This document shows, in pieces, positions 1 through 64,000 of a stretch of 64,000 bases of DNA; the first letter of the stretch is position 1; every line of letters starts with the position of its first letter. The translations under genes and the position numbers were made by a program. The stretch is taken from NCBI GenBank assembly GCA_963695095.1, contig CAVOFT010000001.1, forward strand, positions 1,280,001 through 1,344,000, given 5' to 3'. Source of the stretch: an uncultured bacterium (lineage in GTDB: Bacteria; Krumholzibacteriota; Krumholzibacteriia; JACNKJ01). The notes below the pieces were generated by a model that made no database searches, was not told where the DNA came from, and was given only the letters and a program-made list of their open reading frames with translations.

Positions 1-174
1 CTTCAGGGCCGCCGGCTGCGCACGCTCGTGGCTGGGCCGCGGGCGGCAGGCGCGCACACCGCCGCCTGGGACGGCCGCGACGAAGCGGGCACGGCCGTCG
101 CCAGCGGGGTCTACTTCGCGCGTCTCTCCGCGGCGGGCGAGCAGAGGCTGCACAAGCTACTCCTTCTCAAGTGA
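1..174 (+). CDS. 3' end of a secreted protein with FlgD-Ig/T9SS-like C-terminal sorting domain (partial)
   Basis: Frame 1 translates LQGRRLRTLVAGPRAAGAHTAAWDGRDEAGTAVASGVYFARLSAAGEQRLHKLLLLK*, the GRxVRTL...WDGRD...SGVYF...KLLLLK pattern; TGA at 172-174. Confidence 0.85.
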   Translation, partial: LQGRRLRTLVAGPRAAGAHTAAWDGRDEAGTAVASGVYFARLSAAGEQRLHKLLLLK

Positions 175-299
175 AGGCGGGAGTCCTGGACTTGCCTCGC
201 CGCGAATGCTAGATTCCCCGCGTTCTTGCGGACCCACCTCTGCACATCCCTGCGCAGCCAAAGACTTGGAGCCGATGCTCGACGACCCTGGAGGGTGAT

Positions 300-3200
300 G
301 TGAAGCAATGCCTGCCCCTGCTTCCTGCCCTGCTCCTCGCCGTTGGCCTGGCCGCGCCCGCGGCAGGCGCCGGGTCCGCGGGCACGGCCTTGCCCAGCCC
401 GCTACCGCCGGCTGCCGAGGTCTTGCAGAGCGACGCTGCGGGCCTCAGCCTCGTCCTGCGCTTTGCGCCGGAGGCCTTCCGCAGCACGGACGAAGGCCTC
501 TACCTCGAACTCCCCGGCTGCGCGCTCGAGAGCGCCGATCCCGGGAATCCCCGCGCCGCCGGTGCGCCCATGCTGCCCGTCTGGCGGGGATTGGTCGCCC
601 TGCCGCCGGGCATGGAGGCGCGCCTGGACTGGCGCGTCGTGGCGAGCGAGGCCGTCGCCGGCCAGCCGCTGCCCTTTCCCACGCCAAGGGCCGTTCCCGC
701 GGGCGAGGACTTCCTCTTCAACGAGGAGCTGATTCCCGATGCGAGGGCCTTCGCGCGCGCCTACCCGATCGCCGCGCGCCTGGGCGAGCCCCACTGGCTG
801 CGCGACCAGCGCGTTGTCGAACTCGTGGTGACGCCACTGGGCTTCGGGCCGGAGCGCGGCCTGACCCTGGCCCGCGAACTGCGCGTGGACCTCAGCTTCC
901 GCGGCGCCGCCGCGGAGCGGGCGGCGACGGCGAGCCGCGAGGCGCCGCGCCGTCTTGATCGGCAGTGGCCGCGCCTCTATGCGGGGGCCTTGCTCAATCC
1001 CGGGCCGGCCGCCGGCTGGCGCCAGCGCATTCCCGCGCGCTTCGGCGTGGCCGCCGGGCGCGGCGCCCGCGCCGCGGCGAAGCTCAAGCTGCTCACGAGC
1101 GAGGATGGCCTGTACGCCGTCGGCGGCGATAGCCTCATCGCGCGGGGCATCCCGGCCGGCACGCCGCTGGCCGACATCGCCCTCTACCGGCAGCGCCTCG
1201 ACTGGGATGGCGGCGGTCAGCCCGTCTTCAGCGAGATCGCCGAGACCGCGCTACTTCCTCGACGCGGACGGCGATGGCGCACTGGATCCTGCCGACCGGC
1301 TGGTATTCCTCGGCTGGCGTCAGCGGCACGCGCCGGACAGCCTGGATCCCATCGAGTGGTACGGCCGCGCCAATGCCTACTTCGTGGCCGTGGCGCCCGA
1401 ACTGGCGAGCGCGATGCCCACCGAGACAGCCTGGTCGGCGGCGGGCGCCTGGCCCCTGCGTCCGGCCTTCAAGCGCAGGCTCTGGCAGCAGGGCGAGCAG
1501 GCCTTCCATCAGGCGCCGCCCAACTGGTTCTACAACGGGGTCAACCTCGAGACCTGGGACGACAACCTCTACTACTGGACCCAGCCCCTCGCGCCCGAGG
1601 GCTATGTCCTGCGCATTCCGCTGGCCACGCCGGCGGCCCTGGCCGACAGCATCGCGACGCTCAAGCTGCAGTTCCAGGGCGCCTCGCGCTCGGCCCTGGA
1701 CGGGGTCCGCAACTTCAGCGTCAACCTGGTGGGCGGCGGCGGCTTGCACGCTGCCTCCTGTACAGGTCACCTTCCACGACACGATCGACTACGAGGCCAC
1801 CGTTCCTGCCGGCTGCCTGTCTGCCGCCGGCAACACCCTCGTCGATCGATCGCACCGATGGCACCCAGTTCCGCACCTACGTCAAGTGACTACGACCTCG
1901 CCTACAGCTCGGCCTACGCCGTGCGCGAGGACAGCCTCTACTTCCACGCCGACGGCGCGAGCGGCCCTGCCGAAATCCGCGTCGGCGGCCTCACCAGCGA
2001 CAGGGGCGGCTGGCAGCTCCTGCGCCTGGCGAACGGCCAGCCCACGCGCGTGACGCTGGCGCCGGAGAACCAGGCGGGCGCGGCCGGCGCCTACGAGCTG
2101 CGCCTGCGCCGCGATCTCGCCGGCGGCGAATCCTGGTGGTTGGCCGATGCCACGCGCCTGCGCGCGCCGGCGATCGCCACGCCCGCCGACATCGGCGTGC
2201 TCGCCGAGACGTCCCCGCGCGATGTGCTGGTCATCGCCCACGACAGCTTCGCGGCCGGCATGCAGCGCTGGATCGATCGCCGCGAGGATGAGGGCTACGC
2301 CGTCCGCTTGCTCAAGGCCTCCGAGGTCTGGGACGCCTTCTACGGCGGTGTCCGCGGTCCGATCGGCCTGCGCAATGCCGCGCGCTTCGCCTACCAGCAG
2401 TGGGGCTGCGAGGCCCTGCTGCTCGTCGGCGACGCGAGCAAGGATGCCCGGGGCCTCAGTCCTGACGCCATGCCCGATTTCCTCCCCGTGCATTCCAAGC
2501 ACGAATACGTGGGCGTCGACGAGCTGGTGGCGCTCGAGGAGTGGGTGGTCAAGTGGAACTGGAACGACTGGCCGGCGATGCTGATGGGCCGCCTGCCCGT
2601 CGGCAATGCGGCCGAGCTGGAGATCATCCTCGACAAGATGGAGTGCTTCGAGGGCGGCTGCGAGCCGGACGGCGCCTGGCGCCGGCGCTTCCTGCTCGGC
2701 GCCGACGACTGCTGGGTCTGGGACGAGCCCGGGGACATCGTCTACTGCCGCGACGGCGAGCGGCAATTCGAGATCCGCGTCACCGCGATGCGGCACCTCT
2801 TCGACGACGCCTGGGTAGGGGATCTCGCGGCCGTGCCCTACAACTTGAGCGCCCAGACCAACACCTGGTATGCCGAGCACAGTCCCGTCTACCCGACCGA
2901 GCTCGAGACGCTGCTCAGGCCCATCGTCTCGCCCGTCTTCATCGACTCGCTCAGCCAGGGCTACCTGTGGGCTTCGATCCAGAGCCACGCCAATCGCGGC
3001 CAGCTTTGCCACGAGCTCATCTTCAAGACAGCCGCCGGCGGTCACGACCAGGACTTCCTGACCAACGGCAACCGCCCCTTCTTCTGGGCGCTCTTCGGCT
3101 GTCACGGCAACGAGTTCGCGGCCTATAACGAGGAAAAGAGCAACGTCGGCGACTGCATGGGCGAGCGCCTGCTCTTCACCAATCCCCCTGGCTATCCCAA

Positions 3201-4401
3201 CGCCGGCGCCGTGGCCAGCTACGCCAGCGACGGCTTCGAGTACCTCTTTCCGAACTTGCGCTGGCAGCAGGACTGGCACGAGATCATGGTCAGCGCCACG
3301 GATCCGGACGGGGTCATGGCTGTCTTCCCCGCCTGGCGGGCGGGCGAACTGCAGATGCTGGCCGAGCTGCGCTTCGGCGACAAGGAGGCCAGCTACCGCA
3401 CGCACCTGCTCGGGGATCCTCTGCTGCGCCTCGATGCCGGCGCGCCGCGCCTGCGGCTCTTCGTCAACGAGCAGGAGATGCGGCCGGACGACTTCGTGCC
3501 GCCCCAGGTGACGGGCGATACCCTGCGCATCGAGGCCCTGGTCTGGGACGAAACCTATCTGGCCGCGCTCTCGCTCAGTGACTCCGCGCGCGCGGCCATC
3601 CCCTTCACCGCCACTGCCGGCCTTCAGCGCCGAGGCCAGCTTCCCCCTGGACAGCCTGGCGCCTTTCGACACCACGGCCGTCGCCGCCGGCGGCCGCGGC
3701 CGCGCCTGGCACCTGTCGGCGCGCGTTCCCTATAGCTTCGGCATGGACGCGCTGGTCCTCGCCGCGCGGGATATCGCCGGCCGGGAAGCGGAGTTCTCGC
3801 TGCCCGTGCCCAAGCGCGTGAACTTCTACCTGGCGGACGCGCCGCTGCGGGCGGGGCAATGGATCCGGCCCAGCGGCACCTTGCGCATCGACATCCTCGT
3901 GCCCTCGCCGGAGATCCTGCCCGACCGCTTCGCCCTCCTCGTCGACGGCGAGTCGAGCAGTCTCGGCGCGGCAGCCACGGACGTCGACGACCCTGCACCG
4001 GATGGAGCTGCCCTATGCCTGGGCGGCCGGCGAGCACCGGCTCACGGTGCTGCTCGACGGCGAGGAGTACGGGGGCATCCAGCTGCGGGTGGACAATCGC
4101 ACCCGCCTGCTGGCCGGCCGCATCTTTCCCAACCCGTTCCGGAACGCCGTCACCTTCCACTTCGAGTTGACGAACGGCATCCGGGCAGGGCACGCTCAGC
4201 ATCTACACGCTGAGCGGCCGCCGTGTCTTTCGTCGCGAGCTGGGCGGTCTGGCGGAGGGCGCCACCCAGGTGGTTGCCTGGGACGGACTGGACGGCACCG
4301 GCAGCAAGATCGCCAACGGCGTCTACATCGCGCGGCTGGCCCTCACGGATCTGAGCGGCGAGCAGGTGATCTGGGAGGACAAGGTCGTCCGCATGCGCTA
4401 G
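300..4401 (+). CDS. C25 (gingipain/PorU-like) cysteine peptidase with signal peptide, propeptide and C-terminal FlgD/T9SS-like domain; split by about 7 frameshifts
   Basis: Signal peptide and propeptide (GAPMLPV...ALPPG, LRDQRVVELVVTP) in ORF 300. C25 core in ORF 955 (DVLVIAHDSF, EVWDAFYGG, LLLVGDAS, MGRLPV, QSHAN, FGCHGNEF, LLGDP). Tail IFPNPF...IYTLSGRRV...WDGLDGTGSKIANGVYIARL...KVVRMR* ends with TAG 4399-4401. Confidence 0.75.
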
Positions 4402-4424
4402 GGGAGCGGCTGGGCTTGAATCCG

Positions 4425-5819
4425 ATGCTGAGGAACTTCCTCTCGCTCGCCCTGGGGCGCTACCTCTCCATCGCCATCGGCGCCGTGGTGATCGTGCTCA
4501 TGGGCCGCGCCCTGTCCGTGGCGGACTACGGGCGCTTCTTTGCGGCCCTGGCGGCCGCCGAGCTGTTCGCGGCCGTGCTCGACCTCGGCCTCAACCGCAT
4601 CCTGCTCAAGGAGGGTTCGGCGGCCAAGGAGCGCACCGGCGCGCACCTCTTCAACATCCTGCTCATCAAGGCCGGCCTCACGGTGCTGATGCTGGCCGGC
4701 ATGCAGGTCTACGCCGGGCACCAAGGGCCGCTCTACGCCCTCGTCATGCTGCTGGCCTTGACCAAGGTGGCCGACAACATCGCCATCACCTTCGATGCGG
4801 TGTTCCAGATCCATCAGCGCATGGAGTTCTCCGCGGCCATTCTCGTGCTCTCGCGGCTGGTGCTGCTGGCCGTCGTGATCTTCGGTTGGCGGGACCAGGC
4901 GGGACTGCTCTACTTCGCCTGGGCCTACCTGGCGGTCAGTGGGATCAGCGCCCTGCTCACCGCCTCGGCCAGCGGGCGCTTCGCGCCGCCGCGGCGCGGA
5001 CCGATCGGCTGGCGCGAAACGGTGGGTCGTGAGGGACTCTTCTTCGCCCTGTCCAGCCTGCTCGCGATGGCGGCCACGCGCATGGACATGGTCGTGCTCA
5101 AGGAGGCTGTCGATGAGCACAGCCTCGGCCTTTATGCGCCGCCCTCGCGGATCCTCGTCGTCTTCCAGGTCCTCCCGCTGGTGCTGCAGACGGCGGTGTT
5201 GCCCGAGCTCTTCCGCCTCGGCCGCCAGGATCGCGCGGGGCTGGGTCCCTTCTACAGCCGATACTTCCAGCGCTCGCTGCTGCTCGCGCTCTTCCCCCTG
5301 CTCTGGACCCTGCTCTTCGCCGATGCCATTCTCGGCCGGCTGTGGGGTGCCGCCTACCTGCCCGGCGTGCCCTGGCTGCGCTGGCTGATCTGGCTGCTGC
5401 CCCTGCGCTTCGTCGGCTTCGCGGCGGGCAACGTGCTCACGGCGCTCGATCGCCAGTGGCAGCGCACGCTGCAGCAGGCAATCGGCGTGGCGGCGAGTCT
5501 CGGCCTGATGCTCTGGCTCGTGCCGGCGCGCGGTATCGAGGGAGCCATTCTGGCGCTTCTGATCGGCGAAGGGCTTGCTGCAGTGCTCAGCCTGCTGGCG
5601 GCGGGCCGCCACGGATATCGGCCCGACCTGCTGCCCACCCTGCGCATCCTGGCCAGCGGCCTCCTCGCCGCTGCCGCCCTGCTGGTCCTGAGGCGCCTGC
5701 TGCCGCTGGGCTTCGTTGGCGGCCTGGCGGCTACCGGTGCGGTGGTGGCCAGCGCCCTGCTCGCCGTGCGCGCGGCCTCGCTCGCCGAGCTCCGCGGCCT
5801 CCTGCAACGGCGAAGCTAG
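4425..5819 (+). CDS. Wzx-like polysaccharide/oligosaccharide flippase
   Basis: MLRNFLSLALGR..., multi-TM protein with DLGLNRILLKE, FQIHQRME and RMDMVVL...LGLY motifs typical of MOP-superfamily flippases. Confidence 0.85.
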   Translation: MLRNFLSLALGRYLSIAIGAVVIVLMGRALSVADYGRFFAALAAAELFAAVLDLGLNRILLKEGSAAKERTGAHLFNILLIKAGLTVLMLAGMQVYAGHQGPLYALVMLLALTKVADNIAITFDAVFQIHQRMEFSAAILVLSRLVLLAVVIFGWRDQAGLLYFAWAYLAVSGISALLTASASGRFAPPRRGPIGWRETVGREGLFFALSSLLAMAATRMDMVVLKEAVDEHSLGLYAPPSRILVVFQVLPLVLQTAVLPELFRLGRQDRAGLGPFYSRYFQRSLLLALFPLLWTLLFADAILGRLWGAAYLPGVPWLRWLIWLLPLRFVGFAAGNVLTALDRQWQRTLQQAIGVAASLGLMLWLVPARGIEGAILALLIGEGLAAVLSLLAAGRHGYRPDLLPTLRILASGLLAAAALLVLRRLLPLGFVGGLAATGAVVASALLAVRAASLAELRGLLQRRS

Positions 5820-5882
5820 ACGGGCCTCAGTTCGTCCGACAGCGCCTGTGAAGCGGCGCTGTCGGACGAACTGAGGCCCGTC
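5819..5882. repeat. Perfect 28-bp inverted repeat with 8-nt loop between convergent genes
   Basis: GACGGGCCTCAGTTCGTCCGACAGCGCC (5819-5846), loop TGTGAAGC, exact reverse complement at 5855-5882. Confidence 0.9.
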
Positions 5883-5926
5883 CGGATTCCACCGCAGCCG
5901 GATGCCGCGGCGCTCGGCGAGCGCGG

Positions 5927-7293
5927 TTACTCGGTCCGCAGCGTGTAGGTCAGCACCGCCTCGCCCTTGGCGGCCACCGGCACCGTGAAGATGACCTGGC
6001 GGCTCGAGCGCTTCTCGTGCTTGTGCGAGGCCTCGCGCACGCTCCACTCCTGCCAGGCTGGCACGTCCTCGATGACCTCGACGCTGAGGGCGGCGTCCTT
6101 GTGATTGCGCAGCGTGATCTGGAAGCTGCGCGAGATGATCTCGTTGCCCCGCCGGTCGATGGCCGTCTGAATGCGCTCGCCGCGGATATCGAAGGCGTCG
6201 CCGAGCTTCAGGCGCACGCGCTCGCCGGTGGGCGTGTGGGAGATCTCGTCCTCGCCGGCGAACTGGAGCTGGCCGCCGGCGTCGGCCTGGTAGACGCGCA
6301 CGGTGCCCTTGGGCAGCGGCATGCCGGCGCCGCTGGCTGCTTCTCGTTGGCGAACTCCATGGTGACGGCCACCGCCCGCGCTTCGGCGTCCTCCTGCCAG
6401 CTGTTGGAGCGGAAGACGTACTTGCGCGGCGGCCTTGATGCCCGCCGCTCGCAGCAGCTCCACCTGCTTCTGCTCGTTGTCGAGCACGGTAGTGCTGCGG
6501 CCCAGGGTGTAGAGGTGGTACTCGAAGAACTGCTCCTCGGCGAAGCCACTGCCGTCGCGGCGCGGACAGGGCCATCATCTCCTGGCCCTTGGCCATGGGC
6601 AGCGAAGGCCGCGGCACGCGGTTGACGTCGCCGGCCACCAGCTTGAGCCGGGCGTCGGCGTAGCTCTTGCCGCTGCGGTTGTCCAGGGTCACCCAGCCGG
6701 TGAGGTCGAGCTCGTCGTTCGCTGGCCCACGACGGCCACGTAGTCGGCGCGCCAGTTGATGCCCTCGCTGAGGTAGGACAGCTCGACGTCGTGCTTGCCG
6801 GCCTTGTCGGCGTCCAGCCGCCAGACCAGGCTGGGTTCCAGCAGCAGGCCCTCCGGCAGGGCGGGCAGCACGAAGCCCTCGATGTGGATGGCGCCGTCGA
6901 TTTCGAGGATGCGACCGAGCGGCTGGCTCTCGGTGGGATTGCCTGCGGCGAGCAGGCGGACGCTCCGCCAGCTCGCCGTCCACCAGCGCGCGCACCTGCT
7001 GGCCGCGGTAGCGCTCGAGCAGGCAGCCGCGGTCCAGCAGGTCGTAGCGGTAGTTCTGCTCGAGCACCTGCGTGCCCTCGGGATCGCGCAGGCTGCGGAA
7101 GTGCACGGTCTCCGGCAGCAGGCGTGCGGGGACGCCGGTGTAGGTGTACTCCTGGACGCCGCGCGCAAGTTCGATGCTGCGCAGTTCTTTCACGAGGGCG
7201 AGATCGTTGTTGTAGACGGTGAGCTCGATCGCCGTCTCCGCGCCGGCAGTGGACGCGACCAAGAGCAGTGCGACTGCGCGTACGATTCTTCAT
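5927..7293 (-). CDS. DUF4139-family exported protein, frameshifted
   Basis: Pieces across frames: MKNRTR...AETAIELTVYNNDLALVKELR, VLEQNYRYDL, LSYLSEGINWRADY, GWVTLDNRSG...LKLVAGDVNRV, FFEYHLYTL, GMPLPKGTVRVY...GEDEISHTP...LGDAFDI. Confidence 0.75.
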
Positions 7294-7441
7294 CGGATAC
7301 CTCTGGGTCGGTGGTGACTGGGATCCTAGCCGCCGCGCGCCGCGGGAGCAAGGACAAGCGGCGGCGGGCATCTGCGCGCTTGACGGCCGCGACGCGCCTG
7401 ATGTTTACCTGCATTGTCGGTACTCACCGCTGCGAGGCGCC

Positions 7442-9191
7442 ATGCTGCTGCACTGGCTCGATCTGCTGGTCATCGTCCTCTACATGGCGATCATGCTGTG
7501 GCTGGGCCTGCTCTACAGCCGCCGGGCGGGCCGCAACACCAGCGAGTTCTTTCTCAGCGGGCGCCGCCTGCCCTGGATTCTGGCGGGCACCTCGATGGCG
7601 GCCACCACCTTCGCGAGCGACACGCCGCTCGTGGTGACGGAATTCGTGCGCACGCATGGCATCGCCGGCAACTGGGTCTGGTTCAACTTCGCCATCAGCC
7701 ATCTCGTCACCACGTTCTTCCTGGCCAGGCTGTGGCGGCGCAGCGGCGTCACCACCGACGTGGAGTTCTGCGAGCTGCGCTACGGCGGCCGCGGCGCGGC
7801 CGGGCTCCGACTCTGTTCAAGGGGCTCTTCTACGCCTTCGTCACCAACGTCATCGTGCTCGGCTGGGTGATCCTGGCCACGACGGCCATCGCCGGCGCCT
7901 TCGGCGTGCCCAAGCTGGTCACCCTGGCCGGCTGCATCCTGCTGGCGAGCCTCTACGCCAGCGTGGCCGGGCTGTGGGGGGTCGTCGTCACCGACCTCCT
8001 GCAGTTCGTCGTCGCCATGACCGGCGCCGTGATCCTGGCCGTGCGCGTGCTGCAGGCCGAAGGCGGCCTCGCCGCCTTGCGCCTGCGCTTGCCGCAGCTT
8101 CTGGATGCTGCGGGCGAACCGGCGGCGCGCCTCGCCCCGCTCACCCGCCACTTCGACTGGGCGAGCCCGGGCTTCCGCGGCGCCTTCATGGGCTTCGCCG
8201 TGGCGGTGCTCGTGCAGTGGTGGAGCTGGAAGTACTCCGACGGCGGCGGCGTGCTCGTCCAACGCATGAACGCCAGCCGCGACGAACGGCACAGCTTGCT
8301 TGCCACGCTCTGGTTCACCCTGCTCACCTATGCGGTGCGCCCCTGGCCCTGGTTCCTCGTCGCGCTGGCGAGCCTCTGGGTCTTCCCGGAGCGCACGGAC
8401 CACAAGGCCGTCTATCCGGCGATGATGATCAAGTACCTGAGTCCCGGCTTGCTCGGCCTCATGCTGGCGGCGATGCTCGCCGCCTTCATGAGCACGATCG
8501 ACACGCACATGAACCTGGCGGCGAGCTACTTCGTGCACGATGTCTATCGCCGCTTCTGGCGGCGCCGCGAGAGCGAGCAGCACTACGTGGCCGTGGCCCG
8601 CGCGATGAGCATCCTGGTGATCGTCCTCGGCAGCCTGGTCGCCTGGCAGAGCCGCTCGATCAGCTACCTGTTCGTCTTCCTGCTGCAGCTCGTGGCCGGG
8701 GCCGGCGCCGTCTTCCTGCTGCGCTGGTTCTGGTGGCGCATCAACGCCTGGACCGAGATCAGCGCCATGCTGGCGAGCCTGAGCATCGCCTCCCTGCTCA
8801 ACCTGGCGAACGCCACAGCTGGCTGGCGCACCGCTTCGAGGTCTGGGAGATCTTCCTCATCAATGTCGGCCTCTCCGGCGCCGTGTGGCTGGCCGTCACC
8901 TTCGCCACGCGCCCGGACGGCGAGGAGCACCTGCGCGCCTTCGTCGCCCGCACCCGCCCGCCCGGGCTGTGGCCGGCGCGCTTCTGGCCGGAGGGGGTGC
9001 GCCGGCCCCTGGGCGTGAGCGCCGGCCGGGCCTGGCTCAACGTGCTGGCCGGGGTCGGCCTCATCTATGGGCTACTTTTCGGCATCGGCCAGGCCTTCTT
9101 CGGCCGCCCCCTGCAGGCTGGCCTGCTGCTGGCGGCCGCGCTGGCGGGCGCGCTCTGGCTGGCATTCAGCCTGCGCCGGGAGCGGGCCTGA
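7442..9191 (+). CDS. Sodium:solute symporter (SSS) family transporter, frameshifts near 7815 and 8815
   Basis: EFFLSGRRLPW...GTSMAATTFASDTPL, GLWGVVVTDLLQF, AAFMSTIDTHMN, LRWFWWRINAW motifs. Confidence 0.85.
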
Positions 9192-9248
9192 ACTTGACAC
9201 GGCGGCCCGCTGCCCGCCGCCGGTCACGCGCAAGGAGGATTCGTTCGC

Positions 9249-10949
9249 GTGGGTATCGTCGCTGACATCTCCCTGATCGTCGTTTGCGGCCTGGCCCTCG
9301 GTGCCCTCGCGCATCGGCTGGGCCAGCCCGTGCTGCTGGGCTACATTGCTGCCGGCATCCTGCTCGGCCCGCACACAGGCGGCCTCTCCGTGTCGGCGCC
9401 CGAGGAGATCGAGTTGCTCGCCGAGATCGGCGTCGCCCTCTTGCTCTTCGCCATCGGGATCGAGTTCTCCTTCTCGGCGCTGCGCGCCGTGCAACGAATC
9501 GCCGTCTTCGGCACGGCGCTGCAGCTGTTGCTCACGATGGCCCTCGGCGCGGCGCTCGGGCGGACTCTCGGCTGGTCGCCGGTCGCGGCGGTCTGGTTCG
9601 GGGCCCTGATTTCGGTATCGAGCACGATGGTCGTGTTGCGGGTCCTGGTCAGCGGCGGCTTCCTGGGCACGCTCTCCAGTCGCGCCATGCTGGGTATGCT
9701 CATCGTCCAGGATCTCGCCGTCGTGCCCTTGATGATCATCCTGCCCCAGCTCGGCAAGGCGGGCGCCGATCCCAGCCAGGTGCTGCTGGCTATCGGCCGC
9801 GCCGCGCTCTTTCTCGCCCTGCTCGTCCCCGCGGCGATCCGCCTGGTGCCCTGGCTGATGGGCCAGGCGGCCGGCTGGCGCTCGCGAGAGCTCTTCGTGC
9901 TCATGGTGGTGGCCCTGGGCCTCGGCATCGGCTACCTGAGCCACCTGGCCGGGCTCTCCTATGCGCTGGGCGCCTTCATCGCCGGGCTCGTCCTCAGCGA
10001 GTCCGAGTACGGCCACCAGGCCCTCAGCGACGTCATTCCCCTGCGCGATCTGTTCGGGCTGCTCTTCTTCGCCTCCGTGGGGATGCTCTTCGATCCCCGC
10101 TTCTTCGCCGCCCATCTGCGCGAGCTGGCCCTCATCGTCCTGGCGGTCATCGCGGGCAAAGGTCTCATCTTCGCTGGCCTCGCCCGTCTCTTCGGCTATC
10201 GCAACGTGGTGCCGCTGGCGATGGGTCTGGGCCTGGCCCAGATCGGCGAGTTCTCCTTCCTGCTCGCTCAACTCGGCCTCGAGACGGGCGGCATCGATGA
10301 GGAGCTCTTCTCGCTCACGCTGTCCACCGCGCTGGTGACGATGGCGCTGACGCCCTACCTCAGCCAGGCCACGGTGCCGCTCTACGAGCGCTGGCAGCGG
10401 CGGCGACGTCCCGCGGGCGAGACCGCTGCGCCCTTGCCCGCGCCGCTCGATCCCGCCGCGCGGCCGGTGCTGATCGCCGGCGCCGGGCGCGTGGGCCAGC
10501 GGGTGGCGGCGATTCTCGCCGACGAGGGGCTGCCCTTCTGCCTGATCGACTTCGACCAGCACCGCATCGCGGAGGCGCGCGCGCGCAGCTGGCCGGCCGT
10601 CTTCGGCGATGCCGCCCAGGCGCCCGTGCTCGCGGCGGCGGGTCTGGCCAATGCGCGGCTGGCCATGATCACGCTTCCCTCGGCGGTGGGTGTCCAGTCC
10701 GTGGCGGCTCGCCTGCGCGAGCTGGCGCCGGCGCTCACTGTCGTCGCCCGCAGCGAGGGCCGGGCGGCAGGGGCGGCGCTGGCGCGCCTGGGCGTCATCC
10801 ACGTGGTGGAGCCCGAACTGGAGGCCGCCCTGGAAATGTCTCGCCAGGCCCTCGTCCACCTGGATGTCGAGCCGGCGCGCATCCAGCGCTTCCTCGATGC
10901 GACGCGGCGCGAGCACTACGGCGACCGCGGCGAAGCGCCCCCCGGCTAG
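9249..10949 (+). CDS. CPA2 cation:proton antiporter with C-terminal TrkA-N/RCK domain (YbaL/Kef-like)
   Basis: LGYIAAGILLGP, AEIGVALLLFAIGIEFS, ISVSST, LIVQDL, LAQIGEFSF; C-terminal IAGAGRVG and FGDA. Confidence 0.9.
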   Translation: MGIVADISLIVVCGLALGALAHRLGQPVLLGYIAAGILLGPHTGGLSVSAPEEIELLAEIGVALLLFAIGIEFSFSALRAVQRIAVFGTALQLLLTMALGAALGRTLGWSPVAAVWFGALISVSSTMVVLRVLVSGGFLGTLSSRAMLGMLIVQDLAVVPLMIILPQLGKAGADPSQVLLAIGRAALFLALLVPAAIRLVPWLMGQAAGWRSRELFVLMVVALGLGIGYLSHLAGLSYALGAFIAGLVLSESEYGHQALSDVIPLRDLFGLLFFASVGMLFDPRFFAAHLRELALIVLAVIAGKGLIFAGLARLFGYRNVVPLAMGLGLAQIGEFSFLLAQLGLETGGIDEELFSLTLSTALVTMALTPYLSQATVPLYERWQRRRRPAGETAAPLPAPLDPAARPVLIAGAGRVGQRVAAILADEGLPFCLIDFDQHRIAEARARSWPAVFGDAAQAPVLAAAGLANARLAMITLPSAVGVQSVAARLRELAPALTVVARSEGRAAGAALARLGVIHVVEPELEAALEMSRQALVHLDVEPARIQRFLDATRREHYGDRGEAPPG

Positions 10950-10971
10950 GCGCGCAGCCGCTGCGCTACCG

Positions 10972-12333
10972 TCAGGGGCGGCGCGGCGGCGTCGACCCCG
11001 CCCCACGCCAGCGCCCGCGCCGCACCGTGGCCAGCACCGGCTTCAGCACGCCGCCCATCTCGACGCGGAGGGCCTCGAGGCGGAAGACCGCCGGCCGCGG
11101 CAGCCGCGCGGCGCCGCGCACGCGCAGCAGCAGGGCCAGGCAGGCGACCCGCGCGAGGCTGCTGGCCACGAAGAGGGTCACGTAGCCGGCGGTCTCGCCG
11201 CCGGCCACGGCGAAGAGCGCCGCGCCGACGAGCGAGCCGCCGATCGTCGCCAGGGCGTTGCCCAGGTTGTAGGCCGTGAGCAGGGCGATGCGGCGCCCGG
11301 CGGGGATCGTCTCGAAGAGCAGGAGGAAGACCGCGTACTCCTGCGCCGCCCAGAAGGCCCCGGAGACCACCTGGAGGCAGAGCAGGTAGCCGTAGGCCTG
11401 GGAGACCAGCCAAAGGGCCGGCAGGCCGAGGATGCCCAGCCAGCCCAGGCGCAGCAGGTTGACCAGACCCAGGCGCTGGGCGACCGCCGCCAGGCGCGGC
11501 AGCACGAGCACCTTGGCCAGCAGAGCTGTGCCGATCAGTCCCATGTATTCCCAGTAGGAGAAGCGCAGGCGCGCCAGCATGTAGGGCGAGAAGTAGGGGC
11601 CGGCGATCATCACGCTGGCCGTGAAGGCGAGCAGGTAGACGAGCAGACGCCCGCCGGCGCCGTGGCGGAACTCGCCGAGCAGGGCGCGCGGGGCCAGGCC
11701 GATGGGGGCGATGTCGGCGGGCGCCGTCTCGCTCTGCGCGGCCAGCACGCGCGTGGAGACGGCGCGTCCGAGCGCCGCCAGCGTGAAGATGAGGGCGAAG
11801 CCGGCCAGGGGGCGGTCCTGGGCCTTGGCCCCTTCGAGCAGGGCCGCGCCGGCGACGAGGCTGGCCAGCATGCCCAGCTGCACGAGGCCCGTGCGCCGGG
11901 CGAAGTAGCGCAGGCGCACGCGCCGCGGGACGAGGCGCTCCACCCAGAGGTTCCAGGAGGGCGTCGCGGCCATGCCGGCCGCCCAGTAGAGCGTGGCCGC
12001 GGCGAAGACGGCCCAGGCCGGCAGGCGACCGGCCAGGGCGCCGAGGGCGAAGGGCGCGAGGCTGGCCGCCTGCAGGCCCGCGCAGAGCACCGTCCAGCGC
12101 CGCGCCGAGCCCAGCCAGCGCACGCCGGCCGGGGTGACGAGTTGCAGGAAGCCGCCGGCCAGGAGGGGCAGCGTGACGACCAGCCCCGCGGCGATCTCGC
12201 CCAGGCCCAGCGCGAGCGCGAAGGCGGCGATGTAGGCTTCGCCCATGCCGACCATGGCGCTGAAGGCGAGGCCGTCGGCGAGGATGAGCCGCAGATCGCG
12301 GCGGCGGTGGAGGGCGCTGGGGTCCTGAGTCAC
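10972..12333 (-). CDS. MFS transporter
   Basis: About 12 hydrophobic segments; DGLAFSAMVGMGEAYIAAFAL, RLRYFARR, PYFSPYML; GTG start chosen at 12333. Confidence 0.75.
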   Translation of the reverse strand: MTQDPSALHRRRDLRLILADGLAFSAMVGMGEAYIAAFALALGLGEIAAGLVVTLPLLAGGFLQLVTPAGVRWLGSARRWTVLCAGLQAASLAPFALGALAGRLPAWAVFAAATLYWAAGMAATPSWNLWVERLVPRRVRLRYFARRTGLVQLGMLASLVAGAALLEGAKAQDRPLAGFALIFTLAALGRAVSTRVLAAQSETAPADIAPIGLAPRALLGEFRHGAGGRLLVYLLAFTASVMIAGPYFSPYMLARLRFSYWEYMGLIGTALLAKVLVLPRLAAVAQRLGLVNLLRLGWLGILGLPALWLVSQAYGYLLCLQVVSGAFWAAQEYAVFLLLFETIPAGRRIALLTAYNLGNALATIGGSLVGAALFAVAGGETAGYVTLFVASSLARVACLALLLRVRGAARLPRPAVFRLEALRVEMGGVLKPVLATVRRGRWRGAGSTPPRRP

Positions 12334-12420
12334 GGCGGCGGCTTGGGTTCGGGCTAGCGCATCATCGCGCGGGCGCGCCGCGAGCGCCACGGGAAATCGC
12401 CGCGGGGCCTTCCCGTCGGC

Positions 12421-13524
12421 TCAGGAGCCCGCGCTCTCGCGGTGCATGCCCGAGAGCTGGCCGCAGCCGCCGCCCACGTCCACGCCCTGGCTCCAGCGCA
12501 CGGTGACGGCCGGCACGGCGGGCACGAGGCGGCCCACGAAGCGCTCCACCTGCTCGGGGGTCGGCCGGACCAGCGGCAGCTGGCCGCCCGCGCCGGGCAG
12601 GGCGATCTTCACGCGCGTGGCGCCGGGGTTGTAGGGGATCAGGTTCAGCTTGAAGGGGCGTCGCCGCGTGAGGGTGCGCAGGTTGGCGGCGTCCTCGTCG
12701 CGGTCGTTGACGCCGGCGATGAGGACGTACTCGAGCGTCACGCGCCGCTGGGTGCGGCGGGCGTAGTCCTCGCAGGCCGCCAGGAGTTTCTCGATGCGGT
12801 ACTTGTGCAGGGCCGGCATCAGGGCGGCGCGGGTGGCGTCGTCGGCGGCATTCAGCGAGAGGGCGAGGCCCGCCTTCACCGGCGCCGAGGCGAGATCGGC
12901 GATGCGTCCGGGCAGCCCCGCCGTGCTCACCGTGATGCGGCGGCCGCCGTAGCCCAGGCCGTCGCCGTCGCCCAGCACGCGCAGCGCGCCGACGAGGGGG
13001 CCGAAGTTGAGCAGGGGCTCGCCCATGCCCATGAAGACGAGATTGGGCCGCACGCTGTCCGGCGGCAGCCCGCGCTGGAGCAGCAGCACCTGGTCGAGCA
13101 TCTCGTCCTGCTCCAGGTTGCGCCGGAAGCCCATGCGGCCCGTCTCGCAGAAGACGCAGTCCAGGGGACAGCCCACCTGGCTCGAGATGCAGAAGGTGGG
13201 GTGGCGCTCGCCCTGCATGTGGACGGCCTCGATGGTCTCGCCGTCGGCCAGGCGCAGGAGGTGCTTCACGGAGCCGTCGAGGGCGCTGGTCGTGGCCAGC
13301 ACGGGGGCGACCGAGCAGAGCGAGGCCTCGGCGGCCAGCGCCGTGCGGAGCGCGCGGGGCAGGTCCGTCATCGCCTCCCAGTCCAGGGCGCCCTTCGCGT
13401 AGATCCACTGCTTCACCGCGCGGCGGCGCCAGGCAGGCTCGACGCGCACGGCCAGCCAGGCGTCCAGGGCCGCCGGTGCCAGGCGCTTGAGGGGGATCAG
13501 GTCCGCGGGTGGGAGCTTGCTCAT
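12421..13524 (-). CDS. rlmN: 23S rRNA/tRNA adenine C2-methyltransferase RlmN (radical SAM)
   Basis: CISSQVGCPLDCVFCETG, NLVFMGMGEPLLN, ITVSTAG, EYVLIAGVND, NLIPYNP, GGCGQL. Confidence 0.93.
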   Translation of the reverse strand: MSKLPPADLIPLKRLAPAALDAWLAVRVEPAWRRRAVKQWIYAKGALDWEAMTDLPRALRTALAAEASLCSVAPVLATTSALDGSVKHLLRLADGETIEAVHMQGERHPTFCISSQVGCPLDCVFCETGRMGFRRNLEQDEMLDQVLLLQRGLPPDSVRPNLVFMGMGEPLLNFGPLVGALRVLGDGDGLGYGGRRITVSTAGLPGRIADLASAPVKAGLALSLNAADDATRAALMPALHKYRIEKLLAACEDYARRTQRRVTLEYVLIAGVNDRDEDAANLRTLTRRRPFKLNLIPYNPGATRVKIALPGAGGQLPLVRPTPEQVERFVGRLVPAVPAVTVRWSQGVDVGGGCGQLSGMHRESAGS

Positions 13525-13588
13525 GCCTGCCAAGGTAGCACGCTGGCGCCGGACAGGGTAGTGCAGGCGGGCGCCTGGCGCTCCCGCG

Positions 13589-13617
13589 TTGACAGCTCGC
13601 GGGTGGGCGGCGACACT
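13589..13617 (+). promoter_or_regulatory. sigma70-type promoter, probably leaderless, for the histidine kinase
   Basis: TTGACA-N17-GACACT ending 6 nt before ATG 13624, no Shine-Dalgarno. Confidence 0.5.
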
Positions 13618-13623
13618 GCGGCC

Positions 13624-14919
13624 ATGGCTGCTGCCGGCATCGATCGGGTCACGCGCCTGGTCGCCCTCTTCACGCTCGTCCTCGTCGCCCTGCTGCTGAC
13701 CGGCGGTTGGGTCTTCCATGCGCTGCTCGCCCGCGGCCTCGCCGACTCCAGCCGGCGCCACCTCGACGAGCAGGGCCGGCTCATCGCCGCTGCCCTCGCG
13801 GCCGATCCCGAGGGCCCGCTCGAGGCCTGGCGGCGGCTGGACCCCGAGGCGCTGCGCAGCGCGGCCACCCTGGATCGCCTGGAACTGCACGACGGCAACG
13901 GGCGCCCGCTCGCCGAGGATCCCCTCTGGCCGGCGCGCGAATTGCCGGACAGCCTGATCGCCGCGCTGCGCCTGGGCCTCGCCGTGGCGCCGCCGCCGCA
14001 GGCCGAGGGCGGCGAGCTCTTCCAGTCGCTGAGCCTGCCGCTGGCCGGGCCCGCGGGGGAACTCGCCGCCATTCTCGTGCTCGAATCGGGCGAGGCCGTC
14101 AGCACGCAGCTCCAGGCGCTGCGCCGCGGGCTGTGGACGGCCACCGGCCTCGGCGCGGGCTTCGTCGTCTTCGTCCTCGTGGCGATGGCCCTCATCCTGC
14201 GCCAGGCGCGACGCCGCCAGCGCGAGCTGGATCGGGCCGAACATCTGGCCGAGGTGGGCACGCTCGCGGCCGGACTCGCCCACGAGATCCGCAATCCCCT
14301 GGCCATCATCGCCGGCCATGCCGAGCTCTTCGAACTCCAGCGCAGCGGCGATCCCGACGAGGCCGCGCGTCGCGCCGGGGAGATCGTGGCGGAAACCGAG
14401 CGGCTGCGCCGGCTGCTGGACGACTTCCTCAGCTTCGCCCGACCCAGCGACCTGCGGCTCCGCCCGCTGGCCGCGCTCGAGGTCTGGGGCCGGCTCGTCG
14501 AAGAGCAGCGTCAGCTCCACCCGTCCCTGCGCTTCGAGCTGGCGGCCCCGCCCGCCCTGCCCCCGCTGACCGCCGATTCCGATCGCCTGCGCCAGCTCGC
14601 CCTCAATCTGCTGGCCAACGCCGCGCTCGCCGCGGGACCGGGCGGGCTGGTGCGCGTCGAGCTCTTTGCCCAGGGCGAGTGGCTGCGCTCGGTGATCCGT
14701 GACAGCGGTCCGGGCGTCCCCGCGGCGCTGGTGCCGCGCCTCTTCGCGCCCTTCGTCTCGGGCCGCGAGGGCGGCACGGGCCTGGGCCTGGCCGTCTGCG
14801 CCGCCATCGCCCGCGCCCATGGCGGCAGCCTGCGGCTCAGCGCCAATGGCCCCGGCGGCGCCGAATTCACACTGGAGCTGCCCCTCGCCGCGGCCGGGCC
14901 CGCGAAGGAGACCGCATGA
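13624..14919 (+). CDS. Membrane sensor histidine kinase
   Basis: Two TM segments flanking an extracytoplasmic domain; H-box LAHEIRNPL, N-box NLLANA, DSGPG, GTGLGLA. Confidence 0.92.
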   Translation: MAAAGIDRVTRLVALFTLVLVALLLTGGWVFHALLARGLADSSRRHLDEQGRLIAAALAADPEGPLEAWRRLDPEALRSAATLDRLELHDGNGRPLAEDPLWPARELPDSLIAALRLGLAVAPPPQAEGGELFQSLSLPLAGPAGELAAILVLESGEAVSTQLQALRRGLWTATGLGAGFVVFVLVAMALILRQARRRQRELDRAEHLAEVGTLAAGLAHEIRNPLAIIAGHAELFELQRSGDPDEAARRAGEIVAETERLRRLLDDFLSFARPSDLRLRPLAALEVWGRLVEEQRQLHPSLRFELAAPPALPPLTADSDRLRQLALNLLANAALAAGPGGLVRVELFAQGEWLRSVIRDSGPGVPAALVPRLFAPFVSGREGGTGLGLAVCAAIARAHGGSLRLSANGPGGAEFTLELPLAAAGPAKETA

Positions 14920-16295
14920 GCCAGCGCATCCTGATCGTCGACGACGAGCCCAAGCTCGCGGCCCTGCTCGCCGAGACCCTGGCCGCTCCCGGCCGCGAGA
15001 TCGCCGTCGCGCACAGCGCGGCCGCGGCCTGGACCGCCTTCGCGGCCGCGCCCGCGGATCTCGTCATCACGGATCTGCGCATGGAGAGCGAGGAGGCGGG
15101 ACTGGCGCTCATCGAGCGGCTGCGCAGCGCCGCGCCGGGCACGCGGACGATGCTGGTCACCGCCTTCGCCAGCATCGAGGCCGGCGTGCGCGCGCTCGAG
15201 CTCGGCGCGGCGGAGTACCTCGTCAAGCCCGTGCGCCTGCGCGCCCTGCGCGAGAGCGTCGATCGCCTGCTCGCCCCGCCGACGGCCGCGGCGGGCCTTG
15301 CCCTGGCCACGGAGGGCGAGCTGGCCGGCGCCTTCGACGATATCCTCGTCGGCGGCCATCCCGGGATGCGGCGCATCGTGGAGCTGCTGCCCCGCGTGGT
15401 GGCCAGCGACTCGACGGTACTCATCATGGGCGAGAGCGGCACCGGCAAGGAGGTGCTGGCCAGGGCGATTCACGCCCACGGGCCGCGGCGGGCGAAGCCC
15501 TTCGTCCGCGTCAATTGCGCGGCGCTCGTGGAGAGCCTGCTCGAGGCCGAGCTCTTCGGCATCGAGGCGGGCGTGGCCACCGACGTGAAGGCGCGGCCCG
15601 GCAAGTTCGAGCTGGCCGCGGGCGGCACGCTGTTGCTCGACGAGATCGGCGACATGGCGCCGGGCACCCAGGCCAAGGTGCTGCGCGTGCTCCAGGAGCG
15701 CGAGTTCGAGCGCGTGGGCGGCGCCCAGACCCTGCGCGTGGACCTGCGCGTGCTGGCCGCCACGCATTGCGACTTGCAGGGGATGGTGGCCGCGGGCCAC
15801 TTCCGGGGCGATCTCTACTATCGACTCGACGTGATCCGGCTGGAGCTGCCGCCGCTGCGCGAGCGCCTGGGGGATCTCGAGCTCTTCCTGCGCTACTTCC
15901 TGCAGAAGCTCTCCGCCCGCAGCGGCCGCCGCATCGCCGGGCTCACGCCCGCCGCCCTCGAGCGCCTGCGCCGGCACGCCTGGCCCGGCAACATCCGCGA
16001 GCTGGAGAACGTCCTCGAGCGGGCCATGGTGCTCGCCGCCGGCGACCAGATCGATGTCGGCGACCTGCCCTCGCTGACGGCGCCGCCGGCGACGGCCGAG
16101 GCGGCGGAGCACCCCTTCGTGCTGCCGGCAGCGGGGATCGAGCTGGAGGCGCTGGAGCGCGACCTGATCGGCCAGGCCCTGGCCCGCACGGGCGGGAACA
16201 AGAGCGCGGCGGCGCGCCTGCTCGGGCTCACCCGGCGCACCCTGGGCTATCGGCTCGAGAAGCACGGGCTCGATCGGGCGGGGGAGGGCGACTGA
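14916..16295 (+). CDS. sigma54-dependent response regulator (REC-AAA+-HTH)
   Basis: ILIVDDE...ITDLRM receiver; [24 protein letters not shown]; Fis-type HTH; L1 loop reads GVATDV; ATGA overlap with kinase. Confidence 0.92.
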
Positions 16296-16413
16296 TGAGG
16301 GACGCCCAGCGCACCAATTGGTTCACCGCTACTCGCCTGGCGCCGGCCGCTGCGAAGGGGCAACCCATTCTCTTGACTTGTCTTGCGGCTCCGGTTCGGC
16401 CTCCCCTCCGGCA

Positions 16414-16429
16414 CGGCATCACCCTTGCA
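16414..16429 (+). promoter_or_regulatory. sigma54 (-24/-12) promoter
   Basis: CGGCAT-CACCC-TTGCA, GG-N10-GC spacing exact, 45 nt upstream of ATG 16475. Confidence 0.7.
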
Positions 16430-16474
16430 GCCTGCCGGCAGCAGCGATTCTCTCCCCTGCTGACGAGGTCGGCC

Positions 16475-17221
16475 ATGAGACATGCCCCTGCAATCCCGGT
16501 TCTCGTCGCCCTGCTGGCGCTCGCGGCGGGCGCCCTGGCGCGGCCGGCGCTGGCCCAGGCCCCGCCCGAGCCCGAGGGCCGGACCGCGGAGACCTCGCCC
16601 GCCCGGCTGGAGGCCGAGTTGGCCGGCCTGCGCGATCGCCTGGAGGGCCCCGGTGGCCTGCTCTTCCGCCACGCCGAGAGCCTGCGGCTGCTCGCGGCAA
16701 CCCTGGAGCGCGGCGAGTACCGTCGCTTCTACGATTGGTTGCGGGTCGAGGTCATCGCGCCCTGGCGCGAGGTGCAGGGCCAGAGCATCATCCAGCTCGC
16801 GGACGCGCCGCCCGGCCAGCTCAGTCCGCAGCAGCGCCAGCTCCTGCGCCACAACGCCCAGCTCCTGCGGCGCGTGCAGACCCAGCTCCGCCACGCGCGC
16901 CGCCTGCACACGCGCCTGGGGCGTGAGGAGGAGGCCCTGCGCCGCAGCGGCAACGCGCTGGAGCAGCTTGAGCGCCGCTGCGAACGGCGGCTGGACGACT
17001 ATGCGGCCGTCGATCCCGAGGGAGCCGCTCCCTGGCGCGCCTGGTTCCAGGATGGCTTCCGGCCCCGCCTTCAGCAGCAGACCGAGCGGGAGCGCCTGCT
17101 CGGCGAGTCCCTCGGGCGTCTTCGCAACTGGACCGAGGATCCCAGCCTCCGCGACATGCTCGCCCAGCTGCGCCGGGTGGAGCGGGCAATGGAGATGCTG
17201 CGGCGCCGCTTCCACTTCTGA
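16475..17221 (+). CDS. Exported, likely helical hypothetical protein
   Basis: GAGG SD; Sec signal MRHAPAIPVLVALLALAAGALARPALA-Q; Arg/Glu/Leu-rich coiled-coil-like mature part. Confidence 0.7.
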   Translation: MRHAPAIPVLVALLALAAGALARPALAQAPPEPEGRTAETSPARLEAELAGLRDRLEGPGGLLFRHAESLRLLAATLERGEYRRFYDWLRVEVIAPWREVQGQSIIQLADAPPGQLSPQQRQLLRHNAQLLRRVQTQLRHARRLHTRLGREEEALRRSGNALEQLERRCERRLDDYAAVDPEGAAPWRAWFQDGFRPRLQQQTERERLLGESLGRLRNWTEDPSLRDMLAQLRRVERAMEMLRRRFHF

Positions 17222-17238
17222 GCCGCCGAAGGAGCCGC

Positions 17239-18666
17239 GTGTCGCCCTTTCGCCCCGCCCTTGGCGGGTTGGCTTGCCTGTTCTGCGCTGCCCCGATCCA
17301 CGCCGCGGAAACGGCCTGGGAGCTGGCGGGGGAGAGCGGGCTGGCCATTCAGCACTACGTGGCCGGCGGCGTGGACGAGTCCGCACTTGCCCGGCAATTG
17401 GGCCTCGAGCTGAGCGGTCGACCCGCTCCGAGCTGGCATACGCGGGCGGCGCTGCGCCACGAAGCAAGCCTCTACACCGAAGAGGGCGCGGGCACGCTCA
17501 CCCTCGGCTATCTCGGCCGGCGCGGTGAGTGCGGACTGTCGCTGGGGGCGGCGCGCAGCAGTGAAGGCGGCCTGGCGACCCCGCTCCTGCTCTTCGATCC
17601 CGACCTGGTCGAGAGCCAGGCTGCCGCCAGCCAGGCCGCCTGGTCCCGGCGCGGCAGCTTGGACCTGGGCTGGCGAACAGGCCTCGGCAGGGCGGGCATC
17701 TCGGCGGGCTACCTCGATCTCGACTACGACGAGTCCAGCGCCATCCTCGCCGATCGCCGCGAGCTGGAACTGCGCTTGGAGCTCGATGCCGAGGCGAGCG
17801 AGCGCCTGCAACTGGAGCTCGAGCTGGCCGGGCTGGGGGTGGACTACCGGGAGCGCGATACCAGCGATCGCAGCGAGCTGGAGGCCGCCCTGCGGCTTGG
17901 GCGGGACCTGGCCGTCGGCGAGGTGGCGCTCACGGTCGATGTCGAGGCCCACGCGCCGCGCGTTCCCGATGGCGTCGCCTACTACGAGCGACCGGAGGGC
18001 AAGACCTGGTCCCTGGGCGGGGAGCTGCTCCTCTGGGCGCCCTCGGCGGACCTCTCCCTGCTCCTGAGCGCCGGACGCGAGCGCTGGGCGGGCGCTGCGG
18101 ATAACTACTTCCACAGCGGCGATCACCAAGCCCTCGAAGTGATGGGCGGCCTGGCGCGGCAACTCGGCGCGCGAGCTCTCCGCATGGAACTGCACCTCGA
18201 TCTCGAGCGCTTCGACCCGGATCTGCTGCCCAGCGGCGACGCCCTGCGCCGCCCGGCCGAGGCGCGCGGCGCCGCCGGCGTCCGGCTGCGCTGGGGCCCT
18301 GATGGCCGCTTTCCCCTCGAGGCGGACCTGGGCGCGGAATTCCTGCGGCAGGAAACGGATCAGGTGGACCGCTTCCGCATCATCGAGGAGCGCCTCGAGC
18401 TGGGCTGGCGCCCCGCCCCGGCCTGGCTGGCCAGCTTCGCCCTGCGCGCGGAGCACTACCTGAGCCGCTACGGCGACGATCTCGCCGCGGACGAGGCCGC
18501 CCCGGACGGCGAGTGGGCCTTGGGCGGCGAGCTGCGCGCGGCCTGGGTGCGCGTGCCCTGGCGCCTCGAGTTCCATCTGGCCCGGCAGGAGCAGCACAGC
18601 TTTCTGCTCGGCAGCCAGGCCAGCCGCAACGAGGAACTCGGGCTGCGGATCCTCTGGCATCCCTGA
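17239..18666 (+). CDS. Hypothetical outer-membrane beta-barrel-like protein
   Basis: AAGGAG SD, signal peptide ending IHA; alternating strands (LELRLELD, LQLELELAG, RLELGWR); aromatic C-terminus LRILWHP. Confidence 0.6.
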   Translation: MSPFRPALGGLACLFCAAPIHAAETAWELAGESGLAIQHYVAGGVDESALARQLGLELSGRPAPSWHTRAALRHEASLYTEEGAGTLTLGYLGRRGECGLSLGAARSSEGGLATPLLLFDPDLVESQAAASQAAWSRRGSLDLGWRTGLGRAGISAGYLDLDYDESSAILADRRELELRLELDAEASERLQLELELAGLGVDYRERDTSDRSELEAALRLGRDLAVGEVALTVDVEAHAPRVPDGVAYYERPEGKTWSLGGELLLWAPSADLSLLLSAGRERWAGAADNYFHSGDHQALEVMGGLARQLGARALRMELHLDLERFDPDLLPSGDALRRPAEARGAAGVRLRWGPDGRFPLEADLGAEFLRQETDQVDRFRIIEERLELGWRPAPAWLASFALRAEHYLSRYGDDLAADEAAPDGEWALGGELRAAWVRVPWRLEFHLARQEQHSFLLGSQASRNEELGLRILWHP

Positions 18667-18709
18667 ACGCGAGCCGCTATGCTGCTCGCCCGCCTGTCGG
18701 AGGAGCTCG

Positions 18710-20098
18710 ATGAGCGCGCGTCTACTCGTGGTCGACGATGAAGCCGGGATCCGCGAGTCCCTCGGCAAGGTCCTGCGCTATGAGGGCTTCACGGTGGAGA
18801 CGGCCCCGGACGGCCCCACGGCGCTCGCGCTCGCCGCGCGCCAGCCCTTCGACCTCGTCTTCCTCGACGTCAAGATGCCCGGCATGGACGGTCTGGAAGT
18901 GCTCGCCCGGCTGGGCGAGGGCGGCCTGGCGACGCCCGTCGTCATCATCTCCGGCCACGGCACCATCGATACCGCGGTGCAGGCGACCAAGCTCGGCGCC
19001 TTCGACTTCCTGGAGAAGCCCCTCGACGCGGACCGCGTTCTCGTCACTCTGCGCAATGCCCTGGCCTGGCTGGAGCAGCAGCGGCAGATCGAATCCCTGC
19101 GCCAGCGCCTGGGCGAAGGCGAGCAGATCATCGGGGAGAGCCAGGCCGTCAAACTGCTCCTGAAGGCCATCGAGCGGGTGGCGCCGACGGATGCGCGCGT
19201 GCTCATCACGGGAGAGAACGGCTCCGGCAAGGAACTCGTGGCGCGGCGCATTCACCGCTTGAGCGCGCGGGCCGAGGGGCCCTTCGTGGATGTCAACTGC
19301 GCGGCGATTCCGAACGAGCTGATCGAGAGCGAGCTCTTCGGTCACGAGAAGGGGAGCTTCACGGGCGCCCACCAGCAGCGGATGGGTCGTTTCGAGCAGG
19401 CGGACGGGGGCACGCTCTTCCTCGACGAGATCGGCGATATGTCCCTGAGCGCCCAGGCAAAGGTGCTCCGCGTGCTACAGGAGGGAAAGTTCGAGCGGGT
19501 CGGGGGGACCATCACCCAGCAGGTGAACGTGCGGGTGATCGCAGCGACCAACAAGGACCTGCTCGCGGAAGCGGCGGAGAACCGCTTCCGCGAAGACCTC
19601 TACTATCGCCTCAGCGTGGTGCCCCTGCAGGTGCCCCCGCTCAGGGAGCGGCCCGAGGATATCCCCTTGCTGGCCAAGCACTTCACGGAGCTGTATCTCC
19701 GCGAGCAGGGGATGCGGCCCCGGCTGTTCGCGCCTGCCGCCCTGGAGCGACTCCAGGGCGCCCGCTGGCCCGGCAATATCCGCGAGCTGCGCAACCTCGT
19801 GGAGCGGCTCCTGATCATGGCGCCGGGCGAGCGCATTGAAGTGGAGGACATCCCCCTGCCGGGGGGCGAAGCGGCGGGTGAGGAGAGCGGCCTCTTCGCC
19901 GCCGCCAGTTTCCAGGCCTTCAAGGAGCGCAGCGAGGCGGTCTTCCTGGCGCGAAAACTGAAGGAGTACGGCGGCAACGTCAGCCGCACGGCCCGCGCCT
20001 TGCAAATGCAGCGGAGCAATCTCTACAAGAAGATTGAAAAATATGGACTTACGGCCGGGAAGCCCGATCCCGACGAAGCCGCCGACGACCCCGAGTAG
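18710..20098 (+). CDS. sigma54-dependent response regulator (NtrX/NtrC-like)
   Basis: Receiver LVVDDE...[49 protein letters not shown]. Confidence 0.93.
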   Translation: MSARLLVVDDEAGIRESLGKVLRYEGFTVETAPDGPTALALAARQPFDLVFLDVKMPGMDGLEVLARLGEGGLATPVVIISGHGTIDTAVQATKLGAFDFLEKPLDADRVLVTLRNALAWLEQQRQIESLRQRLGEGEQIIGESQAVKLLLKAIERVAPTDARVLITGENGSGKELVARRIHRLSARAEGPFVDVNCAAIPNELIESELFGHEKGSFTGAHQQRMGRFEQADGGTLFLDEIGDMSLSAQAKVLRVLQEGKFERVGGTITQQVNVRVIAATNKDLLAEAAENRFREDLYYRLSVVPLQVPPLRERPEDIPLLAKHFTELYLREQGMRPRLFAPAALERLQGARWPGNIRELRNLVERLLIMAPGERIEVEDIPLPGGEAAGEESGLFAAASFQAFKERSEAVFLARKLKEYGGNVSRTARALQMQRSNLYKKIEKYGLTAGKPDPDEAADDPE

Positions 20099-20147
20099 CC
20101 TCCGCCGATCTTGCGCTGGGGCGGGCAGGCTTTTCTCGGAACTCGAT

Positions 20148-20177
20148 TTGACTCTCCCCCCTGTCTCCTCCTATCAT
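20148..20177 (+). promoter_or_regulatory. Putative sigma70 promoter for the small-protein/TPR-activator pair
   Basis: TTGACT-N18-TATCAT about 63 nt upstream of ATG 20241. Confidence 0.45.
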
Positions 20178-20240
20178 TCTGCTGGCACTTGTGAAGTCGA
20201 GACAGGGCCTGTCTTTACCCTTGCCGGGAGCGCGTTTACG

Positions 20241-20582
20241 ATGAGAAGGGGCGCCACTACCTGCCTATCGATCTTCGCCCTGCTGCTCACAATCTGCTTG
20301 GGCACGGGCAACTCGACGATTCCTCCCGTCAGCGCTGGTGAACTCGTAGTTAAATCGGCTGTCCCGGTGTACTCCAATGGCGGCCCACCGGCTCCGATCG
20401 CCGGTGAAGGCGGCGGGGGCATCCCCGGCGGTGTGGGCGCTGCCGGTGAATCGGGCGATGATGATGACTACTGGGACGGGGTGAACAACGACCAGCAGCC
20501 GCCTCGCAACCAGCACGGGCTGCCCTGGCTGCTGCAGATTCTGGAATCCTGGTGGCGGGCGGGGTCTTGGATTTGGACCTAG
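20241..20582 (+). CDS. Small (113 aa) secreted hypothetical protein, candidate signalling pro-peptide
   Basis: GGGAG SD; N-terminal MRRGATTCLSIFALLLTICLG hydrophobic signal; Gly/Pro-rich linker; SGDDDDYWDG; Trp-rich tail LPWLLQILESWWRAGSWIWT. Confidence 0.7.
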   Translation: MRRGATTCLSIFALLLTICLGTGNSTIPPVSAGELVVKSAVPVYSNGGPPAPIAGEGGGGIPGGVGAAGESGDDDDYWDGVNNDQQPPRNQHGLPWLLQILESWWRAGSWIWT

Positions 20583-20639
20583 GAAGAACGCCGTAGCCAT
20601 CTTCCTCAGAGTGCGTCCACCCCACACGAGGACGAATCG

Positions 20640-23624
<2,985 letters not shown>

Positions 23625-23662
23625 GCAGCAAGGCTCTCTCGGCGACGCGCCGGCTATTCCGC

Positions 23663-23690
23663 GGGCCCGGTCACACCGGGCCCTTCTGCT
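23663..23690 (+). terminator. Putative terminator hairpin after the TPR activator
   Basis: GGGCCCGGT-CAC-ACCGGGCCC followed by TTCTGCT. Confidence 0.5.
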
Positions 23691-23899
23691 TGGCGCTCAC
23701 AAGCTCGTTGCGTAGCGGCAGCCGACCTCCACCTTTTCTCCCAGGCGCCAAAGCCTCTGGCGACTTGAGCTTGCCCGCTCTAGCCGCCGGCAATCTAAAG
23801 AATCTTGCGCAAGTCCATGTCGGTGTACTCTGGCGCTGCGAATCGCCCATGCAAGTGGCTCATTTGCAAGGGGATAAATCCCCCGATCGCGAGCGGTTA

Positions 23900-23915
23900 T
23901 GGCATGCTCCCTGCA
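23900..23915 (+). promoter_or_regulatory. sigma54 (-24/-12) promoter
   Basis: TGGCAT-GCTCC-CTGCA, GG-N10-GC exact; preceded by palindromic, more AT-rich elements at 23790-23885. Confidence 0.75.
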
Positions 23916-23925
23916 GTTGAACGCT

Positions 23926-24196
23926 TGAAGTGAGGAGGGCGCCAGGCTTGGCAGGTATGAGGCTCTTTCCAAGCTTCCTCGAGGGACTCGAACGGAATTG
24001 ATAGGGGAAGTCAGCCGGATTCGATGTCGTTCCTCGGGCCGATCGGAAGCGTCCGATGAGTCGATTGACTCGGTCCTTGCGTGAAGTGTGGGGCAACACG
24101 CCAGGGCAATCGGCGAGTCCGATCGAAGGAGATGTACTCCTCTCCTTGATGCTGAGATGTGCGAGGCAGGAGGGCGCAAGCCCTCTTGCCTTTTTT
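23926..24196 (+). ncRNA. Candidate sigma54-dependent structured RNA (~270 nt), family not recognised
   Basis: Bounded by the sigma54 promoter and an intrinsic terminator; no long ORF fits inside; at least five short hairpins. Confidence 0.55.
24164..24196 (+). terminator. Rho-independent terminator
   Basis: AGGCAGGAGGGC-GCAA-GCCCTCTTGCCT stem with GNRA loop followed by a T-run. Confidence 0.85.
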
Positions 24197-24300
24197 GATG
24201 CGAGTCGGCCGCTGAGCTCACCTTGCCGGCTTCTGCCATCGACCATGCCGGGCCGGCATGGGGGACAATGGGATCCTCTTTTCTGCGATCCCGTCTAGGC

Positions 24301-24329
24301 TTGACCCTCCTTTGTGAATGCTCTAACTT
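24301..24329 (+). promoter_or_regulatory. Putative sigma70 promoter of the act operon
   Basis: TTGACC-N17-TAACTT, 8 nt before ATG 24338. Confidence 0.45.
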
Positions 24330-24337
24330 GCGCCCCC

Positions 24338-25006
24338 ATGCAGAGCAGCAGACCGCGCGGCCGAGTCCTGTTCCCTCCCTGGACCAACGCCATTCGCCCG
24401 CTGGCGACGGTGGCGATCTTGGGCGGCCTTCTGTACACGGTTGTCTTGATCGCCTACGCCACCTCGCCCCGGACCACGAACGTCGGCTATGCTCCGACCC
24501 AGCCCGTGCTCTACAGCCACGCGCTCCACGTGGGTACCCTCGGCCTGGACTGCCGCTACTGCCACCTGGGCGTCGAGACCGGGGCCAAGGCGACCCTGCC
24601 ACCCACGCAAACCTGCATGAACTGCCACGCGAGTGTGCGCAGCGCCAGCGAGAAGCTGGCGCCCGTCCTCGCGAGCTACGCGACGGGGATGCCCATCCCC
24701 TGGGTGCGGGTGCACGACCTGCCCGATTTCGCCTACTTCGACCATAGTGCCCATGTGCGCCGCGGCGTGGGTTGCGCCTCCTGTCATGGCCGCATCGATC
24801 AAATGGAGGTGGTGAGCCAGGTCGAGCCCTTGCACATGGGTTGGTGCCTGGACTGCCATCGCCGGCCCGAGCCTCACCTGCGGCCGCTCGCCGCCGTCAC
24901 CGCCATGGACTGGGCGCCGGCAGGCGATCCGGTAGCGCTGGGCGCCGAGCTTCGCCGGGAGTACAACATCCAACCGCCGACGGACTGTTCCACATGTCAT
25001 CGTTAG
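24338..25006 (+). CDS. actA: Alternative complex III pentaheme cytochrome c ActA
   Basis: N-terminal TM; five CxxCH motifs (CRYCH, CMNCH, CASCH, CLDCH, CSTCH); start could alternatively be 24314. Confidence 0.92.
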   Translation: MQSSRPRGRVLFPPWTNAIRPLATVAILGGLLYTVVLIAYATSPRTTNVGYAPTQPVLYSHALHVGTLGLDCRYCHLGVETGAKATLPPTQTCMNCHASVRSASEKLAPVLASYATGMPIPWVRVHDLPDFAYFDHSAHVRRGVGCASCHGRIDQMEVVSQVEPLHMGWCLDCHRRPEPHLRPLAAVTAMDWAPAGDPVALGAELRREYNIQPPTDCSTCHR

Positions 25007-28000
25007 AAGATCGCCAAGGCGGCTACTGGCGCACGCTCCAGGAGTACGCCGCCTCGCCCGAGTTCCGGGCCCTCTGCGCGGAGGAGTTCCCGCGCGGCGC
25101 CGATGCCGCGCCCGATCCCCTGTCGCGCCGGGGCTTCCTGAAGATCATGGGCGCCTCCGTCGCCCTGGCCGGCCTGGCCGGTTGCCGCTGGCCGCGCGAG
25201 ACCATCGTGCCGCGCGCCTACCAGCCGGCGGGCCAGACGCCCGGGCTGACGCGGAGCTTCGCCACGGCCTTCGAGCTTGCGGGCAGCGCGAGCGGTCTGC
25301 TCGTGACCAGCTTCGAGGGCCGCCCGATCAAGGTGGAGGGCAACCCCGAGGATCCCATCGGGCGCGGCGCCGCCGATGCGCTGGCCCAGGCGGCCATCCT
25401 CGAGCTCTACGATCCGGATCGCAGCCGCAGTCCCCTGTTGCGCGAGGGCGGCGAGCAGCGGCAGGACTGGGCCCGCTTCGCCATCGCCGCCGAGGCGGCG
25501 ATGGCCCCCCTGCGCGCCGCCGGCGGCCGTGGGCTGGCGATCCTCGCCGAGGGCAGCAATTCGCCTGCCCTGGCCGCGCAGCGCCGCCGGTTCCTGACGA
25601 CCTACCCGGCGGCGCGCTGGCAGGCCTGGGAGCCGCTCAACCAGGACAACAGCTACGCGGGCACGGCCCTGGCCTTCGGCCGCCCCCTGCGGCCCGTGGC
25701 CGATCTCGGGGCCGCGGCGGTGATCCTGGCCCTGGATGCCGACCTGCTCGCCGATCATCCGGCGGCGCTCGCCCATGCGCGCGGCTATGCGGCCGGCCGC
25801 AATCCGGACGGGCAGATGAACCGGCTCTACGTGGTCGAGAGCCGCTTCAGCATCACGGGCAGCATGGCCGACCACCGCTTGCCGCTGGCGGCGGGCCGCA
25901 GCGAAGCCTTCACCTTCGCGCTGGCCGCGGCGCTGCTGCACCGACTCGAGGCCGAGCTGCCCGGCGAGCTGCGCGCGCTCGGCCACGGCCTGGTCGGGGC
26001 GTCCGCCGCCGAGGGCGATGCCGACTTCCTGGCCGCTCTCGTCGACGACCTGCTTGCCGCCCGCTCCGGCGCGCTCATCGTTGCGGGGTCCAGTCAGACG
26101 CCGCGCGTCCATGCCCTGACGGCCCTGCTCAACACCCTGCTCGGCGGCGTGGGCCGCACGCTGCGCTACGTGGCGCCGCCCGCCGGCGAGGAAACGGCCC
26201 AGCTTGCCGGCCTCGCCGCGCTCACCCGCTCCATGGCGGCCGGCGAGGTGGAGACGCTGATCGTCCTGGGCGGCAATCCGGTCTACGATGCGCCGGCGGA
26301 CCTGGACTTCGCTGCCGCCCTGGAGCGCGTCGCCACCAGCGTCCATCTGTCGCTCTACGACAACGAAACCTCGCGGCGCTGTCGCTGGCATCTGCCGCGC
26401 GCCCATTTCCTCGAGTCCTGGGGCGACGCCCTGGCCTGGGACGGCAGCTACTACAGCATGCAACCCCTCATCGAGCCGCTCTACGGGGGCAAGAGCCCGG
26501 GCGAACTGCTCGCCTTGCTGGCCGCGGGCGGGGGCGCCGCGAGCGGCCATGAGCAGCTCCGCGCGAGCCTGTCCGAACGCTTGCCCAAGGATTTCGAGCC
26601 GGCCTGGCGCCGCCTGCTCCACGATGGCGTGCTCGCCGACTCCGCCTTCCCGGCGGAGCCGGTGTCGCTGGCGGCGAGTTCGCTGGCGGCGGCCCTGGCG
26701 GCCCCTCCGGCCGCAGCGGCCCCGGGCGAGCAGCCCCTCGAACTCGTGCTGCACCGCGACCACTGCCTCTTCGACGGCCGCTTCGCCAACAACGGCTGGC
26801 TCCAGGAATTGCCCGATCCGCTGAGCAAGATCACCTGGGACAATGCGGCGGCGCTCAGCCCGGCCACGGCCGCGCGCCTGGACCTCGCGCACGGCGATCG
26901 CGTGCGCCTGAGCGCGGACGGCCGCAGTCTCGACGCCGCCGTCGCCGTGCTGCCGGGCATCGCGGCCGGCAGCGTGGCCCTGGCCCTCGGCTACGGCCGC
27001 CAGGCGGCGGGCGCGGTGGGCAACGGCGTCGGCTTCGATGCCTACCGCCTGCGCACGAGCCGGGCGCTCCACGCGGCGTCCGACCTGAGGGTCGAAAAGC
27101 TGGGCGGCCAGTACCTGCTCGCGGGCACGCAGGACCACTACCTCATCGATCCCGTCGGCTTCGCGGGGCGCGAGGCGCGCGTAGGCGAGCTGGTCCAGTC
27201 CGCCGATCTGGCCACCTACCGTGCCGAACCCGACTTCGCGCGCCACGAGGGGCATCATCCCCCGCTGGTTTCGCTCTGGCAGGAGCACGCCTACGAGGGG
27301 CACCGCTGGGGCATGGCGATCGACCTGAACACCTGCATCGGCTGCGGGGCCTGCGCCGTGGCCTGCCAGGCCGAGAACAACATCCCGGTGGTGGGCAAGG
27401 ATGAGGTCGCCCGCGGCCGCGAGATGAGCTGGATCCGCCTGGATCGCTACTTCCAGGGCGAGCCGGAGAACCCGGCCAGCGTGGTGCAGCCCGTGGCCTG
27501 CGCCCAGTGCGAGCTGGCGCCCTGCGAGCAGGTCTGTCCCTTCCAGGCCACGACGCACAGCAGCGAGGGCCTCAATGACATGGTCTACAATCGCTGCGTG
27601 GGCACCCGCTATTGCGCCAACAACTGCCCCTACAAGGTGCGCCGCTTCAACTTCTATCACTACACCAAGGACGTGCCCGAGGTCGCCCGGCTGGCCTTCA
27701 ACCCGGAGGTCACCGTGCGCTCGCGCGGCGTGATGGAGAAGTGCACCTACTGCGTGCAGCGCATCCAGAACGTGAAGATCCAGGCCAAGAACGACGGGCG
27801 ACCGATCGCCGACGGCGAGATCCAGCCCGCCTGCATGCAGACCTGCCCGACCAAGGCCATCCGTTTCGGGGACTTGAATGACGAGGCGAGCGGCGTGGGT
27901 CGGCTCCACGGCGACCACCGCGCCTACTCCCTGCTGGCGGAGCTGAACATCAAGCCGCGGACGGCCTACCTGGCGCGCGTGACGAATCCCAACCCGAACC

Positions 28001-28038
28001 TGGCGAGCCCGCAGCATGAGCAGCGCAGTCATTCCTGA
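24994..28038 (+). CDS. actB: Alternative complex III ActB (molybdopterin-oxidoreductase-like plus Fe-S domain)
   Basis: YWRTLQE leader, TAT motif SRRGFLK with [16 protein letters not shown]-terminal [44 protein letters not shown]. Confidence 0.93.
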
Positions 28039-29479
28039 TCCTCGGGCCCAGCTCGACCTGCCGCCGGGCGCGCAGCCCGCGCTGGTCACGGGTGGCAAGG
28101 ACCTCGGCGCCGTCACGGCGACGGTCTGCAGCGTTTTCGAGCGCCGGCAGATGCCGCGGGTCTGGTACGCGGCGCTGGGCATCTCCAGCCTGCTGACGCT
28201 GGTTCTCTTCTCGATGATCGTCTACTTGATCGCGAAGGGCATCGGGGTCTGGGGCCTGAACAACCCGGTCGCCTGGGGCCTGGCCATCGTCAACCTCGTC
28301 TTCTGGATCGGCATCGGCCACGCGGGCACCCTGATCTCGGCCGTGCTGTTCCTGTTTCGCCAGAAGTGGCGCACGGGCATCAACCGCTTCGCCGAGACGA
28401 TGACGATCTTCGCCGTCGTCTGCGCCGGGCTCTTCCCGGCCATCCACGTCGGCCGCATCTGGCTACTGCACTGGATCTTCCCCATTCCCTACCAGCAGCA
28501 GGCCTGGCCGAACTTCCGCAGTCCGCTGCTGTGGGACGTCTTCGCCATCGGCACCTACATGCTCGTGTCGATCATGTTCTGGTACATGGGCATGGTGCCG
28601 GACCTCGCCACGCTGCGCGACCGGGCGGCCGGGCGCGCGCGGCAGATCATCTACGGGCTGCTGGCGCTGGGCTGGCGGGGCTCCAACCGCCACTGGCACC
28701 GCTTCGAGAAGGCCTACCTGCTGCTGGCGGGACTGGCGACGCCGCTGGTGCTCAGCGTGCACTCGGTGGTCAGCTTCGATTTCGCCACCAGCCAGATCCC
28801 CGGCTGGCACACGACGATCTTCCCGCCCTACTTCGTCGCCGGCGCCATCTTCGGCGGCTTCGCGATGGTGAGCACGATCGTCCTGCCGACGCGCAAGCTC
28901 TTCGGTCTCGAGGACCTGATCACGCCCAAGCACCTGGAAGTGATGGCCAAGATCATGCTCGCGACCGGCATGATGGTGGGCTACGCTTACGCGATGGAGT
29001 TCTTCATCGCCTGGTACAGCGGCAACCCCTACGAGACCTTCGCCTTCGTGAACCGGGCGCTGGGGCCCTACGCCTGGGCCTACTGGATCATGGTCAGCTG
29101 CAACGTGCTCAGCCCGCAGATCTTCTGGTTCAAGCGCCTGCGCCGCAATCTCTGGGTGATGTGGCTGGTGGCCGTGGCGATCAACGTCGGCATGTGGTTC
29201 GAGCGTTTCGTGATCGTCGTCAGCTCGCTCAGCCGCGATTTCCTGCCTTCGGCCTGGGGGCACTACTCGCCGACCGCGGTCGACTGGCTCACCCTGGCGG
29301 GCAGCTTCGGCCTCTTCTTCACGCTCTTCCTGCTCTTCCTGCGCGTGGCGCCGATCATCGCCATGGCCGAGGTGAAGACCGTGATGCCGCAGGCGCATTT
29401 CCACGATCCCGAGCACCCGGGCGCCGGCGACTACTGGGGCGACATCCCCGGCCGCTACGACCCCGTGAAGCCGGAGTAA
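28016..29479 (+). CDS. actC: Alternative complex III ActC (NrfD/PsrC family)
   Basis: [46 protein letters not shown]. Confidence 0.93.
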
Positions 29480-29491
29480 GGGAGGAGGACG

Positions 29492-30067
29492 GTGAACGCG
29501 ACGCCAGGCAGCGGCAATCCCCGGCTCTTCGGCTACCTCGCCGAGTTCGAGTCGGTCAACGCGCTGATCGAAGCCTGCGAGCGCGTGCGCGACGAGGGCT
29601 TCACCCGCTGGGACGCGCACACGCCCTTCCCCGTGCACGGCCTCGATGCGGCAATGGGTCTGCGCAGCACGAAGCTGCCCTGGCTAGTCTTCGGCGCCGG
29701 CCTCAGCGGCGCCGGGATCGGCATGCTCATGCAGTGGTGGATGAACGCCGTGGACTATCCGCTCAACATCAGCGGCAAGCCGCTCTTCAGCATTCCAGCG
29801 AACATCCCCATCGCCTTCGAGGTGACGATCCTCTTCAGCGCGCTCACGGCCTTCGTGGGCATGCTCGCTCTCAACGGGCTGCCGCAGTATCACCATCCCA
29901 TCTTCCAGAGCGAGCGCTTCCGCCGGGCAAGCGACGACCGCTTCTTCATCAGCATCGAGGCCCGCGATCCCCGCTGCCGGGGCGAGATGACCGAACGCTT
30001 CCTCGCCGGGCTGGGCGCCGTGGCCGTCGAGCGCCTGAGCGTGGAGAGCGCGGAGGAGGCGAACTAG
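29492..30067 (+). CDS. actD: Alternative complex III ActD (DUF3341)
   Basis: DAHTPFPVHGLDAAMG, DYPLNISGKP, FEVTILF. Confidence 0.9.
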   Translation: MNATPGSGNPRLFGYLAEFESVNALIEACERVRDEGFTRWDAHTPFPVHGLDAAMGLRSTKLPWLVFGAGLSGAGIGMLMQWWMNAVDYPLNISGKPLFSIPANIPIAFEVTILFSALTAFVGMLALNGLPQYHHPIFQSERFRRASDDRFFISIEARDPRCRGEMTERFLAGLGAVAVERLSVESAEEAN

Positions 30068-30068
30068 C

Positions 30069-30728
30069 ATGCCGCGCTGGACGCTGAATCTGATCGTCGT
30101 CGGCGTGCTGCTGACCCTGATCCCGCTGGCGCTGGTGGCGAAGAACCGCATTGCCTCCCGCGGCGACCGCACGCGGATCAGCATCATCCCGGACATGGAC
30201 AAGCAGCCGAAGTACAAGGCCCAGGAGGCGAGCCCCCTGTTCGCCGACGGCCGCGCGGCGCGGGCGGAGCCGGCGGGGACGGTCGCCCGCGGCGAGTCGA
30301 TGGCCCCGCCGGCCTTCGCCGAGGGCCGCATGGGCGGCCAGTGGGTGACGGCCTTCCCCCTGCCGGTGGACTCGACGCTGCTCGCGCGCGGCCGCGAGCG
30401 CTACGGGATCTTCTGCGCCCCCTGCCACGGCCTGGCCGGCTACGGCGACGGCATCGTGCACGAGCGGGCGCTGGCCCTGGCCGAGGGCGGCTGGACGCCG
30501 CCCAGCAGCCTGCACACGGATCTGGTCCGCGAGCGACCGCTCGGCCAGCTCTACAACACGATCAGCGTCGGCATCCGCAACATGCCCGCCCACGGGCCGC
30601 AGATCCCGCCCCGGGATCGCTGGGCGATCGTCGCCTACGTCAAAGCGCTGCAGCTCAGCCAGCATGCGCGCCTGGAAGATCTGCCCGCGGCCGAGCGGGC
30701 GCAGTTCGCGGGGGGGAGTGCAGAATGA
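30069..30728 (+). CDS. actE: Alternative complex III monoheme cytochrome c ActE
   Basis: DMDKQPKYKAQ, PAGTVARG, CAPCH, NMPAHG...DRWAIVAYV. Confidence 0.88.
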   Translation: MPRWTLNLIVVGVLLTLIPLALVAKNRIASRGDRTRISIIPDMDKQPKYKAQEASPLFADGRAARAEPAGTVARGESMAPPAFAEGRMGGQWVTAFPLPVDSTLLARGRERYGIFCAPCHGLAGYGDGIVHERALALAEGGWTPPSSLHTDLVRERPLGQLYNTISVGIRNMPAHGPQIPPRDRWAIVAYVKALQLSQHARLEDLPAAERAQFAGGSAE

Positions 30729-31933
30729 AGCGGCCGCCGCGCTTGGACATCAACCAGGAAGCCCGCCATCTCGGCGCGGGCGGCGGGCGCGCCTTGCGCT
30801 TGTCCGCCTTCGTGGCGGTGCTCGGCTTCGCCGCCAGTTTCGCCCTGGGCGCCGCCGCCGGCAGCGCCCGCTTCTACCAGGCCTACCTGGTCAACTACGC
30901 TTTCTTCCTCAGCCTGTCGCTGGGCGCGCTCTTCTTCGTGCTCATCCAGCACGTGACCGGCGCCACCTGGAGCGTGGTCGTGCGCCGGCTGGCCGAGACC
31001 CTGGCCGCCAACCTGCCCTGGCTGGGGCTGCTGGCCGTTCCCGTGCTGCTGGGCATGCGCCAGCTCTATCCCTGGAGCGATCCCGTGCACGTCGCCCACG
31101 ACGCGCTGCTCACGGCCAAGGCGCCCTACCTCAACCCCGGCTTCTTCATCGTGCGCCTGGCGGTCTACTTCCTCGTCTGGACCTGGCTCTCGCTCTACTA
31201 TTTTCGGCGCTCCTGCGCCCAGGACGCCACGGGAGACGTCGCCCACACGCACGGCATGCAGCGGTTGAGCGGCCCTGGCCTGGTCCTCTTCGCCGTGACC
31301 GTGTCCTTCGCCAGCTTCGACCTGCTGATGAGCCTGAACCCGCACTGGTTCAGCACGATCTTCGGCGTCTACTTCTTCGCGGGCAGCGCGGTGAGCTGCT
31401 TCGCGCTGCTCGCCCTCTGGGCCCGCCTGCTCCAGAGGGGCGGCCTCCTCACGCGAGCGATCACGCGCGAGCACTACCACGACCTGGGCAAGCTGGTCTT
31501 CGCCTTCATCGTCTTCTGGGCCTACATCGCCTTCTCCCAGTACCTGCTGATCTGGTATGCCAACATCCCCGAGGAGACCGGCTGGTACCTGGCGCGGCAA
31601 ACCGGCGGCTGGACGGCGGTCACCGTGCTGCTGCTCTTCGGCCACTTCTTCGCGCCTTTCCTCGGCCTGCTCTCGCGCTACCCGAAGCGGCAGATGCTGC
31701 TGCTCATGCCGGGCGCCCTCTGGGTGCTGCTCATGCACTGGGTGGATCTCTACTGGCTGGTGATGCCGGGCTTCAGCCCGGGCCGCGTCCCGCTGCACCT
31801 GCTCGATTTGACGCTCTTCCTGGGCCTGGGCGGCCTCTCCGCGAGTCTGATCCTGCTGCGCCTGCGCGGCCGCAGCGTCATCCCCGAGCGGGACCCGCGA
31901 CTCGCCGCCTCCCTGGAGTTCGAGAATGCCTAG
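30725..31933 (+). CDS. actF: Alternative complex III ActF
   Basis: WSVVVRR, YLNPGFF, DLLMSLNPHWFSTIFG, HDLGKLVFAF, YANIPEETGWY. Confidence 0.9.
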   Translation: MKRPPRLDINQEARHLGAGGGRALRLSAFVAVLGFAASFALGAAAGSARFYQAYLVNYAFFLSLSLGALFFVLIQHVTGATWSVVVRRLAETLAANLPWLGLLAVPVLLGMRQLYPWSDPVHVAHDALLTAKAPYLNPGFFIVRLAVYFLVWTWLSLYYFRRSCAQDATGDVAHTHGMQRLSGPGLVLFAVTVSFASFDLLMSLNPHWFSTIFGVYFFAGSAVSCFALLALWARLLQRGGLLTRAITREHYHDLGKLVFAFIVFWAYIAFSQYLLIWYANIPEETGWYLARQTGGWTAVTVLLLFGHFFAPFLGLLSRYPKRQMLLLMPGALWVLLMHWVDLYWLVMPGFSPGRVPLHLLDLTLFLGLGGLSASLILLRLRGRSVIPERDPRLAASLEFENA

Positions 31934-32246
31934 CCCCGCGACCCGCCACGGGCGCGATGACCCGAAGAGCAGCAGCACCGCCTGGGTGGGCGCCATCGGC
32001 GGCCTCATCCTGCTGCTGCTCATTCTCGGCCTGCAGCTGGTCTTCCAGCGCTGGGAGGGCGAGGAGGAGGCAAGCAAGCGCGGGCGGGCGGGCGGCGAGC
32101 GCCTCGCGGCGCTCGAGGCCGCCCAGCGGGCCCAGCTCGAGGGCTATGGGGAGATCGACGCCGAGCGGGGCGTCCTGCGCATGCCCATCGAGGCGGCGAT
32201 GGCGCGCGTCGCCGCTCAGGCGAGTCAAGGCCAGGCGCAACCGTGA
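31926..32246 (+). CDS. Small single-TM protein of the ACIII/oxidase cluster (ActG-like position)
   Basis: One TM plus LEGYGEIDAERGVLRMPIEAAM; overlaps both neighbours. Confidence 0.65.
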   Translation: MPSPATRHGRDDPKSSSTAWVGAIGGLILLLLILGLQLVFQRWEGEEEASKRGRAGGERLAALEAAQRAQLEGYGEIDAERGVLRMPIEAAMARVAAQASQGQAQP

Positions 32247-33082
32247 TGGGGATCCGGCAACTGCTCTTCATGAGCGCGGCGCTGCTGCTGGCGCTCTGGC
32301 CGCGCGCCGCGGGTGCGCAGCCGGCTGACCAGGAGCCGGCGGCGCTCCAGGGACTGGGCATCTTCCACCAGGCGGGCGCGCAGGTGCCGCCGGAGCTGGC
32401 CTTCACGGACGAGCAGGGGCGAGCGGTGCGGCTCGGCGACTACTTCACCGGCGAGCGGCCGGTGATCCTCACCCTCGTCTATTACAACTGCCCGATGCTC
32501 TGCAACATCCTCCTCGACCGCTTCGTGGCCGGCCTCAAGGAGCTGGACTGGACGGCGGGACAGGAGTTCACGATCGTGACCGTGAGCATCGACCCTCGCG
32601 ATGACAGCGAGGGCGCCCGCCGGAAGCAGGCGCATCAGATCGAGAACTATGGGCGCCCCTCGGCGACCGCGGGCTGGCACTTCCTCACCGGGGAGCAGGC
32701 AGGCATCACGGCGATCGCCGACGCGGTGGGCTTCAAGTACGATTACGATGAGGATCGCGGCGAGTACATGCACGCTGCGGGCATCTTCGTGCTCACGCCG
32801 GCGGGCAAGGTGAGCCAGACCCTGCTCGGCCTCGACTTTCCGGCCAAGGATCTGCGCCTGGCCCTGGTCGAGGCCTCGGCCGGCAAGATCGGCAGCGCAC
32901 TGGACCGCGCCCTGCTGTTCTGCTTCCATTACGACGCCGCTGCGGGCCGCTACGCCCCGGCGGCGATGAACCTGATGCGGCTGGGTGGGGGCCTGTGCGC
33001 GCTCGTCCTGGCCCTGTGGCTGACCACGGTCTGGCGGCGCGGGCGCCGCCAGCGGCTGCTCGCAGGGGGATCGCACTCGTGA
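32243..33082 (+). CDS. SCO family copper chaperone
   Basis: YYNCPMLC (CxxxC), VSIDP, WHFLTG, YMHAAG. Confidence 0.9.
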   Translation: MMGIRQLLFMSAALLLALWPRAAGAQPADQEPAALQGLGIFHQAGAQVPPELAFTDEQGRAVRLGDYFTGERPVILTLVYYNCPMLCNILLDRFVAGLKELDWTAGQEFTIVTVSIDPRDDSEGARRKQAHQIENYGRPSATAGWHFLTGEQAGITAIADAVGFKYDYDEDRGEYMHAAGIFVLTPAGKVSQTLLGLDFPAKDLRLALVEASAGKIGSALDRALLFCFHYDAAAGRYAPAAMNLMRLGGGLCALVLALWLTTVWRRGRRQRLLAGGSHS

Positions 33083-34084
33083 ACGCGCTGAATTCGCTCT
33101 TCGGATCCGGGCCGAGCGCCTTCCTCGCGCAGGGCAGCGGCTCCTTCTGGCTGCCGCGGCAGGGCACCGCTCTCGCGGGCGAAGTGGACAGCATCTTCAA
33201 CTTCATCCTCTGGCTCAGCCTGTTCTTCTTCGTGCTCATCGTCGGCGTGATGGGGGTCTTCATCGTCCGCTACCGGCAGCGCCGCGCGGGTGAGGAGGCG
33301 GCCAGCAGCGCCTCCCACAACACGGCGCTGGAGCTGACCTGGACCCTGGTGCCCGTGGCGCTGGTGATCGTGATCTTCACGGTCGGCTTCCGCGGCTATC
33401 TCAAGCTGGCCGTGCCGCCGGGCGACGCCTACGAGGTGCTCGTCACGGGCCAGAAGTGGAACTGGCAGTTCACCTACCCCAATGGCTACAGCGACGCCCA
33501 GCTGCACGTGCCGGTGGACAAGCCGGTCCGCCTGGTGATGACTTCCCAGGACGTCATCCACAGCTTCTATCGTTCCCGATTTCCGCGTGAAGCAGGACGT
33601 GGTGCCGGGTCGCTACACCAAGGTCTGGTTCAATGCCGAAGCGCCGGGCGAGCACGTCATTCTCTGTGCCGAGTTCTGCGGCACGGGCCACTCCGACATG
33701 AGCTCGAAGGTGATCGTGCATCCGGCCGGCGAGTTCGAGACCTGGCTGGAGGACGTGGGCGGCTTCCTCGACAAGCTGCCTCCCGCCGAGGCGGGCGAAC
33801 GTCTCACCCACAGCCTGGGCTGCAATGCTTGCCACAGCGCGGACGGTTCGCGCATGGTGGGACCCACGTACAAGGGGCTCTTCGGCAGCCCGCGCCGCCT
33901 GAAGGACGGCAGCACCGTCACCGCCGACGAGGACTACATCCGCGCGTCGATGCTCGATCCCCAGAGCCAGGTGCTGGAGGGCTTCGATCCGGTGATGCCC
34001 ACCTTCCAGGGCCGGGTGCAGGAGAAGGAGATCGCGGTGATCATCGCCTACATCAAGTCCCTGAGCGATCGAGAGGCCCCGTAG
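33079..34084 (+). CDS. coxB: Cytochrome c oxidase subunit II with fused cytochrome c (caa3 type), frameshift near 33575
   Basis: HNTALELTWT, QKWNWQF, DVIHSF then KQDVVPG...CAEFCGTGHSDM (CuA); C-terminal CNACH. Confidence 0.9.
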
Positions 34085-34085
34085 C

Positions 34086-35756
<1,671 letters not shown>

Positions 35757-35784
35757 GGCGCTCGGACGAAGCGGCAGAGAACGC

Positions 35785-36604
35785 ATGGCACGCCGTGCGC
35801 AACATCTGGCCCATCACTTCGACAGCGCGAAGCAGCAGTTCGAGTCGAGCAAGCTGGGCATGTGGCTCTTCCTGGCCACGGAGATCCTGCTGTTCGGCGG
35901 GCTCTTCTGCGCCTACGCCGTCTACCGGGCCAACCACCCGGAGATCTTCGTCTACGCGCACCACTTCCTGGACAAGACCCTGGGCGGCATCAACACGGTG
36001 GTGCTGATCTGCAGCAGCCTGACGATGGCCTGGGCCGTGCGCGCTGCGCAGCTCGGGCCAGCGGCAGCGCACGGTGACCCTGCTCGCGATCACCCTGCTC
36101 TGCGCCTTCGGCTTCCTCGGCATCAAGGACGTCGAGTACAAGCCGAAGTGGGAGCACGGACTGCTCTGGGGCAAGCACTACCAGCCCGTCCTGCACGATG
36201 CCGACGCGGGCGCCCATGCCGCGCCGGCCCTGCCGGCGGCGCCGCTCAAGGCGGCGGGCGACGGCAGCGACGCCTCGCTGATCGCCCCGGCGGCGCCGGC
36301 GCCGAGCGGCCTCGCTCCCGAGGCGCCGCACGGACGCGGTTTCGCGGCGAGCACCTGCCGCCCGCGGATCTCGCCGCGCCCAAGAACGTGCAGGTCTTCT
36401 TCGCGATCTACTTCGCCATGACGGGGCTGCACGGCATCCACGTCCTGGCGGGCATGATCGCCATCGGCTGGATCCTGCGTCGCGCCCAGCGCGGCGAGTT
36501 CGGGCCGGAGTACTACACGCCCGGTCGACCTGGTGGGCCTCTACTGGCACCTGGTGGACCTGATCTGGATCTACCTCTTCCCGCTGCTCTACCTCATCAG
36601 ATGA
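35785..36604 (+). CDS. coxC: Cytochrome c oxidase subunit III, frameshifted
   Basis: [60 protein letters not shown]. Confidence 0.88.
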
Positions 36605-36635
36605 GCGGCCGGCGGGAACCGGGAGGCTGGAGACG

Positions 36636-37052
36636 ATGAGCCACGCCGATCAGGGCCAGGCCCACGTGCACGTCGTGCCGACGCAGGTGCTCCTGCGCGT
36701 GTGGGCGGCGCTGCTCTTCCTCACCTTCGTGACGGTGGCGGTGACCTGGGTCAAGCTGGGCCCGCTCAGCGTGCCGGTGGCCATCGGCATCGCGACGATC
36801 AAGGCCATCTTGGTGGCCCTCTTCTTCATGCACCTGAAGTACGACCGGCCCTTCAACGCCATCGTCCTCGTGGCCTCGGTCTTCTTCGTGATCCTCTTCC
36901 TGGGGCTCGCGCTCCTGGACACGCTGCACTACCGCGACCAGCTCATCCCCGGCTACGCCCCGGGCATGGCCGTGCCCGCGCCGCCGGAGGCGCCCGGCGC
37001 CGAGCCCGGTGCGGAACCGGCGCCGGACCAGCCCCCCGTCCCCGGCCACTAG
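36636..37052 (+). CDS. Cytochrome c oxidase subunit IV (prokaryotic)
   Basis: Three [18 protein letters not shown]. Confidence 0.85.
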
Positions 37053-37061
37053 CTTGCCGCA

Positions 37062-38129
37062 CTAGGGTGCGAGCAGCGCCGTCGCCGCGGGCTCCTGCGC
37101 ATACCAGGCGAACCAGAAGGCCTCCGCGCTGAGGAGCGGCGCGCCGTCTTGCGCGCGCACGGTGACCACGGGGGGATCGCCCGGCCAGACGCGGAACGCG
37201 AGCGCGCGTTCGCCCAGCGAATCGGTCCAGGCGCCGCTGGGCTCCGCGCGCTCCAGGAGCGGCGTCAGCGGGTAGAGACGCCGGGCGGCGCCCACCCACA
37301 CGGACAGCACAGGTTCCTTCAGGCGAAGCGCCTCTGGCCGATCCGTGGCGGGCAGCCTGCGCACGGGAAACTGCAGACGCTCGGAGCCGAGGTAGCTGGT
37401 GTAGGGCCGCCGCCGGTACTTGCGCGCCAGGCCCGCGGGGTCGGGGGCGAGAACCTGCGTGCCCGGGTGTCGCGCCAGCCAGTCGTCCCAGCGGGTGAGT
37501 TCCAGGGGCAGGCGCTCGAGGCTGTCGCCGCGGGCCGGGCCGGCCAGCGCCCGCCCCGTGAGCTGGCTCCAGAGACTCTCCGCCCCCGGAGCCGGCGCCG
37601 CTGCGCCGCGGCCCGCGCGATCATAGAGCAGGAGGTTCGAGGCGTAGAAGAGCCCGCTCACGCCGAACTCCCGCTCGCCGGGATCGTAGGCGCAGGCCGC
37701 TCCGCAGAGCGGATTCCAGGTCACGAGGACGGGCCCTCCGCCCAGGGTGTCGTTGACGAGCTCGTGCCAATCGAGGATGGCCAGCGGGTAGGCGACGGCC
37801 TTCCCCTGCCGGGCAATCCCGATCACGCGGTCGCCGCCGAGCAGGAAGGGCGAGCGGCCCAGGGCATTCAGCGAATCGAGGCCGGCCGCGTCCAGGCGGG
37901 GCGGCCGATCGAGCGATGCGAGACCCTCCCGCGGCACGCCGGCGGGTGTGATGTCGGCCAGGTCCACGGCGAGCGCGCCGAGGTCGAAGCCGTAGCTCGC
38001 CAGGTCCTTGCCGTCCCCGCGCTGCTCGCTTTCGAAGGTCTGCCGGTTCCGGAGCTGCCAGCCGAGGGCCAGCGCGCCGAGCAGGAAGGCCGTCGCGAAA
38101 AGGAAGGAGCGGCGGCGGTCCGGGAGCAT
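37062..38129 (-). CDS. DUF3179-family protein
   Basis: AYPLAILDWHELVND, VTWNPLCG, FGVSGLFYASNLLLYDR, SLWSQLTG, FWFAW; N-terminal anchor. Confidence 0.8.
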   Translation of the reverse strand: MLPDRRRSFLFATAFLLGALALGWQLRNRQTFESEQRGDGKDLASYGFDLGALAVDLADITPAGVPREGLASLDRPPRLDAAGLDSLNALGRSPFLLGGDRVIGIARQGKAVAYPLAILDWHELVNDTLGGGPVLVTWNPLCGAACAYDPGEREFGVSGLFYASNLLLYDRAGRGAAAPAPGAESLWSQLTGRALAGPARGDSLERLPLELTRWDDWLARHPGTQVLAPDPAGLARKYRRRPYTSYLGSERLQFPVRRLPATDRPEALRLKEPVLSVWVGAARRLYPLTPLLERAEPSGAWTDSLGERALAFRVWPGDPPVVTVRAQDGAPLLSAEAFWFAWYAQEPAATALLAP

Positions 38130-39083
38130 CAGCGCCAGCGCAGGTGGGCGAGGCCGGTCGCCTCCGCGCGCGAGGCGTGGCCGGCGACGCCGCGCCGCGG
38201 GGTGGCGTCAGCTAGCAGGAGGATCAGGACCAGGGGCAGCACCAGCACGCTGGCGAAGAAGAGGCGCCGGGCGCTGGCGCGATCCAGGCGGCGCCAGAGC
38301 TGCAGGCTGGCCGCCACGAGGCAGAGTCCGAGCAGGGCCACGCCGGCGGCGGCGCCGGGTCCGACGAGACCGGCGAGCGCAAAGGCCGCGCCCAGGGGCA
38401 GCAGCGCCAGGCTGTAGAGGGTGCTGAGGGCGCCCGTGAACTGGCCGCTGGGGTCCAGGGCCGGCAGCATGCGGAAGCCGCCGCGGGCGTAGTCCTCGCG
38501 ATAGAGCCAGGCCAGCGCGAGGAAGTGCGGTACCTGCCACAGGAAGAGCAGCAGGCCGAAGAGCCAGGCGCCGGCCTCCAGGCGACCGCTGGCCGCCGTC
38601 CAGCCCAGCATCGGCGGGCAGGGCGCCGCAGACGGCTCCGACCAGGGTGTTCAGGCTGCTGCGTGGCTTCAGCGGGGTGTAGACGTACACGTAGAGCGCG
38701 ACCGTGAGCAAGGCCAATCCCGCCGTCAGGGCGTTGGTGCCGGCCAGCAGCACGGCCTCACCGAGCGCCAGCATCGCCGCGGCGGCGAAGAGCGCTTCGC
38801 CGACCCCCAGGCGCCGGCTGGGCAGAGGGCGCTCCCGGGTGCGATCCATGCGGGCGTCGCGTTCGCGCTCCCAGACCTGATTGAAAGCCGCGGCGCTGAG
38901 GGCGCACAGAAAGGTGCCAATCAAGGTCGCGGCCAGTTCGCCGGGAGCGAAGGGCCCGCGGCGTGCGAGCAGGTAGGCGGCGGCCGTGGTGGCGAGGACC
39001 ATGCCGCTCAGGCGCAGCTTCGTCAGCACGGTGTAGAGTCCCAGGCGCTGGCTGAACGTGAGCGGGAGGGCGGTGGGCGGCAC
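38129..39083 (-). CDS. ctaB: Protoheme IX farnesyltransferase (heme o synthase), frameshift near 38615
   Basis: LTKLRL, NQVWERERDARMDRTRERPLPS, YTPLK, GAVCGALP, LWQVPHFLALAW...DYARGG. Confidence 0.9.
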
Positions 39084-39291
39084 GCAGCAGCCTCGCGGAA
39101 ATGGGTTTGGCAGGGATGGGCACGCCAGCGTAGGATGCCCGCTGTCGGTGCCGCGCTCGTGCGCAGTCAAGGTAGCAAGCTCCCCGCAGGTGGGGAAGCG
39201 GAAAGCGCCGGTCACCGGGGTTCAGGGAGTTGACGGCCCTCTCCGCCGGGATCGCGAGCCCGCGCCGGGCCGAGGCCGCCGAGGGAGCAGC

Positions 39292-40638
39292 ATGACCGCA
39301 AGCGCCGCCGCCAGCCGCGCCGAAGGGCGGGCCGAGATCCTGGCCCTGGGCTTCGGCATCAGCACGGCGATGTGGGCCCTGGCCTATGCGAGCCGCCTCG
39401 CCGCGCCCCTGGTGCCCCCCTGGCTGCTCTTCGCCCTGCTGCTCCTCTGCCTCGGCCTCGGCGGCTGGCTGGGCGCTCGGGCCAGCGGTCGCGGCCCGCG
39501 GCTCGGGGCCTCGGCCGGCGGCCTCGCCTCGCTGCTCAACCTGCTCATCCTCGGCAGCGTGATCGGGGGGGACGTGCCCGGCGCCCTGCGCCAGGGCGCC
39601 ATGCTCTGGGTGCCGGCCTCGCTGCTGCTGGGCATTCTGCTCGCGGGCGGTGGCGCCTGGCTCGGCGCGCGGGGCGTCGCCCGGCCCCCGCGGCGCGATG
39701 CCGGTCTCGGCGCCGATGCCGCCTTCGCGGGCGTCGCCGCCGCCGCCACGCTGCTGCTGCTGGCCGCCGGCGGCCTGGTCACCAGCAAGGAAGCGGGCCT
39801 GGCCGTGGTCGACTGGCCCAACAGCTACGGCTTCAACATGTTCCTCTATCCGCTGACCCGGATGACGGGCGGCATCTTCTACGAGCACGCGCATCGCTTG
39901 CTCGGTTCGCTGGTGGGCCTCTGCACGCTGGCCCTCGCGCTGCACCTGCAATTCGGCCCGCCGCGCCGGGCGGTCAGGGCGCTCGGCTGGGCGGTCTTCG
40001 CCGCCGTGCTGCTGCAGGGCCTGCTCGGCGGCCTGCGCGTGACCGGCCGCTTCACGCTGAGCCAGTCGCCGGCGGACATGTCGCCCAGCACCCTGCTCGC
40101 CGTGCTGCACGCGGTACTCGGCCAGCTCTGCTTCGCCCTGCTGCTCGGCCTGCTGGCGCTGGCCAGCCGCCGCTGGGCCTCGTCGCCGGCCCCGGCGCCG
40201 CGGGCCAGCGCGCTCAGCGACCGCCAGCTCGGCCCGCTGCTCCTGACAGCGCTGCTCCTGCAACTCGTCCTGGGCGCTCTGCTGCGCCATTTCGCCTGGG
40301 GGATGGTCTGGCATGTCAGCTTCGCCATGCTGGTGGCCCTGCTCGCCGCGACCGTCGGCGCGCGCCACTGGGGACTCTACGGCGATCTGCCCTGGCTGCG
40401 TCCGCTGGGGCGCGCCCTCACCCTTCTCATCGGCCTGCAGCTCCTGCTCGGCACGGGGGCGCTGATCGCCGTCAACGCGACGCCGGCGGCGGGGGACATC
40501 CCCTGGTGGGAAGCGCTGCTGGCCACGCTGCACCAGCTCACGGGGGCGCTGATCCTCGGCGTCGCCCTCTTGATCGCGCTCTGGGACCGGCGGCTGCTGG
40601 CGCCGCTGCCGGTGGAGGCGCCGGGCCCCGCCGCCTAG
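39292..40638 (+). CDS. ctaA: Heme A synthase (COX15/CtaA family) with N-terminal membrane extension
   Basis: GGLVTSKEAGLAVVDWP, YEHAHRLLG, QGLLGGLRV, VLHAVLGQ, LGALLRH, TLHQLTG. Confidence 0.82.
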   Translation: MTASAAASRAEGRAEILALGFGISTAMWALAYASRLAAPLVPPWLLFALLLLCLGLGGWLGARASGRGPRLGASAGGLASLLNLLILGSVIGGDVPGALRQGAMLWVPASLLLGILLAGGGAWLGARGVARPPRRDAGLGADAAFAGVAAAATLLLLAAGGLVTSKEAGLAVVDWPNSYGFNMFLYPLTRMTGGIFYEHAHRLLGSLVGLCTLALALHLQFGPPRRAVRALGWAVFAAVLLQGLLGGLRVTGRFTLSQSPADMSPSTLLAVLHAVLGQLCFALLLGLLALASRRWASSPAPAPRASALSDRQLGPLLLTALLLQLVLGALLRHFAWGMVWHVSFAMLVALLAATVGARHWGLYGDLPWLRPLGRALTLLIGLQLLLGTGALIAVNATPAAGDIPWWEALLATLHQLTGALILGVALLIALWDRRLLAPLPVEAPGPAA

Positions 40639-41354
40639 CCCTCGCCGCCTGCCATCGCGCGGGCGGCGCCGGCCTCGATGCGGGAGAGGTCGATGGCCAG
40701 GCGCCTGGGCTCCGCCTCGCCGAAGAGGAAGCGGGTCTCGGGGCAGCCCATGCCGCGGGCGATGGAGCCGAGCGTGGCCTCGGCGCTCTTCTGGACCTCG
40801 GCGCGCATCGTCTTCACGAGCTGGGCGGCCAGGCCCTCGGCCTCCGCGCGCGCGGCGCGGATCAGCTGGTTCTTCTCCTTCTCGGAGAACTTGCCGCCGA
40901 AGACGCGGCCGATCCAGTCCGGCAGGACGAGCGGCGCCAGGGCGGCGCCGCGCTCGTCGTAGAGCCACATGTCCTTCATCTGGATCTCGTAGATGAGCGG
41001 GGGCAGCGTGAAGGCGAGGCCGCGGCCGGCGGCGAAGGGCTGGGCGGTGAAGGCCGGATCGCGCAGGTCGTAACGGAAGTCGACGACGAACTCGAAGACC
41101 ATCGCCGTCTGCTTGGAGCTGAGCAGCCAGGCCAGCCACTTCTCGCCCCAGTCGCCGAGCAGATGGTCGCGGCTGGTGACGATCTGCTTGGTGAGCACCT
41201 TGAGCACGACCAGCTCGCCCACGCTGCGGAAGGCCTCCACCGAGCTGCTCACGGTCAGGCGTGGGCCAGACTGGCCCCGGCGGCGGCGCAGGAGGGCCAT
41301 GGCGAGCAGGGCCAGCAGCACGCCGACCACGAGTCCAAAGAGCAGCCTGTCCAT
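40635..41354 (-). CDS. Single-TM hypothetical protein, DUF4230-like
   Basis: GGAGG SD; N-terminal TM; SVGELVVL, VDFRYDL, FTLPP pattern. Confidence 0.55.
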   Translation of the reverse strand: MDRLLFGLVVGVLLALLAMALLRRRRGQSGPRLTVSSSVEAFRSVGELVVLKVLTKQIVTSRDHLLGDWGEKWLAWLLSSKQTAMVFEFVVDFRYDLRDPAFTAQPFAAGRGLAFTLPPLIYEIQMKDMWLYDERGAALAPLVLPDWIGRVFGGKFSEKEKNQLIRAARAEAEGLAAQLVKTMRAEVQKSAEATLGSIARGMGCPETRFLFGEAEPRRLAIDLSRIEAGAARAMAGGEG

Positions 41355-41480
41355 GAATCCTCCCGGAACGAGGGCGATGGGGACAGTCTAGGCGGCGCCG
41401 GTGGCGGCGTCCAGTCTCACCGTAGTGCTGGCGCCTAGAGCGAGTCGCCGCTATGCTTCCCCGCTTGAGGAGGATGATCG

Positions 41481-41873
41481 ATGCATCGGCTCGACACGCT
41501 GGACTCTTTGCGGATCCCTGCTCGCGTAGCGGGCCTGGCCCTGGTAGCGCTGGCCGCGCTGAGCGCCTGCAGCGACGACAGCGGCGATCAGACCTTGCCC
41601 GAAGTGGAGATCACCGAGCCGATCAACGGGATCATGGTGAGCGGCCAGGTTCGGATCGAGGCGAGCGCCAGCGACGCCGGAGGCCTGCTGCGCGTGCTCT
41701 TCGCCGTGGACGGCGACGAACTCGGAGAGGACGACACGCCGCCCTATAGCTGGGACTGGGACAGCACGCCCTATGGCGACGGCGGCAATCATCGCCTGCT
41801 TGCCGCCGCTGAGGACCGGGCGGGGAACATCGCCTACTCGGAGTACGTGGTGGTGCGGGTAGTGGCCCCCTGA
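41481..41873 (+). CDS. Lipoprotein with bacterial Ig-like domain
   Basis: GAGGAGG SD; lipobox LSAC; PEVEITEP...VSGQVRIEASASD...FAVDG...PYSWDWD. Confidence 0.75.
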   Translation: MHRLDTLDSLRIPARVAGLALVALAALSACSDDSGDQTLPEVEITEPINGIMVSGQVRIEASASDAGGLLRVLFAVDGDELGEDDTPPYSWDWDSTPYGDGGNHRLLAAAEDRAGNIAYSEYVVVRVVAP

Positions 41874-41956
41874 GGGGGGCTCCTCGCTGGGCGAGCAGGG
41901 CGCCAAGGCGGCGTCTCGCGCGCGCAGCAAGGTCAAGCCAATCAAGGAGGATTACC

Positions 41957-42067
41957 GTGGGCGACAAGGGCAAGAAGGACAAGGAAAAGAGCGACAGGCA
42001 GAAGCAGATCAAGAACGTTCACGACGATAAGGCGAAGCAGGACAAGCAGCCCAAGCGGCCGGGCTGA
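41957..42067 (+). CDS. 36-aa Lys/Asp-rich microprotein (absent from the ORF track)
   Basis: AAGGAGG SD 6 nt before GTG; MGDKGKKDKEKSDRQKQIKNVHDDKAKQDKQPKRPG*. Confidence 0.7.
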   Translation: MGDKGKKDKEKSDRQKQIKNVHDDKAKQDKQPKRPG

Positions 42068-42108
42068 ACGGGAGGCGAGGTCGCTCGGACCGCTTGCTTG
42101 AGGGGCGA

Positions 42109-43020
42109 CTACATGAACTCGAAGCTGTAGACGCCGCCCACGATCGTCAGCGCGCTCGGTGCGCTCAGGCCCGGGATCGTGCCGCTGAAGCTGCCGCTCA
42201 TGCCCTCGTCGGTGAAGCTCTCGATGGTCCAGCTGCCGATGTCCCCGCCCGCCGTGGCTGCCCAGGAATTGCCCGTGGCGGTGTGGACCACCGTGAAGCT
42301 CATCTGCGAGGGGATGCCGTAGCTGTTCCCGGCCGCGACGGGCTGCTTCGGCGAGGCCGTGATCGTGTACTCTGTGTTGCTCGCCGAGAAGCTGAAGGAT
42401 GTGGCGCTGGGCTGGGTCGCCACGATGGTGGCCGCATTCCAGTCCGCGCCGCCGAGCTCGGCGCTCATCGTGCTGCCCTGCAGCGTGGGCAGTGGCGGCA
42501 GGCCGGCGCTCACCGTGATGTCGAAGGCGCCCTCGGTCACCGTGCGCTGGGGCGGCGTCGCGCCGATCAGGGCATCACCGGTGAACTCGAAGCTGCCGGC
42601 GATGCGCGTCGCCGTGCGGGCGGTGATCTCCACGCTGCCGGCCGCACCGCTCAGCGGCGTGAGCCAGGAGCTCCCCGCGACCACGGCGGTGCCCGTGCCG
42701 CCCGGTGTGCTCAGCATGTTGACCCCGAGCGGATAGGTGCCGGGCCCGCTCACGAAGGCGAGGATGAGCTGCACGCTGCGCCCCGTGTTGAGGTCGATGC
42801 CGCTGATGATGAGCTGGCCGGGGCCGGGGTTGCTGGGGTTGCCGGTGACCTGGATGGTGCTCGCGCTGCTCGACCAGGCCGTTCCGTCGATGCGCGCCGT
42901 GAAGCCGGTGCCGCCGCCGTTGTTGTTGCTCCCTGGACCTGCCGGCCCCCCGCCATCACTGCTGCATCCCAGACCGATCATCCCAGAGACGAGCAAGGCG
43001 CTGAGGATCCTGCGTTGCAT
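42109..43020 (-). CDS. Ser/Thr/Gly-rich lipoprotein with two related beta domains (DUF6252-like)
   Basis: AGGAG SD; lipobox GLGC; domain starts FTARIDGTAW and MSAELGGADW; domain ends VTEGAFDI and IVGGVYSF. Confidence 0.65.
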   Translation of the reverse strand: MQRRILSALLVSGMIGLGCSSDGGGPAGPGSNNNGGGTGFTARIDGTAWSSSASTIQVTGNPSNPGPGQLIISGIDLNTGRSVQLILAFVSGPGTYPLGVNMLSTPGGTGTAVVAGSSWLTPLSGAAGSVEITARTATRIAGSFEFTGDALIGATPPQRTVTEGAFDITVSAGLPPLPTLQGSTMSAELGGADWNAATIVATQPSATSFSFSASNTEYTITASPKQPVAAGNSYGIPSQMSFTVVHTATGNSWAATAGGDIGSWTIESFTDEGMSGSFSGTIPGLSAPSALTIVGGVYSFEFM

Positions 43021-43273
43021 GTCGTCTCTCCTGGTTGTGGTGCCGCCCGCAGCGCGGGCAGAAACTCCGAGCCTAGCGACTGCCCGAAACCGTCGCCAGC
43101 CGGAAGGCACTGCTTTGCAGAAATACTATCAGTGCGTCGCCAAGCGGGCCCGGAACTCCGAATGCGCGGGCTTGTCGCAGCGGCTTGCCTGCGGCCCCTT
43201 GGACAGCTAGCATTGCCGTTCACGGCGCCGCTGGGCGACGCCGTCCGAGCCGCGGCCAGGCGCCGCAGGAGGG

Positions 43274-44026
43274 ATGCGCATGGAGAACAGGGTGGCGGTG
43301 ATCACCGGCGCGAGCAGCGGCATCGGCGCCGCCCTCGCCGAGCTGCTGGCCACGCGGGGGGATGCCGTCGTGCTGGTGGCGCGGCGCGCCGAGATCCTTG
43401 CGGCCGTTGCGGCGCGTTGCGGCGAGGGCGCGCTGACCGTCATTGCGGACGTCACCCATCGCGCGGACGTGGAGCGCGCGGCGGCCTCTGCGCTCGCGCG
43501 CTTCGGGCGCATCGACGTGTGGGTGAACAACGCCGGGCAGGGGATCACGCGCCCGCCATCCGCGCTCACGGACGAGGACATGGACCGGATGATGCGCGCC
43601 AACGTGCACTCGGCGCTCTACGGCATGCAGGCCGTGCTGCCGCACTTCCGCTCGCGCGGGGAGGGCCACGTGATCAACGTGTCCTCGATGCTCGGCCGCG
43701 TGCCCTTCGCAACGGTGCGCTCGGCCTACTGCGGGGCCAAGCACTTCCTCAACGCGCTCACGATCGCGATGCGCGCGGAAGTGCAAGCGGCCCACCCGGG
43801 CATCCAGTTCAGCCTGGTCTCACCGGGCGTGGTCTACACGGACTTCGGCCTCAATGCCCTGCACGGCGGACCGGACTCGCGGCAGTTCCCCGAGGGGCAG
43901 AGCGCCGCCGAGGTGGCCGCCGTGATCGCCGGGGTCATCGACTCGCGGCGCCCGGACGTCTACACCCGGGCCGGCGCGCGGCAGCGAGTGCTCGACTACT
44001 ACGCCACGATCGGGGAGGACCCATGA
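43274..44026 (+). CDS. Short-chain dehydrogenase/reductase
   Basis: ITGASSGIG, VNNAG, NVSS, YCGAK. Confidence 0.9.
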   Translation: MRMENRVAVITGASSGIGAALAELLATRGDAVVLVARRAEILAAVAARCGEGALTVIADVTHRADVERAAASALARFGRIDVWVNNAGQGITRPPSALTDEDMDRMMRANVHSALYGMQAVLPHFRSRGEGHVINVSSMLGRVPFATVRSAYCGAKHFLNALTIAMRAEVQAAHPGIQFSLVSPGVVYTDFGLNALHGGPDSRQFPEGQSAAEVAAVIAGVIDSRRPDVYTRAGARQRVLDYYATIGEDP

Positions 44027-44520
44027 CGATGCGATCCCGCCTGGCGGCTGGCGCCGCCGCCTTCACCCTCACGCTGGGAGCAGCCCGCATGGCTCCTGCC
44101 GCCGATTGCCACGCGCTCAAGCATCTCACCTGGCTGCTGGGGAGCTGGCGCGCCGAGGCGGGCACGCGCGTGATCAGCGAACACTGGGCCGCCGTGTCCA
44201 CGGAGACCTGGGAGGGTTTCGGCGAGACGCGGGCGGCCGCCCCCGGGGGCGAAGCCGCCGGCGCGGTGGTGGAGAGCGAGTCGCTGCGCCTCGTCGAGAT
44301 GGCGGGCGAGGTGTTCTACATCGCCAAGGTGGCGCACAACCTGCTGCCCGCTGCCTTTCGGCTGGGCGAGTGCGGGGAGGGCTACGCGGTCTTCGAGAAT
44401 CCGGACCACGATTTTCCGCGCCGGATCGCCTATCGCCTGGACGGGGGCAGGCTGATCGTCGAGGTCAGCGACGGTGAAGTGGGCGGCAAGGGCTTCACGC
44501 TGAACTTCACGCGCAACTGA
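44023..44520 (+). CDS. Exported DUF6265-like protein
   Basis: Signal peptide; WLLGSW, EHW, FENPDHDFPRRIAY. Confidence 0.7.
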   Translation: MTMRSRLAAGAAAFTLTLGAARMAPAADCHALKHLTWLLGSWRAEAGTRVISEHWAAVSTETWEGFGETRAAAPGGEAAGAVVESESLRLVEMAGEVFYIAKVAHNLLPAAFRLGECGEGYAVFENPDHDFPRRIAYRLDGGRLIVEVSDGEVGGKGFTLNFTRN

Positions 44521-44528
44521 GTCGTCTG

Positions 44529-45062
44529 CTAGCGGCCGCAGCGCTCGGCGTAGAAGGTCTCCACGCGCTCGCGCGTGGGGAAGCTGAGCGCCGCGTAGGC
44601 CAGGAAGGCCCCGGCGCTCAGCGCGTTGAGCCAGTAGAGCGGCTGCTCGCGCAGGGCGCCGCCGCGGGCGGCGAGCAGGCAGGTGACGAGGCCGAAGAGG
44701 GCCGGCCCTTCGAGCAGGGCGAGGCGCAGGAGGCCGGCGCTGCGAATGGCGGCCAGGGCAGCTGCAGCCTCGCTGGCGCCGCTCTCGGGGCGCGCTCGGG
44801 CGAGCAGAGCGGTCTGCAGCATGGGCGCCAGGCTCCAGATGCCGATGGCCATGGCCCCGTGGACGAGGCTGAGCAGGGTGAGCGTAGCCGGCGGCGTGGC
44901 AAGCGCGGCGGCCTGCGGCCGGATGGCGAGCAGCACGACGACAAGGCTGAACAAGAGCACGCCCGCCATCAGCGCGGCCTGGATGGCCTGCATGGCGCGC
45001 AGCTCGTTCGGGCCGAGGGCCTGCCGGAAGGCCTGCTTGCGCGTCGGGTCGCCAGCGTTCAT
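44529..45062 (-). CDS. Hypothetical membrane protein (about 4 TM)
   Basis: AGGAGG SD; hydrophobic segments; LALLEGPALFG...FPTRERV. Confidence 0.65.
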   Translation of the reverse strand: MNAGDPTRKQAFRQALGPNELRAMQAIQAALMAGVLLFSLVVVLLAIRPQAAALATPPATLTLLSLVHGAMAIGIWSLAPMLQTALLARARPESGASEAAAALAAIRSAGLLRLALLEGPALFGLVTCLLAARGGALREQPLYWLNALSAGAFLAYAALSFPTRERVETFYAERCGR

Positions 45063-45173
45063 GCTGACCTCCTGGAGCGAGCGCACCCAGGCTAGCCGCC
45101 GCTGCGGCGGGTGGCAATGGAATCCTCATCCCGCCCCGGTTCCTGCCGCCGCGCTCGAGACCTGGAGCACCGG

Positions 45174-45875
45174 ATGGATTGGGATCCCTACCTCTACCAG
45201 CGCTTCGCTACGATGCGAATCCAACCGGGATTGGACCTGCTATCCCGGGTGCCGCTCGCGGATGCACGGCGCATCGTCGATCTGGGATGCGGCCCCGGGG
45301 ATCTGACCGCCAAGCTCGCCAGCAAGTGGCCTGCAGCGGCGGTGCTCGGGGTGGATAGCTCCGAGTCCATGCTTTGCCGAGCAACGCTGCCGCAATGGGG
45401 ACCTTACCTGGTGCAACTTGAAGGCGGCGAGCTGGCACTCGCTCAGAACGAAGGCGCACGGGTGATGTGGCAGCGAGCTGACATCGCCGAGTGGGAGCCG
45501 GCGCCGGGGGAGGCGCCGGACCTGATCTACTCGAACGCCGCTCTCCACTGGCTGCCCGACCACGAGGCGCTCTTTCCGCGTCTGCTCGGCCTGCTCGCCC
45601 CCGGAGGTCGCCTGGCCGTGCAGATGCCGCAGAGCTGGGGTCTGCCATCGCATCGGCTCATGCGGGAGACCCTGGCCGAGGGCGGCGTGGGCGGCGCGCC
45701 GCTCGGGACTCCCGAGCTGCGCGCGCGGATGGCGCGGCGGCCCGTGGCCGAGGCCGTCCACTATCGCGCGCTGCTCGCCCCGCACTGCGAGCGCCTGCGC
45801 GTGGCCTACCCTGCCGGGGCCGACGGCCGCGTGCCCTACCCCTTCGAGCGGCTCTTCATCGTCGCCAACGTCTAG
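45174..45875 (+). CDS. Trans-aconitate 2-methyltransferase-like SAM methyltransferase, apparently internally deleted
   Basis: WDPYLYQRF...PGLDLL, VDLGCGPG, SNAALHWLPDH, LAVQMP, YPFERLFIVA. Confidence 0.7.
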   Translation: MDWDPYLYQRFATMRIQPGLDLLSRVPLADARRIVDLGCGPGDLTAKLASKWPAAAVLGVDSSESMLCRATLPQWGPYLVQLEGGELALAQNEGARVMWQRADIAEWEPAPGEAPDLIYSNAALHWLPDHEALFPRLLGLLAPGGRLAVQMPQSWGLPSHRLMRETLAEGGVGGAPLGTPELRARMARRPVAEAVHYRALLAPHCERLRVAYPAGADGRVPYPFERLFIVANV

Positions 45876-46198
45876 CCCTGGGCCGTCACGAGCACCCGCT
45901 GGCCACCTGCGCGGCACTGGCCGGGGCGGAGTGTACACGTGTACAAATCGAGCCGCCCTGCCGGGAGCGGCCTGGTCATCAGGTCATGGCCAGGCTCAGG
46001 ATCGTGACAAGGCGTCTGGCATGAGCCCGAGCTGCCGCGCGTGCTCATCGACGAGGGCACCACAACGCGTCGACGGCTGGGGGAACACGCCATCCTGGCC
46101 GGCGGCGCTAGCGCCGCCGCGTTCGCTGGCGCCGCGAATCCCCCGGAATCATGGCGCTGACCGGGCGTAGGCTGGCGGTGTTCGCCGCCCCTGGAGCG

Positions 46199-46495
46199 AT
46201 GCAGTTGAAGGAACCCTCGCTCAAGCTGCCCGGCGCCTTCCTGCCCCTCGCCATGTCCGCCATCGGTTTGGCGATGATCTTGATCCACCTCACCAGGTTC
46301 GGCATCGTGCATCAGGAGGACGAGGGTACGCCGGCGCGGCTCTTCCAGCTCCTCATGGCCGCGCAGCTGCCGATCATGCTCTTTTTCGCGGCCCGCTGGC
46401 TGCCCGTGGCGCCGCGCCAGGCGCTTGCGATTCTCGCCCTGCAGATCGCGGCGGCGACGGTGCCGGTCCTGCTCATTCTGTACCTCGAAAGCTAG
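46199..46495 (+). CDS. Small membrane protein
   Basis: GGAG SD; three hydrophobic stretches; DEGTPARLFQLL. Confidence 0.6.
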   Translation: MQLKEPSLKLPGAFLPLAMSAIGLAMILIHLTRFGIVHQEDEGTPARLFQLLMAAQLPIMLFFAARWLPVAPRQALAILALQIAAATVPVLLILYLES

Positions 46496-46656
46496 TATCC
46501 CCTTCAAGGCTCGACAGTGCGAAGCAAGGCGAGGCACGGGCTTGATCCGGGGCGACGCGGAGCCTAGAATCCGAATCGCAATGCAGCGCTCGGCCCCGCT
46601 CCTGCCCGCGCGGTTCTCGACGATGGTGCTGCGCCCTGCAATCAGAGAGGTAAAAC

Positions 46657-47143
46657 ATGACGGAAGCGGAGCGACTGTCTGCCGCGTCGCCGGTGGTGGC
46701 GGTGAAGGCCGGTGCCGATTGTCTCGGCGAGCAGCGTGGGCTGGGCGTGAGCGTCGTCGCCTTCAAGGTGCTGCCGCCCGACGAGAGCGGCCTGCTCGTG
46801 CTGGAGAACACCTTCCACGCCAAGGGCGGGCCGCCCCGCCATCTGCATCACGAGCAGGACGAGTGGTTCTACGTGGCCGAAGGCGAGTTCATCCTGGAAG
46901 TCGGGCAGGAGCGCTTCGCACTGCAGATCCGGCGACTCGCTGCTCGCCCCGCGCGGGGTGCCGCACGTCTGGGCCCACGTCGGCGCTGCGCGCGGCAGGA
47001 TGCTGGTCAGCTTCATGCCGGCCGGGAAGATGGTGGCCTTCTTTCGCGAAGTGACCAGGGCCAACGCGATGCCGCCGCAAGACCCGGCCCTCTGGCGCGC
47101 GCACGGGATGGAGCTGCTCGGGCCGCCGCTGGCGATCGAGTAG
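46657..47143 (+). CDS. Cupin domain protein (quercetin dioxygenase-like), frameshift near 46925
   Basis: GPPRHLHHEQDEWFYVAEG then PRGVPHVW...PAGKM...FF...HGMELLGPPL. Confidence 0.75.
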
Positions 47144-47221
47144 CGACGATGGCGCCTGCCGGCCTTGGCGATCGCTGGATGGCTGGGGGGAACCAGGAGG
47201 ACTCAATTGCCTGCGAACCGG

Positions 47222-47929
47222 TCAGGTCGCCCGATTCGATTTCGAGCCAGGCCAGTTGGGCACTGCGTCGTCTCGGGATCCCAGTCCCATGCCTGCCTGG
47301 AAGCTCGCAGAAAGGGCCTCGCACAGGGGGCCGCGAACAAGCCCACCCCGTAGCGCTCCCAGGAACTCCTCATGCCGCCTACCTGAGCGGTACTCCGGCT
47401 CCCTTGGCGGATGATTGAGCCATCGTTCAATGCCGGCAATGTCGGGCTCGATCAGCAGCGTGCTCGAGTAGTACAGCAGCCCCTGCTCGCGATAGATCGC
47501 CGAGCCGCCAACCTTGCGATCCCCGAGCACCAGGTCGCTGATCCCGCGCTGCTCGACCCCCGGCGCGCCCGCCGCGGCCAGCGCCTCGATCAGCCAGGCC
47601 GACAGCCGCGCGAAGGCGGCCTTCGAGCCGCCGATCCCCGGCATCGGCAGCGCGACGCTCACGATCAAGTTCCCCGGATCCAGCAACACCGCACACCCGC
47701 CGCCGCGCCGCCGGAACACCGGCAGGCCGTCGGCCAGCACCGCGTCCAGGTGCAGCTCGACTTCGGGCTTCGACCCGCGGCCGAGCACAATGGCAGTGGA
47801 TTCGTGGGGGCGAAGCGTCCAGCGCGCCACGCCATCCGCGCGCACGGCCTCGAGCAGCGGCTCGTCATCGAGCCATGGCGAAATGCGAAGCCCTGAAGCA
47901 TGAAGCTCGGGCTCGGGCGGCGCGCCCAC
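47222..47929 (-). CDS. Lipoate-protein ligase family protein (LplA/LipM-like catalytic domain)
   Basis: IVLGRG, RRRGGGCAV, ISDLVLGDRKVGGSA; directly after lpdA. Confidence 0.8.
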   Translation of the reverse strand: MGAPPEPELHASGLRISPWLDDEPLLEAVRADGVARWTLRPHESTAIVLGRGSKPEVELHLDAVLADGLPVFRRRGGGCAVLLDPGNLIVSVALPMPGIGGSKAAFARLSAWLIEALAAAGAPGVEQRGISDLVLGDRKVGGSAIYREQGLLYYSSTLLIEPDIAGIERWLNHPPREPEYRSGRRHEEFLGALRGGLVRGPLCEALSASFQAGMGLGSRDDAVPNWPGSKSNRAT

Positions 47930-47930
47930 G

Positions 47931-49355
47931 CTACTTCTTCTTCGGCGCGGCCAGGTGCACGCCCGTGCCGGCCGCCATCTCGGCCGCCTCGAGCAGGCTC
48001 TCGGAGAAGGTCGGGTGGGGGTGGATGGTCACCAGCAGGTCGGTCAGCGTCGCGCCCATCTCGAGCGCCAAGGTGCCCTCGGCGATCAGCTCGCTTGCGT
48101 GCGCGCCCACGATGGCCACGCCGAGGAGGCGTTCGCTCTCGGGATCGGCCAGCACCTTGACGAAGCCCTCCGTGCGGCCGATCGCCTTGGCCCGCCCTAA
48201 GGCGCTGAGCGGAAAGCGGCCCACCTTGACTTTCACGCCCTTGGTTTCGGCCTCCTGCTCGGTGAGGCCCACCCAGGCGATCTCGGGGTCCGTGAAGACC
48301 ACGGCCGGGATCGCCCGGTTGTCGAAGGCGCTCGGCTGGCCCGCGATCACCTCCGCGGCCACCTTGCCCTCGCGGCTCGCCTTGTGCGCGAGCATGGGCC
48401 CGGGCGCCACGTCGCCGATGGCGAAGATGTGCGCCACCTTCGTGCGGCAGCCCTCGTCCGTCGGAATGCGGCCATCGCCGTCGAGCTCCAGGCCGATCGT
48501 CTCCAGGCCGAGATCGTCCGTGTTCGGCTTGCGCCCCACGGCCACCAGCACGCGGTCGTAGTGGCGGCTGAACAGCTCGCCGCCGTGCTCGATGTCCACG
48601 CGGAAGCCCTGGCCCTCGCCCAGCTCCTTGATGCCGACCACCTTGCTCTCGAGCAGCAGCTCCTCGAAGCGCGCCTCGCAGTTCTTCAGCACCGGCCGCA
48701 CCAGGTCCGGGTCCGCGCCCATGAGCAGGTTCGGGAACAGCTCCACCATGCTCACCTTGCTGCCGAGCCCCTGGTAGACCAGCCCCAGTTCCAGGCCGAT
48801 GTAGCCGCCGCCCACGACGAGCAGGGTGTCGGGGATCTCGGGAATCTCCAGCGCCTCGGCGCTGGACCAGACCGGCAGGTCGTAGGCCGGCGGAATCTCG
48901 TTGATGCGACTGCCCGTGGCGATGATCGCCTGCTTGAAGCGGATGCGGCTCACCTCGCCGCCTTCAATTGCGAGTTCGTGGGTGCCGGCGAAGCGCGCGT
49001 AGCCCTTCACCACTTCCACGCCGCGCTTCTCGAGCAGGCCAGCGATGCCGCCGGTCAGGCTGTCCACCACCTGCTGGATCCAGTCGTGCAGCTTGGCGCG
49101 ATCGAACTTGGGCTTGCCGAAGGTCAGTCCCATCTGCGCTGCCTCGCGCGCGGTGTGCGCGATCTCCACCGCGTTGATCAAGGCCTTGGACGGAATGCAG
49201 CCCTCGCGCAGGCACACCCCGCCCAGCTTCTCGGCCGTCTCCACGAGCGTCACTTCCAGCCCCAGATCCGCCGCGCGCAGGGCGGCCACGTAGCCGCCCG
49301 GCCCGCCGCCGATCACGACGACGCCGGTCTCCAGCTCCAGGCTGCCCATCACCAT
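47931..49355 (-). CDS. lpdA: Dihydrolipoyl dehydrogenase (E3)
   Basis: IGGGPGGY, GGVCLREGCIPSK, GGGYIGLE, HPHPTFSE. Confidence 0.95.
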   Translation of the reverse strand: MVMGSLELETGVVVIGGGPGGYVAALRAADLGLEVTLVETAEKLGGVCLREGCIPSKALINAVEIAHTAREAAQMGLTFGKPKFDRAKLHDWIQQVVDSLTGGIAGLLEKRGVEVVKGYARFAGTHELAIEGGEVSRIRFKQAIIATGSRINEIPPAYDLPVWSSAEALEIPEIPDTLLVVGGGYIGLELGLVYQGLGSKVSMVELFPNLLMGADPDLVRPVLKNCEARFEELLLESKVVGIKELGEGQGFRVDIEHGGELFSRHYDRVLVAVGRKPNTDDLGLETIGLELDGDGRIPTDEGCRTKVAHIFAIGDVAPGPMLAHKASREGKVAAEVIAGQPSAFDNRAIPAVVFTDPEIAWVGLTEQEAETKGVKVKVGRFPLSALGRAKAIGRTEGFVKVLADPESERLLGVAIVGAHASELIAEGTLALEMGATLTDLLVTIHPHPTFSESLLEAAEMAAGTGVHLAAPKKK

Positions 49356-49407
49356 GGTGGCTCCTTCATTCGGTTGAAAAGGTCAGGGTCGATCCGTCCG
49401 TCGGGTC

Positions 49408-49992
49408 TCACCGCGCAACTGCCGAATGGAAGTAGAAATCGAGCATGGCGCTCAATGGTGCGGCATCCCGCTTCAGTCGGCTGCGAAGCGCCGCGCCCTC
49501 CCAGCAATCCACCAGGACGCTCGCCATCCTTCCAGCGTCGGAGTCCGCCGGTATGTCACCCCTGTGCCGGGCTTCCTCCAGGCAAGCGGCCATGCGCGCC
49601 GCGATGCCGGAGAAGCACTCCTCGATCTTGGCTCGGAAGACCTCGCTTGCTCCGGAAAGCTCCTGCCCGAGCCCGCCGAGCAGGCACCCCATGTAGCCCT
49701 CTTGCCGGTAGTGCTGCTCCGTCATCTCGAAGAAGAGACGCACCCGCTCCAGGGGGGCGCGGCTCACGTCGTCCAGACAAGCGTCCAGGCCGGTGTGAAC
49801 CTCCTGCATGTACCTGTCGATGACCTGAAGCGCGAAGTCCTCTTTGTCTTTGAAGTGGTGGTAGAACGACCCCTTCGGAATCCCCGCGCCGATCAGCAGC
49901 GCCTTGATGCCCAGGCCGTTGTAGCCCTGCTCGAGCAGCATTCGCAATCCAGCGATCAGCAGGCGATCCTTGGTCGGGTGTGTCGATGCCAT
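49408..49992 (-). CDS. TetR family regulator (NemR-like)
   Basis: GYNGLGIKALL...KGSFYHHFKDKEDF, GCLLGGLGQE, WEGAALR. Confidence 0.88.
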   Translation of the reverse strand: MASTHPTKDRLLIAGLRMLLEQGYNGLGIKALLIGAGIPKGSFYHHFKDKEDFALQVIDRYMQEVHTGLDACLDDVSRAPLERVRLFFEMTEQHYRQEGYMGCLLGGLGQELSGASEVFRAKIEECFSGIAARMAACLEEARHRGDIPADSDAGRMASVLVDCWEGAALRSRLKRDAAPLSAMLDFYFHSAVAR

Positions 49993-50192
49993 TCTCTTTG
50001 CGCTCTTCACCGAATCGCCCCGGGCATCCCGGGGGCGCCGTTAGTTGCGGGCATCCACGGTGGCCTGATGCTCCCGCTGCCCATCGTAGTGCGCTGGCCG
50101 CGCGGCCGCATAGATCTTCCTGCGTAGCGGCAAGCCGCCGAGGCCTCACCCACGCAAGGCCTCGGCCGTCTGGCCCTCATCCCCGCGGCGAG

Positions 50193-50582
50193 CTATTTCC
50201 CCTTCACCTTCGCGATCATGTGGTTGATGACATGGCTGTGCTCAGACTGGGGACTGAACATCACGATCTCCGCATCGGCGTCGACCCTGACGTTGTGACC
50301 GGGGGGCCAGTAGAACAGGTCGTTCCCGTTGACCGTCTCCTGCATCCCATTGGCGTCGGTCGTGGTGATCCGCCCGTGCAGGACGAAGCCCCAGTGGGGG
50401 CACTGGCAAAGGCCGCCCTCCAACCCTTCGAACAGCGGCGTGGTGTCGACACCTGCCGCCAGGGTGAAGCACTCCGCGCTGATCGGGCCTAATCCGCTGG
50501 CGTCACCGAATCCCTTCTGCTGACGGACGATGGCCCCAGGGATCTCCATCTGCACTTCGACCGCGTCCTTCGTGATCCGCAT
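50193..50582 (-). CDS. Cupin-fold protein
   Basis: AAGGAG SD; LCQCPHWGFVLHG...FYWPPGH. Confidence 0.7.
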   Translation of the reverse strand: MRITKDAVEVQMEIPGAIVRQQKGFGDASGLGPISAECFTLAAGVDTTPLFEGLEGGLCQCPHWGFVLHGRITTTDANGMQETVNGNDLFYWPPGHNVRVDADAEIVMFSPQSEHSHVINHMIAKVKGK

Positions 50583-50616
50583 GCTGGTATCTCCTTCGGG
50601 GGTGGTTAGTTGAGAG

Positions 50617-50632
50617 TAGACCGACCGGTCTA
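50617..50632. promoter_or_regulatory. NemR-type TetR operator palindrome
   Basis: TAGACC-GACC-GGTCTA, matching the TAGACCnnnnGGTCTA box of NemR-family regulators. Confidence 0.8.
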
Positions 50633-50639
50633 TATTGCG

Positions 50640-50667
50640 AAGATACCAACAATACCAGCTTTGTCAA
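50640..50667 (-). promoter_or_regulatory. sigma70 promoter for the cupin-TetR genes
   Basis: Minus strand TTGACA-N16-TATCTT immediately upstream of the operator. Confidence 0.65.
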
Positions 50668-50892
50668 GGTATAGTGCTGCAGCCCGGTTGCATCGAGGGG
50701 GCGTGGGAAGTTCCGCGCTTCCCCAGTGACCGGCTGTCCAGAGAGTTCCCCCAGCCACCTCGGCTCAATCAACTAACACATTGTAAAGACATCAATTACA
50801 CGTCACGCGCTAAGGTATGCGCGACGCCCCGGCGCGCACAGCATCGTCTGCGCCTGCCTCTCCATCTCACCGCCTGGAGCGGGCGTCCGCGG

Positions 50893-52251
50893 TCAGGCCT
50901 TGCCGGCCAGCCAGGACAGGGGATCGGCGAGCTGCGCCATCATCGTCGTGACGAAGCGCGCGGCGTCGGCGCCGTCGGCGACGCGGTGGTCGAAGGCCAG
51001 GCTGAGCGGCAGGATGCTGCGGATCACGATCTCGCCCGCCCGCACGACGGGTTTCTCCTGCACGCGACCCATGGCGAGAATCGCCACCTCGGGGTAGTTG
51101 ATCGTGGCCAGGAGCGCCGTGCCGCCCAGCGGCCCCACGTTGGTGATCGTGAAGGTGCCGCCGCGCAGCTCGCTTACCTCGATCTTGCCGTCCCGCGCCC
51201 GCTCCGCGAGATCGCGAATGTCGGTGGCGATCTCGACCACGCTCTTCTTGTCGACCTCGCGCACCACGGGCACGATCAGGCCGCGCCCCGTGTCCACGGC
51301 GATGCCGATGTTGATGTACTTCTTGTAGACGATCTCCTCGCGGAAGGGATCGAGGCTCGCGTTGAAGGCGCGCGCTTCCTTCAGCCCCTCGGCCACGGCC
51401 TTGGCCACGAAGGCGAGCAGGGTGGGCGCCGCGCCGTCGCGCCCCACCAGGCGCTCCTTCTCGCGCTGGCGGAAGGCCTCCAGCTCGGTCACGTCGGCCT
51501 CGTCCATGTGCGCCACGTGGGGGACGAGGATCATCGAGCTGGTCATCTTGTGCGCCACCTTGCGACGAATCGAGCGCAGCGGCTCGCGCTCGACCTCGCC
51601 CCACTGCGCGAAGTCGGGCATGGGCTCGACGTCGAAGAAGGGGATGCCGCCGCCCGCCCAGGCCATGCGCGGCCCGCCCCCGGGGGCGGCGTCCGCAGCT
51701 TCCGCCGCGCCGCCGCCGGCCTGGAAGCGATTCAGATCCTCCGCGGTGACTCGCCCGCCGGGGCCAGTGGGCGGCACCTGATGCAGGTCGATGCCCAGCT
51801 CGCGCGCCAGGCGCCGCACGGCCGGCGCTGCGGCCACCGGACCCGCCCCCGGGGGCGGGCTGGTGGCAGCGGCCGGGGCTGCTGGAGCGGCCGGCTTGGC
51901 GGCCGGCGGCGTGGGCCGCGCGGGCACCGGAGTCGGCGGCGTCGGCGCCGGCGCTTCGGGCTTGGCCGGCGCTTCGGCCTTCGCGGGCGCCTTTGCGGCC
52001 GGCGCGCCGGCCGCGGCGCCAGAATCGATGACGGCGATGATGCTGCCCACCATCACCACGTCGCCCACCTTGCCGCCCTGCCGGGTCAGCGTGCCGCCGG
52101 CGGGGGAGGGAATCGTCACCGCGGCCTTGTCGGTCTCCACGTCCACCAGCGGCGCGTCCTCGGCGATCTGGCCGCCCTCGGCCACGTGCCACTTGAGGAT
52201 CTCGCCCTCGTGGACGCCTTCGCCCAGGTCCGGCAGCTTGAACTCGAACAC
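50893..52251 (-). CDS. 2-oxoacid dehydrogenase E2 (dihydrolipoamide acyltransferase)
   Basis: FKLPDLGEG...VETDKA lipoyl domain, APAVRRLARELG, TGPGGRV, FDHRVADG. Confidence 0.92.
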   Translation of the reverse strand: MFEFKLPDLGEGVHEGEILKWHVAEGGQIAEDAPLVDVETDKAAVTIPSPAGGTLTRQGGKVGDVVMVGSIIAVIDSGAAAGAPAAKAPAKAEAPAKPEAPAPTPPTPVPARPTPPAAKPAAPAAPAAATSPPPGAGPVAAAPAVRRLARELGIDLHQVPPTGPGGRVTAEDLNRFQAGGGAAEAADAAPGGGPRMAWAGGGIPFFDVEPMPDFAQWGEVEREPLRSIRRKVAHKMTSSMILVPHVAHMDEADVTELEAFRQREKERLVGRDGAAPTLLAFVAKAVAEGLKEARAFNASLDPFREEIVYKKYINIGIAVDTGRGLIVPVVREVDKKSVVEIATDIRDLAERARDGKIEVSELRGGTFTITNVGPLGGTALLATINYPEVAILAMGRVQEKPVVRAGEIVIRSILPLSLAFDHRVADGADAARFVTTMMAQLADPLSWLAGKA

Positions 52252-52261
52252 GGCGCCTCCC

Positions 52262-53243
52262 TTAGAAGTCCAGCGTGGCGGCCAGCGCATCGGCGATGCG
52301 CCCGGCCGTGGGCAGGTAGGCCTTCTCGCGGCTGAAGCCGGGCGTGATCACGTCGAAGCCCGTCACGCGCGCCACCGGCGCTTCCAGGTACATCAGCGCC
52401 TTGTCGTTGATGCGCGCGACGATCTCGCTCGACACGCCGAAGCTGCGCGGCGCCTCCTGCACGATGACGCAGCGGCCGGTCTTCTGCACCGAGTCCGCGA
52501 TGGCGTCGCCGTCCAGCGGCGAGATCGTGAGCAGGTCGATGAGTTCCACGCTCGCCCCGCGCTGCTCGGCGAGCTGCTCGGCCGCCTGCTCGGCCGGCCG
52601 GCGCATGGCGCCCCAGGCCACCAGCGTGATGTCCCCGCCCTCGCGCACGATCTCGGCCTTGCCGAGGGGCAGCGTCTCGGGCGCCTCGGGCACCTCCTCG
52701 CGCCAGGCGCGATAGCTGTGCTTGGGCTCCATGAAGACCACGGCGTCCGGGTCCGCGATCGCCGCGCGCAAGCAGCGCCCGTGCGTTCCGCGGCGTCGAG
52801 GGAATCACCACCTTGAGCCCCGGGAAGTGCGCGTAGGTGGCCTCGCGGCTCTCGCTGTGGTGCTCCAGCGCGCGCACGCCGCCGCCGTAGGGCATGCGCA
52901 TCACCATGGGCACCGTGAACTTGCCCCGCGTGCGGTTGCGGAAACGCGAGGCGTGGCCCTCGAGCTGGGCGATGGAGAGGTAGGAGAAGCCCGAGAACTG
53001 CATTTCGCAGACGGGCCTGAGCCCCGCCAGCGCCATGCCGATGCTCGCGCCCACGATGCCGCTTTCGGCCAGCGGCGTGTCGAGCACGCGCGTCTCGCCG
53101 AACTTGGCGTAGAGGCCCTCGGTGGCGCGGAAGACGCCGCCGTTGACGCCCACGTCCTCGCCCAGCACGATCACGCTGTCGTCTTCCGCCATCATTTCCG
53201 TGAGGGCCAGGTTAATCGCCTGGATCATGGTGAGCTTAGCCAC
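52262..53243 (-). CDS. 2-oxoacid dehydrogenase E1 beta subunit, frameshift near 52770
   Basis: GEDVGVNGGVFRAT, DTPLAESG, ALEHHSES, SVQKTGR. Confidence 0.9.
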
Positions 53244-54342
53244 GGCTCGCCTCCTCGCGCTCGGCATCGCGGGCCACCAGGGCCTGGAAGGCGGCCCGCT
53301 GATCCTCGAGGCTCGGGTGCGGCTCGCCGAAGACGTGGTCGAAGGGCGTGTCGAGCTCCAGCTCGGTGTCCGCCTCGAAGGCCTTCACCTCCTCGGCAAT
53401 CGCCGCGCGCAGTTCCTCGCGCAGGGCCTCCTCGCGCTTCTCGTCCCAGAGCTTCTTGCTCTCGAGATAGCGGCGCAGGCGCAGGATGGGGTCCTTCGCG
53501 GCCCACTCGACCTGCGCGGCGGCTTCGTCGCGGTAGCGCGTGGGGTCGTCGGCCGTGGTGTGCACGCCCATGCGGTAGGTGACGGCCTCGATCAGGGTCG
53601 GCCCGCCGCCGCTCTTCGCGCGCTCCAGGGCCTCGCGGGTGGCGACCACCATGGCGAGCACGTCGTTGCCGTCCACCTGGATGCCCGGCATGCCGTAGGC
53701 GACGGCCTTCTGGGCGATGCTCTGCGCGCGCGTCTGCAGCTTGCGCGGAATGGAGATCGCCCACTGGTTGTTCTGGCAGATGAAGACCACCGGCGCCTGC
53801 CAGACGGCGGCGAAGTTGAGGCCCTCGTGGAAGTCGCCCTCGCTGGTGGCGCCGTCGCCGAACCAGCAGACCGTGGCGCTCTCCTCGCCGCGGTACTTCT
53901 GCGCGTAGGCCAGGCCCACCGCGTGGGGGATCTGCGCGCCGACGATGATGGAGTCCGGCAGCGTGCGCAGCGCGGGATCCAGCGCCGAGCCCTCCTCGCG
54001 CCCGTTCCAGAAGTGGAGGATGTCGCGGAAGCGGTGGCCGCGCATCAGGCGCCCGCCGAGTTCGCGGAAGGCGCCCACGAACCAGTCGTCCTTGCCCATG
54101 CAATGCGCGGGGGCCACCGAGACGGCTTCCTGTCCAACCGAGGGACTGAAGGTGCCCAGGCGCCCCTGCCGCTGCAGCTTGAGCATGCGGTCGTCGGCCT
54201 CGCGACCCCAGACCAGCCCGCGGTAGAGCGCGAGCAGCTCATCCTTGGCGAGCTTGGGATCGAGCGCGGCGTCGACCTTCCCCTCCGGATCCAGGATCTG
54301 CAGGTACTCGATGTCGAAGTGGGCAAGGGGAGTCCGGGGCAT
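53236..54342 (-). CDS. pdhA: Pyruvate (or branched-chain 2-oxoacid) dehydrogenase E1 alpha subunit
   Basis: LQRQGRLG, FGDGATSEGDFHEGLNFA...QNNQWAIS, YRMGVHTTADDP; substrate not determinable from sequence alone. Confidence 0.85.
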   Translation of the reverse strand: MPRTPLAHFDIEYLQILDPEGKVDAALDPKLAKDELLALYRGLVWGREADDRMLKLQRQGRLGTFSPSVGQEAVSVAPAHCMGKDDWFVGAFRELGGRLMRGHRFRDILHFWNGREEGSALDPALRTLPDSIIVGAQIPHAVGLAYAQKYRGEESATVCWFGDGATSEGDFHEGLNFAAVWQAPVVFICQNNQWAISIPRKLQTRAQSIAQKAVAYGMPGIQVDGNDVLAMVVATREALERAKSGGGPTLIEAVTYRMGVHTTADDPTRYRDEAAAQVEWAAKDPILRLRRYLESKKLWDEKREEALREELRAAIAEEVKAFEADTELELDTPFDHVFGEPHPSLEDQRAAFQALVARDAEREEASRG

Positions 54343-54548
54343 GGGCTTCCTTTCTGGGCAGTCCCGATCAGACTAACCCGCGCATCCAGCGGCCGCAAGT
54401 GCCGCCGGGGGCAGCCGAGTACAGGGCCCGCGATGCCTGAATTCGGCATTGAGAGCTGTGGCGCCGCTCATGCCTTGCGCATTGGCAAGCGATGGTCCAT
54501 CTATTGCTGGAATGCTGCGACTCACTCCGCAGGAGGCGGTTCCCCCCC

Positions 54549-57500
54549 ATGGATGCAAGCAAGACGACGAGCGCTCGTCCCGTGAAGTACCCCGGCATCC
54601 CCCTGACCACGAACGGCAACCAGCTCGTGGCCTACTACACCGAGGCCCGCATCACGGATGCCGGGCGTCTTCTATCCGATCACGCCGTCCACCGAGATGG
54701 GCGAGAACTACCAGCTCGCCTTCGCCGAGGGCAAGCTGAACGTCTTCGGCCGGCCCAAGCTGGCCATCGAGGCCGAGGGCGAGCACGCCGCCCAGGGCGG
54801 CGCCATCGCCTACTCGGTGACGGGCAAGCGCGTCGTCAACTTCACCTCGGGGCAGGGCCTGGTCTACGGGCTCGAGCAGTACTACCACGCGCCCGGGCAA
54901 GCTCTCGACGATGGTGGTGGAGGTCGCTGCCCGCGCGCTGACCAAGCACGCGCTGAACGTGCACTGCGGCCACGACGACGTCTACGCCGCGCTCGACACC
55001 GGCTGGATCATTCTCTTCGCGCAAGGACGCCCAGCAGGCCGCCGACCAGGCGCTCATCCTGCGCCGGGTCACCGAGCTGTCGCTGACCCCGGGCATCAAC
55101 GTCCAGGACGGCTTCCTCACCTCGCACCTCGAGCGCACGCTTCTACCGCCACGAGGCCGAGCTGATGCGCGAGTACCTCGGCGCGCCGGACGACCTGATC
55201 GACTGCCCCACGCCGCGCCCAGCGCGCGCTCTTCGGACCCGAGCGCCGCCGCGTGCCCGCCATGATCGACCTGGCGAACCCGGCTGCTCCTCGGCCCGGT
55301 GCAGAACCAGGAGCACTACATGAACGGCGTCGTCGCGCGCCGCGACAACTTCGCCGAGCCGATCCTGCGGCTTCCTCGAGGCGGCCTACGCCGAGTTCGC
55401 GCCGCCTCACGGGCCGCGACTACGGGCTCATCAGCCGCAGTACCGCTGCGAGGACGCGGAGACGGTCTTCGTCTCGCTCGGCTCGGCGGCCGAGAACATC
55501 GAGGCCGCCGTCGACCACCTGCGCGCGACGCGCGGAGCGAAGGTCGGCTCGATCCACGTCAACGTGCTGCGGCCCTTCCCCGAGGCGGCCTTGGTCGAGG
55601 CGCTGCGCCGGCAAGCAGCAACGTGATCGTCCTCGAGCGCACCGACGAGCCGCTGGCCGGCGCCAACCCGCTCACGCGCGACATCCGCGACGGCCTTCAC
55701 GAAGGCGCTGGAGAACGGCGTCGCGCCGGCCCATGCGGAGCTGCCCGCGATTACGGCGGCCGAGCTGCCGCGCATCTTCAGCGGCGTCTACGGCCTCGGG
55801 TCGCGCGACTTCCGGCCCGAGCACGTGCTCGGCGCCTACGAGTTCGCCACCGGCTGACGGCGAGCGCAAGGACGGCCGGACCGCCGCCGACGGCGAGAGC
55901 TTCTTCGTCCTCGGCGTCGATCACCCCTACGCGGTCATGCTCCGCCGAGACGCCCTCGCTCCTGCCCGAGCACGCCATCGCCGTGCGCTTGCACTCGATC
56001 GGCGGCTGGGGCATGATCACGACCGGCAAGAACCTGGGCGAGATCATCGGCGAGTTCGGTCGACTACCTCGCCGAGCGCGACGCGCGTGGACGAGCTGGG
56101 CCGGCCGAGCGAGGTCCTCCACGTCAGCGCGAACCCCAAGTACGGCTCCGAGAAGAAGGGCGCGCCCACCAACTACTTCCTCGTCGTCGCGCCCGAGCGC
56201 ATCCGGGTCAACTGCGACCTGCACCACGTGGACGTCGTGCTCTGCTGCGACCCCAAGGCCTTCACTGCACACGAATCCGCTGGAGGGGCTCAACCGACGG
56301 CGGCGCCTTCGTCTGGGAGTCGCGACGAGTCGCCCGAGACGGCCTGGGAGCGCATCCCGCCGCGCTACCGGCAGGCCATCCTCGACGCGAAGATCCGCGT
56401 CTTCATCCTGCCCGGCTTCGAGATCGCCCGCGACGGCCACCGACCGCGCCGATCTGCAGCTGCGCATGCAGGGCAATGCCTTCCTCGGCGCCTTCTTCGG
56501 CGTGTCGCAGCTTCCTCGCCGACAACGGCATCGACCACGAGCACTACCGCGAGGTCGTGCTGGCCCAGTACCAGAAGAAGTTCGGCCGCTTCGGCGAGGC
56601 GGTGGTGGCCTCCAACATGACGGTCATGAAGGAGGGCTTCTCCCAGGTGCGCGAGATCGTCTACGGCGCTGCCGACGCGCCCGACCGCTCGACCATGCGC
56701 GGGCAGTTGCTCGTGGACTGCGTGGACGGCGGCTGCGCGACCAGCGCGCCGCCTGCGGGCCAGGGGGAGCGCGTGCGGCTGTTCACGCTCGACGCCTTCG
56801 ACGGCGAGTTCCGCGCCGGGCTCGGCTACGACCAGCCGGCCTCGGCTTTCGCCTCGGTGGGCGTCATGGCCGCGGCCACGGGCGCCACGGCGACGCAAGT
56901 ACGTCGCCCGCCGCGAGACGCCGATCTGGATTCCCGAGAACTGCACGCAGTGCATGGAGTGCATCGCCGCCTGCCCGGACACGGCCCTGCCCAACACGGC
57001 CCAGGACCTGGCCACGGTGCTGCGCACGGCCATCGTCGAACTACGTGAGCGAGCCCGTCGCGCGGGCGGCCTTGCTCAAGGCCGTGCCCGCGCTGGATGC
57101 CGCGCTGCACCCGCGCATGCTGGCCGCCGTGCAGGCCAAGGAGCACCCGACCGTGCACGCCCTTCTCGCCGAGGAGCTGGAGAAGCTCGCGGCGGCTGAG
57201 TGCCGCGGCGAAGGCGCAGCTGCTCGCCGTGCTCGAGCAGGTGCCGCTGGCCTACAACAAGGTGAACGCCATCTTCGCTGACCACGGAGAAGAAGGAGCC
57301 GGGCGCGGGCGGCGTCTTCTCGATCTTCGTCTCGGACCTCTGCAAGGGCTGCGCGGAGTGCGTCACCGAGTGCGGCGATCACGAGGCCCTGGTGATGGTG
57401 CCGGAGACCGAGGAACTGAACGCCGATCACGCGACCGGCACCGCCTTCCTGGACCTCCTGCCCGACACCTCGCAGCAAGTACCTCGGCCTCTACGACGAC

Positions 57501-59285
57501 GAGCAACCCGCACGACTCCAAGACCGCCGCTCTGCGCAACCACCTCATGGTGCGGCGCAACTACGAGGCGCTCGTCTCGGGCGACGGCGCCTGCGCGGGC
57601 TGCGGCGAGAAGAGCGTGCTGCACGCGGTGGCCTCGCTCACCGAGGCCTCATGCGTCCGCTCTACCACGCCAAGGCCGAGCGGCTGGCGGCGAAGGCCGC
57701 GCGCCTGCGACGCGCACGGCGCCGAGCGACTGGCGGCCGCTGCCGGGCAGGATGCCGAGGAGCACGCGCTGCTTCGGCGCCAGGCCGTCGCCCACCTCCT
57801 GATGGGCCTCGGCGGCGAGAGACGAGGAGGACACCCTCGCCCGCCTCGCCGCGCACGGCCTGATCTGACGGACGCCGAGATCGTCGGAGGCCATGGCCGC
57901 TGTGCTGCGAGCAGGACGCCTTCAACCACAAGGAGCTGCAGGCGCTCGACGGCCGGCTCGCGAACGGCATGTCGGTGATGGCCATGGGCGCGCACACCGG
58001 CTGCAACACCGTCTACGGCTCGACGCCGCCCAACAACCCGCACCCCTACCCCTGGATGAACTCGCTCTTCCAGGACGGCGCCACGGTGACCTGGCTCTTC
58101 GGCGAGAGCTTCATCATGGACCACGCCCGCCGCTCGGTGATCCCCGAGCGCCTGGCCGACGCTGCTCGCTGGCGGCGAGGGCGAGGCGCCGATCGACTGC
58201 CGAGCGACGCTACTGTTCGAGCTCACGCACTTCACCGACGCCGGCATGACGCGACCGCGAGATCGCCGAGCTGCCCAAGGCCTGGGCGCATCGGCGGCGA
58301 CGGCGGCATGGGCGACATCGGCTTCCAGAACGTCTCGAAGGTGATCCTGCAGAACCGGCCGAACGTGAAGCTGCTCATGCTCGACACGCAGGTCTACTCG
58401 AACACCGGCGGACAGAACTCGGACTCCTCGCCCGATGCCCGGCGGCTTCGACATGAACCAGTTCGGCGTGGCCACGCCAGGGCAAGAGCGTGGAGAAGAA
58501 GAGCGCTGGCCGAGATCTTCATCGCCGGTCACGGCTCGCCCTTCGTGGCGCAGGTCTCGATGGCCAATGCGCCGCAGCTTCTACCAGGCGATTCTCGACG
58601 CCCTCGACTATCGCGGCACCGCCTTCCTGCAGTGCTTCACCACCTGCCAGCCCGAGCACGGCGTCGCCGACGATCAGGCCACGCGGCAGGCGCAGCGCGT
58701 CCGCGACACCCGCGGCATGCCCGAGTTCGTCTTCGACCCGCGATCGGGCGAGACCTATCGCCGAGGCCCTGGACCTCAAGGGCAATCCCACGGTCGAGGC
58801 CGACTGGTGGGAGGCGCGCAGCAAGGACAAGCAGTCCAAGTACCGCTACACGGTCGCCCACTGGGCGACCACCGAGGCCCGCTTCCGGCAGCACTTCCGC
58901 CGCCTCAAGCCCGGCGAGGCCGCGGGCCTGGTGCACCTCGACGACATGCTGCTGCGCCTGAGCCAGCAGGACGTCGTTGCGCGCCGCCATCTCGATCCCG
59001 CAGCACCGCGCCTTCGTGCCCGACTTCGGCGTCTTCCTGCGCGTCGAGGACGAGGCCGGCGCCTGGCGCGAGCTGGCCATGAGCCGGCAGATGGTCCTCT
59101 TCTGCGTGGAGCGGCGCAAGGCCTGGCGCCTGCTGCAGAGCAAGGCGGGCATCGTGAACAAAGAGTACCTGGCGCAGAAGGCCCTGCTCGCCAAGCTCGA
59201 CGCCGGCGAACTCACGCTGGCCGAGCTGGAGGCGCATCCGGAGGAGCTGCTCGCCGCGGCCGTCGCCGCCCTGGACGCGAGCTGA
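54549..59285 (+). CDS. Large single-chain pyruvate:ferredoxin(flavodoxin) oxidoreductase-like protein, heavily frameshifted
   Basis: FYPITPSTEMGE, NFTSGQGL, HCGHDD, VYGLGSRDF, HSIGGWG, PKYGSEKKGAPT, CTQCMECIAACP, CKGCAECVTEC, ACAGCGEK, TGCNTVYG, GGDG, DTQVYSNTGGQ. Confidence 0.85.
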
Positions 59286-59287
59286 GC

Positions 59288-60316
59288 GTGGAAGCGCGCG
59301 CGGAGTCGCTGGCCCAGGAGCTGGCCGCTGCCCGCGCGGGCCTCGTCTTCCGCGTGCAGCTCACGGGCGAAGTGCTGCGGGCCACGGGCGCCGACGCGCC
59401 GGGCTGGCTCCAGGCCACGCTGAGCCAGGATCTGGCGCCGCTGGCGCCGGGCGAAGGGGCGCGCAGCCTGCTGCTCGATCCGCGCGCCACCGTGCTGGCT
59501 GACCTGCTCGTGCTGCGCGAGCCGGCGGGCTATCTGCTCATCGCCGACAGCGACCCGGCACGGCCCCTGGCCGAGGAGCTCGCGCGGCGCATCTTTCGCG
59601 AGGACGTCCAGCTCGCGCCGCTGGGCGCGGCGGGCGAGCAGCTCTGGCTGGCGGGACCGGACGCGGCGGCCTTCCTCCGCACGGAACTCGCTCTTGCCGA
59701 GCTGCCGACGGCCCCCTGCGCCCACCGTCGCGCCGCCTGCGCGGGCTGGCCGCTCACCCTGCTCGCCTCCCCCCGCCTGGGTCCGCCCGGATTCGAACTG
59801 GTCCTCGACGCCGCCTGCGGCCCGCAGGGCCCCGCGGCCCCCGCCGCCGGCGAGGGCGCAGCGGGCGCCCTGCGCGGACTCTTCCAGGCCCTGGCCGCGG
59901 CCGGCGGGCGCCGGCTCTCGCCTGCGGCGGCGGAGTACCTGCGCATCGCCGCCGGCCGACCCCGCCGCGACCCCGACCTCGCGCGCGTGCTGCCGGCGGA
60001 GGCCGGCCTCGTCCCCGAGGCGGTCAGCCTCGGCAAGGGCTGCTACCCCGGCCAGGAGGTGGTGATGCGCCAGGCGAGCCGCGGTCGCCCGCGCTGGCGG
60101 CCGCAGGTCCTCGCCGGGCCAGGGGCACCGCCGGCCGGGGGCGCTGCGCTGCGCACGGCGGCGGGCGAGTCCGCCGGCTGGGTCAGCTCGGCGGCAGCCG
60201 ATGCCGAGGGCGGCTTCCTGGCCCTGGCCTACCTGCGCGCCGAGGGGGCCGCCGAGGGCCTCAGCCTGGAGGACGGCCGCGCGCTTCGGCCCTGGCCAGG
60301 CCTCGATTCGCACTGA
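59288..60316 (+). CDS. ygfZ: YgfZ/GcvT-family folate-binding protein
   Basis: GADAPGWLQATLSQD; signature KGCYPGQE. Confidence 0.8.
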   Translation: MEARAESLAQELAAARAGLVFRVQLTGEVLRATGADAPGWLQATLSQDLAPLAPGEGARSLLLDPRATVLADLLVLREPAGYLLIADSDPARPLAEELARRIFREDVQLAPLGAAGEQLWLAGPDAAAFLRTELALAELPTAPCAHRRAACAGWPLTLLASPRLGPPGFELVLDAACGPQGPAAPAAGEGAAGALRGLFQALAAAGGRRLSPAAAEYLRIAAGRPRRDPDLARVLPAEAGLVPEAVSLGKGCYPGQEVVMRQASRGRPRWRPQVLAGPGAPPAGGAALRTAAGESAGWVSSAAADAEGGFLALAYLRAEGAAEGLSLEDGRALRPWPGLDSH

Positions 60317-60524
60317 CGCCTGGCTGCCGCACTGGCAGGGTTTCCGGCCACCCAGAGCGCTGCCGCCGACTGTTTGGCAGGGCCTCTCCACCGTTCGCGC
60401 CCGCGCGATCTGCTAAGGCATGTCCATTCAATGCATTGTGAGGCAAGCCGGACTTGGCCTCGCACTTGCGGTGCCGCCTCTGCCGGCTGTGCTATCCTGC
60501 GCCGGCAGATCCCGGAGGCTGAGC

Positions 60525-63188
<2,664 letters not shown>

Positions 63189-63308
63189 GCTCGGGCCGCC
63201 TCTTGCGGCCCGGCGCCCGGTGCATATCTTCCATCCCGAGTGAATTGAGCTTTGGAGGAATATCGGGATCCAAAGCTCCGGATCCTGGCGAATGCGACGG
63301 AGGAGACC

Positions 63309-63728
63309 ATGCCCTACGATGAGTTGCTCGTGAGCCCGATGCGGGCTGAACTGACGCGGATCGGTGTCGAGGAACTGCGCGACGCGGTCGCGGTCGAGCG
63401 CTGGCTCGGGCAGAAGACAGGCAGTGCCCTGCTCTTCGTGAACTCCGTCTGCGGCTGCGCAGCGGGGATGGCCCGGCCGGGTCTGGCCATGGCGCTGAAG
63501 GGTGAGGCCCGGCCCGACCGCCTGGCCACCGTCTTCGCCGGGCAGGACAGCGAGGCCACGGCGGCCGCCCGCGCCCACTTCACGGACCTGCCGCCCAGCA
63601 GTCCCTCGGCGGCGCTGTTCAAGGACGGCAAGCTGGTTTTCTTCCTGCCACGCCACGCCATCGAGGGCCGCGAGGCCGACGATGTGGCCGCCGATCTCAG
63701 CGCGGCCTTTGCGCGCTTCTGCGCCTGA
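63309..63728 (+). CDS. BrxA/BrxB family bacilliredoxin
   Basis: GGAGGAG SD; PMRAEL, VNSVCGCAAG, TVFAGQD, PPSSPS. Confidence 0.9.
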   Translation: MPYDELLVSPMRAELTRIGVEELRDAVAVERWLGQKTGSALLFVNSVCGCAAGMARPGLAMALKGEARPDRLATVFAGQDSEATAAARAHFTDLPPSSPSAALFKDGKLVFFLPRHAIEGREADDVAADLSAAFARFCA

Positions 63729-63744
63729 GCCCGGAGGCCTCCGC

Positions 63745-64000
63745 ATGAGCGAGACCCTTGCCCAGCGCCGCTGCCGGCCTCTGCCCGCGGGCACGCCGGC
63801 GCTCGCGGCCGTGGCCTGCCGGACCTTCCTCGCCGAGCTGCCCGGCTGGGAGCTGGCGGCCGGCCGCCTGCGCCGCGAGTTCCGCTTCGCCGACTTCGCC
63901 GAGGCCCTGGCCTTCGTGAATGCCATCGGCGGCCTTGCCGAGGCCGAGGATCACCATCCGGACATCGCGCTGAGTTGGGGCAAGGTGGGCGTGGAACTGT
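63745..64000 (+). CDS. phhB: Pterin-4-alpha-carbinolamine dehydratase (partial)
   Basis: MSETLAQRRC...LPGW...FRFADFAEALAFVNAIGGLAEAEDHHPDIALSWG; runs off the window. Confidence 0.85.
   Translation, partial: MSETLAQRRCRPLPAGTPALAAVACRTFLAELPGWELAAGRLRREFRFADFAEALAFVNAIGGLAEAEDHHPDIALSWGKVGVEL

Follow-up and report, generated by a model that had tools for sequence, protein, structure and literature searches.

A predicted sigma-54-dependent structured RNA gene linked to a TPR-type activator gene in Krumholzibacteriota

In enterobacteria, GlmY is a trans-acting small RNA whose expression depends on sigma-54 and the activator GlrR. According to the available text of one study, the pxr gene of Myxococcus xanthus lies just downstream of the sigma-54 activator gene nla19, with a predicted sigma-54 promoter ~260 nt after nla19 and a respiratory-type gene next; Pxr itself is described there as a 108-nt, lineage-restricted RNA with three stem-loops (PMC5568312). 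The crcZ gene, in the accessible part of a second source, is a separate unit directly after cbrB that is sigma-54-dependent and activated by CbrB. The same part reports that crcZ-cbrB synteny is conserved through a family and that CrcZ sequesters Hfq/Crc via repeated A-rich motifs (PMC8871633). For the LuxO/sigma-54/Qrr pathway of Vibrio, the portion available of a third source presents activator-dependent trans-acting small RNAs as the main pathway output (10.1101/2021.07.01.450815).

Here we describe a comparable locus in an uncultured bacterium of the phylum Krumholzibacteriota. The window analysed is a stretch of 64,000 nucleotides (GenBank assembly GCA_963695095.1, contig CAVOFT010000001.1, positions 1,280,001 to 1,344,000 of the forward strand), and all positions below refer to it unless a contig is named. 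An unannotated, ~270-nt, sigma-54-dependent structured RNA had been proposed here from the letters alone. This original prediction is supported by the promoter, a covarying fold, the terminator, the presence of rpoN and short contigs from RNA libraries that lie on the RNA body. Set against what the available text says of pxr, the likeness extends to gene order (the activator gene ends at 23624, the promoter begins at 23900 and the act operon comes next), to a multi-stem-loop fold and to restriction to one lineage. With CrcZ/CrcY of Pseudomonas (CbrA-CbrB), as far as the source portion describes them, the locus has in common a sigma-54 RNA directly after the activator gene and conserved synteny. 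Text searches of one literature collection for Krumholzibacteriota together with sigma-54 or RNA regulators listed no relevant paper.

Promoter, terminator and neighbouring genes

The locus comprises the following features (coordinates, strand, description and basis).

18710-20098, + strand: response-regulator-type sigma-54 activator gene (Pfam Response_reg, Sigma54_activat and HTH_8)
20640-23624, + strand: activator gene, 994 aa, encoding TPR, sigma-54-interaction AAA+ and Fis-type HTH regions (Pfam)
23796-23808, no strand assigned: candidate upstream activator site, degenerate palindrome TAAAG-N3-CTTTA (weak)
23900-23915, + strand: sigma-54 (-24/-12) promoter TGGCAT-N5-CTGCA (sequence and conservation)
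23926-24196, + strand: non-coding RNA, ~271 nt (5' end predicted, 3' end taken as the terminator T-run)
24163-24196 (stem 24163-24192), + strand: intrinsic terminator with a 13-pair stem, GCAA loop and T-run (terminator scan)
24301-24329, + strand: promoter-like blocks of the act operon, TTGACC, 17 nt, TAACTT (the second block stops 8 nt short of the actA start codon, ATG at 24338)

Eleven distinct copies of the RNA, with pairwise identities of 51-87%, were collected from the genome itself, its relatives and metagenomes. By blastn the RNA is single-copy in its own genome, and 6 of 40 relatives were positive. Searches with a pattern made of the two invariant blocks returned four loci in species genomes, all repeats of copies already collected, and six loci in metagenomes, of which four were new. 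A covariance model of 148 positions, covering domains 2 and 3 of the fold and not its full length, identified exactly one copy in each of 11 of the 12 genomes of the order. Among its matches were four divergent copies from genus g3 (E 1e-8 to 1e-11), which have promoter, neighbours, terminator and architecture in common with the main group and differ in their helix sequences. The family (f1) total is 15 distinct copies (11 plus the 4 from g3). Across eight other families (139 genomes) the model gave nothing convincing, its only two matches being marginal and one of them lying in coding-like sequence.

The promoter consists of TGGCAT (23900-23905), the 5-nt spacer GCTCC and CTGCA (23911-23915), with GG and GC dinucleotides at sigma-54 spacing. 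Taking the usual promoter geometry to apply, the GC at 23913-14 presumably sets +1 near 23926. The TGGCAT-N5-CTGCA element first proposed is real, its letters being present as stated; TGGCAY-N5-NTGC is kept in every one of the 14 family loci with upstream DNA, and the sequence before the promoter is unconserved. A gene for sigma-54, rpoN, is present in this genome, whose assembly amounts to 3.64 Mb in 2 contigs at 93.5% completeness. Since sigma-54 promoters require an ATP-driven activator, transcription of the RNA would be activator-driven.

The GNRA-capped terminator with its T-run also held up: its stem has 13 pairs closed by a GCAA loop and covaries, 6 of 12 pairs (helix 11, 11-copy alignment) showing changes on both sides. 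Three terminator-like sites were called in the region by the terminator scan, against 0.8 in shuffles. Beyond the T-run the sequence is unconserved among the 11 copies, and the RNA body is built of invariant blocks between variable stretches. G+C content is high across the 64-kb window; the 271-nt stretch has a folding energy of -125.6 kcal/mol (z = -4.2), a stability reached by 0 of 200 shuffles. No conserved reading frame was found within the RNA, 1-nt indels occurring throughout the alignment and the sole ATG not being kept. As a prediction, a separate sigma-54 transcription unit for a non-coding RNA at 23926-24196 is well supported by these sequence comparisons.

The RNA had originally been left unassigned to any known family, and the Rfam 15 scan (4227 models) of the whole window bore this out with no match at gathering scores. 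At E<=10 over 23600-24400, two junk matches were the only ones returned and neither overlapped the RNA body. Rfam 15 presumably includes families for Pxr, CrcZ, Qrr, GlmY, 6S, tmRNA, RNase P, SRP and riboswitches. Because no Rfam model matches the RNA at E<=10, Pxr is to be regarded as an analogue and not as a detectable homologue. Neither Rfam 15 nor the literature searched contains the RNA; its kind is already known.

The protein encoded upstream has Pfam matches to Sigma54_activat (9.5e-65), TPR_12 (8.9e-35), AAA_lid_14 and HTH_8. Its gene lies directly 5' of the RNA in all 14 family loci holding upstream DNA. The gene downstream is the act operon in 11/15 family loci, clpB in 2/15 and others in 2/15; here the order is ActA/ActB/ActC (alternative complex III), then SCO1, cytochrome c, COX1 and CtaA. 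Because the activator is constant and the downstream gene variable, the RNA is tied to the activator and not to the act operon. G005, alone among the genomes of the order, lacks the RNA; its activator is reduced to a 534-aa TPR-only frame, and actA follows directly. What is gone from this genome is the AAA+/HTH half together with the RNA, which represents one deletion event and not independent losses. The TPR protein is probably the activator of the RNA promoter.

Against this assignment, the response-regulator-type activator is also a conserved neighbour, its orthologue lying upstream in six main-group relatives and in G005, and the genome holds ~20 sigma-54 activator genes.

As an activator site, the palindrome (~104 nt upstream of the -24 element) is a weak candidate. 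Counting copies with <=2 mismatches, 8/10 main-group loci have one at a distance of 103-127 nt upstream of that element, and 12/14 loci overall carry one where shuffles average 1.4, for a motif defined by eye on the same sequences used for counting. In g3 and at a second locus the palindrome copy is the top of a terminator hairpin. On the other side of the RNA, the actA promoter-like blocks (TTGAC, 17 nt, TAACTT or TAGTTT) are conserved in 11/11 loci with actA downstream. A simple sigma-70 scan gave no call on these blocks, which we take to resemble the Bacteroidota -33/-7 promoter type. They look like the operon's own promoter, which would mark the RNA as a separate unit.

Fold of the RNA and its signal in RNA libraries

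Three domains, a further hairpin and a 3' tail make up the predicted fold.

23927-23977, + strand: domain 1, helices P1/P2 capped by block AGGCUUGGCAGGUAUG (23944-23959) (covariation)
23978-24038, + strand: domain 2, long-range helix P3 (23978-85 with 24031-38) around a hairpin (covariation)
24040-24125, + strand: domain 3, three-way junction of P4, P5 and P6 (single-sequence folds and covariation)
24040-56 with 24110-25, + strand: P4, variable closing helix of domain 3 (covariation)
24058-24071, + strand: P5, small hairpin GAGTC-GATT-GACTC (covariation)
24073-24107, + strand: P6, long hairpin with invariant loop GUGGGGCA (24088-24095) (covariation)
24126-24147, + strand: P7 hairpin, AAGGAGA/TCTCCTT, a purine strand against a CUCCUCU strand (covariation, helix 10)
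24148-24162, + strand: 3' tail GAUGCUGAGAUGUGC, predicted single-stranded (alignment and fold)
within the 3' tail, + strand: tail segment GCUGAGAUG, candidate partner of block CAUCUCAGC of the Bac_transf leader

Comparison of homologous regions revealed strong covariation. RNAalifold called 75 pairs in the 11 copies, 29 of them with compensatory changes. In a MAFFT alignment of the 11 distinct copies with P4 added, 88.8% of cells were paired and 37/90 pairs changed on both sides, compared with 19.3 +/- 2.8 in shuffled alignments (0/500 reached the observed count) and 9-22 when partners were slid. Fitting all 15 copies to the covariance model, a procedure that biases the alignment towards the model structure, gave 90.7% of cells paired, 34/54 pairs with changes on both sides and 114 both-side-change cells against 36.5 +/- 4.9 in shuffles. 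By helix, this model-fitted alignment (A5) has both-side changes in 7/8 pairs of P3 (helix 1), 8/8 of P4a, 4/5 of P5 and 7/13 of P6; in domain 1 of the 11-copy alignment, such changes occur in 7/9 pairs of helix 2. The three-way junction was reached by 11/11 aligned copies and by the four g3 copies, each folded alone.

Five internal hairpins had been drawn on the single sequence. Two of them, P5 and P7 (AAGGAGA/TCTCCTT), stand, with compensatory changes. The other three (TCGAG-GGA-CTCGA, ATCGGA-AGCG-TCCGAT and ATCGG-CGAGT-CCGAT) are possible in this sequence, but in relatives their strands form the long-range helices P3 and P4. The anti-Shine-Dalgarno-like pyrimidine tracts noted at the same time exist, but as helix strands, and the tract in P7 is lost in genus g3, where CCAACC-UCC-GGUUGG replaces the hairpin.

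The nucleotides that never change lie in loops and the 3' tail, as contact surfaces would, and the helices vary freely. Block AGGCUUGGCAGGUAUG of domain 1 is nearly invariant in the main group. The hairpin loop of domain 2, AGGGGAA (24003-24009), bears an invariant GGGG, and this GGGG loop reads CGGGGGAC in genus g3. The tail core UGCUGAGA is kept in 14/15 copies, one g3 copy having UGCUGAAA.

RNA libraries were also consulted. Of a set of 20 runs from 12 studies that contain part of the stretch, 18 are recorded as RNA, and these match 13-20% of the words sampled from 23700-24400. One whole contig per run (221, 227, 188 and 224 nt), with 4-5 differences from the sequence here, came from four runs belonging to four studies. 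These contigs start at 23937-23942 and end at 24121-24162 (three of them at 24160-24162), covering the RNA body only. There were no loose contig ends and nothing on the flanks, uncovered flanks not being counted as absence. Read against the structure, the differences at 24037, 24042 and 24122 preserve base pairs. Such assembled contigs, compared without DNA runs, give no strand, ends or level, and are a weak hint of a discrete, fairly abundant transcript. The RNA is detectable in estuary, sediment and aquatic metatranscriptomes.

Proposed linkage to the activator gene across the class

Of the 121 class genomes, 118 encode a homologue of the TPR activator, with lengths of ~1015-1060 aa. The DNA 3' of the activator stop was inspected in 16 genomes from eight families (f2-f9). 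A strict sigma-54 promoter is located 199-275 nt after the stop in seven of these loci, and a GG-N10-GC variant with at least 8/11 consensus matches at 201-319 nt in seven more, for a total of 14/16. One locus is N-masked inside the stretch; among the 15 that are readable, GUGGGG occurs in an RNA-like stretch in 14, and 13 read GGUGGGGUC. A sigma-54-like site, an RNA-like stretch with (G)GUGGGG, or both, follow the activator in 15/16 loci. At the remaining locus (G081), neither a promoter-like site nor a stretch with the G-rich motif was found. The motif is loop-borne in the six copies that were folded and in the f5/f8 consensus; the remaining hairpins were read by eye. Rfam gave no match at E<=0.01 in the 16 loci, and actA was not found in any of them.

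Searches by blastn with three RNAs from other families were positive in 17/20 genomes of f5, 10/10 of f8, 10/26 of f4 and 10/31 of f2. The matches lie on the same contig and strand as the activator, ~1.6-1.9 kb after the match to its N-terminus. In four f5/f8 copies the closing helix of the 3' domain covaries, and the domain also contains a small hairpin and a long one with GGUGGGG at its tip, a layout equal to that of domain 3 in the f1 RNA. We read these loci as one fast-evolving RNA family that appears to follow the activator across the class, a reading in which f1 is joined to the other families by position, promoter and one short loop motif, and not by a common model.

Mode of action, rival readings and known systems

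The best reading overall is that of an activator-driven, independent, trans-acting RNA gene, which we hold with somewhat more confidence than doubt. Sigma-54 RNA polymerase would bind the -24/-12 promoter at 23900-23915, and the adjacent TPR enhancer-binding protein would fire it upon a signal sensed by the TPR domain. The transcript would stop at its own terminator and adopt a fold of three domains and a hairpin, with the 3' tail left free. This RNA would then act through the GGGG of domain 2, the GUGGGG of P6 (GGUGGGG in other families) and, in f1, the tail core. Action in trans is very probable for this RNA. Base-pairing with C/U-rich mRNA leaders would be the likeliest mode, its chance falling a little short of even.

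Candidate targets were ranked by duplex energies between four conserved segments of the RNA and 2677 crude gene starts in one genome. The top match of the tail was the leader of a Bac_transf gene (C1:1998336-1999064, minus strand), at -30.2 kcal/mol and rank 1/2677, in which the tail pairs with blocks CAUCUCAGC and AUCGAGGAG, the latter being the Shine-Dalgarno sequence. This gene encodes a polysaccharide-priming sugar transferase and heads a polysaccharide operon; upstream there is a Poly_export gene, which has a sigma-54-like site of its own. Leader block CAUCUCAGC is kept in 6/7 main-group genomes. The g3 leader carries GCCCCACUC instead, a 9-nt complement of g3's own P6 loop, and neither leader site is present in G005, which is without the RNA. 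Shuffled seeds equalled the best leader match somewhere in the genome in 25/60 cases, so the match is not significant. Conservation in any case extends over the entire leader, and in G003 and G007 the changes are not compensatory. The base-pairing RNA originally suggested therefore survives as the likeliest mode, but without a significant target prediction. The Bac_transf leader is a lead and not a finding, and it is doubtful that the ribosome-binding site of this operon is a target.

Three other ideas were considered and set aside. Feedback on the activator's own mRNA through the P6 loop was rejected as a mechanism of general validity. CCCCAC, complementary to GUGGGG in the loop, is present in the TPR activator leader of 7/7 main-group genomes. 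The duplex ranks only 391/2677, CCCCAC occurs in 47/2677 start regions (about chance level), and it is found in none of 18 activator leaders from f4, f5 and f8. Pairing of the P6 loop with the actA start region was rejected, the C-run present here not being kept in relatives. An AGGCUUG block common to RNA loop 1 and the Bac_transf leader was dropped, its 7-mer core being near chance.

The RNA might instead sequester or recruit a conserved protein through its invariant G-rich loops, for instance a small RRM protein or the translation machinery. We consider this unlikely, and several observations speak for it. The fold is large and only short loop motifs are fixed class-wide while helices change freely, no mRNA target is statistically convincing, and the genome encodes three small RRM_1 proteins while neither Hfq nor ProQ was found in it (93.5% complete). 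In most families the loop contains GAGGUG or AGGUG, which we read as Shine-Dalgarno-like. Sigma-54-driven RNAs also include sponges, CrcZ binding Hfq/Crc according to the source portion cited above (PMC8871633). Sponges, however, typically carry many repeats, whereas each RNA here has the G-rich motif just two or three times. A bolder combination, in which a structured RNA would be the activator's dedicated and ancient output, the GGUGGGG loop would capture a conserved protein or the ribosome's anti-Shine-Dalgarno sequence in place of classical pairing with mRNAs, and a second activator-RNA pair of these genomes would complete an Hfq-free signalling layer of an as yet undescribed kind, appears quite improbable. 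The original alternative of a sponge titrating CsrA/RsmA fares poorly and is most unlikely. A csrA gene is present, and the reported count of about eight GGA motifs is correct at 8, and the one within GGGGAA, in a hairpin loop, is invariant. Yet shuffles average 6.2 +/- 2.1, with 8 reached in 27% of cases, only 1/8 is kept in 11/11 aligned copies, and csrA lies directly after fliW, a gene order in which the antagonist of CsrA is FliW and not an RNA.

An attenuating leader for the downstream act (alternative complex III) operon had also been suggested; more broadly, the RNA might act in cis as a leader, attenuator or riboswitch that controls read-through from the sigma-54 promoter into this operon. 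The operon follows the RNA in most family loci (11/15), the terminator of the structured RNA stands 141 nt before actA and, by eye, part of the terminator 5' arm could pair with the adjacent upstream pyrimidine strand. The linkage data oppose this, with clpB or another gene downstream in 4/15 family loci and actA in 0/16 loci of other families. Between terminator and actA, moreover, the promoter-like blocks are conserved 11/11 in an interval that is otherwise unconserved. The RNA-library contigs stop by 24162, which is a weak point in the same direction. We regard a leader function as very unlikely. The locus could lastly be a small-protein mRNA, an 80-codon frame (24056-24298) overlapping the region, or a chance promoter-terminator pair without function. 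In relatives the ATG of this frame is GTG or missing, 1-nt indels interrupt it, and it crosses the terminator; conservation, covariation and the RNA-library contigs oppose a chance origin. Both possibilities are extremely unlikely.

With a trans-acting, activator-driven RNA gene as the preferred reading, the locus is of wider interest. For candidate phyla known from metagenomes only, almost nothing has been charted of regulatory RNAs, and here comparative evidence alone ties an RNA to a specific signalling protein with class-wide conservation. The RNA would be a ready marker for activity of the pathway in nature, and may link sigma-54 signalling to surface-polysaccharide synthesis. It also offers a clean test case for a sigma-54 activator of the TPR type that is not a response regulator.

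Differences from the described systems are clear. Pxr, in the text available, is 108 nt long and has a response-regulator activator, whereas the RNA here is ~271 nt long, contains a three-way junction, follows a TPR-type activator gene and belongs to another phylum. CrcZ, in the corresponding source portion, relies on repeated A-rich motifs; here Hfq was not found, the conserved motifs are G-rich and occur in small number, and neither sequence nor model comparison gave a match. Qrr and GlmY are shorter, Hfq- or RapZ-linked and proteobacterial, with response-regulator activators, and the RNA described here has no Rfam match. In kind, it resembles CrcZ, Pxr, Qrr and GlmY.

Activator genes and a second activator-RNA module

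Across the whole 3.6-Mb genome of the source organism (G000), about 20 strong Sigma54_activat matches were found (25 above the cut-off, of which 20 at E<1e-26). Three of these genes lie within 8 kb upstream of the first RNA, the ~271-nt non-coding RNA, and a further activator gene belongs to a second module outside the window.

Window 14916-16295: Sigma54_activat gene
Window 18710-20098: Sigma54_activat gene
Window 20640-23624: Sigma54_activat gene, the TPR activator gene
G000 C1 ~2666400-2671980, minus strand: second module (locus L071)

The activator of the second module is a 1589-aa protein with TPR, sigma-54 AAA+ and HTH regions. Its gene is followed by TGGCACGCATCCTGCC at C1:2666602 and then by an RNA of ~165 nt, which has its own terminator, a fold z of -3.5 and the invariant loop AUGGGGAC. 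Searched against Rfam at E<=1, this second RNA gave no match except two junk hits. The module has the same design as the pair formed by the TPR activator and the first RNA.

Promoter and RNA of the second module were kept in 10 of the 12 genomes of the order. These include G005, the sole genome of the order without the first RNA, where the TPR activator gene is cut to a 534-aa TPR-only open frame with actA directly 3' of it.

G005:C11:671012-675517: truncated activator locus (L084), TPR-only open frame, then actA

The AAA+/HTH half and the first RNA gene appear to have been lost together in one deletion.

Leaders and promoter-like blocks

Window 20585-20640: leader of the TPR activator gene, small hairpin CGUCC...GGACG
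Window 24301-24340: actA promoter-like blocks TTGACC and TAACTT, 17 nt apart, ending 8 nt before the ATG
G000 C1:1998336-1999264: locus L088 with the Bac_transf gene leader (orthologous loci L089-L093 and L099-L103)

CCCCAC occupies the loop of the activator leader hairpin, immediately before an SD-like GAGGA. This hairpin was kept in all seven main-group genomes and found at none of 18 loci of other families. The actA gene seems to have promoter-like blocks of its own, conserved in 11/11 loci; given where they end, the act mRNA would be leaderless or nearly so. Members of the family share a strongly conserved leader of ~130 nt ahead of the polysaccharide-priming Bac_transf gene, and some of its blocks are complementary to the first RNA's tail. 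The G000 leader also contains UCCCCAUG, the complement of the second RNA's loop.

An additional hairpin element in other families

L140 (G039), L144 (G056) and L145 (G044), ~250-330 nt past the GGUGGGG hairpin: UGGCGAGAU hairpin element

In families f4 and f7, the RNA is followed by an additional small conserved element, a hairpin with loop UGGCGAGAU and then GGACAUCCCCUCCGG, which had no Rfam match. It is preceded by TTGACA/TTGACC-N17-TAnnAT in G039 and G056. The same hairpin sits within longer RNAs in f6 and f2, and it is similar to the UGCUGAGAU tail of the first RNA.
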